Assembly: GCA_038247415.1 (NCBI GenBank)
Contig: JBBRUX010000001.1
Span: 64,001-128,000, forward strand
Direction: 5' to 3'
Length of the DNA: 64,000 nt
Origin: Chitinivibrionales bacterium
Lineage (GTDB): Bacteria; Fibrobacterota; Chitinivibrionia; Chitinivibrionales; WJKA01
Part shown: piece after piece, positions 1-64,000 of the stretch
Layout of the letters: each line of letters opens with the position of its first letter
How positions within the stretch are numbered: the stretch's first letter is position 1
The notes under the pieces: generated by a model
Databases searched by the model: none
Told to the model about the DNA's origin: nothing
The model's input: the letters and a program-made list of their open reading frames with translations, nothing else
Made by a program: the position numbers and the translations under genes

Positions 1-1183
1 GAAAATGGCTTACTACAAAGTACGTATTGTGAAGATGAACGTTAGCTGAGAGCGCACCAAGCAGAAGACCTGTTAAACCACCGATAGTAAACAAAAAGAT
101 AAAAGAGAGTGCATATAAAAAAGGTGGTTCTACTTGAATAGAACCTTTATACATGGTTGCCAACCAATTAAACACCTTGATTGCACTGGGCACTGCTACA
201 AGAAATGTCAACAAGGAAAAGACAATTCCAGCAAGATCGCTCTGACCACTCACATACATGTGGTGCCCCCACACAAGAGATCCAACACTTGCGATAGCCA
301 TGCTCGAAAAAGCGATCATTTTGTATCCGTAAATATTCTTGCGAGAAAACACAGGAAAAATATCCGAAATAACGCCCATGGCAGGCAATATCATAATGTA
401 AACTGCTGGGTGCGAATAAATCCAAAAGAGATGCTGGTATAAAAGTGGATCTCCACCTTTTGAGGGATCAAATACCCCTATGCCAAACAATCGTTCCATA
501 ATTACCAAAAGCAAAGTAACTCCGATAACCGGAGTAGCAAGAATCTGAACCCATGCCGTAGAATAAAATCCCCACACAGATAAAGGCATTTTAAAAAAAG
601 TCATACCTGGAGCGCGTAACTGATGAACAGTCGTAACTATATTGATACCCGTTAGAATAGAAGACATACCGAGAATAAAAACTGCAAATACTGCTAAAGG
701 AACATTGACCGTTGACTTAAGGCTAAAAGGCACATAAAAAGTCCAACCAGTATCAACGGCCCCGCCGCCAAAAAAAACCGATACTAAGGCTAAAATTGCC
801 CCAATTGTATAGAGCCACCAGGTAAAGAGATTAAGCCGAGGAAATGACATATCTTTTGCGCCAATAAGAAGCGGGAGAAAAAAATTGCCAAATATTGCCG
901 GGACCGCTGGAATGACAACCAAGAAAATCTGGATTATTCCATGTAAAGTAAACATAGCATTATATTGCTGGCCTGTCATAATTTTATGCCCGGGGAGCAT
1001 ATTAATGCGCATCAGCACACCAAGCAAAACGCCTGCTAGAAAAAACGTCAAGATGCCATATAAATAGAGCATGGCAATACGTTTATGATCTGGAGAAAAA
1101 ATCCATCCAAAAATTCCAGGATATTTTCCTTTGCTAGCATAATAGGGAACATAAGGCTGTTCGGTAACCTCTGCAGTAGTCAT
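1..1183 (-). CDS. ctaD: Cytochrome c oxidase subunit I (A2-type heme-copper oxygen reductase), runs off the window start
   Basis: Not in ORF track (no stop in window). Manual translation from ATG 1183 gives MTTAEV...WIFSPDHKRIAMLY, GGDPLLYQHLFWIYSHPAVYIMILPAMG and VWGHHMYVSG. ATGA overlap with the SCO stop. Confidence 0.95.
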   Translation of the reverse strand, partial: MTTAEVTEQPYVPYYASKGKYPGIFGWIFSPDHKRIAMLYLYGILTFFLAGVLLGVLMRINMLPGHKIMTGQQYNAMFTLHGIIQIFLVVIPAVPAIFGNFFLPLLIGAKDMSFPRLNLFTWWLYTIGAILALVSVFFGGGAVDTGWTFYVPFSLKSTVNVPLAVFAVFILGMSSILTGINIVTTVHQLRAPGMTFFKMPLSVWGFYSTAWVQILATPVIGVTLLLVIMERLFGIGVFDPSKGGDPLLYQHLFWIYSHPAVYIMILPAMGVISDIFPVFSRKNIYGYKMIAFSSMAIASVGSLVWGHHMYVSGQSDLAGIVFSLLTFLVAVPSAIKVFNWLATMYKGSIQVEPPFLYALSFIFLFTIGGLTGLLLGALSANVHLHNTYFVVSHF

Positions 1184-2070
1184 GAAGGTGCTCCTCGTTT
1201 GCGACGGGATCGGGTAGAAAGGACAAGATACAGTACAAATGAACCAATCAAACTAAAAACAACAACAGCGCTCACGCGCAAAATTTTAAATACATACTGG
1301 CGGCTTTTAGGGTCGTAGCTAAAACAGAGCCGCAATACACGAGCAATGGTCGGCTGTACCGTTCCAGAAGTGGCTTCCATAAGAGACATTTTTATATCCA
1401 TGGGAAGATAGTCGGAGCCCATGATATATCGAACTACTTTACCTTTGGGAGATATAACTACAAGTGCCATAGGATGCACAATCTCGCCTTGCTTTCTTGC
1501 AAATCGGTACCCTATAGCATTAGAGATGCTCCTAATTTGTTCCGTTGATCCACATAAAAAAGTCCAGCGATCCTTAGGATAGGGAACTTGAAGTACAGCA
1601 AAAGCCATTTCTTTTGCCGTGCGGGCATCGGCAGGCCGATCGTTTTCGTCAACCGAAATCGTAATTACATTGGGTGCAAGCGAGGAATCTTTCGCAAAAG
1701 AGCGTAAAGCATTTGCAAGGCCCATGGTAAGCATCGCACAAGCATCGGTACAATGATAATAAACCATGCACACTACTGTTGGCCCTTGTACAACATCACG
1801 CAAAGTGACTATTTTTCCCTCATCTGTTGTAAAGGAGCAATCGAGCGGAATAAAAGCACCAAGCTTAGGATCAACCCCCACAACCCCAGTATCGGGGAGC
1901 TGGGAAACCACTGCGGTCTTGGTAAGAAGCGATGAATCACCACTGCGATGTTCAACTCCGCCATGAGCCCATAAGCACGCACAAACAGAGAGCATAACAA
2001 GAGCACCTGCCGACTTGCGCTGAGGCATCTTGAGCGCCACCTGGTTTGATTTTTGTGAATTTTTCATCAT
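1180..2070 (-). CDS. SCO1/SenC family copper chaperone
   Basis: CxxxC (CTDAC) in a thioredoxin-like fold, downstream His (IVHP), C-terminal TM helix; directly upstream of coxI. Confidence 0.88.
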   Translation of the reverse strand: MMKNSQKSNQVALKMPQRKSAGALVMLSVCACLWAHGGVEHRSGDSSLLTKTAVVSQLPDTGVVGVDPKLGAFIPLDCSFTTDEGKIVTLRDVVQGPTVVCMVYYHCTDACAMLTMGLANALRSFAKDSSLAPNVITISVDENDRPADARTAKEMAFAVLQVPYPKDRWTFLCGSTEQIRSISNAIGYRFARKQGEIVHPMALVVISPKGKVVRYIMGSDYLPMDIKMSLMEATSGTVQPTIARVLRLCFSYDPKSRQYVFKILRVSAVVVFSLIGSFVLYLVLSTRSRRKRGAPS

Positions 2071-2630
2071 TTTTGTGCAGGGACCACTGCAATTTTCGTG
2101 GTATCACGGGATATAAGGGTATCCTTAATTGTTTTTTTGGCATCGGTGAGAGCTGGTTTTTGCCCAGCAGAAACAGCCGATTTAGGTTTGGGCATTTCTA
2201 ATCCTCTACCATATATTATAGCCGCGCCAAAATAGCCCAGTCCAAGCATAGCTCCAAAAGCTATTACATATAATATGACCATAGACATGCTATGAAGTTT
2301 GATCTCGCTCCCTAAAATAATGCCTGCACCTAATACGATTAAGGCAACCGAAGCAAGCGCAATCTTGATTTTAATAGGAGTAAAGAGAGCTGCATGATAA
2401 AAATGAATCCAATCCATCACTCCAAAAAGAATAGTAGGTAATGCAAAAACGAGCGCTAAAATAGACGCATGGCGTGCAGTGAGAACAAGACTTTTTTTCT
2501 TAAAAACAATCGCCACAATAAAAAATATGAGGGCTCCAACGGTAAGACCAATCGGCATATGCGTGATAGGCGGATGTAACGGCTCATTAAACCCGTGGGT
2601 TGACAAAAACAGATACAGCGCATCAAGCAT
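2067..2630 (-). CDS. DUF2231-like four-TM membrane protein
   Basis: N-terminal LHPPITHMPIG motif, 4 hydrophobic segments, ATGA overlap with SCO. Confidence 0.7.
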   Translation of the reverse strand: MLDALYLFLSTHGFNEPLHPPITHMPIGLTVGALIFFIVAIVFKKKSLVLTARHASILALVFALPTILFGVMDWIHFYHAALFTPIKIKIALASVALIVLGAGIILGSEIKLHSMSMVILYVIAFGAMLGLGYFGAAIIYGRGLEMPKPKSAVSAGQKPALTDAKKTIKDTLISRDTTKIAVVPAQK

Positions 2631-2757
2631 AGGGGCTCTCCTGGTATGAGACGTTAAAAAAGTAGTTTGTTACTCAATCTTAACCATTTTAGTGATAATT
2701 AAAATAGCGGTTCCAAGGCGTAATATCAAGAAAAGGAATATAAAAAGATTATGATGG

Positions 2758-3107
2758 AAAGGGCTCGGTGGCCCTTTATATCCAACGTGGAATATTATGA
2801 GATTAAACTGGAAAGGGCCAGGTGTCAAATAGAAGCATAAGCATATGGGCGCATCCGGCAAAATGCCGGTCGGCCTTCCTTTTGGGCTCTCACTTTGTGA
2901 GCCGGCCTGTCAATCCCTGCGGCACTATGTGCCTGGGTCTCTCCAAACTGGTGGAATCACTCCGTTTCTCCACCACCCGCAAGGACGAGCGTACCGGCTC
3001 GCGAAGCGACGATGCATCTGAGTACACCTCTACGGGTGTTCCGCGGCGGCTCCCGACAGGGTGGAGCATGAAGGAGGCACGACGGCGCTCTGCACGCCGG
3101 CGTGCCC
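2758..3107. repeat. Composite structured intergenic repeat (copy A), homologous to 58207..58494
   Basis: 2758..2792 matches 58207..58241 directly; 2847..2967 matches 58372..58494 inverted; 3071..3107 matches 58458..58494 directly. Confidence 0.85.
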
Positions 3108-3134
3108 AAAATCCTCTGATTTTTATTATCTTTA

Positions 3135-5195
3135 TTATGGCCTCGGCCCCACCTCACTCATATCAAAATCCCTAAACCCCAATGCAAAGGCAGGCGACTG
3201 TGCGTTTAATCTAAAATCTCCTTTATCAGAATTTACAAATTGAGGATCTACAATTCTACTACCCTCATCAAATCCTCGTTTTTTCCAAGCTGCAAATGAA
3301 CCTTTTTCAAAAACCGGTCTCTTTTTTCTTCCAAAATAGCAATTATTTTTGAATGCTATAGTTTGTGGTCTGCAATTACCTTCCATAAATGAACCTTCGT
3401 GTCCGCCAACAACATCACCTTCTTCGAAGTAGAAAATATTTTTCTCGAAGATTGCCGTCAAGTGGTTTTCGCCACGAGTTTGCATAACCTGATACCCTTT
3501 TCCAAATGCAAAGATATTATTGCGAACCATGGTATTCCTACCAAAAGTCTGGTTAAACGGCGATGACGAAGTCCTGTAGACAATATTATTCTCTATGAGC
3601 ATATCGGTAGTACCTTCGTCGGGGTATATTCCCCATCCGCCATAACCTGCCGAATCGACATCGTAAATCCTATTATACCTGATGCGTGTGCCCGTCGACA
3701 CACCAAGCGTATAGATTGCTCCCATATCGGCAAGCTTGTGCATACCCACATCATGAATATGGTTATATTCAATAATATTTCCGCATGAACGTCTTTCGTC
3801 AAGATACCCCCAACACCAGCCCACCGAAATTGCCGAATAGCAAACATGGTGGATATGGTTATGAATGAATTTATTGGCGTCGCACTGTGCCCCTGCGATA
3901 ATGCCAATCCCTGAGGGGAATATTTCACCAAGATAGGAGATCTCGCAATCGGAAACAGTATTTCTATGGCACTGGTGCCAGATTTTAACGCCACCTGCAC
4001 CCATGTGCGTAAATTCGCAGTGATGCACCACAATGTCGTGCGCACCGCTTCTCATGTCAATTCCATAATTGGCACTATGGGAAAATGAACAGTGTGAGAA
4101 CGTGCAATCGGAAGCTCCATGAATCATGATCATACCATCTGTTTCGGGCATTCCCTGACCGCGTTCTTTACCTGTCATGTCAGCAGGCAGCCGCCATTCA
4201 TTATGGGCGAATGAAATTCCTTCAAAATCAATTGCTCCAACGGGATCCTGAGGCTTTTGTGGGTCGCCAATTTCAACAAGTACGGGTAACCGGGGGGCAA
4301 TAATATGGGAATTCTTGAGAGTTTCATGTGCACACGGCAAATAATACAGATTTCCTGCAGGTCGATCCAGATACCACTGCCCAGGTTCAGAAAGTGCTTC
4401 CCATGCATTATCTATATAATAGCGGAATGGTTTACACAGCGGGCCGTCAAAGAAATGATACTGCGCTCTTCGGGCAATATCAATACGTTTTTTCTTTGTG
4501 TCGTGCGCGGTAAGTGCAATATGATCATCGACCCAATTATAAACCGGTACGAGCTCCACATCGGTCAGATTCTTGAAGTCGGGGAATTCATCATGTTCAT
4601 AATAAAAGCGATTCTGACCAACATTCCAGGCTTTGCTCATTTCTGATTCATCGATTTTCCAAAATGTAAATGCGTCGGTAGCCGGGATACGGGGGCGGCT
4701 TCTTCGAGATCCATTCACATACAACTGAGAAAAGTTCCAATTCCCTTTTTTTACATCGGGCAATTGCGCACACCAGGCCCGCTTTCCCTTATGTTCGATT
4801 TCCCGAAAGCCACTTATTAGGACACCTCCGCTTATGACAGGCGTTGTTCCCGGAAGCGCCTTGAATGAAACCGGCTTGCGGCTCTTTAGGTGCTTGTACG
4901 CCTGCATTTTAGCCTGTTGTCCACTATTTTTACTTTTGAATTGTATGGTTTTATCAAGAAAATGCAGCCCATCATCAAGAATTATTTCAATAGGTTTTGT
5001 GATGCCGTGTGTTGATGCGCACGAATTAACCTCTTGCAGTGCTCGCTTGATAGTTGCAAATGGCCCTTTGCGAGATCCTTTGATTTGTTTTGATGAATCG
5101 CCCGTTGCAGAATCGTTGCCCTTTTGGGAAACGTAGACACAAAGTGGTGTTGCAACGGATGATCCTGTAGCAGCTTTTTTTGGGGCAAGAGCCAT
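3135..5195 (-). CDS. Right-handed parallel beta-helix protein (GH141-like putative glycoside hydrolase)
   Basis: YVSQKGND and GPFATI N-terminus, EALSEPGQWY, DMGAIYTLG, GWGIYPDEG, repeated N-x-I-H-D turns, VDPQFVN..GDFRL C-terminus. Confidence 0.75.
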   Translation of the reverse strand: MALAPKKAATGSSVATPLCVYVSQKGNDSATGDSSKQIKGSRKGPFATIKRALQEVNSCASTHGITKPIEIILDDGLHFLDKTIQFKSKNSGQQAKMQAYKHLKSRKPVSFKALPGTTPVISGGVLISGFREIEHKGKRAWCAQLPDVKKGNWNFSQLYVNGSRRSRPRIPATDAFTFWKIDESEMSKAWNVGQNRFYYEHDEFPDFKNLTDVELVPVYNWVDDHIALTAHDTKKKRIDIARRAQYHFFDGPLCKPFRYYIDNAWEALSEPGQWYLDRPAGNLYYLPCAHETLKNSHIIAPRLPVLVEIGDPQKPQDPVGAIDFEGISFAHNEWRLPADMTGKERGQGMPETDGMIMIHGASDCTFSHCSFSHSANYGIDMRSGAHDIVVHHCEFTHMGAGGVKIWHQCHRNTVSDCEISYLGEIFPSGIGIIAGAQCDANKFIHNHIHHVCYSAISVGWCWGYLDERRSCGNIIEYNHIHDVGMHKLADMGAIYTLGVSTGTRIRYNRIYDVDSAGYGGWGIYPDEGTTDMLIENNIVYRTSSSPFNQTFGRNTMVRNNIFAFGKGYQVMQTRGENHLTAIFEKNIFYFEEGDVVGGHEGSFMEGNCRPQTIAFKNNCYFGRKKRPVFEKGSFAAWKKRGFDEGSRIVDPQFVNSDKGDFRLNAQSPAFALGFRDFDMSEVGPRP

Positions 5196-5357
5196 GAGAA
5201 CTCCAGGTTATATAGTTCGGATTTGGTTCGGTTATTTCCACCATAGCATTCTAAATGCACGGTTAAAAATATCCTATCTATTTTTTTAATGCAAGAAAAA
5301 CGTTATAGCTTAATTTTGTAGCGCCAGATCTGTTTTATGCAGATTATGGAAGGAAGG

Positions 5358-5386
5358 AAAAGCCCCTCATTGAATGAGGGGCTTTT
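5358..5386 (-). terminator. Intrinsic terminator
   Basis: aaaagcccctcat-tga-atgaggggctttt hairpin just after the stop of 5405..6163. Confidence 0.8.
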
Positions 5387-5404
5387 ATCGGGGTTCTTAA
5401 GATT

Positions 5405-6163
5405 TTATAGCCCGAACAAACTTTCAGGTGTTAATTTAAGAAAGGGTACATTGCTAATAGATTTAAATGTGCCAGTAGAATTTGCACCTATAAATGCTAA
5501 AAACCAGTCTGGACTGTCTACGCCTGATTCGGGACAACTAGTTGGGTCACTTAAAATATCACATATAGCGGCTGCATTCGCAGGACTGCTACTTGACCAC
5601 CTCAGCGCCCCCGTTGAAGTTATTGTCAATGTGACCACTTCTTTGGTTGTAACTCCGGAAAATGTCATCCGATCGGGCATCGAGGTGTCTATTACAACCC
5701 CTGGACTTGCAAGATCCATAAATTCATATTTAGCTACTGCTAAAACCATTAAAGGTTTCACATAATAATCTATCGTAGCTGTTGAAATTATCATTTTTCC
5801 AGTATCGCCAGATTCTTGTACCATCCACGTCCCCTGTAGACCAGCCCCATTACCAATTCGCACATATGCCGTAGTATCATATGGATTTGTAGAAGTATCA
5901 ATATCGAAGAGCGAATCATTCTTTATTGTGAATATCGATTTTGTGGTATCGGTATACGACACCAGAATACTATCAGTGCATTTCTGCCTCGATTGCAATA
6001 CGGTTAATTGGTTGGTTCCAGTAACAGAATACGTAAGCGCCATGAGCTTAAAATAGCCTGGTTGAGTTTGGCTATTCCCTCCTGTACCAGTAGTTTTATC
6101 AAAACATTGCGATAACAATACTGCACCACATGCTACAACTGGCAAAAAATGTTTAAGAGACAT
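5405..6163 (-). CDS. Hypothetical exported protein, probable lipoprotein
   Basis: 252-aa ORF, GGAGG RBS, signal-like N-terminus ending LLSQC, Thr/Gly-rich linker. Confidence 0.7.
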   Translation of the reverse strand: MSLKHFLPVVACGAVLLSQCFDKTTGTGGNSQTQPGYFKLMALTYSVTGTNQLTVLQSRQKCTDSILVSYTDTTKSIFTIKNDSLFDIDTSTNPYDTTAYVRIGNGAGLQGTWMVQESGDTGKMIISTATIDYYVKPLMVLAVAKYEFMDLASPGVVIDTSMPDRMTFSGVTTKEVVTLTITSTGALRWSSSSPANAAAICDILSDPTSCPESGVDSPDWFLAFIGANSTGTFKSISNVPFLKLTPESLFGL

Positions 6164-6553
6164 GCATCATCCTCCGCTACGTTAAAATTTGGAAAATAAT
6201 TTAATCTACATTATACTGTTCCCCACGTGCAAATTTGCAGAGCGCAAAATGAGCCTTCGGAAAAAATTGTCAATCTTATCCATTAGAAATGTACCTCGTT
6301 TTGCAGGAAAATCATCTAAAATTCCATATTCAATCATTCTCCCCAAACTCTTTTTAGAAGAGTCGCTTAAAGATCAGTTAAGCCCCTTGTTGAAATTCTT
6401 GTTCAACAGAATATCGATTACTTACGCGCTTAAACCGGTCACCAGTAGCTTAAAATCAACAATTGTCCTACATAGTTAAAATTTAGTGCTATACTATAAT
6501 AATGCAATCATAAAGTTTTGGATCCTACTTAAACGTGTAATCAGGAGTTTTTC

Positions 6554-8599
6554 ATGGTTCTAAAAAATGCAATAAGGGCTCTTATTCTAATGATTAGTAT
6601 ATCCGGTACTATACATTCTCAAGATTTAGTAAATTCATTTACACTGCCCTCAGATGCTGGAACACTTATTCCATCAAATATTTATCCCAACAGCAAAACC
6701 CAAACTTCCACCGCAGGTATTCAGGCCGCTATAGTCGCTTCATGTGACCGTTGGAGAACCATATATTTGCCCGCTGGGACATACCTTGTCGATGACTCAT
6801 TAGGCGGATCGGGTGTGGGCAAATATTTTCGATTTATGACCATTATGGGAGCCGGGCCCGGCAAAACCGTGATAAAGCTTAAAGACAATTCGGCCCGATT
6901 TCAGGACACCGTGCATCCCAAGCCGGTTTTTACCATGTTCTATTCCCACAATGCAACACATGATGTTTACTACCGCAACCTATCTATAAATACTGGTAAA
7001 GGCAATCCAGGAGCTATCGGATTACAATATACCTCCCATAATGGCGGCATAATTGATAACGTACTGATTAAGTCTGAAGATGGCAAAGGTATGATTGGGT
7101 TGGATCTTAGTTTTTCGCCGCCTGGACCTGCTCTGGTAACCAATACTACAGTAGACGGCTTTCATGTTGGTATCTGGAATGGGAATAGCACCAGCATGTA
7201 TTCGATGACCATGGCCAATATAACCGTCAAAAACCAAACCGTTGTTGGTATGAAAAATGATGGTTGCTCAAATGCAGTTTACAACTTTACATCCCAAAAT
7301 AAAGTGCGTGCGCTTTACAATAGTGGTGGCGTTATGGCCCTTATCAAGGCTAATTTTACGGGGGGTGATAACAGTGTAAATTCATCTGCTATTTCAACAG
7401 AATCACTCATGTACTTGCGCAATATCACCTGTTCTGGCTATGCAAACCTTCTTATTGACAACTACGACCAAGGGTTACGGGTTCCAGGCCCATTTTTGCG
7501 AGAACGGATGGGTGACACAGCAATCTGGACATTCAAGTCACCTCAAACAGCCCTGAACCTTCCCATTAAAGAACCGCCCATTATTCCGTGGAACAACGAT
7601 TTTTCTACGTGGGCAAATATAAAAAGCTATCCAAACATTCAAGCTGCATTTAATTCTGGAAAGTCAACAATTTATTTTCCTGGAGGTGCCCATGTTGGAT
7701 ATTCATCTTCAACACCCATACAAGTACCATCGACCGTGCGTCGTATCATAGGATTTATGGCAGGCTTCTCGGGGCAGCTTGTTTTTTCCCAGACCGATAC
7801 CACTAAAGCTGTTGTTGTTGACGAACTCTTTGGTGCACATCTGATACAAAACGGGAAAGCACCATTATACCTTATTGGATCAACTGGTACAACGGTAACA
7901 ACAGCCTCTGGCGCGGGGGATGTTTTCATAGACGATTATTGTTGTGCCATGCTTACTATCAATAAATCAAGTGTCTGGATTCGTCAACTTAACCTTGAGC
8001 CCGATGCAAGCCCTTTTATTCGTAATACAGGAGGCAAGCTCTGGGTACTAGGATACAAAACAGAAAAACCCTATACGGTTCTTGAGAATCTCGCAGGGGC
8101 ACAAACAGAAATCCTTGGAGGGCTTATTTATCCTGTTTCAGGAACAACCAAAGGCGTTCCTTCGTATATCAACAGCGAATCGGCACTCTTTCTCATGACA
8201 AATGTCTGGGGAACATATTCTCCCTTTATCAGGGAAACATGGAAATCGGTTACTAAAGAAATTTCACCCTCAACCGTTTCACGAACAGCCTTGTATGTCT
8301 GCAATCCGGATAGCATCAACTACGTGCGTCCAACAGCAACGACAAACAAGCTCTCATCGATACCACATAGTGATAATGCTATAGTAACTGGATCTCGGGG
8401 CCATTACAAACTCGACATAACCAGCGAAACACCCTATACAGCGTCTTTGTATTTACTTAACGGTAAAAAGATTTTTTCAGCATTCAAGACTGTAAGCAGC
8501 GCAATCCCGCTAGAAATGCTTAATACCGCAGCGAATGGATATATTGTCAAGATACTTTTTAAAAATTCAACACTGAATCGGACAATCTTTTGTCCCTGA
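6554..8599 (+). CDS. Secreted pectin-lyase-fold (Pectate_lyase_3/GH55-like) protein with C-terminal secretion-type domain
   Basis: Signal peptide; TAGIQAA..TIYLPAGTYLV repeated later as IQAAFNSGKSTIYFP; tail SLYLLNGKKI...NGYIVKI resembles a T9SS/Por CTD. Confidence 0.72.
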   Translation: MVLKNAIRALILMISISGTIHSQDLVNSFTLPSDAGTLIPSNIYPNSKTQTSTAGIQAAIVASCDRWRTIYLPAGTYLVDDSLGGSGVGKYFRFMTIMGAGPGKTVIKLKDNSARFQDTVHPKPVFTMFYSHNATHDVYYRNLSINTGKGNPGAIGLQYTSHNGGIIDNVLIKSEDGKGMIGLDLSFSPPGPALVTNTTVDGFHVGIWNGNSTSMYSMTMANITVKNQTVVGMKNDGCSNAVYNFTSQNKVRALYNSGGVMALIKANFTGGDNSVNSSAISTESLMYLRNITCSGYANLLIDNYDQGLRVPGPFLRERMGDTAIWTFKSPQTALNLPIKEPPIIPWNNDFSTWANIKSYPNIQAAFNSGKSTIYFPGGAHVGYSSSTPIQVPSTVRRIIGFMAGFSGQLVFSQTDTTKAVVVDELFGAHLIQNGKAPLYLIGSTGTTVTTASGAGDVFIDDYCCAMLTINKSSVWIRQLNLEPDASPFIRNTGGKLWVLGYKTEKPYTVLENLAGAQTEILGGLIYPVSGTTKGVPSYINSESALFLMTNVWGTYSPFIRETWKSVTKEISPSTVSRTALYVCNPDSINYVRPTATTNKLSSIPHSDNAIVTGSRGHYKLDITSETPYTASLYLLNGKKIFSAFKTVSSAIPLEMLNTAANGYIVKILFKNSTLNRTIFCP

Positions 8600-8658
8600 G
8601 GCCCAGGAATACTTCGATAAAATATCTTTGTTAACGAGAACAAGAATTGCACTAAAAT

Positions 8659-8700
8659 AAAAACGGCCTCAGCTGAAATAATCCAGCTGAGGCCGTTTTT
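8659..8700. terminator. Bidirectional intrinsic terminator
   Basis: aaaaacggcctcagctg...cagctgaggccgttttt between convergent CDS and tRNA. Confidence 0.85.
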
Positions 8701-8707
8701 GCTTATA

Positions 8708-8799
8708 TGGCGGAGAGGCAGGGATTTGAACCCTGGGAGCCGGTCGCCCAGCTCAACGGTTTTCGAGACCGCCCCGATCAACCACTCTGGCACCTCTCC
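8708..8799 (-). tRNA. tRNA-Ser(CGA)
   Basis: GGAGAGG acceptor stem, anticodon arm GCGGT-CTCGAAA-ACCGT, long variable arm, GGTTCAAATCC T-arm, encoded CCA. Confidence 0.97.
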
Positions 8800-8920
8800 G
8801 TTGAGTACATTTAGGCTTTAAAAAATACGTTGAGGCCATTACCTGGTCAATGTATCTCATAAATTTAACCGGCGCATGCTATTTTAAAGAGCACGAAACC
8901 TTTTTCTGAGGAATATTAGC

Positions 8921-9874
8921 ATGACTCATAGAATCCTCGTTACTGGCGGGGCTGGATTTCTGGGATCACACCTTTGTGAACGCCTTATTGCAGGTGGTCA
9001 TGAGGTGATCTGCTTAGACAACTATTTCACTGGCAGCAAAAAAAATCTCGAGCACCTCCTTGATCATCGCAGTTTCGAGCTGATTCGTCACGATGTTACT
9101 GAGCCCCTGTATGTTGAAGTAGATCAGATTTATAATCTTGCCTGTCCGGCATCTCCGGCACATTATCAGTATAACCCCGTTAAGACTGTTAAAACAAGCG
9201 TGATGGGGGCTATAAATGTTCTTGGTCTTGCAAAACGGGTAAAAGCTCGGGTGTTGCAAGCGTCAACATCTGAAATATACGGCGACCCGCATGTGCATCC
9301 TCAGACCGAAGAATATTTTGGAAATGTCAACACCATAGGAATTAGATCCTGCTACGACGAAGGCAAACGTGTTGCAGAAACGCTCTTTTTTGATTATCAT
9401 CGACAGAACAATGTTGACATCCGCGTTATGCGCATTTTTAATACCTATGGGCCCCGCATGATGCCCAATGACGGCCGGGTTGTCTCAAACTTCATTGTTG
9501 CAGCGCTTACCAAGAGCCCACTTATACTTTACGGAAACGGTGAACAGACTCGCTCATTCTGCTATGTTTCCGATCTTATCGATGGCATGATGTCCCTCAT
9601 GGAGCATCCCAGTGCCATTGGACCTTTTAATATCGGCAACCCGCAGGAATTTACCGTTGCTGACCTGGCAACAAAAATTATTGACTTATGTAAAAGCACT
9701 TCAAAAATTGAACATGGCCCCAAGCCTTCAGACGATCCTGGTCGCCGATGCCCCGACATTTCAAAAGCGGCATCGATCCTTGGATTTTGCCCAAAAGTTG
9801 ATCTATCAGAAGGCCTTCAAAAAACCATTGCCTATTTTCGCACAACCGTGCTTGATAAGAAAGTGATGCCATGA
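8921..9874 (+). CDS. uxs: UDP-glucuronate decarboxylase (UDP-xylose synthase) family SDR
   Basis: [47 protein letters not shown]. Confidence 0.92.
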
Positions 9875-11355
9875 AAATCCTGATTTTTTTGTCTGCCTGC
9901 CTGTGCGTCTGCATTCTCTCCTGCACTCCAAAAACCGCTCATGCGCAAACGTCTATTACCGTTGGTGAACGCCCACGCCTTGGGGTACCCCCCGAAACCA
10001 CAACGACGCTGACACAGGACAGCACTTCGCCAAACTCATCATCCGATGAATCAACTACCATGACAACCTCAGAATTACCTATCGACACCCTCATAACGGC
10101 ACCTGCCAACACTATTCCCCGAGGCGGGTTTTTGAGCATTTCCACGTTTCGCAGTAATCAATCGGTTGCTCTGTCGCCATTTCTTGGGTCTCCCGACTCC
10201 TCAACCATTCTCGATATGCTTTTTACGCTCTCCTTTAAAACACCCCGCATCGTTGCAATGCATCTTGCAAAGGGATTATCCAATGCTCATGGAGAGGAAA
10301 TAACTGCATTTGATTGTGTGGATGCACTAAATACACTCTGCAAAGATCGATCTGCATGTGCGCGCGGCCTTTTCGTATACGTTGACGGAATGGATGACCT
10401 TCTTGTGGGGAAAGAGGCTGTGCTGAGAGGCATGCGCGTTTTTGATGCTTCAACTATTTTATTTTCATTGACAATACCAGATTCACGTGCACTCACCCGT
10501 ATGAAATCATTTGAGCTTTTACCCGCCTCGCTTGCGCTAGGCCCGTATACACTTGCATCATCAAAGATCAATGAACTTAAGGCAAACAGACTGTTTGTTG
10601 GCGGCATTCCAATGCTTGACTCTTTGCGTATTTACAAAGGTGGAGACAGTAACCCCTTTGTAGGTTTTTCGCGGGGGGTCTATGATCTTGTTGAGCTGGT
10701 ATTCCAAAAGGACATTTCCTACGCCAAAAGCAACTTATCAGCTTCGGGTTCATTAACAACGCTGCAAACCGATCGCTATTTTTTGTCTATCACAAATGCA
10801 ATGCCCTTAGCACTCAGAAAAGCATTAAAAAACTCGCTGCGATTGCCCGAACTTATTCGCTCGGAACTTCGTGTACAAGCGCAACCCATTACATCGCTTT
10901 TTGCAAATGATAGTATTTTGTCAACCAACGTATTAGATACTACGCCCCTGGGCGTAACGATGCAACCCAAAAGCTTGCAGCCATTCTCGGTGCTTGTTCG
11001 CCAAGACGACCCCGTTTCAATGAAACTCGGGAGAACTTTATTAAATAGACTCTCAAGTATCGGCATTCCCTGTACGCTGGATTGTAAAGATGAAACACCT
11101 TTTGAAAAAACTCTTGCAACTCGCAGGTATACGATTGCTATCGGATATATATCGGGAGAATTTTCGCCCTCGGCTGGAGACAGCCTACGCGTGGGGCAAT
11201 CCTGGTTTAACTCTAATGAATCCGAAGTAACACGAATCCAAGCCATAACCGAAATTCCGCTCTTCGCTCTTGATATTGTTGGTTTTTGTAAACCAAGCGT
11301 ATCATGCCTTAGTGGCCCTCGTTATGCACTCTGCTATAGAAACGCTTCCTTATGA
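9871..11355 (+). CDS. Lipoprotein resembling a divergent family-5 ABC substrate-binding protein
   Basis: Lipobox [17 protein letters not shown] resembles the SBP5 F(S/H)DG.P.TA.DV motif; LGPY. Confidence 0.5.
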
Positions 11356-12497
11356 AAGAATTAACCATAGAAAAAATTGTGCATGGAGGGTTTGGATTAG
11401 CGCGAACCCCCGAAGGCATTGTATTTGTGCATGGAGCATTACCCGGAGAAACTGCACAATGTGAAACTATAGGCACTCAAGGGGGAATTGCCCACTATCA
11501 AGCAAAAAAAATACTAGCCGCATCCCCCGATCGTGTTTCTCCACCCTGCGAATACGCCACTGTATGCGGCGGCTGTAATTGGCAATATGCGAAAATAACT
11601 GCCCAAACCGAATTTAAAAGAGATATATTTCTCGATGCGCTTTCTCGAGTAGGAAAGCTTACCATAGACATTCCTATCCGCCTGATTTCGCATCAATCCG
11701 AAAACTATCGGCAACGGGCGCAAATCAAGATTGACCAGAAAAATCACGTGGCTGGCTTTTTTAAAGAAAGCACTAATGAAGTTATTTCTATTGGGCGCTG
11801 CCCACTCCTTACCGATTCGATTAATAACCTCCTTGCAAACCCTGCAAGTATGCTTGATGCAAAAGTCGATGCAGTCAAGGTACTAGGTGGTAACAATAGC
11901 AGGATTGCGTCCTCTCCCTTGCTTGCAAACACTTTTTCAACAACGACAATCGCTGTTGGATCCCATACGTTCTCGGTGCGCGGGGATGGCTTTTTCCAAT
12001 CTAATGCATTTCTAGCTTCCGATTTAGCAACCTTTGCGTCGGAGTATATACGAGGATCTAAAATTGTAGATTTATATAGCGGGGTTGGATTTTTTCCTAT
12101 CGCTTCGGGAAAACGCTTCGATTCGGTCGCGATGGTTGAATCGGCACCATTTTGCAAAGAAATGACACTTAAGAACTGTGCCGACAATAAATTCCCTAAC
12201 GCTACCTTCTATGCGAATGATGTCGAAAGTTTTCTTGCTCGCAATTTTTCAGTCCTTTTAAACGCTGACACGCTTATTATAGATCCTCCACGCACAGGAC
12301 TCGACAAACCAGTTCGAAAGTCAATTGGGGCATCGGGTATTAAAAGGATTATTTCGGTAAGTTGTGATCCTGCTACTCACGCACGAGACATTGGCTATTT
12401 TGTAGCATATTGCGGATATTCGATTTCTGCTGTGGCGCTCTTTGATATGTACCCTCACACGCACCACAGCGAAACCGTTATAATACTAGACAAATAA
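11352..12497 (+). CDS. rlmD: RlmD/TrmA family rRNA m5U methyltransferase
   Basis: TRAM N-terminus, CGGC Fe-S motif, FFQSN, DLYSGVG, DPPRTGL, VSCDPAT, DMYPHTHHSE. Confidence 0.88.
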   Translation: MKELTIEKIVHGGFGLARTPEGIVFVHGALPGETAQCETIGTQGGIAHYQAKKILAASPDRVSPPCEYATVCGGCNWQYAKITAQTEFKRDIFLDALSRVGKLTIDIPIRLISHQSENYRQRAQIKIDQKNHVAGFFKESTNEVISIGRCPLLTDSINNLLANPASMLDAKVDAVKVLGGNNSRIASSPLLANTFSTTTIAVGSHTFSVRGDGFFQSNAFLASDLATFASEYIRGSKIVDLYSGVGFFPIASGKRFDSVAMVESAPFCKEMTLKNCADNKFPNATFYANDVESFLARNFSVLLNADTLIIDPPRTGLDKPVRKSIGASGIKRIISVSCDPATHARDIGYFVAYCGYSISAVALFDMYPHTHHSETVIILDK

Positions 12498-12499
12498 TA

Positions 12500-13483
12500 T
12501 TAGTTGGCAAGCAACGCTTTAATGCGTTTCCAACCATCGGCAGGGATAGATGCACCCTGTACCTGACACACTTCGTAACCACACGCCGAGGCAAGTTCAC
12601 CACAGCGCTCAAGCGAAAACCCATTTATAATACCATATAAAAATCCAGCTGCCCATAAATCGCCAGCCCCCGTTGTATCAAGCGCAGATCCATCGCCCTT
12701 AATGCCAACGGTGATGGTTTCACCTATGCGAGAAATAATACTCCCTCTTTTACCAAGCTTGTGCACTGCAATAGGACAGAGCGCAGCAAGTGCTGCCATG
12801 GCTTCATGCTCGGTTTTCATACCGGTAAATGCGGAAGCTTCATCTTCGTTGGCTATAAGGATATCAACTTTGGATGCCAATTCCATGAGAATATCCCGTT
12901 TGGCATTCACAACGGTAAAGCTTGCCAGATCCAGAGACACACGTGCGTTCGTCTGCTTTGCAAGCTCAACTGCTCTGCGCATGAGGCTTTCATTAAAAAG
13001 GAGATAACCCTCTATATGAATGACAGCTGCGTCTGCAAAATCTTGTACATCAACTTCGTCTGCGGTTGACTCCGATGACGCACCAAGGCAGGTAAACATT
13101 GTTCTCTGTGCATCGGGGGTGATAACTGACAAAACGCGACCCGTTGGAGAGCTTGATACAGAAAGCCTCGGCTCTACATGCGATGCCTTGAGACTGTTTT
13201 CGAAAAACAATCCCATTTCATCGTCGCCACGTTTTCCCATAAAGCGCGCCGGTCCGCCCAAATTGCCTGCACCTAAAATTGTATTGCATGCCGAACCACC
13301 CGGGACGATAGCTGGCTTGTTTTTCGTTTGCGAAAGAAGATTAGTTATGTACGCGTCATCAACAAGCGTCATACCACCTTTTTGTGCGCCTGTGCGGGCC
13401 ACAAACTCGTCCGACTCAAATATTAAAAGATCTACGAGTGCAGATCCAATACCAGCGATTAACCTACGCGAAGATTCTGCCAT
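12500..13483 (-). CDS. PfkB family (adenosine/inosine) kinase
   Basis: PGGSACNT, ANEDEA, DTTGAGDLWAAGF. Confidence 0.9.
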   Translation of the reverse strand: MAESSRRLIAGIGSALVDLLIFESDEFVARTGAQKGGMTLVDDAYITNLLSQTKNKPAIVPGGSACNTILGAGNLGGPARFMGKRGDDEMGLFFENSLKASHVEPRLSVSSSPTGRVLSVITPDAQRTMFTCLGASSESTADEVDVQDFADAAVIHIEGYLLFNESLMRRAVELAKQTNARVSLDLASFTVVNAKRDILMELASKVDILIANEDEASAFTGMKTEHEAMAALAALCPIAVHKLGKRGSIISRIGETITVGIKGDGSALDTTGAGDLWAAGFLYGIINGFSLERCGELASACGYEVCQVQGASIPADGWKRIKALLAN

Positions 13484-13638
13484 GTGAAAAAGCCTTTCTG
13501 ATGATTACGATAGTGCGGCAATGTGCCGCGACTGCTTGAAAATTATTTACAAACTCGCACCCGCGGCCACTGAGTTTTCTGAGGAGGGCGCGTACCAGTC
13601 AGACGTTGGTATAATTGCCTTATTGTAATATTCAAGTA

Positions 13639-13947
13639 TCATGCATTTTCCCAAGGTTTTAATGGCCACTTTGTCAAATCCCGAGAACCTCGAATTACTG
13701 CAATCATTTGAACTGACTCCCCTTGAATTCGGTACATGATTCGAAAATTCTGTAAAATCAATTCTCGGATCTTTGGATCGGCAACTTCAGGGACTGCACG
13801 ACCAATCTCGGGGAAATCAATTAACATCTCTACGGCATCCAATATCTTTTCGATGAAGCTTGCAGCATAAATCTCAGAATCTCTTGCAATATAACTGCGA
13901 ATAGATTCGAGATCATCGGCCGCTGGAACCGTTCATCGTAAAATCAT
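13639..13947 (-). pseudogene. RelE/ParE family toxin with nonsense codon at codon 5
   Basis: MILR*TVPAADDLESIRSYIARDS...FPEIGRAVPE...IRELILQNFRIMYRI; TGA at 13933-13935 where homologues have Trp. Confidence 0.85.
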
Positions 13948-14123
13948 ATTTTCAGAAATCTTTTTTTAAGGTCCTCATGCGATAGCAGATGCCCTTCATC
14001 TGCTGATTTAACACCTTTGTCAATTTTATTGCAAACATACATTTCATACATGAGGTCATCCCATGATGCTTCATCGGAAAGATTGTTAAGGAGCTTTTTT
14101 GCGTCCTCTTTAACAGCACTCAT
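13944..14123 (-). CDS. Antitoxin of RelE/ParE-type TA module (59 aa)
   Basis: Manual translation MSAVKEDAKKLLNNLSDEASWDDLMYEMYV...EGHLLSHEDLKKRF; AGGA RBS; ATGA overlap with toxin. Confidence 0.82.
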   Translation of the reverse strand: MSAVKEDAKKLLNNLSDEASWDDLMYEMYVCNKIDKGVKSADEGHLLSHEDLKKRFLKI

Positions 14124-14157
14124 AAGATAGTCCTTTCACACTCGTTTTTATGAGGGC

Positions 14158-14937
14158 TCAAAAATGCATGCGAATTGGCACACCGCGATCTGAGAGATAC
14201 TGTTTTATACCTGCAACTGTATGCGTGCCATAATGAAGCATAGAAGCAACAAGAGCTGCATCGGCTTTGCCTTTGGTAAGTACATCGTATAAATGTTCTG
14301 GTGTTCCGCCCCCACCCGATGCGATAACCGGGATACCTACTGATTCAGCAATCTGGCATGTCAAGTTTAGCTCATAACCATCGCGCGTTCCATCGGCATC
14401 GATACTATTGACAACAAGCTCACCTGCTCCACGATCGTGCCCTTCCTTGGCCCAGGCAATTGCATCGATTCCCATAGGCGTTCTGCCACCATTGATAACA
14501 ATTTCGTATCCTGAAGGTATTGATGCAGAAGTAGGAACTTTAAGAACATCCATAGAAAGCACCACACACTGGGCTCCAAACGCATGTGAGGTTTCATTAA
14601 TAAGGCTTGGGTTTTTTACCGCTGCCGAATTAACATTAATTTTTTCGGCACCCGCCAAAAGCACCGCGCGGGCATCATCGACACTGCGCAGCCCCCCACC
14701 AACCGAAAAAGGAATAAACACTTGCGCCGCCACAGCCGACACAACATCAAGCATAATGCCACGGTTATCGCTTGACGCCGTAATATCATAAAATACAAGT
14801 TCATCAAGACCATCGGTATAATAGCGCCGTGCCGTTTCAACAGGATCTCCAATATCTTGGGTGTTGACAAATTTAACACTTTTGGCAAGCTTACCATTGC
14901 GGACATCAAGACATGAAATAATTCTTTTTGTTAACAT
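14158..14937 (-). CDS. hisF: Imidazole glycerol phosphate synthase cyclase subunit
   Basis: [36 protein letters not shown]; start placed at ATG 14937. Confidence 0.95.
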
Positions 14938-15551
14938 GCACTGCCATCCCAAAGAGTAAAACGCCGCAAAATCGACAAACCCAATTCTCCGCTTTTTTCG
15001 AGATGAAACTGTGTTGCAAAAAGATTTTTGCAGCCAAGTGCTGCTGTAAACGGAATAGTATACGTACACGTCAGATAGACAGAAGAATCATCTGCTACAC
15101 ACGGAAAATAGGAATGCACAAAATAAAACTCTGCCCCGTCGGAAACATCTTCCAGGAGCGGATGGTTTTTAACACGCTTGACACAATTCCAACCCATGTG
15201 CGGAATTTTAAATTCGCTGCTTGGAGCTACAAATTTTTTACATTCACCGGGAAGTAAACCAAGGCACTCAGTAGGACCTTCTTCTGAGCGGCTCAGAATT
15301 ATCTGAGTTCCCAGACAAATTCCAAGCAGTGGAGTGCCCCTCTTAAAAACGTCGAGAAGCGCTTTTCCAAGCCCTGTGCTCGTAAGGTTGTGCATAGCCG
15401 ATGCTGCATGCCCAACACCAGGGAAAATAACACGATCTGCACCTCGAACACTATCTGGATCGCTGGAAATAATCGCCTGCACACCTAAATAATCGAGCGC
15501 GCGCTTAACAGAGGTGAGATTTCCAGCTTTATAGTCAACGATAACAATCAT
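14931..15551 (-). CDS. hisH: Imidazole glycerol phosphate synthase glutaminase subunit
   Basis: [41 protein letters not shown]; start ATG 15551. Confidence 0.95.
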
Positions 15552-15675
15552 AGGATAAATCCTAAAAGGAGAAAAGCAGTGACGGTTCTGGATTAATCTC
15601 TTGAGGGAGGTTAGTACCGCCAAGAAGGAAACCATTGTAAAATAGTTTGCTGCATTCCTGGCGGCTAATCAATTA

Positions 15676-18207
15676 TTATCGATTTGAGATATCGATTTTC
15701 ACTTGAGGGACATGCCAGATATCACGATTATATTCAGCAATAGTTCTATCGGAGGAAAACTTGCCCATGTTTGCTACATTCTTGATTGCCATGGAAGTCC
15801 ACAGTGCCTGATCCTTGTAGGTTTGCGAAACCTTGTTCTGACACTCGAGATAAGATGCAAAATCTGCCATGATCATATACCGATCCCCACCGTCAAGCAG
15901 TGTATTATACAGCGGCATAAAAAGCCCAGGCTGATCAAGGTCAAAATAACCGCCTCTGATCATATCCATCACCTGACGCAGCTCTTCGCACTGACGATAA
16001 TAATTCCATGGATGATACCCGCTGCGACGCAGATTTTCTACTTCATTGGTTCGCAAACCAAAAATAAACATATTCTCTTCGCCCACTTCTTCGGATATTT
16101 CGATATTTGCACCATCCATGGTTCCAATGGTAAGGGCTCCATTAAGCGCAAATTTCATATTCCCTGTTCCCGAGGCTTCGGTGCCGGCGGTAGAAATCTG
16201 CTCCGACAAATCTGCTGCGGGAATAACATATTCGGCAAGCGATACACGATAATTGCCAAGGAAATGAACGCGCAAAGCATCTGATGTCTTTTTATCATGG
16301 TTGACAATTTCGGCTATATTATTGATAAACTTTATGATAAGCTTAGCCATATAATAACCAGGGGCAGCTTTTCCGCCAAAGAGAACAACACGCGGTACAG
16401 GGTTGACTATTTTGCCACTTCGGATTCCATTGTAGAGAGAAATCACATGAAGCGCATTCAAAAGCTGGCGTTTATATTCGTGAATACGTTTAACCTGAAC
16501 ATCATAGAGGAAATCGATAGGAACATCAACTCCCTGCCACTCCTTAAGTTTTAGCGCGAACGACTTTTTGGCAGATACTTTTGCCATCTGCCACTGCTTT
16601 TGAAGCGATGGATCTGACGCATGAGGCGCAAGGGTGGAAAGCTTTCCAAGATCGGAAACCCACTCTCCCCCAACCGTTGTGGTGATAAGAGTCGATAGTG
16701 CCGGATTTGCTTTATAAAGCCATCGACGTGGTGTTATACCATTTGTCTTATTATTGAAACGAGTTGGCCACATATCACAAAAATCTTTAAACAATCCGCT
16801 TATGAGAAGCTCGGTATGAAGGGCAGCAACTCCATTTACAGAATGAGACCCAACAATCGCAAGATGCGCCATACGTACCTGCGGCTCGGGGCCTTCTTCG
16901 ATAAACGACATACGTCGAAGGCGGTCGGTATCGCCAGGGAATCTTCTGATAACTTCATCGAGAAAATCTTTATTGATTTCGTAAATAATTTCCATATGAC
17001 GTGGTAACAAATTGGTCATGAGGGAAACAGACCATTTTTCGAGGGCCTCTGGCATGAGAGTATGATTTGTATACGCAAATGTTTTTCGGACTATATCCCA
17101 GGCTTCATCCCACCCAAGATTGTGTTCGTCAACCAGAAGTCGCATAAGTTCTGCAATGGAAATTGCAGGATGGGTATCGTTGAGTTGTATTGCAACTTTT
17201 TCGGAAAATTCTGCGAAGGTCTCGTTATGTGCACGATAGCGACGAATAATATCCTGAAGGGAAGCCGAAGTAAAAAAGTGCTGTTGCTTGAGGCGAAGTT
17301 CCTTACCCGAATGATTTGAGTCGTTTGGATAGAGAACCTTGCTGATATTCTCGCTCATCATCTTGCTATGACAAGCTCCAATGTAATCGCCGCTATTAAA
17401 ATTGTCGAGATTGAATTCAAGGGCAGAACGAGAAGCCCACAGTCGCAAGGTGTTAACGGTATTATTATGAAATCCGGGAACAGGAGTATCGTAGGGTATT
17501 GCTAATACAGTATCGGTATCAACCCACTGGGTTGGGTTTTTTGAAGTAGGCCCGGCAGTTCGATGAGTTTTTCCATAAAACTTAATTGCGATACGATATT
17601 CTGGACGCTCTATTTCCCACGGATTGCCAAACTGAAGCCACTCTTCTGGCAATTCTCGCTGAGCGCCATTTTGAATCTGCTGCTTAAAAATACCAAATTC
17701 GTATCGAATACCATACCCAATGGCAGGAAGCTCAAGGGTTGCCATCGAATCGAGAAAACAGGCAGCCAAGCGACCAAGACCACCATTACCAAGCCCAGCA
17801 TCAGGTTCACTATCGCGAATTTGCTCATAATCGAGGCCTAGCTTTTTCATGGCTTTAGTGCACTCTTCGTTCAGATCGAGATTAAGCACATTATCCGCAA
17901 GCAGCCGACCCAAAAGAAATTCGAGCGAAAGGTAATAAAGCCGCTTGACATTCTGCTTATGATACGTTTGCTGGGTTAATATCCACCGCTCAATAAGGCG
18001 CTCGCGTATTGTATACGCAAGACTTAGGAACTGGTCGTGTTGGGTGAGAGTATATTCGTCTTTTGCGATATTATATTCGAGATTATTAAGAAAACCGCGC
18101 CAAATATCCTTTTCTTTCATTCCTTTGAAATGTATTGACCAGGGCGATTCTTCGGTGCTGTGATGAATTGGGTTTTTTGATTTCGGGTCCACTTTAGCCT
18201 TATTCAT
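15676..18207 (-). CDS. glgP: Glycogen/starch phosphorylase
   Basis: GLGNGGLGRLAACF, QLNDTHP, KRIHEYKRQ, EASGTGNMKF (PLP lysine). Confidence 0.97.
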   Translation of the reverse strand: MNKAKVDPKSKNPIHHSTEESPWSIHFKGMKEKDIWRGFLNNLEYNIAKDEYTLTQHDQFLSLAYTIRERLIERWILTQQTYHKQNVKRLYYLSLEFLLGRLLADNVLNLDLNEECTKAMKKLGLDYEQIRDSEPDAGLGNGGLGRLAACFLDSMATLELPAIGYGIRYEFGIFKQQIQNGAQRELPEEWLQFGNPWEIERPEYRIAIKFYGKTHRTAGPTSKNPTQWVDTDTVLAIPYDTPVPGFHNNTVNTLRLWASRSALEFNLDNFNSGDYIGACHSKMMSENISKVLYPNDSNHSGKELRLKQQHFFTSASLQDIIRRYRAHNETFAEFSEKVAIQLNDTHPAISIAELMRLLVDEHNLGWDEAWDIVRKTFAYTNHTLMPEALEKWSVSLMTNLLPRHMEIIYEINKDFLDEVIRRFPGDTDRLRRMSFIEEGPEPQVRMAHLAIVGSHSVNGVAALHTELLISGLFKDFCDMWPTRFNNKTNGITPRRWLYKANPALSTLITTTVGGEWVSDLGKLSTLAPHASDPSLQKQWQMAKVSAKKSFALKLKEWQGVDVPIDFLYDVQVKRIHEYKRQLLNALHVISLYNGIRSGKIVNPVPRVVLFGGKAAPGYYMAKLIIKFINNIAEIVNHDKKTSDALRVHFLGNYRVSLAEYVIPAADLSEQISTAGTEASGTGNMKFALNGALTIGTMDGANIEISEEVGEENMFIFGLRTNEVENLRRSGYHPWNYYRQCEELRQVMDMIRGGYFDLDQPGLFMPLYNTLLDGGDRYMIMADFASYLECQNKVSQTYKDQALWTSMAIKNVANMGKFSSDRTIAEYNRDIWHVPQVKIDISNR

Positions 18208-18465
18208 GAAGGATCCTTTAGTTTAACGGTATATAAACTGGTCGTTATACATGCATTATTTAATTGACGTATGAAAATTTAACCCTTTAAAAATATATTA
18301 GACCACTCCCGTAAGCCATCAGAATTAAGCAGTCCCGACATCCCGCACCATAAAAGCTTGAGCCACTCAACGCCGCGGGTGTATTTTTAAAACAGTACTA
18401 AAAGTCCCAATTTGCCCTACGACAAGGCAGCATACTCTTCGATTCAAACGAAAGCGACCCGACCT

Positions 18466-19218
18466 ATGACACCTTGGAAATTTATTCTTGTCATTCTTTC
18501 TGGTATTCTGGTAGGCGCACTTGGAACCTTCATTATTTGCACGCAGAAACCCAAAACCTTACCGAGCCAATCGCTGACCAACGTGTCTGAATCTGCCCGA
18601 CTGGTAGAATCTAACCTGAGTCGATTCTCAGACCGATTTCGATCCCAAATGGATGCATTGTGCACAACAGTTGCCCATGATGGCCCTTTTGCTCTTAAAC
18701 TCTTTGTTGAAAACGACCGCAATGCACCAGAAGTATCCGACTTTGCCGGGAAATTTATCGAACCCATGGCAATTGATCTTCTAGAAATAACCGATTCGGC
18801 CTTTGCAATACTTTCGAGCGGTCCTTATGGCGCAGCTCTGGGAACCATAGCCTCCATTATACCTTCATTGGTAGACGATGGGGAAGTACAATGTGTAATC
18901 GACACCATACGGGGACACGAAGTGCTTGCGCTTGAATATCAAAAAAAGGTCTCCATTTCCGATGCGATTGTTCATGTTAGGGGCGGCCTCATTCTCGATG
19001 ATGACTTCCTCGATGCGATACGTCCTTCTTCGGCCATTAAAATTGGCATCAAGCGTGGCAATACCATTTCTGTTCGAAGCCTGGCAAGTCGTTCTGATGC
19101 TGCTATAGACAATGGGAAATTGCAGATCGATAAGAGCATCTACGTTGCCGACACACTTGCACTTCCCTATCGCGGGGTGGGAGCTATACCATGCCTTCTT
19201 ATCCTGACGCGGCAATGA
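18466..19218 (+). CDS. Hypothetical membrane-anchored protein (possible Cache-like extracytoplasmic domain)
   Basis: N-terminal TM segment; start uncertain (track start 18412). Confidence 0.55.
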   Translation: MTPWKFILVILSGILVGALGTFIICTQKPKTLPSQSLTNVSESARLVESNLSRFSDRFRSQMDALCTTVAHDGPFALKLFVENDRNAPEVSDFAGKFIEPMAIDLLEITDSAFAILSSGPYGAALGTIASIIPSLVDDGEVQCVIDTIRGHEVLALEYQKKVSISDAIVHVRGGLILDDDFLDAIRPSSAIKIGIKRGNTISVRSLASRSDAAIDNGKLQIDKSIYVADTLALPYRGVGAIPCLLILTRQ

Positions 19219-19293
19219 CAGGAACACCTCAAAAAACACCCACAGAGCATCTACTTTATCTCCTGTCAATACTCTATAACGAATAAACACGAT

Positions 19294-20388
19294 ATGTACC
19301 TTCACGATATCATCTTTACCAACTTTCGAACGTATAGTCAGTGCGCACTCACGTTCCCCAAAGAAGGTGCACTCATTTGCGGAGACAATGGCAGCGGGAA
19401 AACCAATCTTCTCGAAGCTATCCATGTTCTGTGCACAGGTCGCTCTCAACGGGGAGCAAAACGGAGCGACATGATTTCCTTTAATTCCGATGTGTTTCGT
19501 ATTGAAGGAACATTCATATCAGATATCGGAAAAAATGAACAAGCGGGAATCGGGGTCTCTCGGGATAACAAAATAGCCTTAAGCCGCAACAACATTCCTG
19601 TTGCATCGCTTGCCAGCTGGTTTGGGCATACCCCGGTTGTGTCATTCTCTCCAGAAGATTTAAACCTTATTTACGGATCCCCTTTATTGCGCCGACAGTT
19701 TTGCGACATGATACTCTGCGCAACGCATCCAGATTACCTGCCAGCGCTCATTGCCTATCGGCATGCCTTACAAAACAGAAATCATTGCTTAACTAACGGA
19801 GCAGACGGTTCTTTACTAGATACGTATGAAGAGCTCATGGCAGCACATGGCTGGACAATTGCACTGTGTCGATTTGATTTGAGCATTTTTCTTAAAGAAC
19901 AATGCGCTGCAAACTATATGCTTATCGCCCCTTTAGACCAAGCTATTTCTATCGATTATAAAAGCTCGCCCAGCAGCGATTTTAGTAGTGCAGGCACGTG
20001 GAAGAATGTATTTTTAACTTCGCTACAAAAGTCTCGATTAAGGGATAGTTCTCTAGGTCAAACTTTTGTTGGACCGCATCGAGACGACCTGATTTGTAGA
20101 CTCGATAATCGACTGATACGAGAATTCGGATCCCAAGGACAATGTCGTTCTTTTGCATTAGCGCTGAGGCTTTCATCGGTGAGATTTCTGAAGGCATCGG
20201 GAATTTCGGCTATGGTTTTTTTAGTAGATGATGCTTTTGCCGAGCTCGATGACGAGCGGGTAAAACGATTATATCCGCTCCTTGTTCAACAAGGGCAATT
20301 ATTTATTGCAACACCCGCCCAAAAACCAGAAGGAATAGACCTTGCTATGCGGCTTAAGGTTTCATCGGGTGAAATTCTTGCACTATGA
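19294..20388 (+). CDS. recF: DNA replication/repair protein RecF
   Basis: NFRTY, GDNGSGKTNLLEAI, GPHRDDL, GSQGQ, LVDDAFAELD. Confidence 0.95.
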   Translation: MYLHDIIFTNFRTYSQCALTFPKEGALICGDNGSGKTNLLEAIHVLCTGRSQRGAKRSDMISFNSDVFRIEGTFISDIGKNEQAGIGVSRDNKIALSRNNIPVASLASWFGHTPVVSFSPEDLNLIYGSPLLRRQFCDMILCATHPDYLPALIAYRHALQNRNHCLTNGADGSLLDTYEELMAAHGWTIALCRFDLSIFLKEQCAANYMLIAPLDQAISIDYKSSPSSDFSSAGTWKNVFLTSLQKSRLRDSSLGQTFVGPHRDDLICRLDNRLIREFGSQGQCRSFALALRLSSVRFLKASGISAMVFLVDDAFAELDDERVKRLYPLLVQQGQLFIATPAQKPEGIDLAMRLKVSSGEILAL

Positions 20389-20678
20389 AAGCGAGTTCAC
20401 CACCGTCGCATGTTGGCGATATTGTTGCAGCACTTTTATCTGAACGCGGGTATCTTTCTGTTTGTCAGGAATACCAGGCGGTGCATCGATGGGCAGAAAT
20501 TGTAGGAGATAAGATAGCGCAGCACGCAACCTGTGATCGTGTAGAAGACGGTGTACTGTATGTTCGAGTTGCATCGGCTTCGTGGCGTCAGGAAATTAGC
20601 TATTTGAAACATACCATCCTAGAAACCGTTAAAACAGTTACAGGCTGTAAAACGATTCGGGATATTGTCTTGTATTAA
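20385..20678 (+). CDS. DUF721/DciA family protein
   Basis: W.EIVG..IA.H, LYVRVASASWRQE; canonical position between recF and gyrB. Confidence 0.85.
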   Translation: MKASSPPSHVGDIVAALLSERGYLSVCQEYQAVHRWAEIVGDKIAQHATCDRVEDGVLYVRVASASWRQEISYLKHTILETVKTVTGCKTIRDIVLY

Positions 20679-23467
<2,789 letters not shown>

Positions 23468-23475
<8 letters not shown>

Positions 23476-26050
23476 CAGTGAGAAAATCGTCCCGGTTTTT
23501 ATCGAAGATGAAATGCAGAAATCATACCTCGATTATTCGATGAGTATGATCACCTCGCGGGCACTTCCCGATGTACGCGATGGACTCAAACCTGTGCACC
23601 GTCGGGTGCTGTTTGGCATGAGCGAATTAAGCCTTGCTCATAATAAGCCGCCCAAGAAATGCGCACGTGTGGTTGGAGATGTCATCGGTAAATACCATCC
23701 ACATGGCGATGGACCTGTATACGACACACTCGTACGTATGGCACAAGATTTTTCTTTACGATATCGCATGGTGGATGGCCAAGGAAACTTTGGATCAATC
23801 GACGGTGATCCACCCGCTGCAATGCGATATACCGAGTGCCGCATGACATCCATAGCAGAAGAAATGCTCGCCGATCTCGAAAAAGAGACGGTTGACTTTA
23901 TCCCAAACTATGACGATTCCATGATGGAACCATCGGTGCTTCCTGCCCGAGTTCCTTCGCTTCTTATCAATGGCTCAACGGGTATTGCCGTGGGTATGGC
24001 AACAAATATACCTCCGCATAATTTAACAGAAATTATTAATGCAATAGTAGCGGTTATTCAAAACTCAGAAATCACCGCGGAAGAACTTTTTAAAATTGTC
24101 CCCGGCCCCGATTTTCCAACAGGTGGAATTATCTATGGACGAAGTGGAATATGGGATGCTTGTCGAACAGGAAGAGGTAAAGCAGTTGTGCGCGCTCGGG
24201 CTGAAATAGAAAAGCTACCCAACGATCGCGAGCAGATTGCCGTTACCGAAATTCCGTACATGGTTAACAAAACAAGCCTTCTAGAACGCATGGGAGAGCT
24301 TGTTCGCGAAAAAACCATCGAAGGAATTTCATTTATCCGAGACGAATCGGATCGCCGTGGAATGCGCATTGTCATTGGTGTCAAAAAAGACAATTTTGCC
24401 GAAGTGGTTCTTAATCAGTTGTATAAATTTACATCTATGCAATCGACATTTGGCATTACCAATCTTGCTCTCGTCAATAAACGGCCCAAACTTTTAAATC
24501 TTAAAGATATTATCCTTCACTTTTTGGAGCATCGTCATGTTGTTGTGGTGCGCAGGACTCAATTCGAGCTTCGCAAAGCACAGGAACGTGCACACATACT
24601 CGAAGGCCTTAAAATTGCCCTGGATAATATCGATGAAATAATTCAGCTTATTAAATCGTCACCCTCTGCCGATGAAGCTCTTATTAAGCTCCGTACGCGT
24701 TTTGGCCTTTCTGAAATTCAAGCCAAAGCAATTCTTGACATGCGCCTCCAGAGACTTACGGGCTTGGAACGCGACAAGCTTGAAGCCGAATATCAGGAAT
24801 TAATGAAAATCATCGAACGCCTTAATGCACTTTTAGCCGATCGCAGTTTGCGCATGGAAGTGATAACAGGCGAACTTGTTGACATTAGAGATCGCTTTGG
24901 TGACGAACGTCGAACCGAAATTGTGGATGCCGAAGGCGATGTTGACATCGAAGATATGATTGCCGACGAAGACGTAGTTATTACCATGAGCCATAGCGGA
25001 TATATCAAACGAACACCGGTGAACACCTATCGGTCACAAGGTCGTGGGGGTCGCGGCATAAAAGGCATGGATTCTAAAGATGATGATTTTGTTCAGAACC
25101 TTTTTATTGCATCTACTCACTCCTACATTCTCTTTTTTACATCCATTGGCAGATGTTATTGGTTGAAAGTGTATCGAATTCCCGAGGCTGGACGTAACGG
25201 TCGGGGAAAAGCTATTATCAATTTGCTTCAACTTAAGCCGGACGAAAAAATAGCTGCCTTTGTTCCTGTGAAAGAATTTAACGATACTTCCTTTATTATA
25301 ACAGCTACTCGCATGGGTGTTATAAACAAGCAACCGCTTAAGGCATATTCAAATATTCGACGGGATGGTGTCAATGCCTTTAATCTGGACGAAGGCGATG
25401 CAGTTATCGAATGCAAACTAACATCCGCTAATGATGATATTATTCTTGCAACGCGTGATGGTCAAGCAGTTCGTTTCCACGAAAGTGCGACACGAGAACT
25501 AGGCCGCAACACGCGCGGTATGAAGGGCATTACCCTTAAAGGCGCAGATATTGTTGTTGGTATGATAGTAGTCCAAGAAGATGGCAACGTTCTCACCGTC
25601 ACCGAAAATGGCTATGGTAAAATCACCCCCGTTGCCGATTACCGCAGAACAAACCGCGGCGGGCTTGGCATTATCAATATTAAATGCTCCGAACGCAATG
25701 GTGCGGTTGTTGCAGTGCGCGAAGTTCGGCCAGAATGCGATGTTATGATCATTACACGTAATGGCATTATCATCCGCAGCGATGTAAGCAGAATATCGGT
25801 TGTGGGAAGAAATACGCAGGGAGTTAAGCTTATTAGCCTTGACGAAACCGATAAGGTTATCGACTGTGCGCTCTGCGACAAAGATGACTCTAAACCCGAT
25901 GAAGAAGAAGGCATAGGTGCTGCCGAACTCCCTGATACCTCAAGCGCAAGTAGTGCAGATATTGTAGAGGGCGCAGAGGTAACCGATGATTCAAGTCAGA
26001 AGGAACAAGAAGGTGCAGAATCTTCTGAGGCTTCCACCGAAGAAGAGTAA
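23468..26050 (+). CDS. gyrA: DNA gyrase subunit A
   Basis: RALPDVRDGLKPVHRR, YHPHGD, AAMRY, GyrA-box QGRGGRG, acidic tail; AGGAG RBS favours ATG 23468. Confidence 0.98.
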
Positions 26051-26069
26051 TTTCCTAAGTAGCACTCAT

Positions 26070-26109
26070 AAAAAAGTCCCGTGCATTCTCTCGAATGCAC
26101 GGGACTTTT
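26070..26109. terminator. Bidirectional intrinsic terminator
   Basis: aaaagtcccgtgcattc...gaatgcacgggactttt between convergent genes. Confidence 0.88.
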
Positions 26110-26124
26110 CTTTTATTTCGAATT

Positions 26125-28650
26125 CTAATTCTTAGCTTGATTAATAGTAATTACCAGCGTAGCCACGATAGCAAGAACCGATGCAATTTTGAATACAGCT
26201 TCAACCGAATCCATAAATGTTTTAAAATTATTCTTGAATTGAATTCGTTGAGGAACAACAAGAACGTCCCCGGGATTAAGCCTGGTTCCCAACACGCGCA
26301 CATTATGATTGGTAATTATTCCACCATTCGCTCTAAAAATGTAAATGTTTTTCTTATCGGCAGTTGTCGTTACGCCCCCTGTTAAATCTAGAAAATGTTG
26401 AGCATCGCAATTGTCGGGTTCGTACTTAAAGGTAGAGGGATTATATACTTCTCCAATTACAGAAACCGTTCCGGCCAGTTTGGGAACATACAACACATCC
26501 CCTTCTTCTAAATTAAGATTTTGAAAACTTTGAGGATTCGTGAGGTCGATGACTATCCGTCCGGTTGGCGCTGTTGTTTTGAGCTTTTCAAGCATCATCT
26601 GCTGCTGCTCTAAAAGCTGTTGAGCATCGCCAACTTGTTGATTTTTAGCAGCCATTTCGGTTGTCATACGTACTGCATCGAGCTGCAATTTTGAAACGTA
26701 TTCGTCAACACGCTTAATCTCAAGTTCCTGTACCGAGGGCCGGGTAAGGATTGCTGCTGGCAAATAGGCATCGTCCGCAAATCCACCGCCTCGTTTTATA
26801 AGATCTCCTAAATTTTCGCCTTCTAAGATTACATAGGTACCAGGATACGTAAAAGCACCTTTGAGGACAATTTTTTTCTGCTCTTGCCAACCTTTTTTAG
26901 AGCGGATAAAAACATTATCCATTTTCTTGAGCTCCAGATTATCCTTCTCGCTATTAGCGATGGCACATTGAACGCAAAAATCTATTTTTTCGGTAATAAC
27001 TTTTTCGCCTTGAAAGTTACGACGATACAATTCCCCTCTTTCGGGGCTTGCATCATCACGCAATCCTCCGGCGCTAATGATAAGATCTCGCACAGTCATA
27101 TTCTCAAGCAACGGCCATTGACCAGGACTATTAATGGCCCCATCGATAGTTACGCGCCTATCGGGCTCGAAAAAATCTCTATTATATATAATGACTTCAT
27201 CCTGAGGGATTAAAGCAAAGTTATCGGTGGAAGCCTTATTGTCAAGAGCAAGGCGCAAATTAAAGGGAATAATCGACTCGCGAAAATCGGGCGCCAATTG
27301 ACGACGGATAGTTGCATACCCAAAGTAGGTTTCTGACTGTAATCCTTCGTAACCTCCCACGATGTCAAAAATCTTCATTCCTTCTTTGAATTCGTATTTC
27401 CCTGGTCTCACTACATTTCCTGTTAAATAAACAGCATTCTTATCTTTGATCAGTACCGGAAAAATCTTGACTATATCGGCATCAAAAACTGGCGTCTCGG
27501 GAAGATCTTTCGCCGACTCAAGATTCAAATCGAGCACCATTTGATACTGATTTTCGGCAAACCGTTCAATCTGAATTCTATTCACCCATCCCGCTGCAGT
27601 AATCCCCCCTGCCAAGCCAATAAGTTCTTTGAGTGTTGTTTTTGGCTTAAGCTCATAGAGCGCACTTCTACGCACACCACCTGCGATAGCCGCCATATTT
27701 TTAATAACCCCCACCGAAATAACATCACCCGATTTTAGCCGGATATCGCTGAAGTTATTGCCATTCATAAGGAAATCATAAAAGTCGACATTGGCCAGTA
27801 CTGCGCCATTTCTCTTGACAACAATAGTACGAAGCGATCCATTAATGGTAGGTCCGCCTGCAGCAAACAGAGCATTAGTAACATTGGTGAGTGCCCCAAC
27901 CGTATAAAGCCCGGGCGATTTAACTTCGCCAACAACATAAATCTGCATAGAACGCAGGTCTCCCATAGTAACGGATGCCTGCACACCTTCGATAGCCTGG
28001 ACACGATCGAGAATTGTCTTTTGCATTGCACTAAAGGGGAGACCAGAAACAGGAATGAGCCCTAAATGAGGGATATTAATTTTTCCGTCGCGGTCAACCT
28101 TAACCCGATATTCTTCATTCATGCGACCCCAGAGCGTAACAATAATTTCATCGCTCACCGATACCACATACGCCGTAGGAACAGAAACATCATTTGAGGG
28201 AGAAAACGTTGACGGTGCAAGCTTTTCAAAGACATCGTAGCCAAACACTTTGATTGTTTTAAGAATGCTATCTGGGTTTACAATATCACCGCGAATAATA
28301 CTTTGATACGTAGACAGTGTTTGAGATGAGGGCGCTTTAGTCGAATCTTTCATCTCCAGCATTTTCTTGTCTAGTGAATCTGATTCGGCTATTGTTTTGC
28401 GGCTGACTAGAGCCGATGATGACTTGTTTTGATTTGCAGAACCAGAACGCGCAGCATAATCGGAGTAGGCCTTTGCCATTGCTGGATCGGAGGACCCTTG
28501 ATTGTGCTGAGCAAGATAGCGCTTCACCATCTCATTAGAAGGTGCTGTTTGCGCACGGGATGCGCTACTACTCGCAACAATAAGCACGCCTGCAAAAAGC
28601 ACTGTTTTAATGTACCGCTGTTGTGATCTTACCTGTTCGAATACGCTCAT
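26125..28650 (-). CDS. Polysaccharide export protein with multiple SLBB domains (Wza/KpsD-like)
   Basis: FGYDVF, poly-export domain (VDRDGKINIP), repeated V.GEV..PG.Y / ..AGG SLBB units, signal peptide. Confidence 0.88.
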   Translation of the reverse strand: MSVFEQVRSQQRYIKTVLFAGVLIVASSSASRAQTAPSNEMVKRYLAQHNQGSSDPAMAKAYSDYAARSGSANQNKSSSALVSRKTIAESDSLDKKMLEMKDSTKAPSSQTLSTYQSIIRGDIVNPDSILKTIKVFGYDVFEKLAPSTFSPSNDVSVPTAYVVSVSDEIIVTLWGRMNEEYRVKVDRDGKINIPHLGLIPVSGLPFSAMQKTILDRVQAIEGVQASVTMGDLRSMQIYVVGEVKSPGLYTVGALTNVTNALFAAGGPTINGSLRTIVVKRNGAVLANVDFYDFLMNGNNFSDIRLKSGDVISVGVIKNMAAIAGGVRRSALYELKPKTTLKELIGLAGGITAAGWVNRIQIERFAENQYQMVLDLNLESAKDLPETPVFDADIVKIFPVLIKDKNAVYLTGNVVRPGKYEFKEGMKIFDIVGGYEGLQSETYFGYATIRRQLAPDFRESIIPFNLRLALDNKASTDNFALIPQDEVIIYNRDFFEPDRRVTIDGAINSPGQWPLLENMTVRDLIISAGGLRDDASPERGELYRRNFQGEKVITEKIDFCVQCAIANSEKDNLELKKMDNVFIRSKKGWQEQKKIVLKGAFTYPGTYVILEGENLGDLIKRGGGFADDAYLPAAILTRPSVQELEIKRVDEYVSKLQLDAVRMTTEMAAKNQQVGDAQQLLEQQQMMLEKLKTTAPTGRIVIDLTNPQSFQNLNLEEGDVLYVPKLAGTVSVIGEVYNPSTFKYEPDNCDAQHFLDLTGGVTTTADKKNIYIFRANGGIITNHNVRVLGTRLNPGDVLVVPQRIQFKNNFKTFMDSVEAVFKIASVLAIVATLVITINQAKN

Positions 28651-29348
28651 GATACCCCAATCCCCCATGCTTTTGGTTTAGCCAATCGTTCACTTCCGCA
28701 AACAAGACGACCTTTGTCCATAACAAGATGACGATAATGATGTTGACGAACAATAGAAAGATCATGCGTAGACATGATTACTGTTGTTCCCCAGCTATTA
28801 ATAGTTTTTAAAAGTGACAAAATCTCCTGCGACAAAGCGCTATCGAGATTTCCTGTGGGTTCATCGGCCATAACCACCCACGGGTCGTTGACAATAGAGC
28901 GTGCTATGCAAACACGTTGCTGCTCCCCGCCAGAAAGCTGCGCCGGGTAATACGATCGTTTATGCGACAAGCCCGTTTGAGCCAGAACCTCAAAAACCTT
29001 ACGCTTCACAACGCGATCGTGTTCCCCCGTAACTCGCAGAGGAAATGCAACATTTTCAAAGACATCTCGATCGGAAAGAAGCTTGAAATCCTGAAACACA
29101 ATGCCAAGTTTTCGCCGCAAAAAAGGAATATGCCGTGGCCGCACATAGCGAGATTCGGTTCCACAGGCAACAACCTGCCCGCTTGTTGGCTTTTCTTCCA
29201 TGTAAATATGTTTAAGTAAGGTAGTTTTTCCGGCGCCACTAGCTCCCGTTAAAAAAACAAACTCGCCTTTGTCAATAAAAAAAGAGACATCGTCAAGTGC
29301 TGTAAATTTTCCATCGTAGATTTTACTGACGTGCGAAAATTGAATCAT
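28647..29348 (-). CDS. ftsE: Cell division ATP-binding protein FtsE
   Basis: GEFVFLTGASGAGKTT, IPFLRRKLGIVFQDFKLL, LSGGEQQR, ADEPTGNLD. Confidence 0.88.
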   Translation of the reverse strand: MIQFSHVSKIYDGKFTALDDVSFFIDKGEFVFLTGASGAGKTTLLKHIYMEEKPTSGQVVACGTESRYVRPRHIPFLRRKLGIVFQDFKLLSDRDVFENVAFPLRVTGEHDRVVKRKVFEVLAQTGLSHKRSYYPAQLSGGEQQRVCIARSIVNDPWVVMADEPTGNLDSALSQEILSLLKTINSWGTTVIMSTHDLSIVRQHHYRHLVMDKGRLVCGSERLAKPKAWGIGVS

Positions 29349-30139
29349 GGCTTATTTTTTTTCCGCACAACAAAATGAACACGCTCGGAATTACTATTAC
29401 ATGGCTTCATGGTATATCCATCAAACACACCCAAAACCTCAAACAGCGCAGGATCCAGAGTCGACTCTATATGCCGAATGTCAAAAACATGCTGGATGTG
29501 ATGTTCATCGAAACGCTCATAGGTATTGGTATTTTCTATTTTCTTGAATATAGAAAATTCGTTGTGTTGTGTTGCATCAGGTTTTCTAAAATAGCTATGG
29601 CGTATATAATAAAAATCGCCGTAATCTTCGTAATCGAGAAAATCGTCGAAATTTTTTTGAGAATTTACCGCAGTCGTAACATCGAATATAAAAACAGCCC
29701 CGGGTTTTAATATCGCATATATTTTGGCAAACATCCGTTGGTATTCATCGAGCGATTGCAAATAATTTATGCCATCATACAAAAACAAGATTACGTCAAA
29801 CTCACCGATAAACGCTGGATTTAGAGCATCGACACACACGATGGGAACACCACGAGACTTGGCCACCTGACACATTGACAAAGACAAGTCTGAACCAAGA
29901 TACCGATACTGCTTAGCAACTAAATGGGAACCAAGTAGACCCGTGCCGCATCCAAGTTCCAAAATACGTGGGTCACGACAAGCGCCAAATCGGCGATTGA
30001 TATTTTCGATATGCGCCGACCAACCAGCATAATCTACATGCCGCATTATACGATCATAGATACATGCTAATGATTGATATTCACAACCATTGCTTGATTG
30101 TTTGCATGCCAAACGCTCTGACATAGGACGAACAGCCAT
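29345..30139 (-). CDS. Class I SAM-dependent methyltransferase
   Basis: YDRIM..VDY..W, LELGCGTG, DLS..M, DGINYL. Confidence 0.88.
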   Translation of the reverse strand: MAVRPMSERLACKQSSNGCEYQSLACIYDRIMRHVDYAGWSAHIENINRRFGACRDPRILELGCGTGLLGSHLVAKQYRYLGSDLSLSMCQVAKSRGVPIVCVDALNPAFIGEFDVILFLYDGINYLQSLDEYQRMFAKIYAILKPGAVFIFDVTTAVNSQKNFDDFLDYEDYGDFYYIRHSYFRKPDATQHNEFSIFKKIENTNTYERFDEHHIQHVFDIRHIESTLDPALFEVLGVFDGYTMKPCNSNSERVHFVVRKKNKP

Positions 30140-30160
30140 GATTTTCCTGACAGAGAAACA

Positions 30161-31462
30161 TTAAAGCCGAATGTCTACGTATACTTCGGCACGCCATTTT
30201 GTAACAAGCGACTGAAGCTTTTTCTGAGTTGCTATATCTTTGGCTTTTTCTGCGAGTTTGTCGTAATCATCGATAAGAGTAAACGGCCGATCTTCGTTAC
30301 GATCGTTAATTCGAAAAACGGCAAAGGTAGTATTTTCTGCTGCAATAGGAGTGATCCCGCCAATCGAAAGCGTATCAACCATCTGCTGCAATGCTTCGGG
30401 AAGTGCAAACAAGGAAATCCACCCCAAATCTCCCTTAGTTGCCTTAAGTGCATTGTCTGTTGATAAAAGGGCTACTGCTTTTTCAAAGTCTGCCGCTGTT
30501 TTTGCGCTTACGCGAACCGAGTCGAGTCGAGCCTGCACTACTGCTAACGATTGTGCAGAAGGTGCTACTGCACAATATACCTGTCGCACATGAACTTTGT
30601 CCCCTTTTTTCTCTTCGACGGTAATAAAATGAAATCCCATGCGCGTCTCAAACACGTCGCTTACCGTTCCCACCTCAAGGGCAAATGCCTTTTGCTCAAA
30701 TGTTAATTCTCCCAGTGTTCCCTTACCCACAAACCCTAGATCCCCACCTTCTGCTGCATTGGGGTCTTCGGAATAGTGCTTTGCAAGATCGATAAACTTT
30801 TCCCCTTTGTCGATCCGCTGGCGAATCGCCGCAATTTTCTGATACGCTGCTTCCCGTGTGGCTTGCGTTGGCGAAACCGTAATTTGTAGCTTCCCCAGGC
30901 GCACACTTTTACCAGCTTTAGGCAGGCTATCTTTATAGGTTGTATAAAACAATTCAACTTCCTTGCGCGATATCGACCCGAGCATCGCATATTTTTGCAT
31001 CATTTTTTGTTTCAGCAGCTGTTCACGAAGCCCTTTGCGCATCTGCGACTTAAAAAGCGCAAGTGTCATACCTGGTTGATTTTTGGCAATTTCTTCTGAA
31101 AGCTGTTCGAGTGTCAAATTGTTTTCTTTTAAGATACCAGACATCTGACGGCTCACGGCATCTTCGACATCGGCATTAGACACCGAAATAGTAGTGTCTT
31201 TTTCTGCTTTAACAATAAGAACTTTTCCATCGATGAGTTCATTGAGAAATACTTTACGTAATGAGTCTAATTTGGAGGAATCGGGTGCAGTTTCCATTTT
31301 TCCCAGACGCATAGTTGTGTAGGCATCGAGCTCAGAAGATACTATTGCCGAATCACCTACAACGGCGATAACCCCTTCTAATCGCGTAAGCGCACTTACA
31401 GATGATATGCCCCCTGCCAATAAACACAACACTAATACAAAAGCCTTTCGACGATGCAGCAT
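30161..31462 (-). CDS. surA: SurA-like periplasmic parvulin PPIase/chaperone
   Basis: Signal peptide, SurA-N (IAVVG), two parvulin domains (YSEDP..GGDLGF; STD...GDLGW). Confidence 0.8.
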   Translation of the reverse strand: MLHRRKAFVLVLCLLAGGISSVSALTRLEGVIAVVGDSAIVSSELDAYTTMRLGKMETAPDSSKLDSLRKVFLNELIDGKVLIVKAEKDTTISVSNADVEDAVSRQMSGILKENNLTLEQLSEEIAKNQPGMTLALFKSQMRKGLREQLLKQKMMQKYAMLGSISRKEVELFYTTYKDSLPKAGKSVRLGKLQITVSPTQATREAAYQKIAAIRQRIDKGEKFIDLAKHYSEDPNAAEGGDLGFVGKGTLGELTFEQKAFALEVGTVSDVFETRMGFHFITVEEKKGDKVHVRQVYCAVAPSAQSLAVVQARLDSVRVSAKTAADFEKAVALLSTDNALKATKGDLGWISLFALPEALQQMVDTLSIGGITPIAAENTTFAVFRINDRNEDRPFTLIDDYDKLAEKAKDIATQKKLQSLVTKWRAEVYVDIRL

Positions 31463-31494
31463 AAGACCCTTTCGCTCTCTATTTCATACTTTCA

Positions 31495-32409
31495 TTATTC
31501 GGATGAAACCGTGTCGGTGTGTACCGCATGTAAAGATGATGAATCAACAACGGCAGGGATTGAAACTGGTTGCGTTTGTCCCGTAATCCCAGAAAAATCA
31601 AACTCAACGTTAACTTTCATACGTAAATCTGCCAACAGTGCTTCCATACTTGATGTCTGATCTTGGGTTGAAAGCTGGCCTTTAATTTCCACCTCACATT
31701 CTGCAAATGATTTAACGCTTCCTTTTTTCGGCTTATCAAGAATGCGAAAAATGGAAACTCCCTCGGCAGTTTGTATAGGACTTGTGGTGCCATCAACTCT
31801 AATCTGACTGACGACTATTCTAATTTCTTCGGGAAGATCATCGAGTGCTACATACTGAGCTTTGTCGGGCTCACATGCAGGCTTTTTGGAATACTTCGTT
31901 GCAAGGGCATAAAAATTGTCGAGTGTAACTTGGTTACGAACAATCCAGGCTGTTTTCATATCTGCAACAGTAATCTCGCAAAAACGAATCATGTCTCGAT
32001 CACGCGTAAATTGTTCTTTATTGTTTGTATAGTACTCTTTTATTTGATCGTCGGAAACAGTCGTGGTAACCGGGGTTATCGAACTGCGACTAATAATTTC
32101 TGCGCAAAAAAGATCTTCCCGCATTTTTTCGAGGCGAGCTTGAATATTTTTATCTTTGTCGATCTTTTGCCGCAGCGCTTCTTGAAAAAGAATCTGGTTA
32201 TCGATCCACTGCTTGACAATAGTAATTTTGTGATCGCGCGTTGCGGATGCTACATAATCTTTGGGGAGGAGTTTTTCTAAATTTTCTAACGTGAGGACAG
32301 CACTACCCACGCGTGCAATGACCGGAGAGGTGGGATTTTTCTGACAGCCAATAAGATAAGAGACAAGAATTCCGATTGCAAGTATTGCGATATACTTTTT
32401 TGAATGCAC
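31495..32409 (-). CDS. Parvulin-like PPIase lipoprotein
   Basis: Lipobox LIGC, IARVG, QWID..ILFQEA, F..LA.KYS; GTG 32409 taken as start; sits between mfd and surA. Confidence 0.75.
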   Translation of the reverse strand: MHSKKYIAILAIGILVSYLIGCQKNPTSPVIARVGSAVLTLENLEKLLPKDYVASATRDHKITIVKQWIDNQILFQEALRQKIDKDKNIQARLEKMREDLFCAEIISRSSITPVTTTVSDDQIKEYYTNNKEQFTRDRDMIRFCEITVADMKTAWIVRNQVTLDNFYALATKYSKKPACEPDKAQYVALDDLPEEIRIVVSQIRVDGTTSPIQTAEGVSIFRILDKPKKGSVKSFAECEVEIKGQLSTQDQTSSMEALLADLRMKVNVEFDFSGITGQTQPVSIPAVVDSSSLHAVHTDTVSSE

Positions 32410-32522
32410 ACCACAGCCTTTCAAGAACTTGATTAAGCAAAAATATCCCACAACACTAGATAATAAAGATATATGATTTACCTGGCAAAGTCCATGTTAT
32501 ATCATGAGATACGAATCAAAAT

Positions 32523-35500
32523 CTAAGTAACAGGGTTTTTTGCATGCAATTCAGCAAGAATTTGTGCAACCTCGATAGTACGGTTAAAATGCTCTTTTTC
32601 TGCACAGGTGAATCGAATACCAAGCGGTATTTCATTAATCATTGAAAATGGTCGGTCGATGAGGCCCAATAACGAAGTGATGAGAGCTTGAACCCGATCT
32701 CCCTCAAGAGCGCTGCAAAGCGTGCACTCGCCCATAACAGAGAGGGAAACAGTACAAAATCCCGTGACAGCAGCCAGAACTTTTATCCGACAATGGAGCA
32801 AAAGTGATACAACCGCATGGGGAAGAGGCCCAAAGCGATCTATGAGCGAGCGTTCTATATCAACAAGATCCTGAAGTGATGCAGCCGTTGACAAATCCTG
32901 ATACACCCCAACGCGAACAGCTCCATCTGCTATATAGTCGGGAGGAAGAATAGCTTGCAGCGGAAGTTCGACTTTGACTTCTTGTGGTGGCTCAGCCACC
33001 TTTTCTCCCGAAATCTCCTTAACAGCCTCTGCTAAGAGCTTGCAATACAAATCAAATCCAACGGCCGCCACAAAACCGCTCTGATGAATTCCCAGTAAGT
33101 TTCCCGCACCACGAATCTCAAGATCTCGCATTGCAATTTGGAACCCCGAGCCCAATTCGGTAAACTGCTCGAGGGCGCGTAGTCGACGCAATGATTTTTC
33201 ATCGATACGATTAAATTCGGTTGTTAAAAAATACGCCTGCGCTTGTTCACTTGATCGTCCAACACGCCCCCGCAACTGATACAACTGCGAAAGACCCAAG
33301 GCATCTGCGCGATTGACAATAATAGTATTTACATTTGAAATATCAAGGCCGTTTTCTATAATAACAGTTGACACAAGAACATCGAAATTTCCTGCGATAA
33401 ACTGCGACATTACTGATTCAAGCTCATGTTCATGCATTTGACCATGCGCCGAAAAGACCCTGGCCCGCGGACACAATTGTTCGATCCGGTCGCGCAGCAA
33501 TTCGAGATTTTTAATGCGATTATGCACCACAAAAACTTGCCCCCCGCGGGAAAGCTCGTGATCGATTGCATTGCGGATAATTTCATCGGAATACTCTGCA
33601 ACCACGGTTTCGACGGGTAGCCTATTACGAGGGGGTGTTGTGATCATGGAGAGATCTCGGACCCCCATAAGCGACATATTAAGCGTTCGAGGAATAGGCG
33701 TTGCCGTCATGGAAAGGACATCTATTTTAGAGCGGAAATGTTTAAGTTTCTCTTTATGAGCAACGCCAAACTTTTGCTCTTCGTCAATAACCAACAATCC
33801 AATATTTTTAAATGCCACATCTGCAGATAGTATTCGATGTGTTCCTATCAGAATATTAAGAGTCCCTTCGGCAAGGGCCGCAAGCGCTTGTTTAACTTCA
33901 CGCGAACTTTGAAAACGAGACAGTACTCCCATGCGAACAGGGAAATTGCCCATGCGCGCCTTAAACGTTTCAAAATGTTGATTTGCGAGAATTGTTGTGG
34001 GGGCTAAGACAGCCACCTGGTAACCATCCATAACAGCTTTAAAGGCAGCGCGCATAGCCACTTCGGTTTTGCCAAATCCAACATCACCGCACACTAAGCG
34101 ATCCATGGGGCGCAAAGATTCCATATCTTTTTTAACATCTTTTATGGCGCTAAGCTGATCAACCGTTTCATCATAAATAAAGGAATCTTCGAACTCTTTT
34201 TGCCAAAAGGTATCTATAGAAAAGGCAATGCCTTTTTCGTGTTGACGCTTTGCATATAAATCGATAAGCTCTTGAGCCATTTCATGAAGCGATTCTTTGG
34301 TGCGAGCCTTAAGCTTTTCCCACGCGCCACTACCAAGCTTAGAGAGTGTGGGAGGAGTTCCTTCTTTGCCAATATATTTCTGTACCTTGTGAAAATCGTC
34401 TACCGGAACAAAAAGTTTTGCCGAATCGGCAAAGAAAAGAACCATGCAATCCTTGGCAATATCATTGGCGCAAACAGTTTCGATACCAACAAATCGCGCA
34501 ATCCCGTGATCTACATGTACCACAAAATCTCCTGGAGACACAGCGTCAAATGCTGCAAGCGGAACGCCTCCACTAACCCGTTTTTTTTGACGCACTGCCC
34601 TATGAGGTCTTTCAAAGATCTGACCTTCGGTATACACCACTTGTTTGTTAACCGTATCAACATAGCCCTGATGAATGTAACCAAGCGCCAGTGAAACAAA
34701 CGGGCACTCCTCGGATATCATTTCATAAAGTCGTTCTGCATTGCCAAGATTTTGTGCTACTATGGTAATCGCAGTTGCTTCCTGATGTCGTTTTTTAAGT
34801 TCCTCTACAAATAATTCGAGGTTGTGAGGTGTTGCGGGCTGGGGTAAAAAACCGCATTTGAATACATGCGGGGGTTGCACCTCGAGTGCAGTATCGATGT
34901 ATACGCATGGAAACAAAGCCATTTCATCGACAATTCGATTGGCCGTTACCATAAGGGATTGCGGTGGCGATACAAGGGGAAGAAAAAGCGGGGGCACTCT
35001 TTCACAATGCCGGATATAGTTCTCTTTTGTTTCACCTACCCGTGTTCCAAGGGGAATGACATCGTCCCATACAATGGTTGTTGTTGACGGAAGATATTCA
35101 AATAGTGTTGCATAAGGCACAGCAAACCAATGCAAAAACCATTCTGCCCCATCCAGATCCCCCACTGTTTTCCATTGATGAAGCAAACGCATGTAGCCTT
35201 CTGTTTCGCCAAGGTTTGCTGCTACCATGGCAGCAAGCGCCCGATCGTGGGCATCATCATCAAAACAAAATTCGTGCATGGGAAAGACTTCGAAGGTGGT
35301 ACACGCCGAGCGCGATTTTTGTGTAAACACATCAAACTCCCGCATCGACTCAATAGTATTCCCAAAAAATTCGATTCTGAGTGGGCCTTCGCTTAAGAGC
35401 GGATAGATATCGAATATTCCCCCACGAATTGCAAATGTCCCGACATCTGAAACGGCACTTTCTTTTCTAAATCCTATTTCGGTAAGCCAGGCGGCCAACG

Positions 35501-35957
35501 TGCTTTGCGATACGTCATCCCCAACAGTCAATCTTACAATACGATTAAAAAGGTCTTTTGAAGGAACTAATTTTTGGACAAGGGAAGCCACCGGTGCTAT
35601 ATATATTTTTTTTTCGTTGTTTAAAAGAGACGAAAAAACTGCAAATCGCGCCTCCGTAATGGGTCCAAAAACCGATTTCATCGAATACGGAATCGCATCA
35701 CGCGAAGGGATAACGGCTACGAGATCTGCTGCAACAAACGATCGACATTCATCGGCCAGAATTTCTGCACGGCGTGAAGAATCTACAATTACGAGAATCG
35801 GAGCTTCTAGTGAAGCAAAAAGATCGGCAATAAGATAGGCATCGCTTGCCCCTGCCATCCCACTAAAGAGTGCCTCGGAAGGTTTGATGATGCGATACGC
35901 ATCTAAATGAGGAAATCGTGATGGTCGCCAAGTGGTTGCAAGATGCGGAATGTTCAT
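32523..35957 (-). CDS. mfd: Transcription-repair coupling factor
   Basis: RGGIFDI, VVHVDHGI, CGDVGFGKTEVA, DEEQKFG, TATPIPRTL, QLRGRVGR, DLEIRGAGN. Confidence 0.97.
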   Translation of the reverse strand: MNIPHLATTWRPSRFPHLDAYRIIKPSEALFSGMAGASDAYLIADLFASLEAPILVIVDSSRRAEILADECRSFVAADLVAVIPSRDAIPYSMKSVFGPITEARFAVFSSLLNNEKKIYIAPVASLVQKLVPSKDLFNRIVRLTVGDDVSQSTLAAWLTEIGFRKESAVSDVGTFAIRGGIFDIYPLLSEGPLRIEFFGNTIESMREFDVFTQKSRSACTTFEVFPMHEFCFDDDAHDRALAAMVAANLGETEGYMRLLHQWKTVGDLDGAEWFLHWFAVPYATLFEYLPSTTTIVWDDVIPLGTRVGETKENYIRHCERVPPLFLPLVSPPQSLMVTANRIVDEMALFPCVYIDTALEVQPPHVFKCGFLPQPATPHNLELFVEELKKRHQEATAITIVAQNLGNAERLYEMISEECPFVSLALGYIHQGYVDTVNKQVVYTEGQIFERPHRAVRQKKRVSGGVPLAAFDAVSPGDFVVHVDHGIARFVGIETVCANDIAKDCMVLFFADSAKLFVPVDDFHKVQKYIGKEGTPPTLSKLGSGAWEKLKARTKESLHEMAQELIDLYAKRQHEKGIAFSIDTFWQKEFEDSFIYDETVDQLSAIKDVKKDMESLRPMDRLVCGDVGFGKTEVAMRAAFKAVMDGYQVAVLAPTTILANQHFETFKARMGNFPVRMGVLSRFQSSREVKQALAALAEGTLNILIGTHRILSADVAFKNIGLLVIDEEQKFGVAHKEKLKHFRSKIDVLSMTATPIPRTLNMSLMGVRDLSMITTPPRNRLPVETVVAEYSDEIIRNAIDHELSRGGQVFVVHNRIKNLELLRDRIEQLCPRARVFSAHGQMHEHELESVMSQFIAGNFDVLVSTVIIENGLDISNVNTIIVNRADALGLSQLYQLRGRVGRSSEQAQAYFLTTEFNRIDEKSLRRLRALEQFTELGSGFQIAMRDLEIRGAGNLLGIHQSGFVAAVGFDLYCKLLAEAVKEISGEKVAEPPQEVKVELPLQAILPPDYIADGAVRVGVYQDLSTAASLQDLVDIERSLIDRFGPLPHAVVSLLLHCRIKVLAAVTGFCTVSLSVMGECTLCSALEGDRVQALITSLLGLIDRPFSMINEIPLGIRFTCAEKEHFNRTIEVAQILAELHAKNPVT

Positions 35958-35984
35958 ACCATAATCTTTTCAGATAGGATTCTA

Positions 35985-36719
35985 TTAAATCAAAGAAATC
36001 AATTCGGAAAAATAGTCTATAGTAAAGGTCGGTTTGCAATTGAGATCCTCAAGCGTAGAATAACTCCATTGCACAAAACAGGTGTCGGTACCCGCAGCAT
36101 CACCACAATCGATATCAAAACTCGAATCTCCTATCATCAATGCATCGGATGGATTTATTCCCATTTTAGAAAGAGCTAATAAAGCAGGCTGGGGATCTGG
36201 CTTATGTCGCTCTGTGCATTCTGGCGTAACGACAACATCAAAAAATCCGGCGAGCCCTGTTTCTCCCAAATAAATATCCAAACTCTCGCGCCGCCGTGAA
36301 GTTACTATCCCTCTAGGTATCGAGGCATTCTTGAGTGCGCCCAATAATTCATGTGCATGCGGATAGACGCGCAAATACTGTTTATATACAGTAAGTTGAT
36401 AGCGCATATGTTCGTCCATAATGGTCTTGAGCTCGTGGGGTGATGCGTGAGGAAAGAAAAAAGCCATGCTCGCATAAAGCGGTTGCCCGACCTGCCCAAA
36501 AATTTCATCGCGCGTTGCATTTCCATATCCAAAATGAGCAAGCGTATACCGAAACGCTTCATGAATGAGCGAAATCGTATCGATGAGGGTGCCATCTACA
36601 TCAAAGAGAAATGCCTTGTATTTCTTTTGAACTGGTATCACAAAAAATTGCCTTTTACGTACACTACGAGCTCCCCGGTATACAAAAAAGACGGTGGCAT
36701 AGAATAGAACCAGTACCAC
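35985..36719 (-). CDS. HAD-IA family hydrolase (PpaX-like); true start probably downstream of 36719
   Basis: FDVDGTL, VTS, KPDP, IGDSSFDI. Confidence 0.85.
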   Translation of the reverse strand: MVLVLFYATVFFVYRGARSVRKRQFFVIPVQKKYKAFLFDVDGTLIDTISLIHEAFRYTLAHFGYGNATRDEIFGQVGQPLYASMAFFFPHASPHELKTIMDEHMRYQLTVYKQYLRVYPHAHELLGALKNASIPRGIVTSRRRESLDIYLGETGLAGFFDVVVTPECTERHKPDPQPALLALSKMGINPSDALMIGDSSFDIDCGDAAGTDTCFVQWSYSTLEDLNCKPTFTIDYFSELISLI

Positions 36720-36757
36720 CGTTTTACCGATACAACGTTATCTGTCAATACTACCGT

Positions 36758-38275
36758 TTAAACAGAAAAATGCTTCTTCAAGAATGCCAAATCGAGCTCT
36801 GGATATACCGGGAATGCATCGAGCAATTTTGCAACACGAGCCGATGCTTCGGTTTTTGCAGTGGGAGCAATCTGGTAATTTGCCTTGCTCGGTTTGCCCG
36901 CATTCTCTCCTTTAGTAATAATTTCGGGTGTTGTATTACCCAAAATAAGTTTAAGAATAGCAGCTATTTCCTTCATATGTACGCTACTCATACCAAGTGT
37001 TGTTGCCGCAGGGGTTCCGATACGCAAACCGCTTGTATACCAAGGGCCGTTTGGATCGTAGGGTAGGGAATTGCGATTGAGCGTGATTCCACATTCTCGC
37101 ACAGCACTCTCTGCCTGACGACCCGAAAGCCCAAACGGCCTCACATCGATAAGCATAAGATGGTTATCGGTACCACCGGTTGCAATTGTCAACCCTTCAG
37201 CAGTACACGCACAAGCAAGTGCGGAGGCATTGTCGACAATATTTTTTGCGTATGTTTTAAAATCGGGTTTGTTTGCCTCGGTAAACGCGATAGCTTTAGC
37301 TGCCATGACATGAGGCAGCGGTCCGCCGATGACCATGGGGCACCCTTTGTCTACAAATTCGGCGAATTCCTTGGTGCATAAAACCAATCCCCCACGAGGG
37401 CCTCGCAACGTTTTGTGGGTAGTAGACGTCACAACGTGAGCATGAAGTATGGGGTTATTGTCTCCAGTAAAGACACCGCCCGCAACGAGGCCGGCAAAAT
37501 GAGCCATATCAACCATGAATACCGCCCCGACATCATCGGCAATGGCGCGCATGGTTTTAAAATTTATTTTCCGCGGATAGGCACTATAACCCGCCAAAAG
37601 GATGAGTGGCTTAACTTCTTTAGCTTGCTTTGCGAGTGTATCGTAATCGATAAGCCCTGTTGCCTTATCGACACCATACGAATAAGCATCAAACATTTGT
37701 GCCGAAACATTGTGACGGTACCCGTGAGTCAAATGGCCACCCGAATAGTAATCGAGCCCTAAAAGTCGCTGATTGCCAACTTGTTGACGGATCGAATTCC
37801 ATTGATCTTGTGAGAGTTTAGATGGGTTTTCTTCCCCAAGGGCACCTAATGCAGGCGTTGTGACCCGTGCCGAAAGGATTGCCCAATAGGCAATAAGATT
37901 AGCATCGGCGCCACTGTGTGGTTGAACGTACGCGTGCTCTGCACCAAAAAGTTTTTTTGCTTCATCACAGGCCAATGCTTCTATGGTATCGATATTGCTG
38001 CACCCAGCGTAAAACCTATGCAGGGGAAACCCTTCTGCATATTTATCGGTAAGCAAATTACCCATGGCAAGCTGCGTTGACAGAGAGCAATAGTTCTCTG
38101 AGGCAATCAATTTGAGGTTTGATCGTTGATCTGATAGTTCCTGCACGATCGAGGCTGCGATAGCAGGGGATACTTTGGCGACTTCGGTTAAATTGGCAAT
38201 ATACCCAAGAAACGCAGAATCGATTGCAGATGCATCCCGTGATGAGACATACTCAAGAACCGGTGCATTGGACAT
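36758..38275 (-). CDS. glyA: Serine hydroxymethyltransferase (long form)
   Basis: LKLIASEN, DKYAEG, VQPHSG, GGHLTHG, TTHKTLRGPRGG, SGLRIGTPA; GGAGG RBS before ATG 38275. Confidence 0.96.
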   Translation of the reverse strand: MSNAPVLEYVSSRDASAIDSAFLGYIANLTEVAKVSPAIAASIVQELSDQRSNLKLIASENYCSLSTQLAMGNLLTDKYAEGFPLHRFYAGCSNIDTIEALACDEAKKLFGAEHAYVQPHSGADANLIAYWAILSARVTTPALGALGEENPSKLSQDQWNSIRQQVGNQRLLGLDYYSGGHLTHGYRHNVSAQMFDAYSYGVDKATGLIDYDTLAKQAKEVKPLILLAGYSAYPRKINFKTMRAIADDVGAVFMVDMAHFAGLVAGGVFTGDNNPILHAHVVTSTTHKTLRGPRGGLVLCTKEFAEFVDKGCPMVIGGPLPHVMAAKAIAFTEANKPDFKTYAKNIVDNASALACACTAEGLTIATGGTDNHLMLIDVRPFGLSGRQAESAVRECGITLNRNSLPYDPNGPWYTSGLRIGTPAATTLGMSSVHMKEIAAILKLILGNTTPEIITKGENAGKPSKANYQIAPTAKTEASARVAKLLDAFPVYPELDLAFLKKHFSV

Positions 38276-38309
38276 AGGAAACCTCCCTGGCACAATGATT
38301 GGTCCTCTC

Positions 38310-38419
38310 TCCCCAGGCGCGCGACAGATGAGGGATTTACTTCATGGCGGTTAGTTCCGCCACACCGTGCTTATAGTCAAACTACAAACTCAATGTTTGC
38401 GCCAGTCGTAACAATGAAG
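38310..38419 (-). promoter_or_regulatory. ZMP/ZTP (pfl) riboswitch
   Basis: Minus strand GACTGGCG ... GTGGCGG/CCGCCAT hairpin ... GTCGCGCGCCTGGG, the pfl-motif signature, in the glyA leader. Confidence 0.85.
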
Positions 38420-38566
38420 AATGTTTAAAATAAATTCATGATCACCTTTTGCGCTTATATTCCTGTGGTTTTTCCAATCAAGCTTTTTATAGCTCTTCGT
38501 GAGCTCACATTGCTCTTGAGGTTTGCAATGTAAGTTCCTTCTATGATGTATATTCTATGAATTCTT

Positions 38567-39277
38567 ATGAACATACCTCGTCATATCGGCATTATCATGG
38601 ATGGCAATGGGCGCTGGGCAAAAAAGCGCGGCATGCTTAGAAGCCTTGGTCACCGTGCAGGCACCGATGCAACCCGTGCAACAGTTAAAGCCTGCGGGGA
38701 ATTGGGTGTCGAATATCTTACGGTATATGTCTTCTCAAAAGAAAATTGGCAACGTCCACGGCTCGAAGTCGAATTATTAATGGATCTGCTGGTTGAAATG
38801 CTCCATCGGGAAATTGTTGACCTCAATAAAAACAATGTTCGACTGCATACCATTGGAGACATCACTCGGTTGCCCCAAAAATCTAGAGACGAACTGCTCC
38901 GCGGCATCGAAGCTACCAAAAGCAACACTGGTTTAAACCTCGTTCTTGCATTAAGCTATGGCGGAAGGGCTGAAATCGTTAATGCTGCACGCAACTTTGC
39001 AAAAGCAGCTCAATCCGATCCCTCGATCATCGACTCACTCGATGAATCAACCTTTTCCTCATATCTCTATACCAAAGATATTCCCGATCCAGAGCTGCTC
39101 ATTCGCACGGGCGGCGACAAGCGTATGAGCAATTTCTTGCTCTATCAATGCGCCTATACCGAGCTGTACATCACTGATGTTTTATGGCCCGATTTTAACA
39201 AAGAACATCTTGCTGCAGCCATCGAAGACTACTCAACCCGAGATCGTCGATTCGGCAAAGTCAAGGATTCTGCATGA
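38567..39277 (+). CDS. uppS: Undecaprenyl diphosphate synthase
   Basis: HIGIIMDGNGRWA, FSKENW, YGGR.EI, IRTGG..RMSNFLL. Confidence 0.96.
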   Translation: MNIPRHIGIIMDGNGRWAKKRGMLRSLGHRAGTDATRATVKACGELGVEYLTVYVFSKENWQRPRLEVELLMDLLVEMLHREIVDLNKNNVRLHTIGDITRLPQKSRDELLRGIEATKSNTGLNLVLALSYGGRAEIVNAARNFAKAAQSDPSIIDSLDESTFSSYLYTKDIPDPELLIRTGGDKRMSNFLLYQCAYTELYITDVLWPDFNKEHLAAAIEDYSTRDRRFGKVKDSA

Positions 39278-40188
39278 ATAAAGCCGAGCTCGGAAAAAGA
39301 CTTCTCTTTACCACCTGGGCGGCACCTTTAGGCTGGTGGTTTATTAATTCCCGCTTCAACCTGATTCCGCATGAATTCTCTGCCAACGTCTTGCACATGC
39401 CTGGTTTTTCCTTATTTCCCGGCCAAGTGCTTGCCATGACGCTTGCTTTTATGGCACTTTACGAATACAACGGCATGCTTGCTAAAACCGTGCCGCGCAA
39501 TGGATTTTGGATAGCTTTTATATGGATGGGTTTTCAATTTGTTACCCATTTTATAGCCGGCATCTCGTTTTCGATGAAGGTCGACCTCTATATATTGCTT
39601 CTCTTGGTTGCCTTTGAAGCTATTGTCTGGGGGCGGGAATCTTCTCGCTGGAAACGTGCAAGTTTGCTTTTTTCAGGAACAATATTCCTTACGCTTGCTG
39701 GGTTTTCTCTCTTGGCTTTTTACGAAGCCCCCTTTGAAATAATCTTCATATCGCCCTTTAAAACGAGCATGCTCTCGCAACTTGGGCTTGTTACTGTTTA
39801 CGGAGCAGTTGTTGCTTGTGATTCTGCGGCCTATTTTATCGGCAGCCTTATTGGCAAACACAAATTAACTTCTATTTCCCCTCGCAAAACCATCGAAGGC
39901 AGTATAGCTGGCCTTATTGCTGCAATGATCGTGGTTCTTGTCGGGTGGTATTTTCTTGCGTCGCCACGTTATCCGCTCTTTTTGGGAGCGCTGCTTGGGC
40001 TCCTTGTTGGTTTTTTTGCGCAAGCAGGAGATCTTCTCGTTTCAACAATAAAGCGTTACTTCCAGGTCAAAGATGCCTCAGATATAATTCCCGGACATGG
40101 TGGCGTACTCGACAGATTCGATTCGATATTTTTTGCAGCGCCCATTATTAATCTCTTTTGTATCCTGACCGTAAAATTCTTTTCGTGA
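39274..40188 (+). CDS. cdsA: Phosphatidate cytidylyltransferase
   Basis: D..AYF.G, ISPRKTIEG, GDLLVSTIKR...KD, PGHGGVLDRFDS. Confidence 0.94.
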   Translation: MNKAELGKRLLFTTWAAPLGWWFINSRFNLIPHEFSANVLHMPGFSLFPGQVLAMTLAFMALYEYNGMLAKTVPRNGFWIAFIWMGFQFVTHFIAGISFSMKVDLYILLLLVAFEAIVWGRESSRWKRASLLFSGTIFLTLAGFSLLAFYEAPFEIIFISPFKTSMLSQLGLVTVYGAVVACDSAAYFIGSLIGKHKLTSISPRKTIEGSIAGLIAAMIVVLVGWYFLASPRYPLFLGALLGLLVGFFAQAGDLLVSTIKRYFQVKDASDIIPGHGGVLDRFDSIFFAAPIINLFCILTVKFFS

Positions 40189-40197
40189 TGCGCTTCT

Positions 40198-41355
40198 ATG
40201 CATAATCAACACAAAAAAATTTGCCTCCTCGGATCAACTGGCTCTATTGGAACAAGTGCAATTGCGTGTATCAGACGCTTTCCCGACCTCTTCTCGCTTG
40301 CTGCGTTAGCTGCTCATAGCCGCGTTGACGAATGTATTGCCCAGGCAAAAGAGTTTGGTGTAACAAAGCTCTGTTTTGGCGATCCCCCAAGTGCGCACAA
40401 GGCTCGCACTATTCTTGGAGCTGAATACACCATTTTAGAAGGTGTGGCAGGCCTGGAACAACTCGCCGCAGAAACCGACTACGACATTCTTCTCAATTCG
40501 CTCGTTGGTGCAGTTGGTTTACGTCCCACAATTGCTGCTGCAAAACGGGGCAAACGAATAGCACTTGCTAATAAAGAAAGTCTTGTCATTGGTGGAGAGC
40601 TCATTACTTCGCTTGTGCGCACGCATAAAGCCGAACTTATTCCGGTAGATTCAGAACATAGTGCAATTTTTCAGTGTATGGCCGGAGAAGATGGCGAAAA
40701 CATAGAATCGATTGTTCTAACAGCTTCCGGCGGACCCTTTCGGGATACTCCCATCGAAAAGTTTGCCTCAATAACACGCGCCGATGCTCTTAACCATCCG
40801 ACCTGGAAAATGGGCAACAAGATAACTATCGATTCTGCAACGCTCATGAATAAAGGCTTTGAAGTTATTGAAGCGCACCATCTTTTTTGTTTACCTTACA
40901 AAAATTTGCGCGTCTGGATTCATCCTCAGTCGATCATTCATAGCCTTGTAGAATTTCATGATGGCGCAATGATTGCACAAATGGGAGTGCCCGATATGGA
41001 AATTCCCATACAGTATGCACTCACCTACCCCGATAGACGCCCATGCCCAACGCCACGGCTCAATTTGCCAAACCTCGTTCCCTTGACATTTGCCGATCCG
41101 GACTTTACCAGATTTCCCTGCCTCAAGCTTGCCCTGGAAGCGGGAGAGGCATCGGGCACTGCCCCAGTAGTTCTCAATGCCGCCAACGAAATTGCCGTTG
41201 AGCTCTTTTTGGCCGAAAAAATCTCCTTTCTTACAATTGCCGACGTTATCAAATTCTCGCTCGACAAAATTCCCGTTCTACCAATAACATCTCTTGAAGT
41301 TATCGAAGAGACTGATGCAAAAACAAGGGAATTGGTGCGAGCTACTTTCGGCTGA
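40198..41355 (+). CDS. dxr: 1-deoxy-D-xylulose 5-phosphate reductoisomerase
   Basis: LGSTGSIG, LANKESLV, PVDSEHSA, TASGGPF, HPTWKMG.KITIDSAT, NAANE. Confidence 0.97.
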   Translation: MHNQHKKICLLGSTGSIGTSAIACIRRFPDLFSLAALAAHSRVDECIAQAKEFGVTKLCFGDPPSAHKARTILGAEYTILEGVAGLEQLAAETDYDILLNSLVGAVGLRPTIAAAKRGKRIALANKESLVIGGELITSLVRTHKAELIPVDSEHSAIFQCMAGEDGENIESIVLTASGGPFRDTPIEKFASITRADALNHPTWKMGNKITIDSATLMNKGFEVIEAHHLFCLPYKNLRVWIHPQSIIHSLVEFHDGAMIAQMGVPDMEIPIQYALTYPDRRPCPTPRLNLPNLVPLTFADPDFTRFPCLKLALEAGEASGTAPVVLNAANEIAVELFLAEKISFLTIADVIKFSLDKIPVLPITSLEVIEETDAKTRELVRATFG

Positions 41356-41580
41356 AATAAAGAATAAAACTAAGTCTGAACACGATTTAATTGATTACAC
41401 GATAGACATGATTAAGAGTCTCCTCATGTTAATTTCCGAGCAATTTCATACATTTTAATCCTACGTTCAGGTGATGCGACTGTGCTGTGGGGGGGGGGAC
41501 CACTTTGTGCAAGATCTGTATTTGTCCAAATGCTTCTTTTACCGCGCACTCCATCACTTTTATTTCTTCATTTGTCAATT

Positions 41581-41847
41581 TTAAAAAAAGACTTTATCGC
41601 ATACTTCAAGAAAGTCAAGCTCCTCAACCAGCTCCTTGGAGATAGTCTCAGAAATAAATCCAACAAGAGCTTCCGCCTGTGCAGTCATATCGAGAAACCG
41701 ATACGAATGCCCTGTTTCATTCAAAACTTCTATTTCCCCCAAAGCGTCAAGGTAGTGCACAATCTCTTTTTGAAAGGTTATCGTCTGGCCGACATACTTC
41801 TGGAAATCTCTAAAGTCTTTGTCTGCAAATCGTGGATCTACAATCAT
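41581..41847 (-). CDS. Hypothetical protein, possibly frameshifted at the 3' T run
   Basis: 88-aa ORF; another frame continues LTNEEIKVMECAVKEAFGQ. Confidence 0.4.
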   Translation of the reverse strand: MIVDPRFADKDFRDFQKYVGQTITFQKEIVHYLDALGEIEVLNETGHSYRFLDMTAQAEALVGFISETISKELVEELDFLEVCDKVFF

Positions 41848-42055
41848 ATTTTATGGCAAATTCAAGGTGTTCAGACATTGGCCTTTAGCATAAATAATAT
41901 TCAAGTCCCGTCATCAAAATTGAGGGATAATTAAGGGATTAATTCAAAAAAAGTTAGAAAAAGTATATTAAAGTAACATATCACATTTATCGTATCGGTA
42001 CCCCAGATTGCAGGAAAATTGAAACTTCTTTTAAATACCTCCAGGAAAAAGTCTT

Positions 42056-42553
42056 ATGCCGCTCCTTCAATGTAAAGCCCAACTGAGTGCACTCGGATTC
42101 TGGGCTATCCTCAGACTGCCACAGAGCGTAAGCTCAAAGCTTCCATCACGAGGCATGGTGCTTGTTGAGGGAACCATGAATGATATTCCCTTTACAGCAG
42201 TACTCGATCCCGACGGAAAAGGGAGCCACTGGTTTGCGGTAGATAAATCTTTACTTAAAGCAACAAAAGCGCATACTCGCGACAGCGTCTCCATCACCCT
42301 TGAACCATCTGATTTGTGGCCAGAACCAACGGTGCCGCACGATTTACAGAAAGCACTTACAGCAGATCCCCACCCACACGAAGTGTGGAACGATATCACG
42401 CCAATGGCTCGCTGGGACTGGATCCGCTGGATTGGGTCAACCAAGCAGCTAGAAACCCGCAACAAGAGAATAGAAGTAGCATGCTATTTTCTTAACGATA
42501 CAGAAACCCTATTCCCGGGCACAGACCTGAAATTGGGGTATAAAACGGTGTAA
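42056..42553 (+). pseudogene. DUF1905 / YdeI-OmpD-associated protein, probably C-terminally truncated
   Basis: LPSRGMV.VEG, PDGKGSHW, WPEP.VP.DL, ITPMARWDWIRWI, TR.KRIEVAC, then apparently unrelated sequence. Confidence 0.65.
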
Positions 42554-42558
42554 GGAAT

Positions 42559-42777
42559 TTAGGAGGGGTCAGGAGATCTTAATTTGTCGCTTAATTCTTG
42601 ACGACGGGTAGGGATGGCAAAATAAGATTGAGCTTGTGCAATTTCCAGTTTCCGCGGGTCACCGTTTTGGGCAATTAACTAGCATGCGAATCGTGAAAGT
42701 TGAAAATCCGGTACTTCTCGTTTCCCTCCTTTGCCCAATTCGATCATCTTGCCGGCGCCGGCAAAATGATATCTCAT
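42559..42777 (-). pseudogene. dinD: DinD (DNA-damage-inducible protein D) fragment
   Basis: Manual translation HFAGAGKMIELGKGGKREVPDFQLSRFAC*LIAQNGDPRKLEIAQAQSYFAIPTRRQE; TAG at 42679-42681. Confidence 0.85.
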
Positions 42778-42907
42778 TCATTCCAGCCTCCATTGTAACG
42801 AAAATAGATCTGTAGACTTCGTTTTCAAATTCAATTTACTTTCAATATCCTGTATAAGTAAATCTCTTTATGGTCACTCATCCTGAGCCTCTTCGGAAGT
42901 CTCATCA

Positions 42908-43060
42908 AGCCCTGTGGGAACATGCCTTTTCCACGGGGTTAATACCCGTGACTACCTTGGCACTGTGCTCAATGTGCTTCCCGCAAGAATGTCAAACAAT
43001 ATCGATGACCTGCTCCCCTGGAATAAAATCAAACCGCAGGACAATACTCTCCCGCCTTAA
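42908..43060 (+). mobile_element. IS66 family TnpC transposase C-terminal remnant
   Basis: Manual translation SPVGTCLFHGVNTRDYLGTVLNVLPARMSNNIDDLLPWNK, matching the IS66 C-terminal pattern TC..GV.P..YL..VL...I..LLPW. Confidence 0.75.
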
Positions 43061-43161
43061 TAATATACCGCCTGCGCTTTGTAATAGCGATACGACGATG
43101 CACGTGGGGTTACGTTTATTTACCAAGGGTATATTTGTTGTATGTAAACAAATTGTAAATC

Positions 43162-43791
43162 TTAAATATTTGGTTTACAACCTAATTCTAATGCTTCCCG
43201 GAAATCATTGTTACCCCTCCCATTTAGCAAAAGGTATATAAAATCCTTTATCACCTGCCTGTTGTGTCCAAGCAAGCAGTGCTCATTATTATCATTGTCC
43301 TCATATTGATAATGCAGTATCCCCTTAAATATCAATTGTTTTTCCGCTGTCCATGCACCAGTGATTTGTTCTCTAATGTATGAAAATATAGGTCCGCCAG
43401 ACATTCCTCCTGCCGTAGGGGACTTTCCCCAATTGTTTGCTGTAATTTGCCAAATAGTATTCCAATCAATTGCGCAATCATCATCTCTAGCTCGAGAAGG
43501 TGTTTTTACATATTGAGCATAAATTGGGTTTGAAACAATGAAATGTTTTTGACGAGCATTTGTTTGTAGACGAGCTGGAAAACCAAAAATTATTGCTGTT
43601 TCTGCTGTAGTTCGATTTGTGATAGGAGCACAAATCGGCAGCTCAATTGGTTTAAGATTTTCAAGTCCCTCAACTACCGCTGGGCTTGGAATAATGAGCC
43701 CTAAATCAAGTTCTACAGGATCCCATGGGTCATTCCTCCAACTATTTGAAACTTTGTATAAAATTGAGGAATAGTCTCCTGTGCGCCATTC
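43162..43791 (-). pseudogene. Trypsin-like serine protease, N-terminus lost
   Basis: Open frame without start codon containing DLGLI, IFGFP and GMSGGP. Confidence 0.65.
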
Positions 43792-44443
43792 TTAGATTTT
43801 TGTCTTTCTGTTTTCGGCGGCGGCTACCGTCGCGTTGGAGATTCCAGCGCGTATGAAAGAGTTTCCAAGCAATCTGGAATGCGATAAAAGTCTTACCAGT
43901 GCCAGTGGCGAGTGTTAAGAGAACGCGTTGCTTTTCCTTTGCAATCGCATCCATTGTGTTATTAGCCGCGATTTCTTGATAATAGCGAGCGGTCTTTGTG
44001 CCGCCCACATCCTCGAATGGCACCGAATCAAATTTGTCTTTCCAATCGTTCTGGGCGGCAAAGGTCTTGCTCCAAAGCTCTACAGGTGATGGGAAGGAAG
44101 ATATTGTTCCTTCTTTTCCTGTCTTCATTGAGATTTCGTAAATGTCTTTGCCATTTGTTGCGTAGGTAAAATTTATGCAGAGTTTTTCGGCATATCTCTT
44201 AGCCTGTGCAACACCTTCGCCCACCTGTTCTTGGTCGCTCTTTGCCTCGATTACTGCTACTTTTATATTTTTGTAAACGAGAATATAATCGGCGATCATG
44301 GGCTTTGCGCGACCCCCGACGACTTGAATTTTTCCGGCGGTGATATGGTATTCGCGAAGGACTTTAGAGCCTTCGACAACACCCCAGCCGGAGGCTTTGA
44401 GCGCGGGGTCGATGTGTTCGGCGCGGGTTTCGGCTTCGTTCAT
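43742..44443 (-). pseudogene. hsdR: Type I restriction subunit HsdR (EcoEI/EcoAI-like), truncated
   Basis: MNEAETRAEHIDPAL, ADYIL, IEAK, QAKRY, RYYQ, LATGTGKT; homology ends at RWNLQRDGSRR (~43815). Confidence 0.88.
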
Positions 44444-45291
44444 GATGCTGTTTCTGTGTTCTTGTCGTTTTTAAGTATCACTTTTCGTTTAATTTCAGGA
44501 AGCTGTTTGTAGTTCTCTTTTGTAGATACTTTTGTCCCAGATTTTACTTCTAATGCTTTTCGTGCGTCGCCAGCAATTGTGCCACCTTCGATTGCGGCAA
44601 CTTTATTCGTTAAAAACCCAAGGGCATTTTTCTTTTTCGCAATTTCGGTCGTTGATGCTTCACCCAACATGGTAAAAATCAATTCAAGGTCATTCATATG
44701 GTCACGAAGATTTTCTTTGGGATTATCGAGGGCTTTAAAATCTTTATATTCCGATGGTGTCATTCCAAAAGTTGCCTTGCTGATTTCTGCGGTTAGAATA
44801 GCGTATTCTTTTTGTTCTTTGACTCCACGTTTTTCCCATTCGTCTGTAAGTTCGTCGCGAACGGCAATGCCGCGCATGCGCTTTTCTATCCATTCGTTTG
44901 AATAGCCTTTGAGCTTATAGGTTTCCCGCATTCGCTTTGAGCCAAGTTCGGGATTTTCGATTTCTTCAAGCCGTTCATAACCCACTGTGGCAAGCCAGCG
45001 TTTAAACGGTTCGGCTTTGGGTGAAGGAATTGATTGAATAATACGCAACAACCCTTGTACATCCGAACAATCCTCTTGCCTTAATTTCCCGTCCAAAGAA
45101 GGTATTTTCAACCCGTGACAAATTGTCACGAGTTCAGGATCGCGTTTTTTAAGCTGCCGCCAATAAGCCTTTGAGTCTAAGCTGTCTGTAAGTATACCAC
45201 AGACGTCTGATATGGAAAAATACCATTTCTGATTGCCCTCGTCCCAAAGACGACGAATTTTTTTGCTTTCGAATAAAACGAGATTGTTCAT
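44440..45291 (-). CDS. Bro-N domain (phage antirepressor-like) protein
   Basis: IRRLWD..KWYFSISDV, YWRQLKKR, RIIQSIPSPKAEPFKRWLA, NLRDHMNDLELIF. Confidence 0.88.
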   Translation of the reverse strand: MNNLVLFESKKIRRLWDEGNQKWYFSISDVCGILTDSLDSKAYWRQLKKRDPELVTICHGLKIPSLDGKLRQEDCSDVQGLLRIIQSIPSPKAEPFKRWLATVGYERLEEIENPELGSKRMRETYKLKGYSNEWIEKRMRGIAVRDELTDEWEKRGVKEQKEYAILTAEISKATFGMTPSEYKDFKALDNPKENLRDHMNDLELIFTMLGEASTTEIAKKKNALGFLTNKVAAIEGGTIAGDARKALEVKSGTKVSTKENYKQLPEIKRKVILKNDKNTETAS

Positions 45292-46481
45292 GATAATTCT
45301 CCGGTGAAGGCTTGGTGGAGGAGGGGTTTTTTGAGTTCGGCGAGGGAGGAGAGTTTTTGTTGGTAGATGGATTGGACTTTTTGGGTTTCAAGTGAGAGAG
45401 CATCGAGTTTAGCAATTATCTTCTTTTGTTCTTGGATAGATGGAAAAAAAGTCGAAAATGCAAAAAGGTGTTCTCGATTAACTTTTGGCATCCCAGCTCT
45501 TGCAGATCCTTTTATTGCATAATCTGTAAAACTGTTTGATAGTAACAAATAATATAAAAAATCTTTATTTAATGTCAAAGCATTAGGTTTTAATGGGTAT
45601 ATATCCGCGCTACATATACCTGAAAAATCCGGTCGTGCAACTTTTATTAAGTATGGCCGAATTTTACTATACAGAACCATTGATTGATCGAATGCAAACT
45701 TTCCGGAAATAAGGTTCTCTTCTTGCGCTGTTTTTAAATCGATTAAAACCTCTGATTTACTAACAATATTAGCTCCTCCGACATGATATAAATCAAGGTG
45801 TTTTTTTTCTTTTGGATCAATCAACCTTGACGATATTTCACAAACCCCATCGAGTCTTTTTTCCTTCCAATCTTTCCCCGGATTTGCAAACACGCTATCC
45901 AGATAGCCCTCAAACACCTCCCTCGCATTCGCCAAATTCTTCTCCGCAATTTCCTTTGCGCGGGCGATGCCGGAAAATGCTTCGTCGAGAATGGCGACGA
46001 TGCGTTTTTGTTCGGGGAGTGATTTTGAAAAGGTAACGGTAAGATTTTCCCATTTAGTTTTGTTAATAATTGGCAAAGTTGCTTGAGCACCTTTCCCCTC
46101 CAAAATTACTTTATCTTGAAAGTCCTTTGAAGTCATTGCATAGTAAAAAAATTTAGTTTCATAACCTTTTTTTAAAGTAAGCGTATTGATTTGCTGATTA
46201 CAGGATACACCTTGTTCGGAAAAGCCCACGTTACCAATAGTTGCGCCAATGTAAACCATAAATATTGAACCATTTTCAACTCTTCTTCCTTTCTTCAGAC
46301 CTATCTCACTTAAACCTTCGTTATCATAACGCAAATCACCCGCCTTGGTAAAGTCTATGTCTGCGGGCTTAATAAATGGAATAAAACTACTGTAGTTTTC
46401 TTTTTCCGATGTTTTAGGTGTTGTTCCCGTTTGAGTTATTCCGAGTTCAATCATTTTTTTTACTTCCCAACCCTCCTTCAT
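45288..46481 (-). CDS. hsdS: Type I RM specificity subunit
   Basis: Two TRDs, LPEQKRIVAILD and IQEQKKII conserved helices, LLHQAFTGEL end. Confidence 0.92.
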   Translation of the reverse strand: MKEGWEVKKMIELGITQTGTTPKTSEKENYSSFIPFIKPADIDFTKAGDLRYDNEGLSEIGLKKGRRVENGSIFMVYIGATIGNVGFSEQGVSCNQQINTLTLKKGYETKFFYYAMTSKDFQDKVILEGKGAQATLPIINKTKWENLTVTFSKSLPEQKRIVAILDEAFSGIARAKEIAEKNLANAREVFEGYLDSVFANPGKDWKEKRLDGVCEISSRLIDPKEKKHLDLYHVGGANIVSKSEVLIDLKTAQEENLISGKFAFDQSMVLYSKIRPYLIKVARPDFSGICSADIYPLKPNALTLNKDFLYYLLLSNSFTDYAIKGSARAGMPKVNREHLFAFSTFFPSIQEQKKIIAKLDALSLETQKVQSIYQQKLSSLAELKKPLLHQAFTGELS

Positions 46482-47362
46482 AATAATTCCTTCAGCTTAT
46501 CAACAATAGTCACCGAAGCTTTGTCCAATCTGGAAAAAGCAAACCACCGTTTACCAAGATCTTTAAGCGATGCTCCAATATGATAAACCTCTGTATCATC
46601 TATGATTAAAAAGCGATCATGAGCTTTGTTAAATTCTCGAATCATAACTGACTGATATTGTTCGTTATATTTTTGTGCATCCAGTTCAAGTTTCTTTGAA
46701 ATATTCTTTGTCAAAATCGTTAAGGAAACATCTTTTCTTATTTTACAAAAAAGAACAAGCACACTTTCATCAACATAGTTATCAATAAGAACTATTGACT
46801 TTTTCGCAGTATTGATAAGATTGTTTATCAATACATAAGCGTCAAAGACCTGTCCATCAAAGAAAACCCCCTGTTTTGGCTGAATAGCCCTTGTTTCAAT
46901 AGCGTTCAGAACATTGTTAAACTTTTTATCCGTTTCTATTTGTTTTATTTCAAGAGTATCGAGTCGTTGAAATATTCGTGCGTTAGTTAAGATAAGTCGG
47001 CGCATGGCGACAAAAGCATTCATGATCTGTATGCTCACACTGATTGCAACACTACTTCTAAGCACCGAAGAAAGCATAGCAACTCCCTGCTCAGTGAAAG
47101 CATAGGGAGGTTTTCTCAATCCCATTTTATCTGAATTGGAAGTCACAATTTGTGACTTCCAATTATTAAACTCTTCAATTGTCAGTTGAAACATGAACTC
47201 TTCTGGAAAGCGTTCGCTATTTCATTTGACAGCTTGGTTAAGGATCTTTGTTTCAACGCTGTATAAAGAGGCAATTTCTCTATCAAGAATAACCTGCCGA
47301 CCTCTAATATTTAAAATGTTTGCTTGAACTCTTTCGGTAGTTATTAATTCGCTTTTAGACAT
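46478..47362 (-). pseudogene. ORF6N domain protein with in-frame nonsense codon
   Basis: MSKSELIT...[41 protein letters not shown]...PYAFTEQGVAMLSSVL; TGA at 47222-47224 in place of Arg; C-terminal LIDNY / HDRFLIID domain. Confidence 0.88.
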
Positions 47363-48813
47363 ATCAGTTCCTCTATTTTTTTCAAAATCTCGGAACTCTC
47401 TTCATCCAAAGCCTTCATTTCCTTCAGAATCTTTTCTGGTGAGCGTAATGCGGCTTCTTCCTTCTTGTTTGGATTCTTAGCACTAAGATCAAAAGTGGCT
47501 TGATCAATTTTCTTTATACCTACTGTCCAAGAATTTGCACTCTCAGCAAACGTTTTCTGTAGCTTTACAAATTCAGCCAAATCATTCTCATTCAGCGGAT
47601 TGGTCTTCCCTAAATTTCTGTCAAGATTAAGCTGGTAATACCAGACCTTCTTTGTGGGTTTACCCTTTTCAAAAAACAGCACAACAGTCTTTACACCTGC
47701 ACCGGTAAAAACACCGCCCGGCAAATCAAGTACCGTATGTAAATCACAACTTTCAAGAAGCATTTTTCGCAACAAAACAGACGCATTATCGGTGTTTGAT
47801 AGAAAAGTATTCTTTATGACTATTCCCGCACGGCCACCGGCGCGCAAAATCTTTATGTAGTGCTGCAGGAAAAGAAAGGCGGTTTCTCCAGTCTTAATAG
47901 GGAAATTTTGTTGTACTTCGGAGCGTTCTTTGCCACCGAAGGGTGGATTGGTCAAGACAATATCATAGCGATCTTTTTCCTGAATATCGGCAAGGTTTTC
48001 TGATAATGTATTCGTGTGAATAATATTCGGTGCTTCAACGCCATGCAGAATCATGTTCATGGTGCCGATGATGTAGGCGAGAGACTTTTTTTCCTTGCCG
48101 TAGAAGGTCTTCTTTTGTAAAACCTCCATATCTTTTGTCTTCAGATTTTTTCCAGTTTTGAGATATTCAAAGGCCTCGCACAGAAATCCTTCCGAACCGA
48201 CCGCACCGTCGTAGATCGTTTCACCAATCTGGGGGTCTACCACTTTGACAATGGTTTTAATGAGCGTGCGGGAGGTGTAGTATTCGCCACCGTTGCGGCC
48301 AGCATTGCCCATGTTCTGAATTTTTGCTTCATACAAATGAGACATCTTATGCTTTTCCGCATGTGACCGAAAGCGAAGTTCATCAATAAGATTTATCACT
48401 TCACGAAGATTGTACCCGCTCTGTATCTTGTTTTTCAGTTCGCTAAATATTTCGCCTATTTTGTAAACGATCGTATCGGGGCTTTCGGCGTCGGTCTCGA
48501 ATTTCTTTAGGTAGGGAAAAAGCTTGTGGTCTACAAAATCCTTGAGATCATCGCCGGTTAAGGGTTTATGGTGATCAAGCTTGCCGTCTTTCTCTTTGGG
48601 CATTGCCCATTTTTCCCAGCGGTATTGGGTCTCAATTATTGTGGAATATGGTTTCCCTGAAAGTTCCGCCGCCGTTTGCTTGTCCTTTTCAAAATCGTCA
48701 AGATATTTGAGAAAGAGAATCCATGAGGTTTGTTCCACGTAGTCAAGTTCACTGCTGCATCCGGCGTCTTTGTGAAGGATGTCGTCGATATTTTTGAAAG
48801 TTTGTTCGAACAT
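47344..48813 (-). CDS. hsdM: Type I RM N6-adenine methyltransferase
   Basis: MFEQTFKNIDDIL..DAGC..ELDY, GEYYT, YDGAVGS, NPPF, GAGVKT. Confidence 0.93.
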   Translation of the reverse strand: MFEQTFKNIDDILHKDAGCSSELDYVEQTSWILFLKYLDDFEKDKQTAAELSGKPYSTIIETQYRWEKWAMPKEKDGKLDHHKPLTGDDLKDFVDHKLFPYLKKFETDAESPDTIVYKIGEIFSELKNKIQSGYNLREVINLIDELRFRSHAEKHKMSHLYEAKIQNMGNAGRNGGEYYTSRTLIKTIVKVVDPQIGETIYDGAVGSEGFLCEAFEYLKTGKNLKTKDMEVLQKKTFYGKEKKSLAYIIGTMNMILHGVEAPNIIHTNTLSENLADIQEKDRYDIVLTNPPFGGKERSEVQQNFPIKTGETAFLFLQHYIKILRAGGRAGIVIKNTFLSNTDNASVLLRKMLLESCDLHTVLDLPGGVFTGAGVKTVVLFFEKGKPTKKVWYYQLNLDRNLGKTNPLNENDLAEFVKLQKTFAESANSWTVGIKKIDQATFDLSAKNPNKKEEAALRSPEKILKEMKALDEESSEILKKIEELICLKAN

Positions 48814-48858
48814 TGATATTACTTCGCTTTCTTTTTCAATCTCACTTGGTATAAAAAA

Positions 48859-49572
48859 TCAATCGTTTACCGGCATTTGATCCCATACTCTGTTTTCAAG
48901 CACTCGACCATTCTCTTTTTTCCGAACCCCGCCCCACTGCTTGAAGAAGAAAGGTGTATTGGTTTTGATGCAAACATCTCGAATAGAAGTAACCCATTCC
49001 TTTTTCATTGGCCTTGCGCCTGGCCCGGACTCACCACCAACGATTACCCAATCAATACCAGAAAGGTTTAGCCCTGCAATTGGGCCAATAAGCGGCTCGA
49101 TTGATAGGAATTTTGTATGAGCACCCACCAGACGCAAATCTTCAATCCGTGAACGTGTTGCGGTATGCTCGACGGTAACGCCTTGCCAGATATTGGGTGT
49201 CCATTTGATTTTCTTTGATAATTTCAGCAATCTTTCAGAACGCTTGGTAAGGACCTGAAAAGTGTGCCACCGTGCTTTGTTCATAACAGAAAAGAGCTTC
49301 AGTATTTGTTCGTCTGAAATGTCCTCGTGAAAGGTGTCACTCATGGAATTCACAAAAATCATCCGTGATTTTTTCCATGAGAGCGGTTTCTCCAAGAGGT
49401 GTTCATGAAACACCGGAGAAAAACCTAATTGATATGCCTCTGTGCCCATTTCTTGAAGGCGCTTGGCCATACGTTCCGCATAGCAGTTCAGGCATCCGGC
49501 AGAATGCTTTGTGCAGCCGGTAATTGGATTCCAGGCTGTTTCGGTCCATTCGATTCGTGTGCTATGTGCCAT
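48859..49572 (-). CDS. DUF5131 / phage Gp37-Gp68 three-Cys-motif protein (radical-SAM-like)
   Basis: IEWT..WNP.TGC, CTKHSAGCLNCYA, FVNSMSD.FH, QVLTKR, SIEPLIG, WVIVGGESG, FFFKQWG. Confidence 0.9.
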   Translation of the reverse strand: MAHSTRIEWTETAWNPITGCTKHSAGCLNCYAERMAKRLQEMGTEAYQLGFSPVFHEHLLEKPLSWKKSRMIFVNSMSDTFHEDISDEQILKLFSVMNKARWHTFQVLTKRSERLLKLSKKIKWTPNIWQGVTVEHTATRSRIEDLRLVGAHTKFLSIEPLIGPIAGLNLSGIDWVIVGGESGPGARPMKKEWVTSIRDVCIKTNTPFFFKQWGGVRKKENGRVLENRVWDQMPVND

Positions 49573-49579
49573 AATACCC

Positions 49580-50308
49580 TCTATTTCTTATGCTGTATTG
49601 TTACTCTGATTGTATCATCGTTCAGATAAAATGCACCTGCACGTCTATTATTTTCTGCTCCTAAAAATCTGCTCGTGTAAGCTTGATGTAGGCTGAGAAT
49701 TCTGGCAACTCGATAAAGCGCGCAATGAATGCGGAAGAAATGAAGAATAAGAAGTCGGTGCGTTCTAAGCTAACAATTTGTGAGAATATTTCCCTTGTCA
49801 CATGTTTAATACCGTACTGGTCAAGAAACATGAATTGAGGCGCTTTAGCAAATTCTTTGAATTGCGGCTGCAAAATCTTGAAGAGGTTCTGAAAATCCTT
49901 ATCTGTGTGAAGCAATTTGAAGCAACAGTTTGGGTTATCCTTACTCGGGCATGTATAGCCAGTACCAGAATCGTGTTTGCAGTTTTCTAATGTAGCGTTG
50001 CAGCATTCAGAAAGTCGCTTCGCTTTGCGCTTTCTTGCTTCATTGAGAACAACAAGGACAGGCATATTTCTCTTCACAATTTCATCGCAATACAACTTGA
50101 TTTCGTCAAGAATTATAATCGGGCTGCCGGCTGCGCCATCCTTATCTGCACCAGCGCCAGCAAACAAATCATAAATAGCAAGTTTCTGCCATATTCTATT
50201 GTGATCCTTTATAAAAACGGGCAGCCAGTTCCTAAGATATTGCCGCAATATCTCAAGCTTAATCAATGTGCCTTCATCGAAGGATTTTTTATGCATGTCT
50301 GCTGGCAT
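49580..50308 (-). pseudogene. tcmP: Three-Cys-motif partner protein TcmP, apparently with an internal deletion
   Basis: T..KLEIL..YL..W, DLFAGAG, GSP, FLDQYG; stops at 49661 after 215 aa; short residual frame RRAGAFYL...KK* follows. Confidence 0.72.
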
Positions 50309-50469
50309 GAACGCTCTTCTTTCTTCATTCCGGCACCCCGCCTCTGAATTGCTTTGTCTTTTTCTGTGACCCTTGGAAATCCCTAACGAGAGACCCCGCC
50401 GTCTTCAAATTCTATTTTGTCATCATTCTTTGCGCGTGCCTATACTTCAATCATGCCTGGTTTATTGTG

Positions 50470-50706
50470 CACAACTGCAGCTTTATTAATTGTTTGTATT
50501 CGCTCTGCTCTTGAAAAAAAGACTGAATTTGCCGTTTTGAGAATCTTGGCACACATGGTGGGATCTTACTGGATGTAATCGGAAAGCATCCCTGCATCCA
50601 CTTCTGGCTCCTGCGATTTTTGCAGGATCTTGAGGGCAACGGCAGGCTGAGTACCACTATGCTCGATATTCCAGATGATGTGCTGAAAAGTAGTTTCGTC
50701 AATCAC
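50470..50706 (-). pseudogene. HDOD domain N-terminal fragment
   Basis: PAVALKILQ...DAGMLSDYIQ*DPTMCAKILKTANSVFFSRAERIQTINKA; stop at 50566-50568. Confidence 0.75.
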
Positions 50707-50855
50707 TATAAAGCTTTCTGTCAAACAGTGTAAGTACCGTTTCAAGAATACTGGCCAATTCACGCGTGCGAAAATAAATTGCAATTGCGGCAAGCAAGGA
50801 ATCTACCACTATTGCTGTTACGTTAAATATAAACACTGCATCCGCCAACATGCTA

Positions 50856-51257
50856 TTATGATCCAGTTTTGATTGTGAAGTAAAATCGTTTTTCCGAAGA
50901 CTCCCCATCCCAGGCATACCCGCTGAATATCTTGATAAAGTACTGCCCTGGCACCAGATACTTCTTATAGCGCAAACTCCCTTGTCCGTCGTCATAGGCA
51001 CTGCCTAGACTGACAAGCTCCTTATCAAACAAATACATCTGGAAACTTGGTAGTTTCGAAGAGATTGAATCAACCGAAAATTTGTATCGTAGTTCCGAGG
51101 ATGCATCAGCGTATCCATCATAGATTTGAAAATAGTACGTTCCCTTCTTCAGGGAATACCCAAAGATATTCGGTACGCCCGAAGTAATGTATTTATAGGA
51201 AACTTGTGTGCCCTCAAAATCAAGCAAGTCAATTACCACCACACACCCCTTTTTCAT
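50856..51257 (-). CDS. Hypothetical protein/fragment with two PPC-like beta repeats
   Basis: GTYYFQIYDGY..SSELRYKF and GQYFIKIFSGY...SSEKRFYF. Confidence 0.45.
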   Translation of the reverse strand: MKKGCVVVIDLLDFEGTQVSYKYITSGVPNIFGYSLKKGTYYFQIYDGYADASSELRYKFSVDSISSKLPSFQMYLFDKELVSLGSAYDDGQGSLRYKKYLVPGQYFIKIFSGYAWDGESSEKRFYFTIKTGS

Positions 51258-51376
51258 TAATTTTTTTTATTTAAAAAAATCTTTCATTGAGTGCATTTTT
51301 TCCTAGGAGTTAGCAAACACCGAAAGTATATTGCCTGCAAATGTGGGTTTTACCCTTTATTTGCAGGAGGTTTAGA

Positions 51377-52585
51377 ATGCCCCAACAAATCACAATTTCC
51401 GAATCCCCGCTCACCCTTGATGCACTTTGGCAACATTGGATTCGAAAAACAGCCCATGCGTTAGCTCTTTCTCCTTCCATGCCATGCGGTACAACTGCTC
51501 TGGTCGAGAGATTTTTAACGGCAAACCCTGGCGACCCAAGAGCAATACCGCCATCGCAGGTGGTTTCGTTTATCGATAAAGGTTTAGAAAACTTCCGTGA
51601 CGCTCTTACATTCTTTTATGACCAGGTAGCTCACTCTCCCGATCATCTAGAGGTTCTTAAACAAATGCAATCCAAGCAGGCAGCACCAAATCTTTTGCTT
51701 TTTTCCCCAACCCAAGCAGCAATTCCAACACTCAAAGAGATTGGAACCTATTTAAATGCGCATACAAAAATGTTGCACCTTCACGAATACTGCTCGCGTA
51801 CCCAAATAAATTATGTACAAGCAGTAGAACAATTTCTAATCTTTTGCCATAATCAGAAGCTTATTCTTAATGCACCAAGCGTGAACACCTATCTTAAGTT
51901 TCTTAAAAATCAACACGAGTGGGCTGCTCGAACCATTAATCTCAATGTTTCGGCGTTACGATTTTTCTTTGAACAAGTGCTCTCGATAGAGCTTTCTAAC
52001 GAGACTGTACCATGCGAAAAAGCACGCCGTCCTTTGCCCCGGATCCATACTCTTTATGAAGTACGAAAAATTATTGAGAGCGCCCGTATGAAAAAACACC
52101 GAATTATTCTGATGCTGGCTTATGGATGCGGTTTGCGGGTCGACGAGATACGAAAACTGACCCCACACAGTATCGATTTAGGCCGCAAAAACATTCAAAT
52201 AGGAGAAGGCGATAAAGCTCGCTTGGTAATGCTTGACAAAAGTATCTGCATCGAAATCGAACGCTTTATGAGCACACTGCGTAAACCACGCTACCTTTTT
52301 GAAAACGAACGCATTAGCAAACCCATTACCGCGCGAGCAATAGCATCTATGTATGACAGTGCTTGTCTTAAAGCGAATATTTCATCACAGGGGGGAATTC
52401 ATACGCTGCGCCACTCTTTCGCCGTGCATCTTATTCAACAAGGTATCGATTTGCGGCATGTGCAGGAGCTTTTGGGACATAAGAATAGCAGAACAACCGA
52501 AATGTATTCATGCTATTGCACCAAAGAACCGCAAACCATTAAAAGTCCCATTGCTCAACTCAAACTCGTTACTTCACAAACCTGA
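51377..52585 (+). CDS. Tyrosine recombinase (IntI/Xer-related) with extended N-terminus
   Basis: YGCGLRVDE, HTLRHSFA.HL, VQELLGH, TTEMY; AGGAGG RBS before ATG 51377. Confidence 0.92.
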   Translation: MPQQITISESPLTLDALWQHWIRKTAHALALSPSMPCGTTALVERFLTANPGDPRAIPPSQVVSFIDKGLENFRDALTFFYDQVAHSPDHLEVLKQMQSKQAAPNLLLFSPTQAAIPTLKEIGTYLNAHTKMLHLHEYCSRTQINYVQAVEQFLIFCHNQKLILNAPSVNTYLKFLKNQHEWAARTINLNVSALRFFFEQVLSIELSNETVPCEKARRPLPRIHTLYEVRKIIESARMKKHRIILMLAYGCGLRVDEIRKLTPHSIDLGRKNIQIGEGDKARLVMLDKSICIEIERFMSTLRKPRYLFENERISKPITARAIASMYDSACLKANISSQGGIHTLRHSFAVHLIQQGIDLRHVQELLGHKNSRTTEMYSCYCTKEPQTIKSPIAQLKLVTSQT

Positions 52586-52597
52586 GTGCAGCATTTC

Positions 52598-53491
52598 TTA
52601 CCGGTGCCATAAAGCGAGGATAGATCCGGCTATCATGAGGATTGAAGCAAGAGAAGCGCGTAGAAGCTTTCGTTCCGAAAAAAGGGCCCCACCGCCCACT
52701 ACCGTTAGTAACACAGAAAACAAAGTAAGCATTTTTACATAGGTGACGCCACTTGACACAGAGACCGCAGCAGCCACTGCTGCCATTTGAGCATAAAACC
52801 CGGCAATCCATAAAAGACCTTGAATAATCACACTCCAGGTGCAACCTGCTAAAAGCGTTGTACGCCATGACTTGCGCGCAATAATGGCCAGCATGAGGCC
52901 ACTTGACACAACGCTAAAAAAGAATGAGTATAAAAGTGCATCCCCAGCTCCAATAGCAATTCTATCGAGAACCGTAGTTAAACCAAATGCCAGAGCAACA
53001 CCAATCATGATGTGTGCTGTCTTATTGTTTGTAAATGCCTTAAAAGTAGCCCTACCTGTTGACCCAGCCTGATAATTAAGAATAAATGCTCCTGCGCACG
53101 CAAGAACAAGACCCCACAAGGATAGCGCTGGTGGTACTTGACGTAGCAATAGAGCAGCACAAGGAACCATGAACAGGGGCGTTAGACTTTGGTAGGGGAT
53201 ACACGTTGAAACAGGATTACGCTGCAAAATGCGAATTTGCAGAATGCCCCCAACGGCCGTTATGGTTACTGTTATGCATAAGATACCAAAAAACGTAAGG
53301 GGAGTATGAATTTCATGATGCCCCCTGTACAAAAGCGGGAGCAATGCAATCATGCCAATGAACCGTGTCCAAAAAACTAGGACATCTGGGGCAATGCTAG
53401 AGCAAAAACGTTTGATGCAAACTTGGCGACATGCAATAAAACACGCCGACAAACATGCTAAAAAAATCCAGGAATGTGATACACTACTCAT
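52598..53491 (-). CDS. EamA/DMT family transporter
   Basis: About 10 TM segments in two repeats, P..SLTPLF, LFSERK. Confidence 0.8.
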   Translation of the reverse strand: MSSVSHSWIFLACLSACFIACRQVCIKRFCSSIAPDVLVFWTRFIGMIALLPLLYRGHHEIHTPLTFFGILCITVTITAVGGILQIRILQRNPVSTCIPYQSLTPLFMVPCAALLLRQVPPALSLWGLVLACAGAFILNYQAGSTGRATFKAFTNNKTAHIMIGVALAFGLTTVLDRIAIGAGDALLYSFFFSVVSSGLMLAIIARKSWRTTLLAGCTWSVIIQGLLWIAGFYAQMAAVAAAVSVSSGVTYVKMLTLFSVLLTVVGGGALFSERKLLRASLASILMIAGSILALWHR

Positions 53492-54570
53492 ACAGCGTAC
53501 AAAAGATCTTGCGCCTGGGTTATCACATCCATGAGTGGCAAATGATTAGGGCACCGGGTAGCACACAAACCGCACTTGACACATTTGTCTAGTCGCAAAC
53601 CCTCTTCCCATTGTTTTTCCACAAAAGCCTGTTTTGCCTGCGCCATGCCCATATATTTAAAGAGGTTATAGTACGAAAGACTCGCACCAAGATTAATATT
53701 CTGTGGACATGGCATGCAATAACCGCAGGCAGTACAACGCGCCTCGGTAGGATTAATCAGGGAATTGACTTCTGCTAAAACTGCTTCGGTGGTACGCAAT
53801 GGCACAGCATATTTTTTCTGCATCGCAGCTGCATAATCAACCTCTGTGGTATTAGCCATACCAGGAAGAATGTGCACATTGTCAAAACCCATTAAAAACT
53901 CGAACGCAAGCTCTGCAAGCCGCGGATTTTTTCCCAAAAAGCCACCGGCAAGGGGATTCATGGCTATAACAGCAATGCCATTGCGCGCACAATATTCAAC
54001 AGTACGCATACGGGTAGTATTAATAATATTTAAAGGGATGGTGACTGTTTCGAATCGGCCACTTTCAAGGAAATGAATGATCGTGTCGTTATCGGCATGG
54101 GTAGTAATGCCAACATGATCAAATTTACCTTCGGATCGCAATTGGTCAACAGCTTCAAACCATCCTCCAGGTTTTTGAGCTTCTGTAAACTGTTCGCGCG
54201 TATGAGTTGTCCACAAATGATAATAATCGACGCGATCCATGGCAAGTCGCGACAACGACTGATTAAATACCTGACGTAGCTGTGCTGCTGTTCTTACACC
54301 AAATCCACCCGATGGGTTAAAATCACCAAGCTCAAGGCCCCCATTACCCACAGCACATTTTGTTGACACAAGAATACGTTTGCGGTATGAGGCCTCTGCC
54401 AATGCAGTACCAATCCAGCTTTCGGAGTTTTCTTCTTCGCTTTGATTGCAATAACAGGGGGATGTATCGATATAATTAAACCCATTATCAATTGCCCGAT
54501 GTATCACATCCCCCGCTGTGGACCTGCTTATAAATCGCATACCACCCATAATTATTTTAGAAATTTGCAT
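53488..54570 (-). CDS. Aldo/keto reductase with C-terminal 4Fe-4S dicluster
   Basis: GGMRF, GFNYIDTS..Y, STK, AMNPLAGG, CTACGYCMPCP, CVKCGLCATRCP; GGAG RBS before ATG 54570. Confidence 0.88.
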   Translation of the reverse strand: MQISKIIMGGMRFISRSTAGDVIHRAIDNGFNYIDTSPCYCNQSEEENSESWIGTALAEASYRKRILVSTKCAVGNGGLELGDFNPSGGFGVRTAAQLRQVFNQSLSRLAMDRVDYYHLWTTHTREQFTEAQKPGGWFEAVDQLRSEGKFDHVGITTHADNDTIIHFLESGRFETVTIPLNIINTTRMRTVEYCARNGIAVIAMNPLAGGFLGKNPRLAELAFEFLMGFDNVHILPGMANTTEVDYAAAMQKKYAVPLRTTEAVLAEVNSLINPTEARCTACGYCMPCPQNINLGASLSYYNLFKYMGMAQAKQAFVEKQWEEGLRLDKCVKCGLCATRCPNHLPLMDVITQAQDLLYAV

Positions 54571-54660
54571 CCCGCACTCCTTGAGCTTTTTTGTGTCAAA
54601 AACTTTATGTATAAAATACTCTGACGTACTTATGAATACATCATTGTATTTTTCAACACC

Positions 54661-55614
54661 ATGCAAAATTTCAACCTCTTTAAAAACAAACTCATTTCTG
54701 CACCCCTTGCCGGAATAACAGACTCGGTATTTAGGCAAATATGCAAAAGCCATGGGGCCGATATGGTTGTATCCGAGATGGTTAGTGTTGAAGGATTAAT
54801 CCGCAACGCCCCCAACACAGACTCCCTTCTGGCCTTTGAGCCAATGGAACGACCCTTAGGTATCCAGCTTTTTGGGGGCGATCCTGCATCATTTGAAACT
54901 TCTGTTAAAATTCTTGCCGATACAATAGTACCCGATTTTATAGATCTTAACAGTGGCTGCCCTGTTCCCAAGGTAATTAAAAAGAATGGTGGCGCGGCGC
55001 TTTTGCGCGATGCCCCCCGGTTTGCAGCCATAGTTCGCGCAATGGTAAAGTCTTCATCAATTCCTATTTCGGTAAAAATTCGCTGTGGCTGGCATGCCGG
55101 AGACTATGTAGATGTCGAGTTTGCAAAAATTGCCGAAAGTGAAGGAGCGAGTGCGGTTGTGCTGCACCCCCGATTCAGAAGCCAGATGTTTAGCGGAAAA
55201 GCCGACTGGAACCGTATTGCAGTAGTCAAAGATGCACTTTCGATTCCGGTTGTTGGCAATGGAGATATTGTTACACCACACGATGCGATTGCCATGCATG
55301 CCCAAACAAACTGCGACTCGATCATGATTGGCAGAGGCATTTTGGGGCATCCTTGGCTTTTCAATCAGATAAAAGCACTGAGAAACAACGAATCACCAGA
55401 GCCTCCAAACAATGCTCATAAACGTGGGGTAGCGCTTGCTCATTTGAAAAGACATACGGAACTCTATAGCGAACGATCTGCTATTCGGGAATGGAAAAAA
55501 CACGCTGCATGGTATATACGAGGATGCCCCGAAGCCGCAATCTTAAGGGGTAAAGCATTTTCGGCACATTCCCTCGCCACGCTTACCGAGGTGATGTGTA
55601 AGGCTTTTGAATAG
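54661..55614 (+). CDS. dusB: tRNA-dihydrouridine synthase
   Basis: APLAGITD, QLFG, DLNSGCP, KIR.GW, HPR, GNGDI, MIGRG. Confidence 0.92.
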   Translation: MQNFNLFKNKLISAPLAGITDSVFRQICKSHGADMVVSEMVSVEGLIRNAPNTDSLLAFEPMERPLGIQLFGGDPASFETSVKILADTIVPDFIDLNSGCPVPKVIKKNGGAALLRDAPRFAAIVRAMVKSSSIPISVKIRCGWHAGDYVDVEFAKIAESEGASAVVLHPRFRSQMFSGKADWNRIAVVKDALSIPVVGNGDIVTPHDAIAMHAQTNCDSIMIGRGILGHPWLFNQIKALRNNESPEPPNNAHKRGVALAHLKRHTELYSERSAIREWKKHAAWYIRGCPEAAILRGKAFSAHSLATLTEVMCKAFE

Positions 55615-55652
55615 CATAAGCCACACAAGTGCGCCTTGCAAGGCGCACGTAC

Positions 55653-55694
55653 AAAAAAAAGGCCCCAGATCCAAAGGATCTGGGGCCTTTTTTT
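55653..55694. terminator. Bidirectional intrinsic terminator
   Basis: aaaaggccccagatcc-aaa-ggatctggggcctttt; a second hairpin gtgcgccttgcaaggcgcac at 55629-55648. Confidence 0.88.
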
Positions 55695-55716
55695 AATTAT
55701 GCTTTAGGGAAAAATA

Positions 55717-56766
55717 TTACTGAAAATACTTTTCTGACAAGTGACCATCGGTACGATAGATAATCTTTTTAACAGCAGCATCGAGTGGTGGAAATGAAAG
55801 CACAAGTTTTGTGGTTTCTTTCTTCTGTTCGAGAAATTCTGGTTCGATCTTGCTTGAAGGAAGTGCTGCAACTTCTTTGCCATTGATATCAACTAAATAA
55901 AAATCCTTAGCATACAACCGCAGAGGATTATACGAAAAGTTGATCATATTGACAAAATAGGTGCTTTTGAGCATCGAAGAAATCTTGATGTGAATATCAT
56001 TTATTGCGATTTTGCGATAAATACTCGTGTCACCCAAGTCATCTAATACTGCATCGTAAGCACTGTAATAGCTCACCGTTTCTTTGCGAGTTTTGGCAAG
56101 AAGCGAATCGGCTTCTGCATTTTTTGCATCAAACAAAAGAACCATCTTAAGACCGTATTCGGCTTTAATAAGAGCACGAGCCTTAACATCCTTATCTTTT
56201 TCATCTGCTATTGAAGCTATATCGCTCTTTGCCATTTCGAGTTGTTCAACAATAATCCTCTGGAGCATAGCCGATTTACGCGCTGCAATAGCCGTAGGAT
56301 CAACTGCAACCCCAGCAGCCTTATCTGCAAATGCAACAGCATCGGAAACTTTACCGTGTGCAAACTGCGAATCGGCCATAGTTACTAAAAAGAGCGCATA
56401 TTTCTGCTTGAGATCGGGAGTAACCTCTGGTGTAATAAGACTATCGATATCCAGAATAAAAAATGAGAGCGCGCCCATACCGGAACTACCATCAGCAAGC
56501 ATCAGGTCTCCGCGATTTACGGTTGTCTCGATAAATCGATTGCGAAGACGTGTATTAATAAGTGCTTTATTGCGAAACTTTTTAGTCGCTTGCAGATAAT
56601 TTACATACGCCTGCTTTTCAAGAAGCCGTTTCTGCGCGCCACTCGAGCCTTTCGCACGATTATATGCAGAATCTCCGTCACCTTCAAAATTAACCCCGCA
56701 CGATACAACCATCATCAAAGCGCTTAACCCGATCACCACTTTGCCAAACGTTCCAAACAACTTCAT
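55717..56766 (-). CDS. Hypothetical lipoprotein (helical, TPR-like)
   Basis: GGAGG RBS, signal ending VVSC, Ala-rich helices. Confidence 0.7.
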   Translation of the reverse strand: MKLFGTFGKVVIGLSALMMVVSCGVNFEGDGDSAYNRAKGSSGAQKRLLEKQAYVNYLQATKKFRNKALINTRLRNRFIETTVNRGDLMLADGSSGMGALSFFILDIDSLITPEVTPDLKQKYALFLVTMADSQFAHGKVSDAVAFADKAAGVAVDPTAIAARKSAMLQRIIVEQLEMAKSDIASIADEKDKDVKARALIKAEYGLKMVLLFDAKNAEADSLLAKTRKETVSYYSAYDAVLDDLGDTSIYRKIAINDIHIKISSMLKSTYFVNMINFSYNPLRLYAKDFYLVDINGKEVAALPSSKIEPEFLEQKKETTKLVLSFPPLDAAVKKIIYRTDGHLSEKYFQ

Positions 56767-56844
56767 GGAGCCCTCCTTAAAAATGAATAACATAAAGATG
56801 TTTTATTCCCTCAAAGGTGTCAACAGGAATACTATTTTTGCTAA

Positions 56845-58179
56845 ATGATGAATACAATTTCTACGCCAGAACTCGACGCCGCAACTCAAATTGTGCGTAT
56901 TCTCACGCAAAACGGCTATAAAGCACTTTTTGCTGGAGGCTGCGTGCGCGACAGACTTCTGGGGAATTCCTCAAGTAGCGACATCGACATCGCAACCAAT
57001 GCCACGCCCTCCACCATAGCGTCGCTCTTTGCCCACGTCATTGGAGTTGGAGAAGCATTCGGCGTTATGCTCGTTATGATCGATGGAATGCCCTTTGAAG
57101 TTGCCACGTTTCGTAGCGACATTGGCATCTCCGACGGCCGCCATCCTGCGTCAGTTGTCTTTACTGATGATATAACCGATGCCAAACGCCGCGACTTTAC
57201 CATCAATGGAATGTTTTACGATCCACTTACCGATACAATATTAGATTATGTAGATGGTCAAAAAGATCTGGCGCAAGGAATAATAAAAGCTATTGGGGAT
57301 CCAACGCTCCGGTTTTCGGAGGATTACCTTCGAATGCTACGGGCAGTCCGTTTTGCAACACGGTTTAATTTTATCCTCGAAGAAAAAACGCGCGATGCGA
57401 TTGTGCCTTTAGCCGCTCGCATAACCAGTATCTCAGCCGAAAGAATTTTCACCGAACTCACCAAAATGATTACAGGGCCTACACCCAATAAAGCAATTGA
57501 GCTCTTAGATACCACGGGTCTGCTCCCTCACATTCTTCCCGAAGTTGCAGCACTCAAGGGCGTGACTCAGCCAGAAGCATATCACCCCGAAGGCGATGTC
57601 TTGGTTCACACGATAATAGCACTGAGCCACATTAAAGACCCGACCCCGACGCTTGCCTGGGCAACCCTATTGCACGATATTGGCAAACCTAAAACTCGCA
57701 CCGTTACCGATAGAATCCGGTTTAATAATCACGATCACGTTGGTGCGCGTATGGCTCAAGATTTACTTTTACGACTTAAGGCCCCAACCGCTCTTATTGA
57801 TTCAGTTGTGGCATGTATCGACAATCACATGAATTTCATCAACGTTACCAATATGCGGCTCTCTACGCTCAAACGTTTTTTATCGCGTTCCACCCTACCC
57901 GACGAACTCGACCTTCACAAAGCGGATTGCGCAGCTTCACATGGAGATATAAGCAACTATACCTTTCTCGTTGCGCAAAAAGAAGCCATGGGCCCTGAAG
58001 TTTTTTCCCCTCCCCCTCTTATCCGGGGTGCCGATCTTATTTCCCTGGGGCTCAAGCCTGGCCCGCTGTTTGGGAGTATACTTTCGGAAGTGTATGATTT
58101 GCAGCTTGAGAATGAATTACTAACTAAAGATGCTGCAATTAGGTTTGTGGTTCAAAATTTCTGTCAAGAACAAATATAA
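56845..58179 (+). CDS. cca: CCA-adding tRNA nucleotidyltransferase with HD domain
   Basis: GGCVRD, DIDI, RRDFTIN, EDYLRMLRAVRF, HPEGDV, LLHDIGKP; lacks the poly(A) polymerase G(R/K)RF signature. Confidence 0.85.
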   Translation: MMNTISTPELDAATQIVRILTQNGYKALFAGGCVRDRLLGNSSSSDIDIATNATPSTIASLFAHVIGVGEAFGVMLVMIDGMPFEVATFRSDIGISDGRHPASVVFTDDITDAKRRDFTINGMFYDPLTDTILDYVDGQKDLAQGIIKAIGDPTLRFSEDYLRMLRAVRFATRFNFILEEKTRDAIVPLAARITSISAERIFTELTKMITGPTPNKAIELLDTTGLLPHILPEVAALKGVTQPEAYHPEGDVLVHTIIALSHIKDPTPTLAWATLLHDIGKPKTRTVTDRIRFNNHDHVGARMAQDLLLRLKAPTALIDSVVACIDNHMNFINVTNMRLSTLKRFLSRSTLPDELDLHKADCAASHGDISNYTFLVAQKEAMGPEVFSPPPLIRGADLISLGLKPGPLFGSILSEVYDLQLENELLTKDAAIRFVVQNFCQEQI

Positions 58180-58206
58180 GATTAAGAATTTAAAGAATTA
58201 AGATTT

Positions 58207-58494
58207 AAAGGGCTCGGTAGCCCTTTAAATCCAACTTGGAAAATGCTTTCCTTGATAGCCCAACCCCCTACCCCCACACTTGGGGTTTACAAAACATAAG
58301 AGAATACTTATGATTCCTGTGCGGGTTTTGTAGTGCTCTTATGCACGAGGGAGGACTGAAAGGTGACGGCCAAACGGAGTGCGGCTATCCGTCTGAAGAG
58401 ACCCAGGCACGCAGTGCCGTAGGGATTGACAGACCGGCTCATGAAGCGGGGGCCTGAAAGGAGGCCCGACGGCGCTCTTGGCGCCGGCGTGCCC
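58207..58494. repeat. Structured intergenic repeat (copy B)
   Basis: Shares modules with 2758..3107; 40/44 identity in the core. Confidence 0.85.
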
Positions 58495-58582
58495 AGATTC
58501 TTATTCTTTTATATTTTTATTTCTTAAATTTAATACAACTTCACCCTCTTCATTTTAATATTTTAATGATACACTTAATTTC

Positions 58583-58597
58583 TGGCACAATAATTGT
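58583..58597 (+). promoter_or_regulatory. Putative sigma-54 -24/-12 site upstream of rpoN
   Basis: TGGCAC-AATAA-TTGT versus consensus TGGCAC-N5-TTGC. Confidence 0.5.
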
Positions 58598-58633
58598 TTG
58601 TTACTTTGATAATCTTGCAGGTGAGGTTTTCGC

Positions 58634-60094
58634 GTGAATCTTAGTCTTGACATGTCTTTAAGGCTTCAGCAGAAGCTTTCGTTTCAAATGATCCAGTCTC
58701 TCAAGCTGTTGCAAGTAAACACCTTACAGCTCGAGCAGTTGATGCGCACCGAAATGGAACTTAATCCCATACTGGAACTCTCCGACGACTTAGATGTTGA
58801 ACAAGAAACCGAGCAAGAACTCGACGAAAACAAGGAAGACGAAAAAGCCGATAAAGAAGAAGTAGCAGAAAAGACGGACGAACCTCTCGAAGAATTAGAG
58901 GCTGCCGAAGATAAAATCGACTGGGAAGAATATTTAGACGAAGGGTTTGAGCTCTCCCCACGAACAGGCGAAGAAGAAAAACCCGATAGCGACAAGTGGG
59001 AATCTCCTGTTGTATATCAGCAATCGCTTATCGAATATTTAGAGAATCAGCTTGCCGAAAAATCTATGCCCGACGAGCAAAAGCTTCTTGTGCAGTTTCT
59101 CATTGGCTCGCTCGATTCTGATGGATATTTACGTATAAGTTTTGAGAATATCGCCGAAGTGGCCCACACATCTACGTATGATGTAATAGAAGCGCTCAAT
59201 ATTATTTGGAACATGGATCCTGCGGGTATCGGAGCACGGTCGCTGGCAGAATGCTTGAGTCTTCAGCTCAAAGCACGCAAACTCACCGATTCATTAGCCA
59301 TGCGCATTATTACCCAGGCGTGGGATTTGTTTGAAAAAGTGAAAATTCCTGATATTGCCCATCGACTGGGCGTTGACATGACAGAGCTTCAACAAGCTCT
59401 CGAAGTTATAAAAACGCTCAATCCAAAACCAGGATATTCTATAAGCCCCGAGCGCCCTGCTGTTATTATTCCCGATCTGATTGTAGAAAAAGTGGATGGC
59501 GAATTTATTGTTATGCTTAACGACCGCAGCATTCCCTCACTTCGAATCAATAAAGGGTACGCGCAGATGATCCGTAGGGGATCGACGGCCAAAGAAGATA
59601 TAAAAAAATATGTGCGCGAAAAATTAAATGGCGCAACATGGCTGATTCGATCTATCGAACAGCGAAAATCGACCATGATAAAAGTGATGTACGCTATTCT
59701 CGAAAAGCAAAAGATATTCTTTGAAAAAGGCCCGCCCAATTTGGCGCCGCTCAAGCTTCAAGATATTGCTGATATGATCAGTATGCATATATCAACGGTA
59801 AGCCGGGTAACCAGTAACAAATATGTGCAAACACCCCATGGCATTTACGAACTCAAGTACTTCTTTACAGAAGCTATGGGACAAGATTCCGAAGGCCTAG
59901 ACCTGAGTGCCGAGCGCATTAAAAATCGCATTAAGGAATTATGCTCGAGCGAGAATACTTCCAAACCCCTTTCGGACCAGAAGCTTTCGGATATTCTTGG
60001 GCGCGAAGGCATGACCGTAGCACGCAGAACAGTTGCCAAGTATCGTGAACAGCTCAAGATTCTTCCTGCTCGAATGAGACAAAAATATGCCTGA
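58634..60094 (+). CDS. rpoN: RNA polymerase sigma-54 factor
   Basis: Q/L-rich region I, DPAGIGAR, HISTVSR, RpoN box ARRTVAKYRE. Confidence 0.97.
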   Translation: MNLSLDMSLRLQQKLSFQMIQSLKLLQVNTLQLEQLMRTEMELNPILELSDDLDVEQETEQELDENKEDEKADKEEVAEKTDEPLEELEAAEDKIDWEEYLDEGFELSPRTGEEEKPDSDKWESPVVYQQSLIEYLENQLAEKSMPDEQKLLVQFLIGSLDSDGYLRISFENIAEVAHTSTYDVIEALNIIWNMDPAGIGARSLAECLSLQLKARKLTDSLAMRIITQAWDLFEKVKIPDIAHRLGVDMTELQQALEVIKTLNPKPGYSISPERPAVIIPDLIVEKVDGEFIVMLNDRSIPSLRINKGYAQMIRRGSTAKEDIKKYVREKLNGATWLIRSIEQRKSTMIKVMYAILEKQKIFFEKGPPNLAPLKLQDIADMISMHISTVSRVTSNKYVQTPHGIYELKYFFTEAMGQDSEGLDLSAERIKNRIKELCSSENTSKPLSDQKLSDILGREGMTVARRTVAKYREQLKILPARMRQKYA

Positions 60095-60992
60095 TCTACC
60101 TCCTAAAAACTCACTGCGCATGCCGGTTTGGCTCAAACGACACGTACCAAACTCGGGCAAAAAAGAAGCGGTGAGTTCCGAGATTGCGAAACGAAATTTA
60201 CATACGGTATGCGACGAAGCCAAATGCCCTAATCGCGGAGAGTGCTTTTCAAAAGGGACTGCAACATTTTTAATTCTTGGCGATGTATGCTCACGCAATT
60301 GTACTTTTTGCAGCGTCTCGCAAGGCATGCCAAAACCACCCGATCCCTTAGAGCCTCGTAATATCGTTGAAGCTGCGCTAACACTTCGGCTCACGTATGT
60401 CGTAATAACCTCTGTTACGCGCGACGACCTTCCCGATGGCGGGGCTCATCACTTCGCACACTGTATATCGAGTCTCAAAGAAACAATACCCGGAATAGGT
60501 GTAGAAGTACTGATCCCCGATCTCAAAGGAGACGCTCAGTCGCTTGACATTGTGCTTTGTGCAAAACCCGATGTCTTTAACCATAACATCGAAACGGTAC
60601 CATCGCTCTACCCAACAATTCGTCCAATGGCCGAATATAAACGGTCGCTTGACGTATTATCATATGCAGCACATTATGCTCTTCGTCCACACGTGAAATC
60701 GGGGCTTATGGTAGGGCTCGGAGAAACACCCTTTGAGGTTGAGAAAACACTGCGTGATATTTTTGCAGCAGGTGTCGACATCATCACCATCGGACAATAT
60801 CTCCGCCCTTCCCCAACTCGTGCGCCAGTGGTAGAATATATAACACCCGATCAATTCGATAGGTATGCGTCTTTATGCAAGGAAATAGGGTTTAAAAAAG
60901 TTTTTTGCGGTCCCTTTGTTCGATCCTCGTATCACGCGCAGGATATCGCATCGATGGCCGACAAAACAATTATTCAAGCATCGCCGATTTAA
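60087..60992 (+). CDS. lipA: Lipoyl synthase
   Basis: CDEAKCPNRGEC, CSRNCTFC, VITSVTRDDL, HNIETV, GQYL.P, VRSSY. Confidence 0.96.
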   Translation: MPDLPPKNSLRMPVWLKRHVPNSGKKEAVSSEIAKRNLHTVCDEAKCPNRGECFSKGTATFLILGDVCSRNCTFCSVSQGMPKPPDPLEPRNIVEAALTLRLTYVVITSVTRDDLPDGGAHHFAHCISSLKETIPGIGVEVLIPDLKGDAQSLDIVLCAKPDVFNHNIETVPSLYPTIRPMAEYKRSLDVLSYAAHYALRPHVKSGLMVGLGETPFEVEKTLRDIFAAGVDIITIGQYLRPSPTRAPVVEYITPDQFDRYASLCKEIGFKKVFCGPFVRSSYHAQDIASMADKTIIQASPI

Positions 60993-61014
60993 CCAATAGA
61001 AGAAAGGCTCGAAA

Positions 61015-61359
61015 ATGGAAATCCAAATCACCACTCGCCATGCTGCAACAAAGACATCTGATGGACTTAAGCAGACAATTATGGATGAGCTTGCAGGCGT
61101 AGAAAAATTTTACGACAAAATCACCTCGTGCCATGTCATTCTCGACTCGGAGTCAACCGATAAAACAGTCGAAATTGTAATGAATGTACAAAGCCACACC
61201 GTGACAGCTCTTGGCAAAGCGGAAAAAATTGGCAAAGCACTCGACGAAGCTCTCGAGAAGGTCTCTCGCCAGCTTAAAAAGATTAATGAGAAAGTTAAGA
61301 GCCATAAGGCTACAAAACCGGAATACGATACAATCGTTCCGATTCCAGACGAAGCATAA
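61015..61359 (+). CDS. hpf: Ribosome hibernation promoting factor (HPF/RaiA)
   Basis: MEIQITTRH, K..RQLKK..EK; located downstream of rpoN. Confidence 0.85.
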   Translation: MEIQITTRHAATKTSDGLKQTIMDELAGVEKFYDKITSCHVILDSESTDKTVEIVMNVQSHTVTALGKAEKIGKALDEALEKVSRQLKKINEKVKSHKATKPEYDTIVPIPDEA

Positions 61360-61382
61360 ACAAGCAGATCAATGATAAGAAC

Positions 61383-61411
61383 AAAAAAGGGGCCATCTGG
61401 CCCCTTTTTTT
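61383..61411. terminator. Intrinsic terminator
   Basis: aaaaaaggggcca-tc-tggcccctttttt. Confidence 0.85.
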
Positions 61412-61771
61412 ATTCCCGTGCCCCCCATTGCATCCTTAAATCTACTCGTACATTTAGATCCCAAATATTCTGTAAATAGAAAAAAAGATTCCCCTATCAA
61501 TTCACCAGTATAGAATATCGCCTCGAAGGGGATTTCCTATTAATGGATAGTATTTCTAAAAGCACTTATTTCAGAAATTTGGCTTAGGGGTGACTAAAAA
61601 AAAGATCCGCTGTTTTTTTTCATGTGAATGGTCAATATAGCTAGCAGACAGCTCGATAGAAAACAAAAAAAATTAGCGCAGATACAATCAAAGGGGATGA
61701 ATGATGATTGAGATATTGAGCGTATCTTAAAGCGATATTAAAATGTGCTTTCGTTCCTTGTAAACAAGCAT

Positions 61772-62560
61772 TTAATGACTATGAACATGACTCGTATGCA
61801 GGTGTCGATGCACGTGGGTGTGAATAAGATTATGGCTTTGGAGAAATGCAAAGTCGGTTAAAATCTCTTCTGGTTTACCACTGCGAATTATGGTCTTTTG
61901 TTCTCCAAACACATAAACGATATCGGCGATTTCTTCTACAATATGTAAATCATGCGACGCCATGACAACAGTCTTGCCGCTTTTATGCGCTTGGTACAGA
62001 ACTCCGATTATATCCCGCGTGGTTTGCGGATCGAGTCCCGCTGTTGGTTCATCAAGCAAAAGAACATCAGGTTCAATGATCAAGACCGATGCAATTGCGA
62101 CCTTTTTTTTCTCACCAATACTTAATTGATAGGGAGAGCGCTCAACCAGATGCTGGATGCGCATCTGTTCGACAACTGCCTCAAATCGTCTTATACTTTC
62201 TTCTTTAGGCACCCCTAGCTGCAATGGCCCAAAGAGGATATCTTCTTTTACAGTTGGGCAAAAAAGTTGGATATCGGGATTTTGAAACACATAGCCAACC
62301 TTGGTTCTAAAATCTTTTTGAACTAACGCATCATTCATTCCCCTCTCCGTCAACTCTTTCCCCCATGCATGCATCGTACCCGTATCTGCAAATATCAATG
62401 CATCGAGAAGAGCGAGCAGTGTTGATTTGCCCGTTCCATTTGCCCCAATAATAGCCACCCGATCGCCTTGGGCTATTTCCAAATTGATCTGGTGCAGAGC
62501 AGAAATACTCCCCGGATATGCGTAGGAGACATTTTTTAATGTGTAAATTGGTTCAGCCAT
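61772..62560 (-). CDS. cbiO: Co/Ni ECF transporter ATPase
   Basis: GANGTGKST, FQNPDIQLF, LSIGEKKK, LDEPTAGLD, His-rich tail. Confidence 0.88.
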   Translation of the reverse strand: MAEPIYTLKNVSYAYPGSISALHQINLEIAQGDRVAIIGANGTGKSTLLALLDALIFADTGTMHAWGKELTERGMNDALVQKDFRTKVGYVFQNPDIQLFCPTVKEDILFGPLQLGVPKEESIRRFEAVVEQMRIQHLVERSPYQLSIGEKKKVAIASVLIIEPDVLLLDEPTAGLDPQTTRDIIGVLYQAHKSGKTVVMASHDLHIVEEIADIVYVFGEQKTIIRSGKPEEILTDFAFLQSHNLIHTHVHRHLHTSHVHSH

Positions 62561-63396
62561 AAGGTTCCAATGAAAACGGTGCTTGAAAGTGCGAGTAGTA
62601 GGTAATCTTTGGGGCGTGCATGAAAGCTATTAAGGACCTGGGGTTCGCCTGTGTATCCTCGAGAAAGCATTGCGCTATAGACATGCGTTTGAAGCCGATA
62701 TGATTTAAGCCAAAGTCCAGCCATGTTAATGCCAACAATTCTGCGACCAGTTTTGGTTGACGTAACATATCCTACGCGGCTTTTAATGGCAACAAATGTA
62801 TTTTGTACTATATCAAGAAGAAGATAGATATAGCGATAGGTCATACCCATGGTCATTACAAAGAGTTGAGGAACCCGAAAGATCCGCAGAACTTTGAGCA
62901 GCACATGTTGCCGCGTGGTTAAAACAAGGAGTGTGGCAAATGACACAGAAGTAAGCACCCGCATAAAAAAGATTGCAGCAGAATCGATTCCTTGCCTGGT
63001 TATGCTCAGGTCAAATGAGAATACCTTAAAAGCATAAACCGGATCTCCCGGGGTAACATTATTAAAAATAGCGGGCAAAACTATAAACAGTGAGAATAGT
63101 GGAATGAAGAGGAGCGTACGCTTGAGAAAGAAACCAAGATGTATAGCAGACGCACTTGTCAAAATAAGGCAAGCCAGATACAAGAAACTCAACTGTAAAA
63201 TACTCTTTGTTAACAATATGCATCCAAGAAAGAGGAATATGCTTATGCATGTAAGCCTAGGATCACATCCTTGCAAGAGCCCTTTCCTCGAAGCAATTTC
63301 TTCATTGGATATAGTTTCTTTCAATAAAAAGATTATGCCTTGCAATGTGCGTTCAACAATCCCGTTTGTCTTAGTATGTGGCGCGGTCGTACACAT
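62536..63396 (-). CDS. cbiQ: Co/Ni ECF transporter T component
   Basis: GLLQ..DPR, TYRYI, AMLSRGY. Confidence 0.88.
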   Translation of the reverse strand: MCTTAPHTKTNGIVERTLQGIIFLLKETISNEEIASRKGLLQGCDPRLTCISIFLFLGCILLTKSILQLSFLYLACLILTSASAIHLGFFLKRTLLFIPLFSLFIVLPAIFNNVTPGDPVYAFKVFSFDLSITRQGIDSAAIFFMRVLTSVSFATLLVLTTRQHVLLKVLRIFRVPQLFVMTMGMTYRYIYLLLDIVQNTFVAIKSRVGYVTSTKTGRRIVGINMAGLWLKSYRLQTHVYSAMLSRGYTGEPQVLNSFHARPKDYLLLALSSTVFIGTLWLNQFTH

Positions 63397-63398
63397 TG

Positions 63399-63734
63399 CT
63401 AGTTTTCTTTTTTAGAAAGTATTGTACCGAGTAGATATGCGCCACCAACACAGAGCGCGATACCAATAATAGCAGACAGAATATACGCAAAACTCAAGTG
63501 TCCAAGCCCCTTTTCTTCCCAGCCTTTCAAAGCATAATCGGGGAGTATTGCATTCCATAGTGTCGAAAGTTTTTGCAATCCACTTGGTATATATCCAATC
63601 AAGCCCTGCATCTCATCTGCACCCCATTCTCCCCACGCTGATCCGGCTTTAAGTTTTTCTGGTAAGTAAAGACCAATGGGTGAAGCAACAGCTAGTATGC
63701 CAACTCCTATCCAAAGTTTGGTTATTGTTTTCAT
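63399..63734 (-). CDS. PDGLE-domain NikN/CbiN-like membrane component
   Basis: AWGEWG, LPDY, two TM segments. Confidence 0.75.
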   Translation of the reverse strand: MKTITKLWIGVGILAVASPIGLYLPEKLKAGSAWGEWGADEMQGLIGYIPSGLQKLSTLWNAILPDYALKGWEEKGLGHLSFAYILSAIIGIALCVGGAYLLGTILSKKEN

Positions 63735-63736
63735 TC

Positions 63737-64000
63737 TTACGGCTTCGCTCCTATTTCCAAAAGTGAAGGTTCCTGTTTTTGCAAATATTTAACAACAAGC
63801 GCCGTGACAATTAATTCTATCCATCCAAAAACTAACACGTGTTCTCCTACCATTGCAGTAATGGCAACCTTCCACCCATAGGGGCAATAAAGCGATTGAC
63901 CCGATGCGGTATGGTGCAAAAAAGGCTGCAAACCAAATTCGAAGCCAGCACACAGCGATGCAACAACAAGCCCGATGTATCCTGCGATGCCAGCTGCAAC
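63737..64000 (-). CDS. cbiM: Co/Ni ECF substrate component CbiM/NikM, 3' part (start outside window)
   Basis: VAAGIAGYIG...GFEFGLQP...LYCPY...AMVGEHVLVFGWIE. Confidence 0.85.
   Translation of the reverse strand, partial: VAAGIAGYIGLVVASLCAGFEFGLQPFLHHTASGQSLYCPYGWKVAITAMVGEHVLVFGWIELIVTALVVKYLQKQEPSLLEIGAKP

Follow-up and report, generated by a model that had tools for sequence, protein, structure and literature searches.

A self-complementary coding palindrome shared by the ORF6N, Bro-N, DinD and RhuM gene families

Host genes and palindromes of a type I restriction-modification locus

The window, i.e., the whole stretch of 64,000 nucleotides analyzed here, contains a type I restriction-modification locus with all of the following genes on the minus strand. 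The methylase gene hsdM (47344..48813) was identified by Pfam matches to N6_Mtase (6e-60) and HsdM_N, and the specificity-subunit gene hsdS (45288..46481) by two stretches matching Methylase_S (4.2e-27). Only the first 233 codons of hsdR are left (43742..44443), matching only N-terminal parts of HSDR_N and ResIII, and the locus is decaying. An earlier note on this DNA had described three DNA-binding gene families here, and this description holds in part. The Bro-N domain gene (44440..45291; Pfam Bro-N 1.5e-9; PADLOC candidate PDC-S13, 3.9e-117), located between hsdS and the hsdR remnant, is intact and encodes a protein of 283 amino acids that matches PF02498 with 38.8 bits (cut-off 25.6); its AlphaFold model has a pLDDT of 79.7. 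The ORF6N-family gene (46478..47362) was correctly identified (Pfam ORF6N 4.7e-32; PADLOC candidate PDC-S05, 3e-120), and its read-through product matches PF10543 with 110.6 bits over residues 15-100, above the curated cut-off of 27.8. However, it lacks the uninterrupted frame of a working gene: an in-frame TGA at 47222-47224, seen in contigs from three runs, stands where an alignment of relatives has a conserved Arg. The "dinD" proved to be no gene but a dinD-like (Bro-N family) remnant of 72 codons (42559..42777), recognized from its translation and NCBIfam DinD NF008573 (E 7e-29). Its upstream half is missing, an in-frame TAG at 42679-42681 replaces the Tyr of RYACY, and no Pfam match was found; the match to NF008573 reaches 101 bits against a cut-off of 242 and covers profile positions 63-126 only, short of a full-length equivalog.

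The three palindromes of the earlier note were all confirmed at the positions it gave, in the coding sequence of N-terminal DNA-binding domains and within minus-strand reading frames. The ORF6N palindrome (47134..47164; 15+1+15 nt) is perfect and reads AAT TGG AAG TCA CAA ATT GTG ACT TCC AAT T on the coding strand, giving N W K S Q I V T S N at residues 67-77 of the 294-codon read-through. The Bro-N palindrome (45110..45134; 12+1+12 nt, one T:G mismatch) reads (GA)A CTC GTG ACA ATT TGT CAC GGG TT(G), or E L V T I C H G L, at residues 53-61 of 283. It is codon-aligned, with Val GTG pairing with His CAC and Thr ACA with Cys TGT. The DinD-type palindrome (42743..42770; 14+14 nt, one T:G mismatch) reads (T)AT CAT TTT GCC GGC | GCC GGC AAG ATG AT(C), or Y H F A G A G K M I, at DinD profile positions of about 63-72. 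The plus-strand Bro-N and ORF6N cores, GTGACAAATTGTCAC and GTCACAATTTGTGAC, are letter for letter those reported before. Two of the three host genes are dead in the window, and their palindromes are still perfect or nearly so.

Folding as single-stranded DNA gave -14 kcal/mol (z -8.2) for the ORF6N palindrome, -8.9 kcal/mol (z -4.4) for the Bro-N palindrome and -9.4 kcal/mol (z -3.3) for the DinD-type palindrome. All three belong to the imperfect-inverted-repeat type able to fold, as a quasi-palindromic template-switch site would. For intrinsic terminators, a reading of the sequence on either strand revealed no T run after any of the three. The terminator-like palindromes of the window sit elsewhere.

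The families differ in how far they can be related. The N-terminal domain of DinD is itself a Pfam Bro-N domain (two DinD proteins, 41.3 and 39.6 bits; cut-off 25.6). Profile-profile comparison of ORF6N with Bro-N/DinD gave an hhalign probability below 1%, and Foldseek returned nothing for Bro-N and a weak likeness of ORF6N to Ski/Dachshund and winged-helix folds. Judged by eye, the predicted ORF6N and Bro-N models appear to have the order of helices and strands in common.

A first-order Markov simulation per 64 kb predicted 0.33 palindromes with arms of at least 12 and 0.013 with arms of at least 15, and 5 were observed in the window under the same rule. The genome has 73 palindromes in 3.84 Mb, and the probability that 3 of the 73 fall within 4.4 kb anywhere is about 0.20, so that clustering by itself is weak evidence. 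The decisive evidence is the comparison of homologues rather than clustering. The palindromes are not a "system" of this locus, as had been suggested; instead, the palindrome belongs to each gene family wherever it is found, and the cluster arises because related accessory genes gather in hsd loci. The host genes match PDC-S05 (ORF6N type) and PDC-S13 (Bro-N/DinD type) strongly and sit among hsdM, hsdS and hsdR. These PADLOC entries describe proteins, as candidate defence genes; a DNA element in the coding sequence is not mentioned in the entry text examined.

Conservation and covariation of the arms in homologues

A palindrome of 25-31 bp was found at the same codons in nearly all ORF6N, Bro-N-subfamily, DinD and RhuM homologues, and these families span bacteria and archaea. 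We compared 93 ORF6N segments from many phyla and archaea, 31 of the Bro-N subfamily, 30 of DinD together with Escherichia coli K-12 dinD, and 30 of RhuM, a family that the earlier note had proposed for testing and that also carries the palindrome. With an arm of at least 11, the homologous position is palindromic in 80/93 ORF6N and 25/31 Bro-N segments; it is palindromic in 26/30 DinD homologues as well as in K-12 dinD, and 26/30 RhuM segments have an arm of at least 10 at the start of the profile match. Arm length is alike across the families, at 13-15.

A by-product of conserved amino acids, or chance, might be suspected, because Gln in ORF6N and both His-Phe and Lys-Met in DinD are conserved within the peptide and the 4.4-kb clustering is not exceptional. 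However, a synonymous-codon null cannot reproduce the arms. For the best arm with at most one mismatch, the median was 13 in ORF6N against a null mean of 7.1 (n=93; p≤0.05 in 76, p≤0.005 in 47), 12 in Bro-N against 7.2 (n=31; p≤0.05 in 23) and 14.5 in DinD against 7.6 (n=30; p≤0.05 in 25). Paired cells amounted to 90.3% against 73.9% after shuffling in ORF6N, 91.4% against 71.9% in Bro-N and 95.3% against 85.3% in DinD, values that 0/500 shuffles reached and that fell to 25-58% when partners were slid by 1-3 columns. Two-sided changes were found at 13/15 pairs in ORF6N, 10/14 in Bro-N and 9/15 in DinD. The rows behind all of these covariation figures were preselected for an arm of at least 10 and aligned on the palindrome centre, a choice that leans toward the structure; the sequences are kin, many of the DinD rows coming from one genus. 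Thus the dyad symmetry persists through two-sided changes beyond the synonymous-shuffle null, the very comparison that the earlier note had put forward as its refutation test.

The encoded residues covary in pairs whose codons are complementary, such as Val GTG and His CAC or Ser TCG and Arg CGA. Synonymous choice is coupled to the replacements: Ser is TCA with Val GTG but TCG with Ala GCG, and His is CAT with Met ATG but CAC with Val GTG. Moreover, three 17-mers recur letter for letter in two different reading frames at the homologous ORF6N position (S-Q-I-V-T versus L-V-T-N-C-D); 77 ORF6N segments have one reading phase and 5 the other. Covarying synonymous sites, the two frames and the palindromic non-coding copies described below leave an amino-acid or chance origin with practically no probability. 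Residues change in pairs because each arm base is tied to a base of the other arm, and relatives keep their self-complementarity even when the protein changes, which argues that DNA pairing, rather than the peptide, is inherited.

In-stem mismatches numbered 26 for G:T/T:G, 23 for A:C/C:A and 31 for others, so that the coding strand shows no wobble (G:U) bias. A structured RNA element was rejected on this 26 versus 23 count and because no Rfam match came near the gathering score. Rfam-type stem-loops resemble the element in that pairing is conserved by compensatory changes while the sequence varies; unlike them, it has no Rfam match and no G:U excess, and it is kept in non-coding copies in either direction. 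The centre base of odd palindromes is A or T in 65/65 ORF6N and 17/17 Bro-N cases; G and C do not occur there in either of two reading frames. A strongly variable peptide, which the earlier note had suggested, was found for ORF6N, where the palindrome segment is the least conserved part of the domain in the alignment, but not for Bro-N and DinD, in which segment and flanks vary to about the same degree.

Copies outside working genes and allelic variation

The palindrome is independent of coding. Pseudogenes retain it. Locus L182 has a perfect palindrome with 17-nt arms in which an in-frame TAG in one arm pairs with a CTA Leu codon in the other, and at locus L094 a nonsense change from TGG to TAG adds a 16th pair. 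At least four lineages have retained non-coding orphan copies next to genes, on one side or the other; each copy is complementary within itself, and the copies are variants unlike the resident in-gene one. In six sister species, dinD is followed beyond its stop codon by two orphans whose cores have been swapped with each other and whose outer arms have been kept, and the in-gene dinD copy of the same species uses one or the other of the orphan cores; in one genus, the same three cores are found in the gene or in the orphans, depending on the species. Tandem in-frame modules occur in 12/94 ORF6N loci, and some genes (L113, L136, L149) have additional copies close to their promoters.

These copies could be read as programmed diversification, in which the in-gene hairpin, the in-frame tandem and the orphans form a cassette store that swaps cores by template switching; one exchange would rewrite several residues of a putative DNA-contacting region at once. 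The differences between orphans and resident copies, the shared and swapped cores, the tandem modules and the poor conservation of the ORF6N segment are consistent with this. However, no orphan copies were found in this window and many loci are without any, the Bro-N and DinD segments are no more variable than their flanks, and contigs of public runs, the only material available for within-population variation, showed no variants at the palindromes. Furthermore, the sequence shows a T-rich run behind the orphans that follow the dinD stop codon, so that these may be terminators under ordinary selection, or the orphans could be mere by-products. We consider such a programme very unlikely. A related idea, that the coding hairpin would be an enzyme-free diversification device of defence-associated DNA-binding domains, so that one replication slip could retarget the protein, is also doubtful, though a shade less so. 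Assemblers break contigs exactly at these palindromes.

A self-operator, one of the options of the earlier note, would make the palindrome a duplex site bound by the encoded protein as a dimer, or by a common regulator. Dyad symmetry around a 1-3 bp centre, the DNA-binding nature of the encoded domains and the extra copies near promoters would suit such a site. However, each arm keeps its symmetry over 13-15 bp despite free variation of the sequence, and copies within one locus differ yet are each symmetric, where a single protein would impose one half-site consensus; no such consensus was found, promoter sites included. In 3.84 Mb there are 4 matches to the core GTSACANNNTGTSAC, 4/4 inside ORF6N or Bro-N genes, and the DinD-type motif is restricted to dinD loci in 5 genomes. 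An operator is thus disfavoured and, in our judgement, highly improbable. The same distribution ruled out a dispersed palindromic repeat of the REP/MITE kind.

Most E. coli genomes with a match carry a dinD allele that has diverged over the palindrome region; in 2,740/4,636 the match was confined to the final 44 bases of the query. In the two such alleles examined, L218 and L220, 9 outer bases per arm are paired around an unpaired 10-nt centre. Because E. coli K-12 dinD has the element, which is largely missing from a common natural allele, mutational drive, a selected hairpin and cassette exchange are open to direct testing in a standard laboratory strain.

Candidate origin and significance of the coding hairpin

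We propose, with a probability of about 0.5, that this is a hairpin-forming coding palindrome held symmetric by replication template switching. The element lies in the coding sequence of several DNA-binding domain families, namely ORF6N, Bro-N (with DinD) and RhuM, probably preceding the last strand-plus-helix of the domain in each, and the heritable trait is self-complementarity of about 13-15 bp per arm, neither sequence nor peptide. Intrastrand template switching at such quasi-palindromes would copy one arm onto the other and thereby either erase a new mismatch or double it, outpacing further mutation, while selection on the protein would only filter the surviving variants. The same process between neighbouring hairpins would yield in-frame tandem duplicates, orphan copies and swapped cores. 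The stop codons within the arms of L094 and L182 and the core swaps are suggestive of templated change, and the element may serve no dedicated function.

Template switching between short inverted repeats has been reported to homogenize arms and invert spacers in yeast coding genes (Abraham and Hazkani-Covo 2021, PMC8604942), and quasi-palindromes to be template-switch hotspots in E. coli (Klaric, Perr and Lovett 2020, PMC7202029). As described there, these are short, imperfect inverted repeats within genes, and the changes raise arm complementarity and replace several adjacent residues at once. Spacer inversion of this kind would interconvert the two commonest centres found here, AAT and ATT. 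In contrast to the sporadic events at scattered repeats of one species that those accounts describe, the element studied here occupies one codon position of whole families across phyla and is known from sequence comparison. The perfect inverted repeats in functional protein-coding genes described in 2019 (PMC6649704) are alike in their compromise between protein and DNA pairing; however, by that description they are long, reaching 284 bp, occur in large numbers, are specific to a genome and lie in conserved respiratory genes, whereas here a single element of 25-31 bp travels with a domain family in bacteria and archaea. The literature search found no paper describing a conserved coding palindrome of these families.

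Palindromic DNA is tolerated at permissive protein sites in Rickettsia palindromic elements and other small in-frame palindromic repeats. Rickettsia-type elements are mobile repeats scattered in many copies over a genome; unlike them, the palindrome has no genome-wide copies and its position within the family is fixed.

Several observations fit pure copying less well. Template switching does not predict an A/T-only centre in two frames, which hints at selection on the loop or centre, and presence in about 80-87% over very deep divergence with similar arm length may need more than mutational bias. The arms are not fast-evolving, either: DinD arms diverge by 0.165 against 0.26 in the flanks, about as much as flank first and second codon positions, and selection on pairing would fit this equally. 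The orphans behind dinD may be ordinary terminators. The hairpin might instead be a selected element, in which compensatory evolution keeps a pairing that acts as single-stranded DNA or a cruciform in replication, repair or transfer, or is bound by the encoded domain. Its near-universal presence with similar arms in four families, its centre, the retention of orphans in at least four lineages and arm sites slower than flanking third codon positions point this way, and baculovirus BRO proteins have been reported to be single-stranded DNA binders. However, there is no common partner gene or Rfam family, a host-specific reader is unlikely because the families occur in both bacteria and archaea, most matched E. 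coli genomes have the diverged dinD allele, and palindromes are perfected even at the cost of stop codons. We regard a selected hairpin as possible but rather unlikely.

If template switching does hold the arms symmetric, then, over a very broad range of organisms, some of a protein's sequence would be dictated by nucleic-acid structure. Residue covariation would stem from reverse-complement codons, and a change of frame would have replaced the peptide with the DNA intact. This would bear on how "positive selection" and parallel change are read in such domains, on annotation, because assemblers break contigs at palindromes, and on the biology of the poorly understood accessory genes in restriction-modification loci.

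Palindromes of a decaying restriction-modification locus

A type I restriction-modification locus in decay contains the three palindromes, all within reading frames of the minus strand. Its genes, all on the minus strand, run from hsdM (47344-48813) through the ORF6N gene (46478-47362), hsdS (45288-46481), an intact Bro-N gene (44440-45291) and the first 233 codons of hsdR (43742-44443) to a dinD-like remnant of 72 codons (42559-42777). The ORF6N and Bro-N genes match the PADLOC candidate defence gene models PDC-S05 and PDC-S13, respectively. The palindromes that the earlier note described are all present: 14+14 nt with one mismatch in the dinD remnant (42743-42770, encoding Y-H-F-A-G-A-G-K-M-I), 12+1+12 nt with one mismatch in the Bro-N gene (45110-45134, E-L-V-T-I-C-H-G-L) and a perfect 15+1+15 nt in the ORF6N gene (47134-47164, N-W-K-S-Q-I-V-T-S-N). 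Folding them as single-stranded DNA gave -9.4, -8.9 and -14 kcal/mol, respectively, with loops of 3-4 nt.

A Markov simulation predicted 0.33 tight palindromes with an arm (one half of the palindrome) of at least 12 nt per window, where five were seen, and 0.013 with an arm of at least 15. Across the whole 3.84-Mb genome there are 73 such palindromes, of which many resemble terminators, and the probability of finding three of the 73 inside 4.4 kb anywhere in it is about 0.20. The cluster by itself is therefore little proof, and we dropped it as an argument; what matters is the presence or absence of the feature in relatives. An Rfam search of 42000-48000 at a permissive threshold revealed no family match and two chance-level hits only. 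One of these resembled SECIS_5 (47354-47410) and was rejected, scoring 20 bits where the gathering score is 50 and lying upstream of the ORF6N gene, away from its in-frame TGA. Genome-wide motif counts rule against a dispersed repeat, and no T run follows any of the three palindromes in the sequence.

The stretch separating the dinD remnant from the hsdR stump (42870-43740) contains short unrelated open frames, and the locus looks rearranged. An 80-aa frame there (43162-43404) has no Pfam match; SGGPIF and LLPWN motifs in the same stretch may mark a protease and a transposase fragment. Upstream of hsdM, a DUF5131 gene (48859-49572) and its neighbour (49661-50308) match the PADLOC candidate pairs PDC-M30/PDC-M41, and the neighbour contains a palindrome with an 11-nt arm (50233-50255), which is at chance level. 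The public sequencing runs listed for this DNA include none of RNA and are available as contigs. Logan contigs of two of these runs stop exactly at the Bro-N and ORF6N palindromes (45106-45135 and 47135-47164). These ends probably have no biological cause but are an artefact of k=31 assembly at self-complementary words, and such breaks are relevant to fragmented assemblies of palindrome-bearing loci.

Complementary pairing across homologues

The same genome encodes two further ORF6N copies, one more Bro-N gene and one DinD gene, all palindromic at the homologous spot. The pattern GTSACANNNTGTSAC occurs four times in this genome, each time within an ORF6N or Bro-N gene, and the 17-mer GGTCACACATTGTGACC is identical in two ORF6N paralogues that read it in different frames (L-V-T-H-C-D-R and R-S-H-I-V-T-S). 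The sole other TCACAANTTGTGA of the genome (C2:24927) lies in an unrelated gene and was treated as chance. A RhuM copy on the window's contig, outside the window (C1:18775-19413), has an in-frame TAG.

ORF6N homologues were taken from relatives (30 loci, with matches in 18 of 41 genomes) and from many bacterial phyla and archaea (the best 80 of 593 confirmed among 603 candidate stretches). Cutting between the FMFQLT and AFTEQG motifs yielded 97 segments, representing 94 of the 110 loci, and 93 were used after removal of identical DNA, rows with N and rows with more than one stop. Their best arm, allowing one mismatch, has a median of 13 and reaches at least 11 in 80 segments, falling below in 13. 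The Bro-N subfamily matched in 65 of 296 genomes of the phylum, and the 31 segments analysed have a median arm of 12 (at least 11 in 25). DinD matched in 98 of the 296, a tally that includes one genome flagged as unpublished (G253), on which no other result depends, with an arm of at least 12 in 26 of 30 segments. RhuM matched in 97 of 151 genomes. As the earlier note's comparison had called for, its genes were checked too: a coding palindrome with an arm of at least 10 opens 26 of 30 matches (L187-L216), where the Pfam RhuM profile begins and immediately 5' of a conserved A-D-G-K, encoding peptides such as A-T-V-A-K-Y-A-T-V and S-V-V-K-D-Y-L-T-T-A. Apart from E. coli, the Bro-N, DinD and RhuM samples are confined to a single phylum; the homologues are kin, and one genus supplies many DinD rows.

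The palindrome is not explained by amino acids alone. Each codon was exchanged for a synonymous one at the codon usage of the segments themselves, a choice favourable to the null, and the mean best arm under this null was 7.1-7.6. The observed arm exceeded it at p <=0.05 in 76 of 93 ORF6N, 23 of 31 Bro-N and 25 of 30 DinD segments, and at p <=0.005 in 47, 12 and 13, respectively. Pairs were then counted in alignments anchored on the centre with rows preselected for an arm of at least 10, both of which lean towards structure: 82 of 93 ORF6N rows passed (81 distinct), 25 of 31 Bro-N rows, and 26 of 30 DinD rows (19 distinct, plus the window's own copy). Paired cells made up 90.3% in ORF6N, against 73.9% after shuffling and 28-43% after sliding by 1-3 columns, with two-sided change at 13 of 15 pairs. 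The corresponding values were 91.4%, 71.9% and 25-43% for Bro-N (10 of 14 pairs) and 95.3%, 85.3% and 31-58% for DinD (9 of 15). In all three families, each of the 500 shuffles fell short of the observed pairing.

Pairing extends 13-15 positions out from the centre in all three families and then drops to background. Synonymous sites are coupled with replacements, Ser TCA being found alongside Val GTG but Ser TCG alongside Ala GCG, and His CAT alongside Met ATG but His CAC alongside Val GTG. The Bro-N and DinD palindromes are codon-aligned, and their residues change together by way of complementary codons (Val GTG/His CAC, Val GTT/Asn AAC, Ser TCG/Arg CGA, Gly GGT/Thr ACC, Leu CTG/Gln CAG, Pro CCC/Gly GGG and Pro CCT/Arg AGG). 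ORF6N segments fall into two reading phases with three identical 17-mers common to both, and the class frequencies (77 and 5) are biased because an AFTExGVAML pattern seeded the collection scan. In-stem mismatches (26 G:T/T:G, 23 A:C/C:A and 31 others) do not point to an RNA stem on the coding strand. The self-operator suggested in the earlier note fares poorly as well. The outer arms vary freely yet stay complementary, and a duplex operator is unlikely because copies at the same locus differ from one another, each being symmetric. Twelve ORF6N loci (L006, L007, L019, L022, L041, L048, L051, L053, L074, L080, L097 and L099) carry an in-frame duplicated palindrome module, with two hairpins 40-90 bases apart, each self-complementary on its own.

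The DinD N-terminal domain is itself a Bro-N domain in Pfam. In a Bro-N model (pLDDT 79.7), the palindrome is predicted to encode the coil past helix 40-50 together with the beginning of strand 58-64, a strand that would pair with strand 70-76. In an ORF6N model (pLDDT 81.7), which weakly resembles Ski/Dachshund and winged-helix DNA-binding folds, it corresponds to a helix end plus the coil modelled with least confidence, ahead of the final strand and helix. A comparison by hhalign of Bro-N with ORF6N and with DinD revealed no significant match, searching PDB sequences with the ORF6N profile gave no match, and Foldseek with the Bro-N model found none at E <=0.001. The structural position shared by ORF6N and Bro-N is approximate, since homology between them is not demonstrated. 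The earlier note described the segment as strongly variable between homologues, which holds for ORF6N, where it is the least conserved part, but not for Bro-N and DinD, where its variability is about that of the flanks. Arm nucleotides diverge like the first and second codon positions of the flanks, and the idea of hypervariable arms was rejected for DinD and Bro-N, in which arm divergence does not exceed flank divergence.

Palindromes in broken genes and non-coding copies

The palindrome is kept in broken genes, including the ORF6N gene and the dinD remnant of the window. In L182, a perfect palindrome with 17-nt arms has an in-frame TAG in one arm opposite a CTA Leu codon in the other, and in L094 a TGG to TAG nonsense change gains a 16th pair.

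Non-coding (orphan) copies adjoin the genes in several lineages, and none lies within the window. In one genus a pair lies directly 3' of the dinD stop. G018 has a pair upstream of dinD and G287 a pair past the stop; two copies precede the ORF6N gene of L022, and the Bro-N genes of L113 and L136 each have a single copy upstream. The orphans are variants that differ from the resident in-gene copy. In six sister species (L151, L153, L154, L155, L164 and L165, alignment A7), the two orphans 1 and 36 bases past the dinD stop have exchanged cores with outer arms unchanged, and the in-gene copy carries one or other of these cores, depending on the species. A bolder reading, in which cassettes are exchanged in a programmed way, appears improbable to us. 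A T-rich run follows the distal orphan in the sequence, and this copy may also serve as a terminator.

Upkeep of the palindromes and loss of the genes

We give a probability of about one half to intrastrand template switching at a quasi-palindrome as the means by which the palindromes are kept up. Switching would copy one arm onto the other, and it would account for the two-sided changes, the absence of strand bias, the perfect palindromes in dead genes and non-coding copies, the pairing-created stop codons, the tandem duplicates and the core exchange between neighbours. Published work describes such switching at quasi-palindromes in E. coli (PMC7202029) and arm copying in yeast coding genes (PMC8604942).

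A hairpin kept by selection for its function is rather unlikely, and yet it stays a serious rival, because three features speak against drive by template switching alone: odd palindromes have A or T as their centre base without exception, in two frames (65/65 in ORF6N and 17/17 in Bro-N), arm length is alike across families, and retention is very deep. E. coli dinD argues against an indispensable hairpin function. The K-12 gene has a palindrome with 15-nt arms and one mismatch at D-D-H-F-E-E-I-L-D-M-V-K. Two alleles (L217 5790-6006 against L218 and L220) are identical over codons 1-10 and again from around codon 83 to the end, and are strongly diverged over the whole Bro-N domain, with sharp boundaries. 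Among 4,636 matching E. coli genomes, 1,896 matched at least 80% of the 201-base K-12 dinD query, and in 2,740 the match covered only the final 44 bases. The full palindrome occurs only in the K-12-type allele, and the two non-K-12 alleles fetched (L218 and L220) keep just 9 outer pairs, with a 10-nt centre unpaired.

In the accessible parts of the literature on ORF6N, Bro-N, RhuM, DinD and KilA-N and on coding or intragenic palindromes, we found no description of this element. Its closest parallels in print are template-switch homogenisation of inverted repeats (PMC8604942, PMC7202029) and the palindromes within hairworm mitochondrial coding genes (PMC6649704).

The best-conserved motifs of the palindrome-bearing genes repeatedly carry nonsense codons. 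In the window, an in-frame TGA (47222-47224) replaces the conserved Arg of AVKRN in the ORF6N gene, and an in-frame TAG (42679-42681) replaces the Tyr of RYACY in the dinD remnant. An ORF6N paralogue of the same genome (L026, contig C3, near 44750) has a TAG five codons before the AVKRN Arg position, and two DinD pseudogenes of other genomes (L177 and L178) are interrupted at either the Cys or the Tyr of RYACY. These recurrent nonsense codons may reflect repeated inactivation of costly genes.
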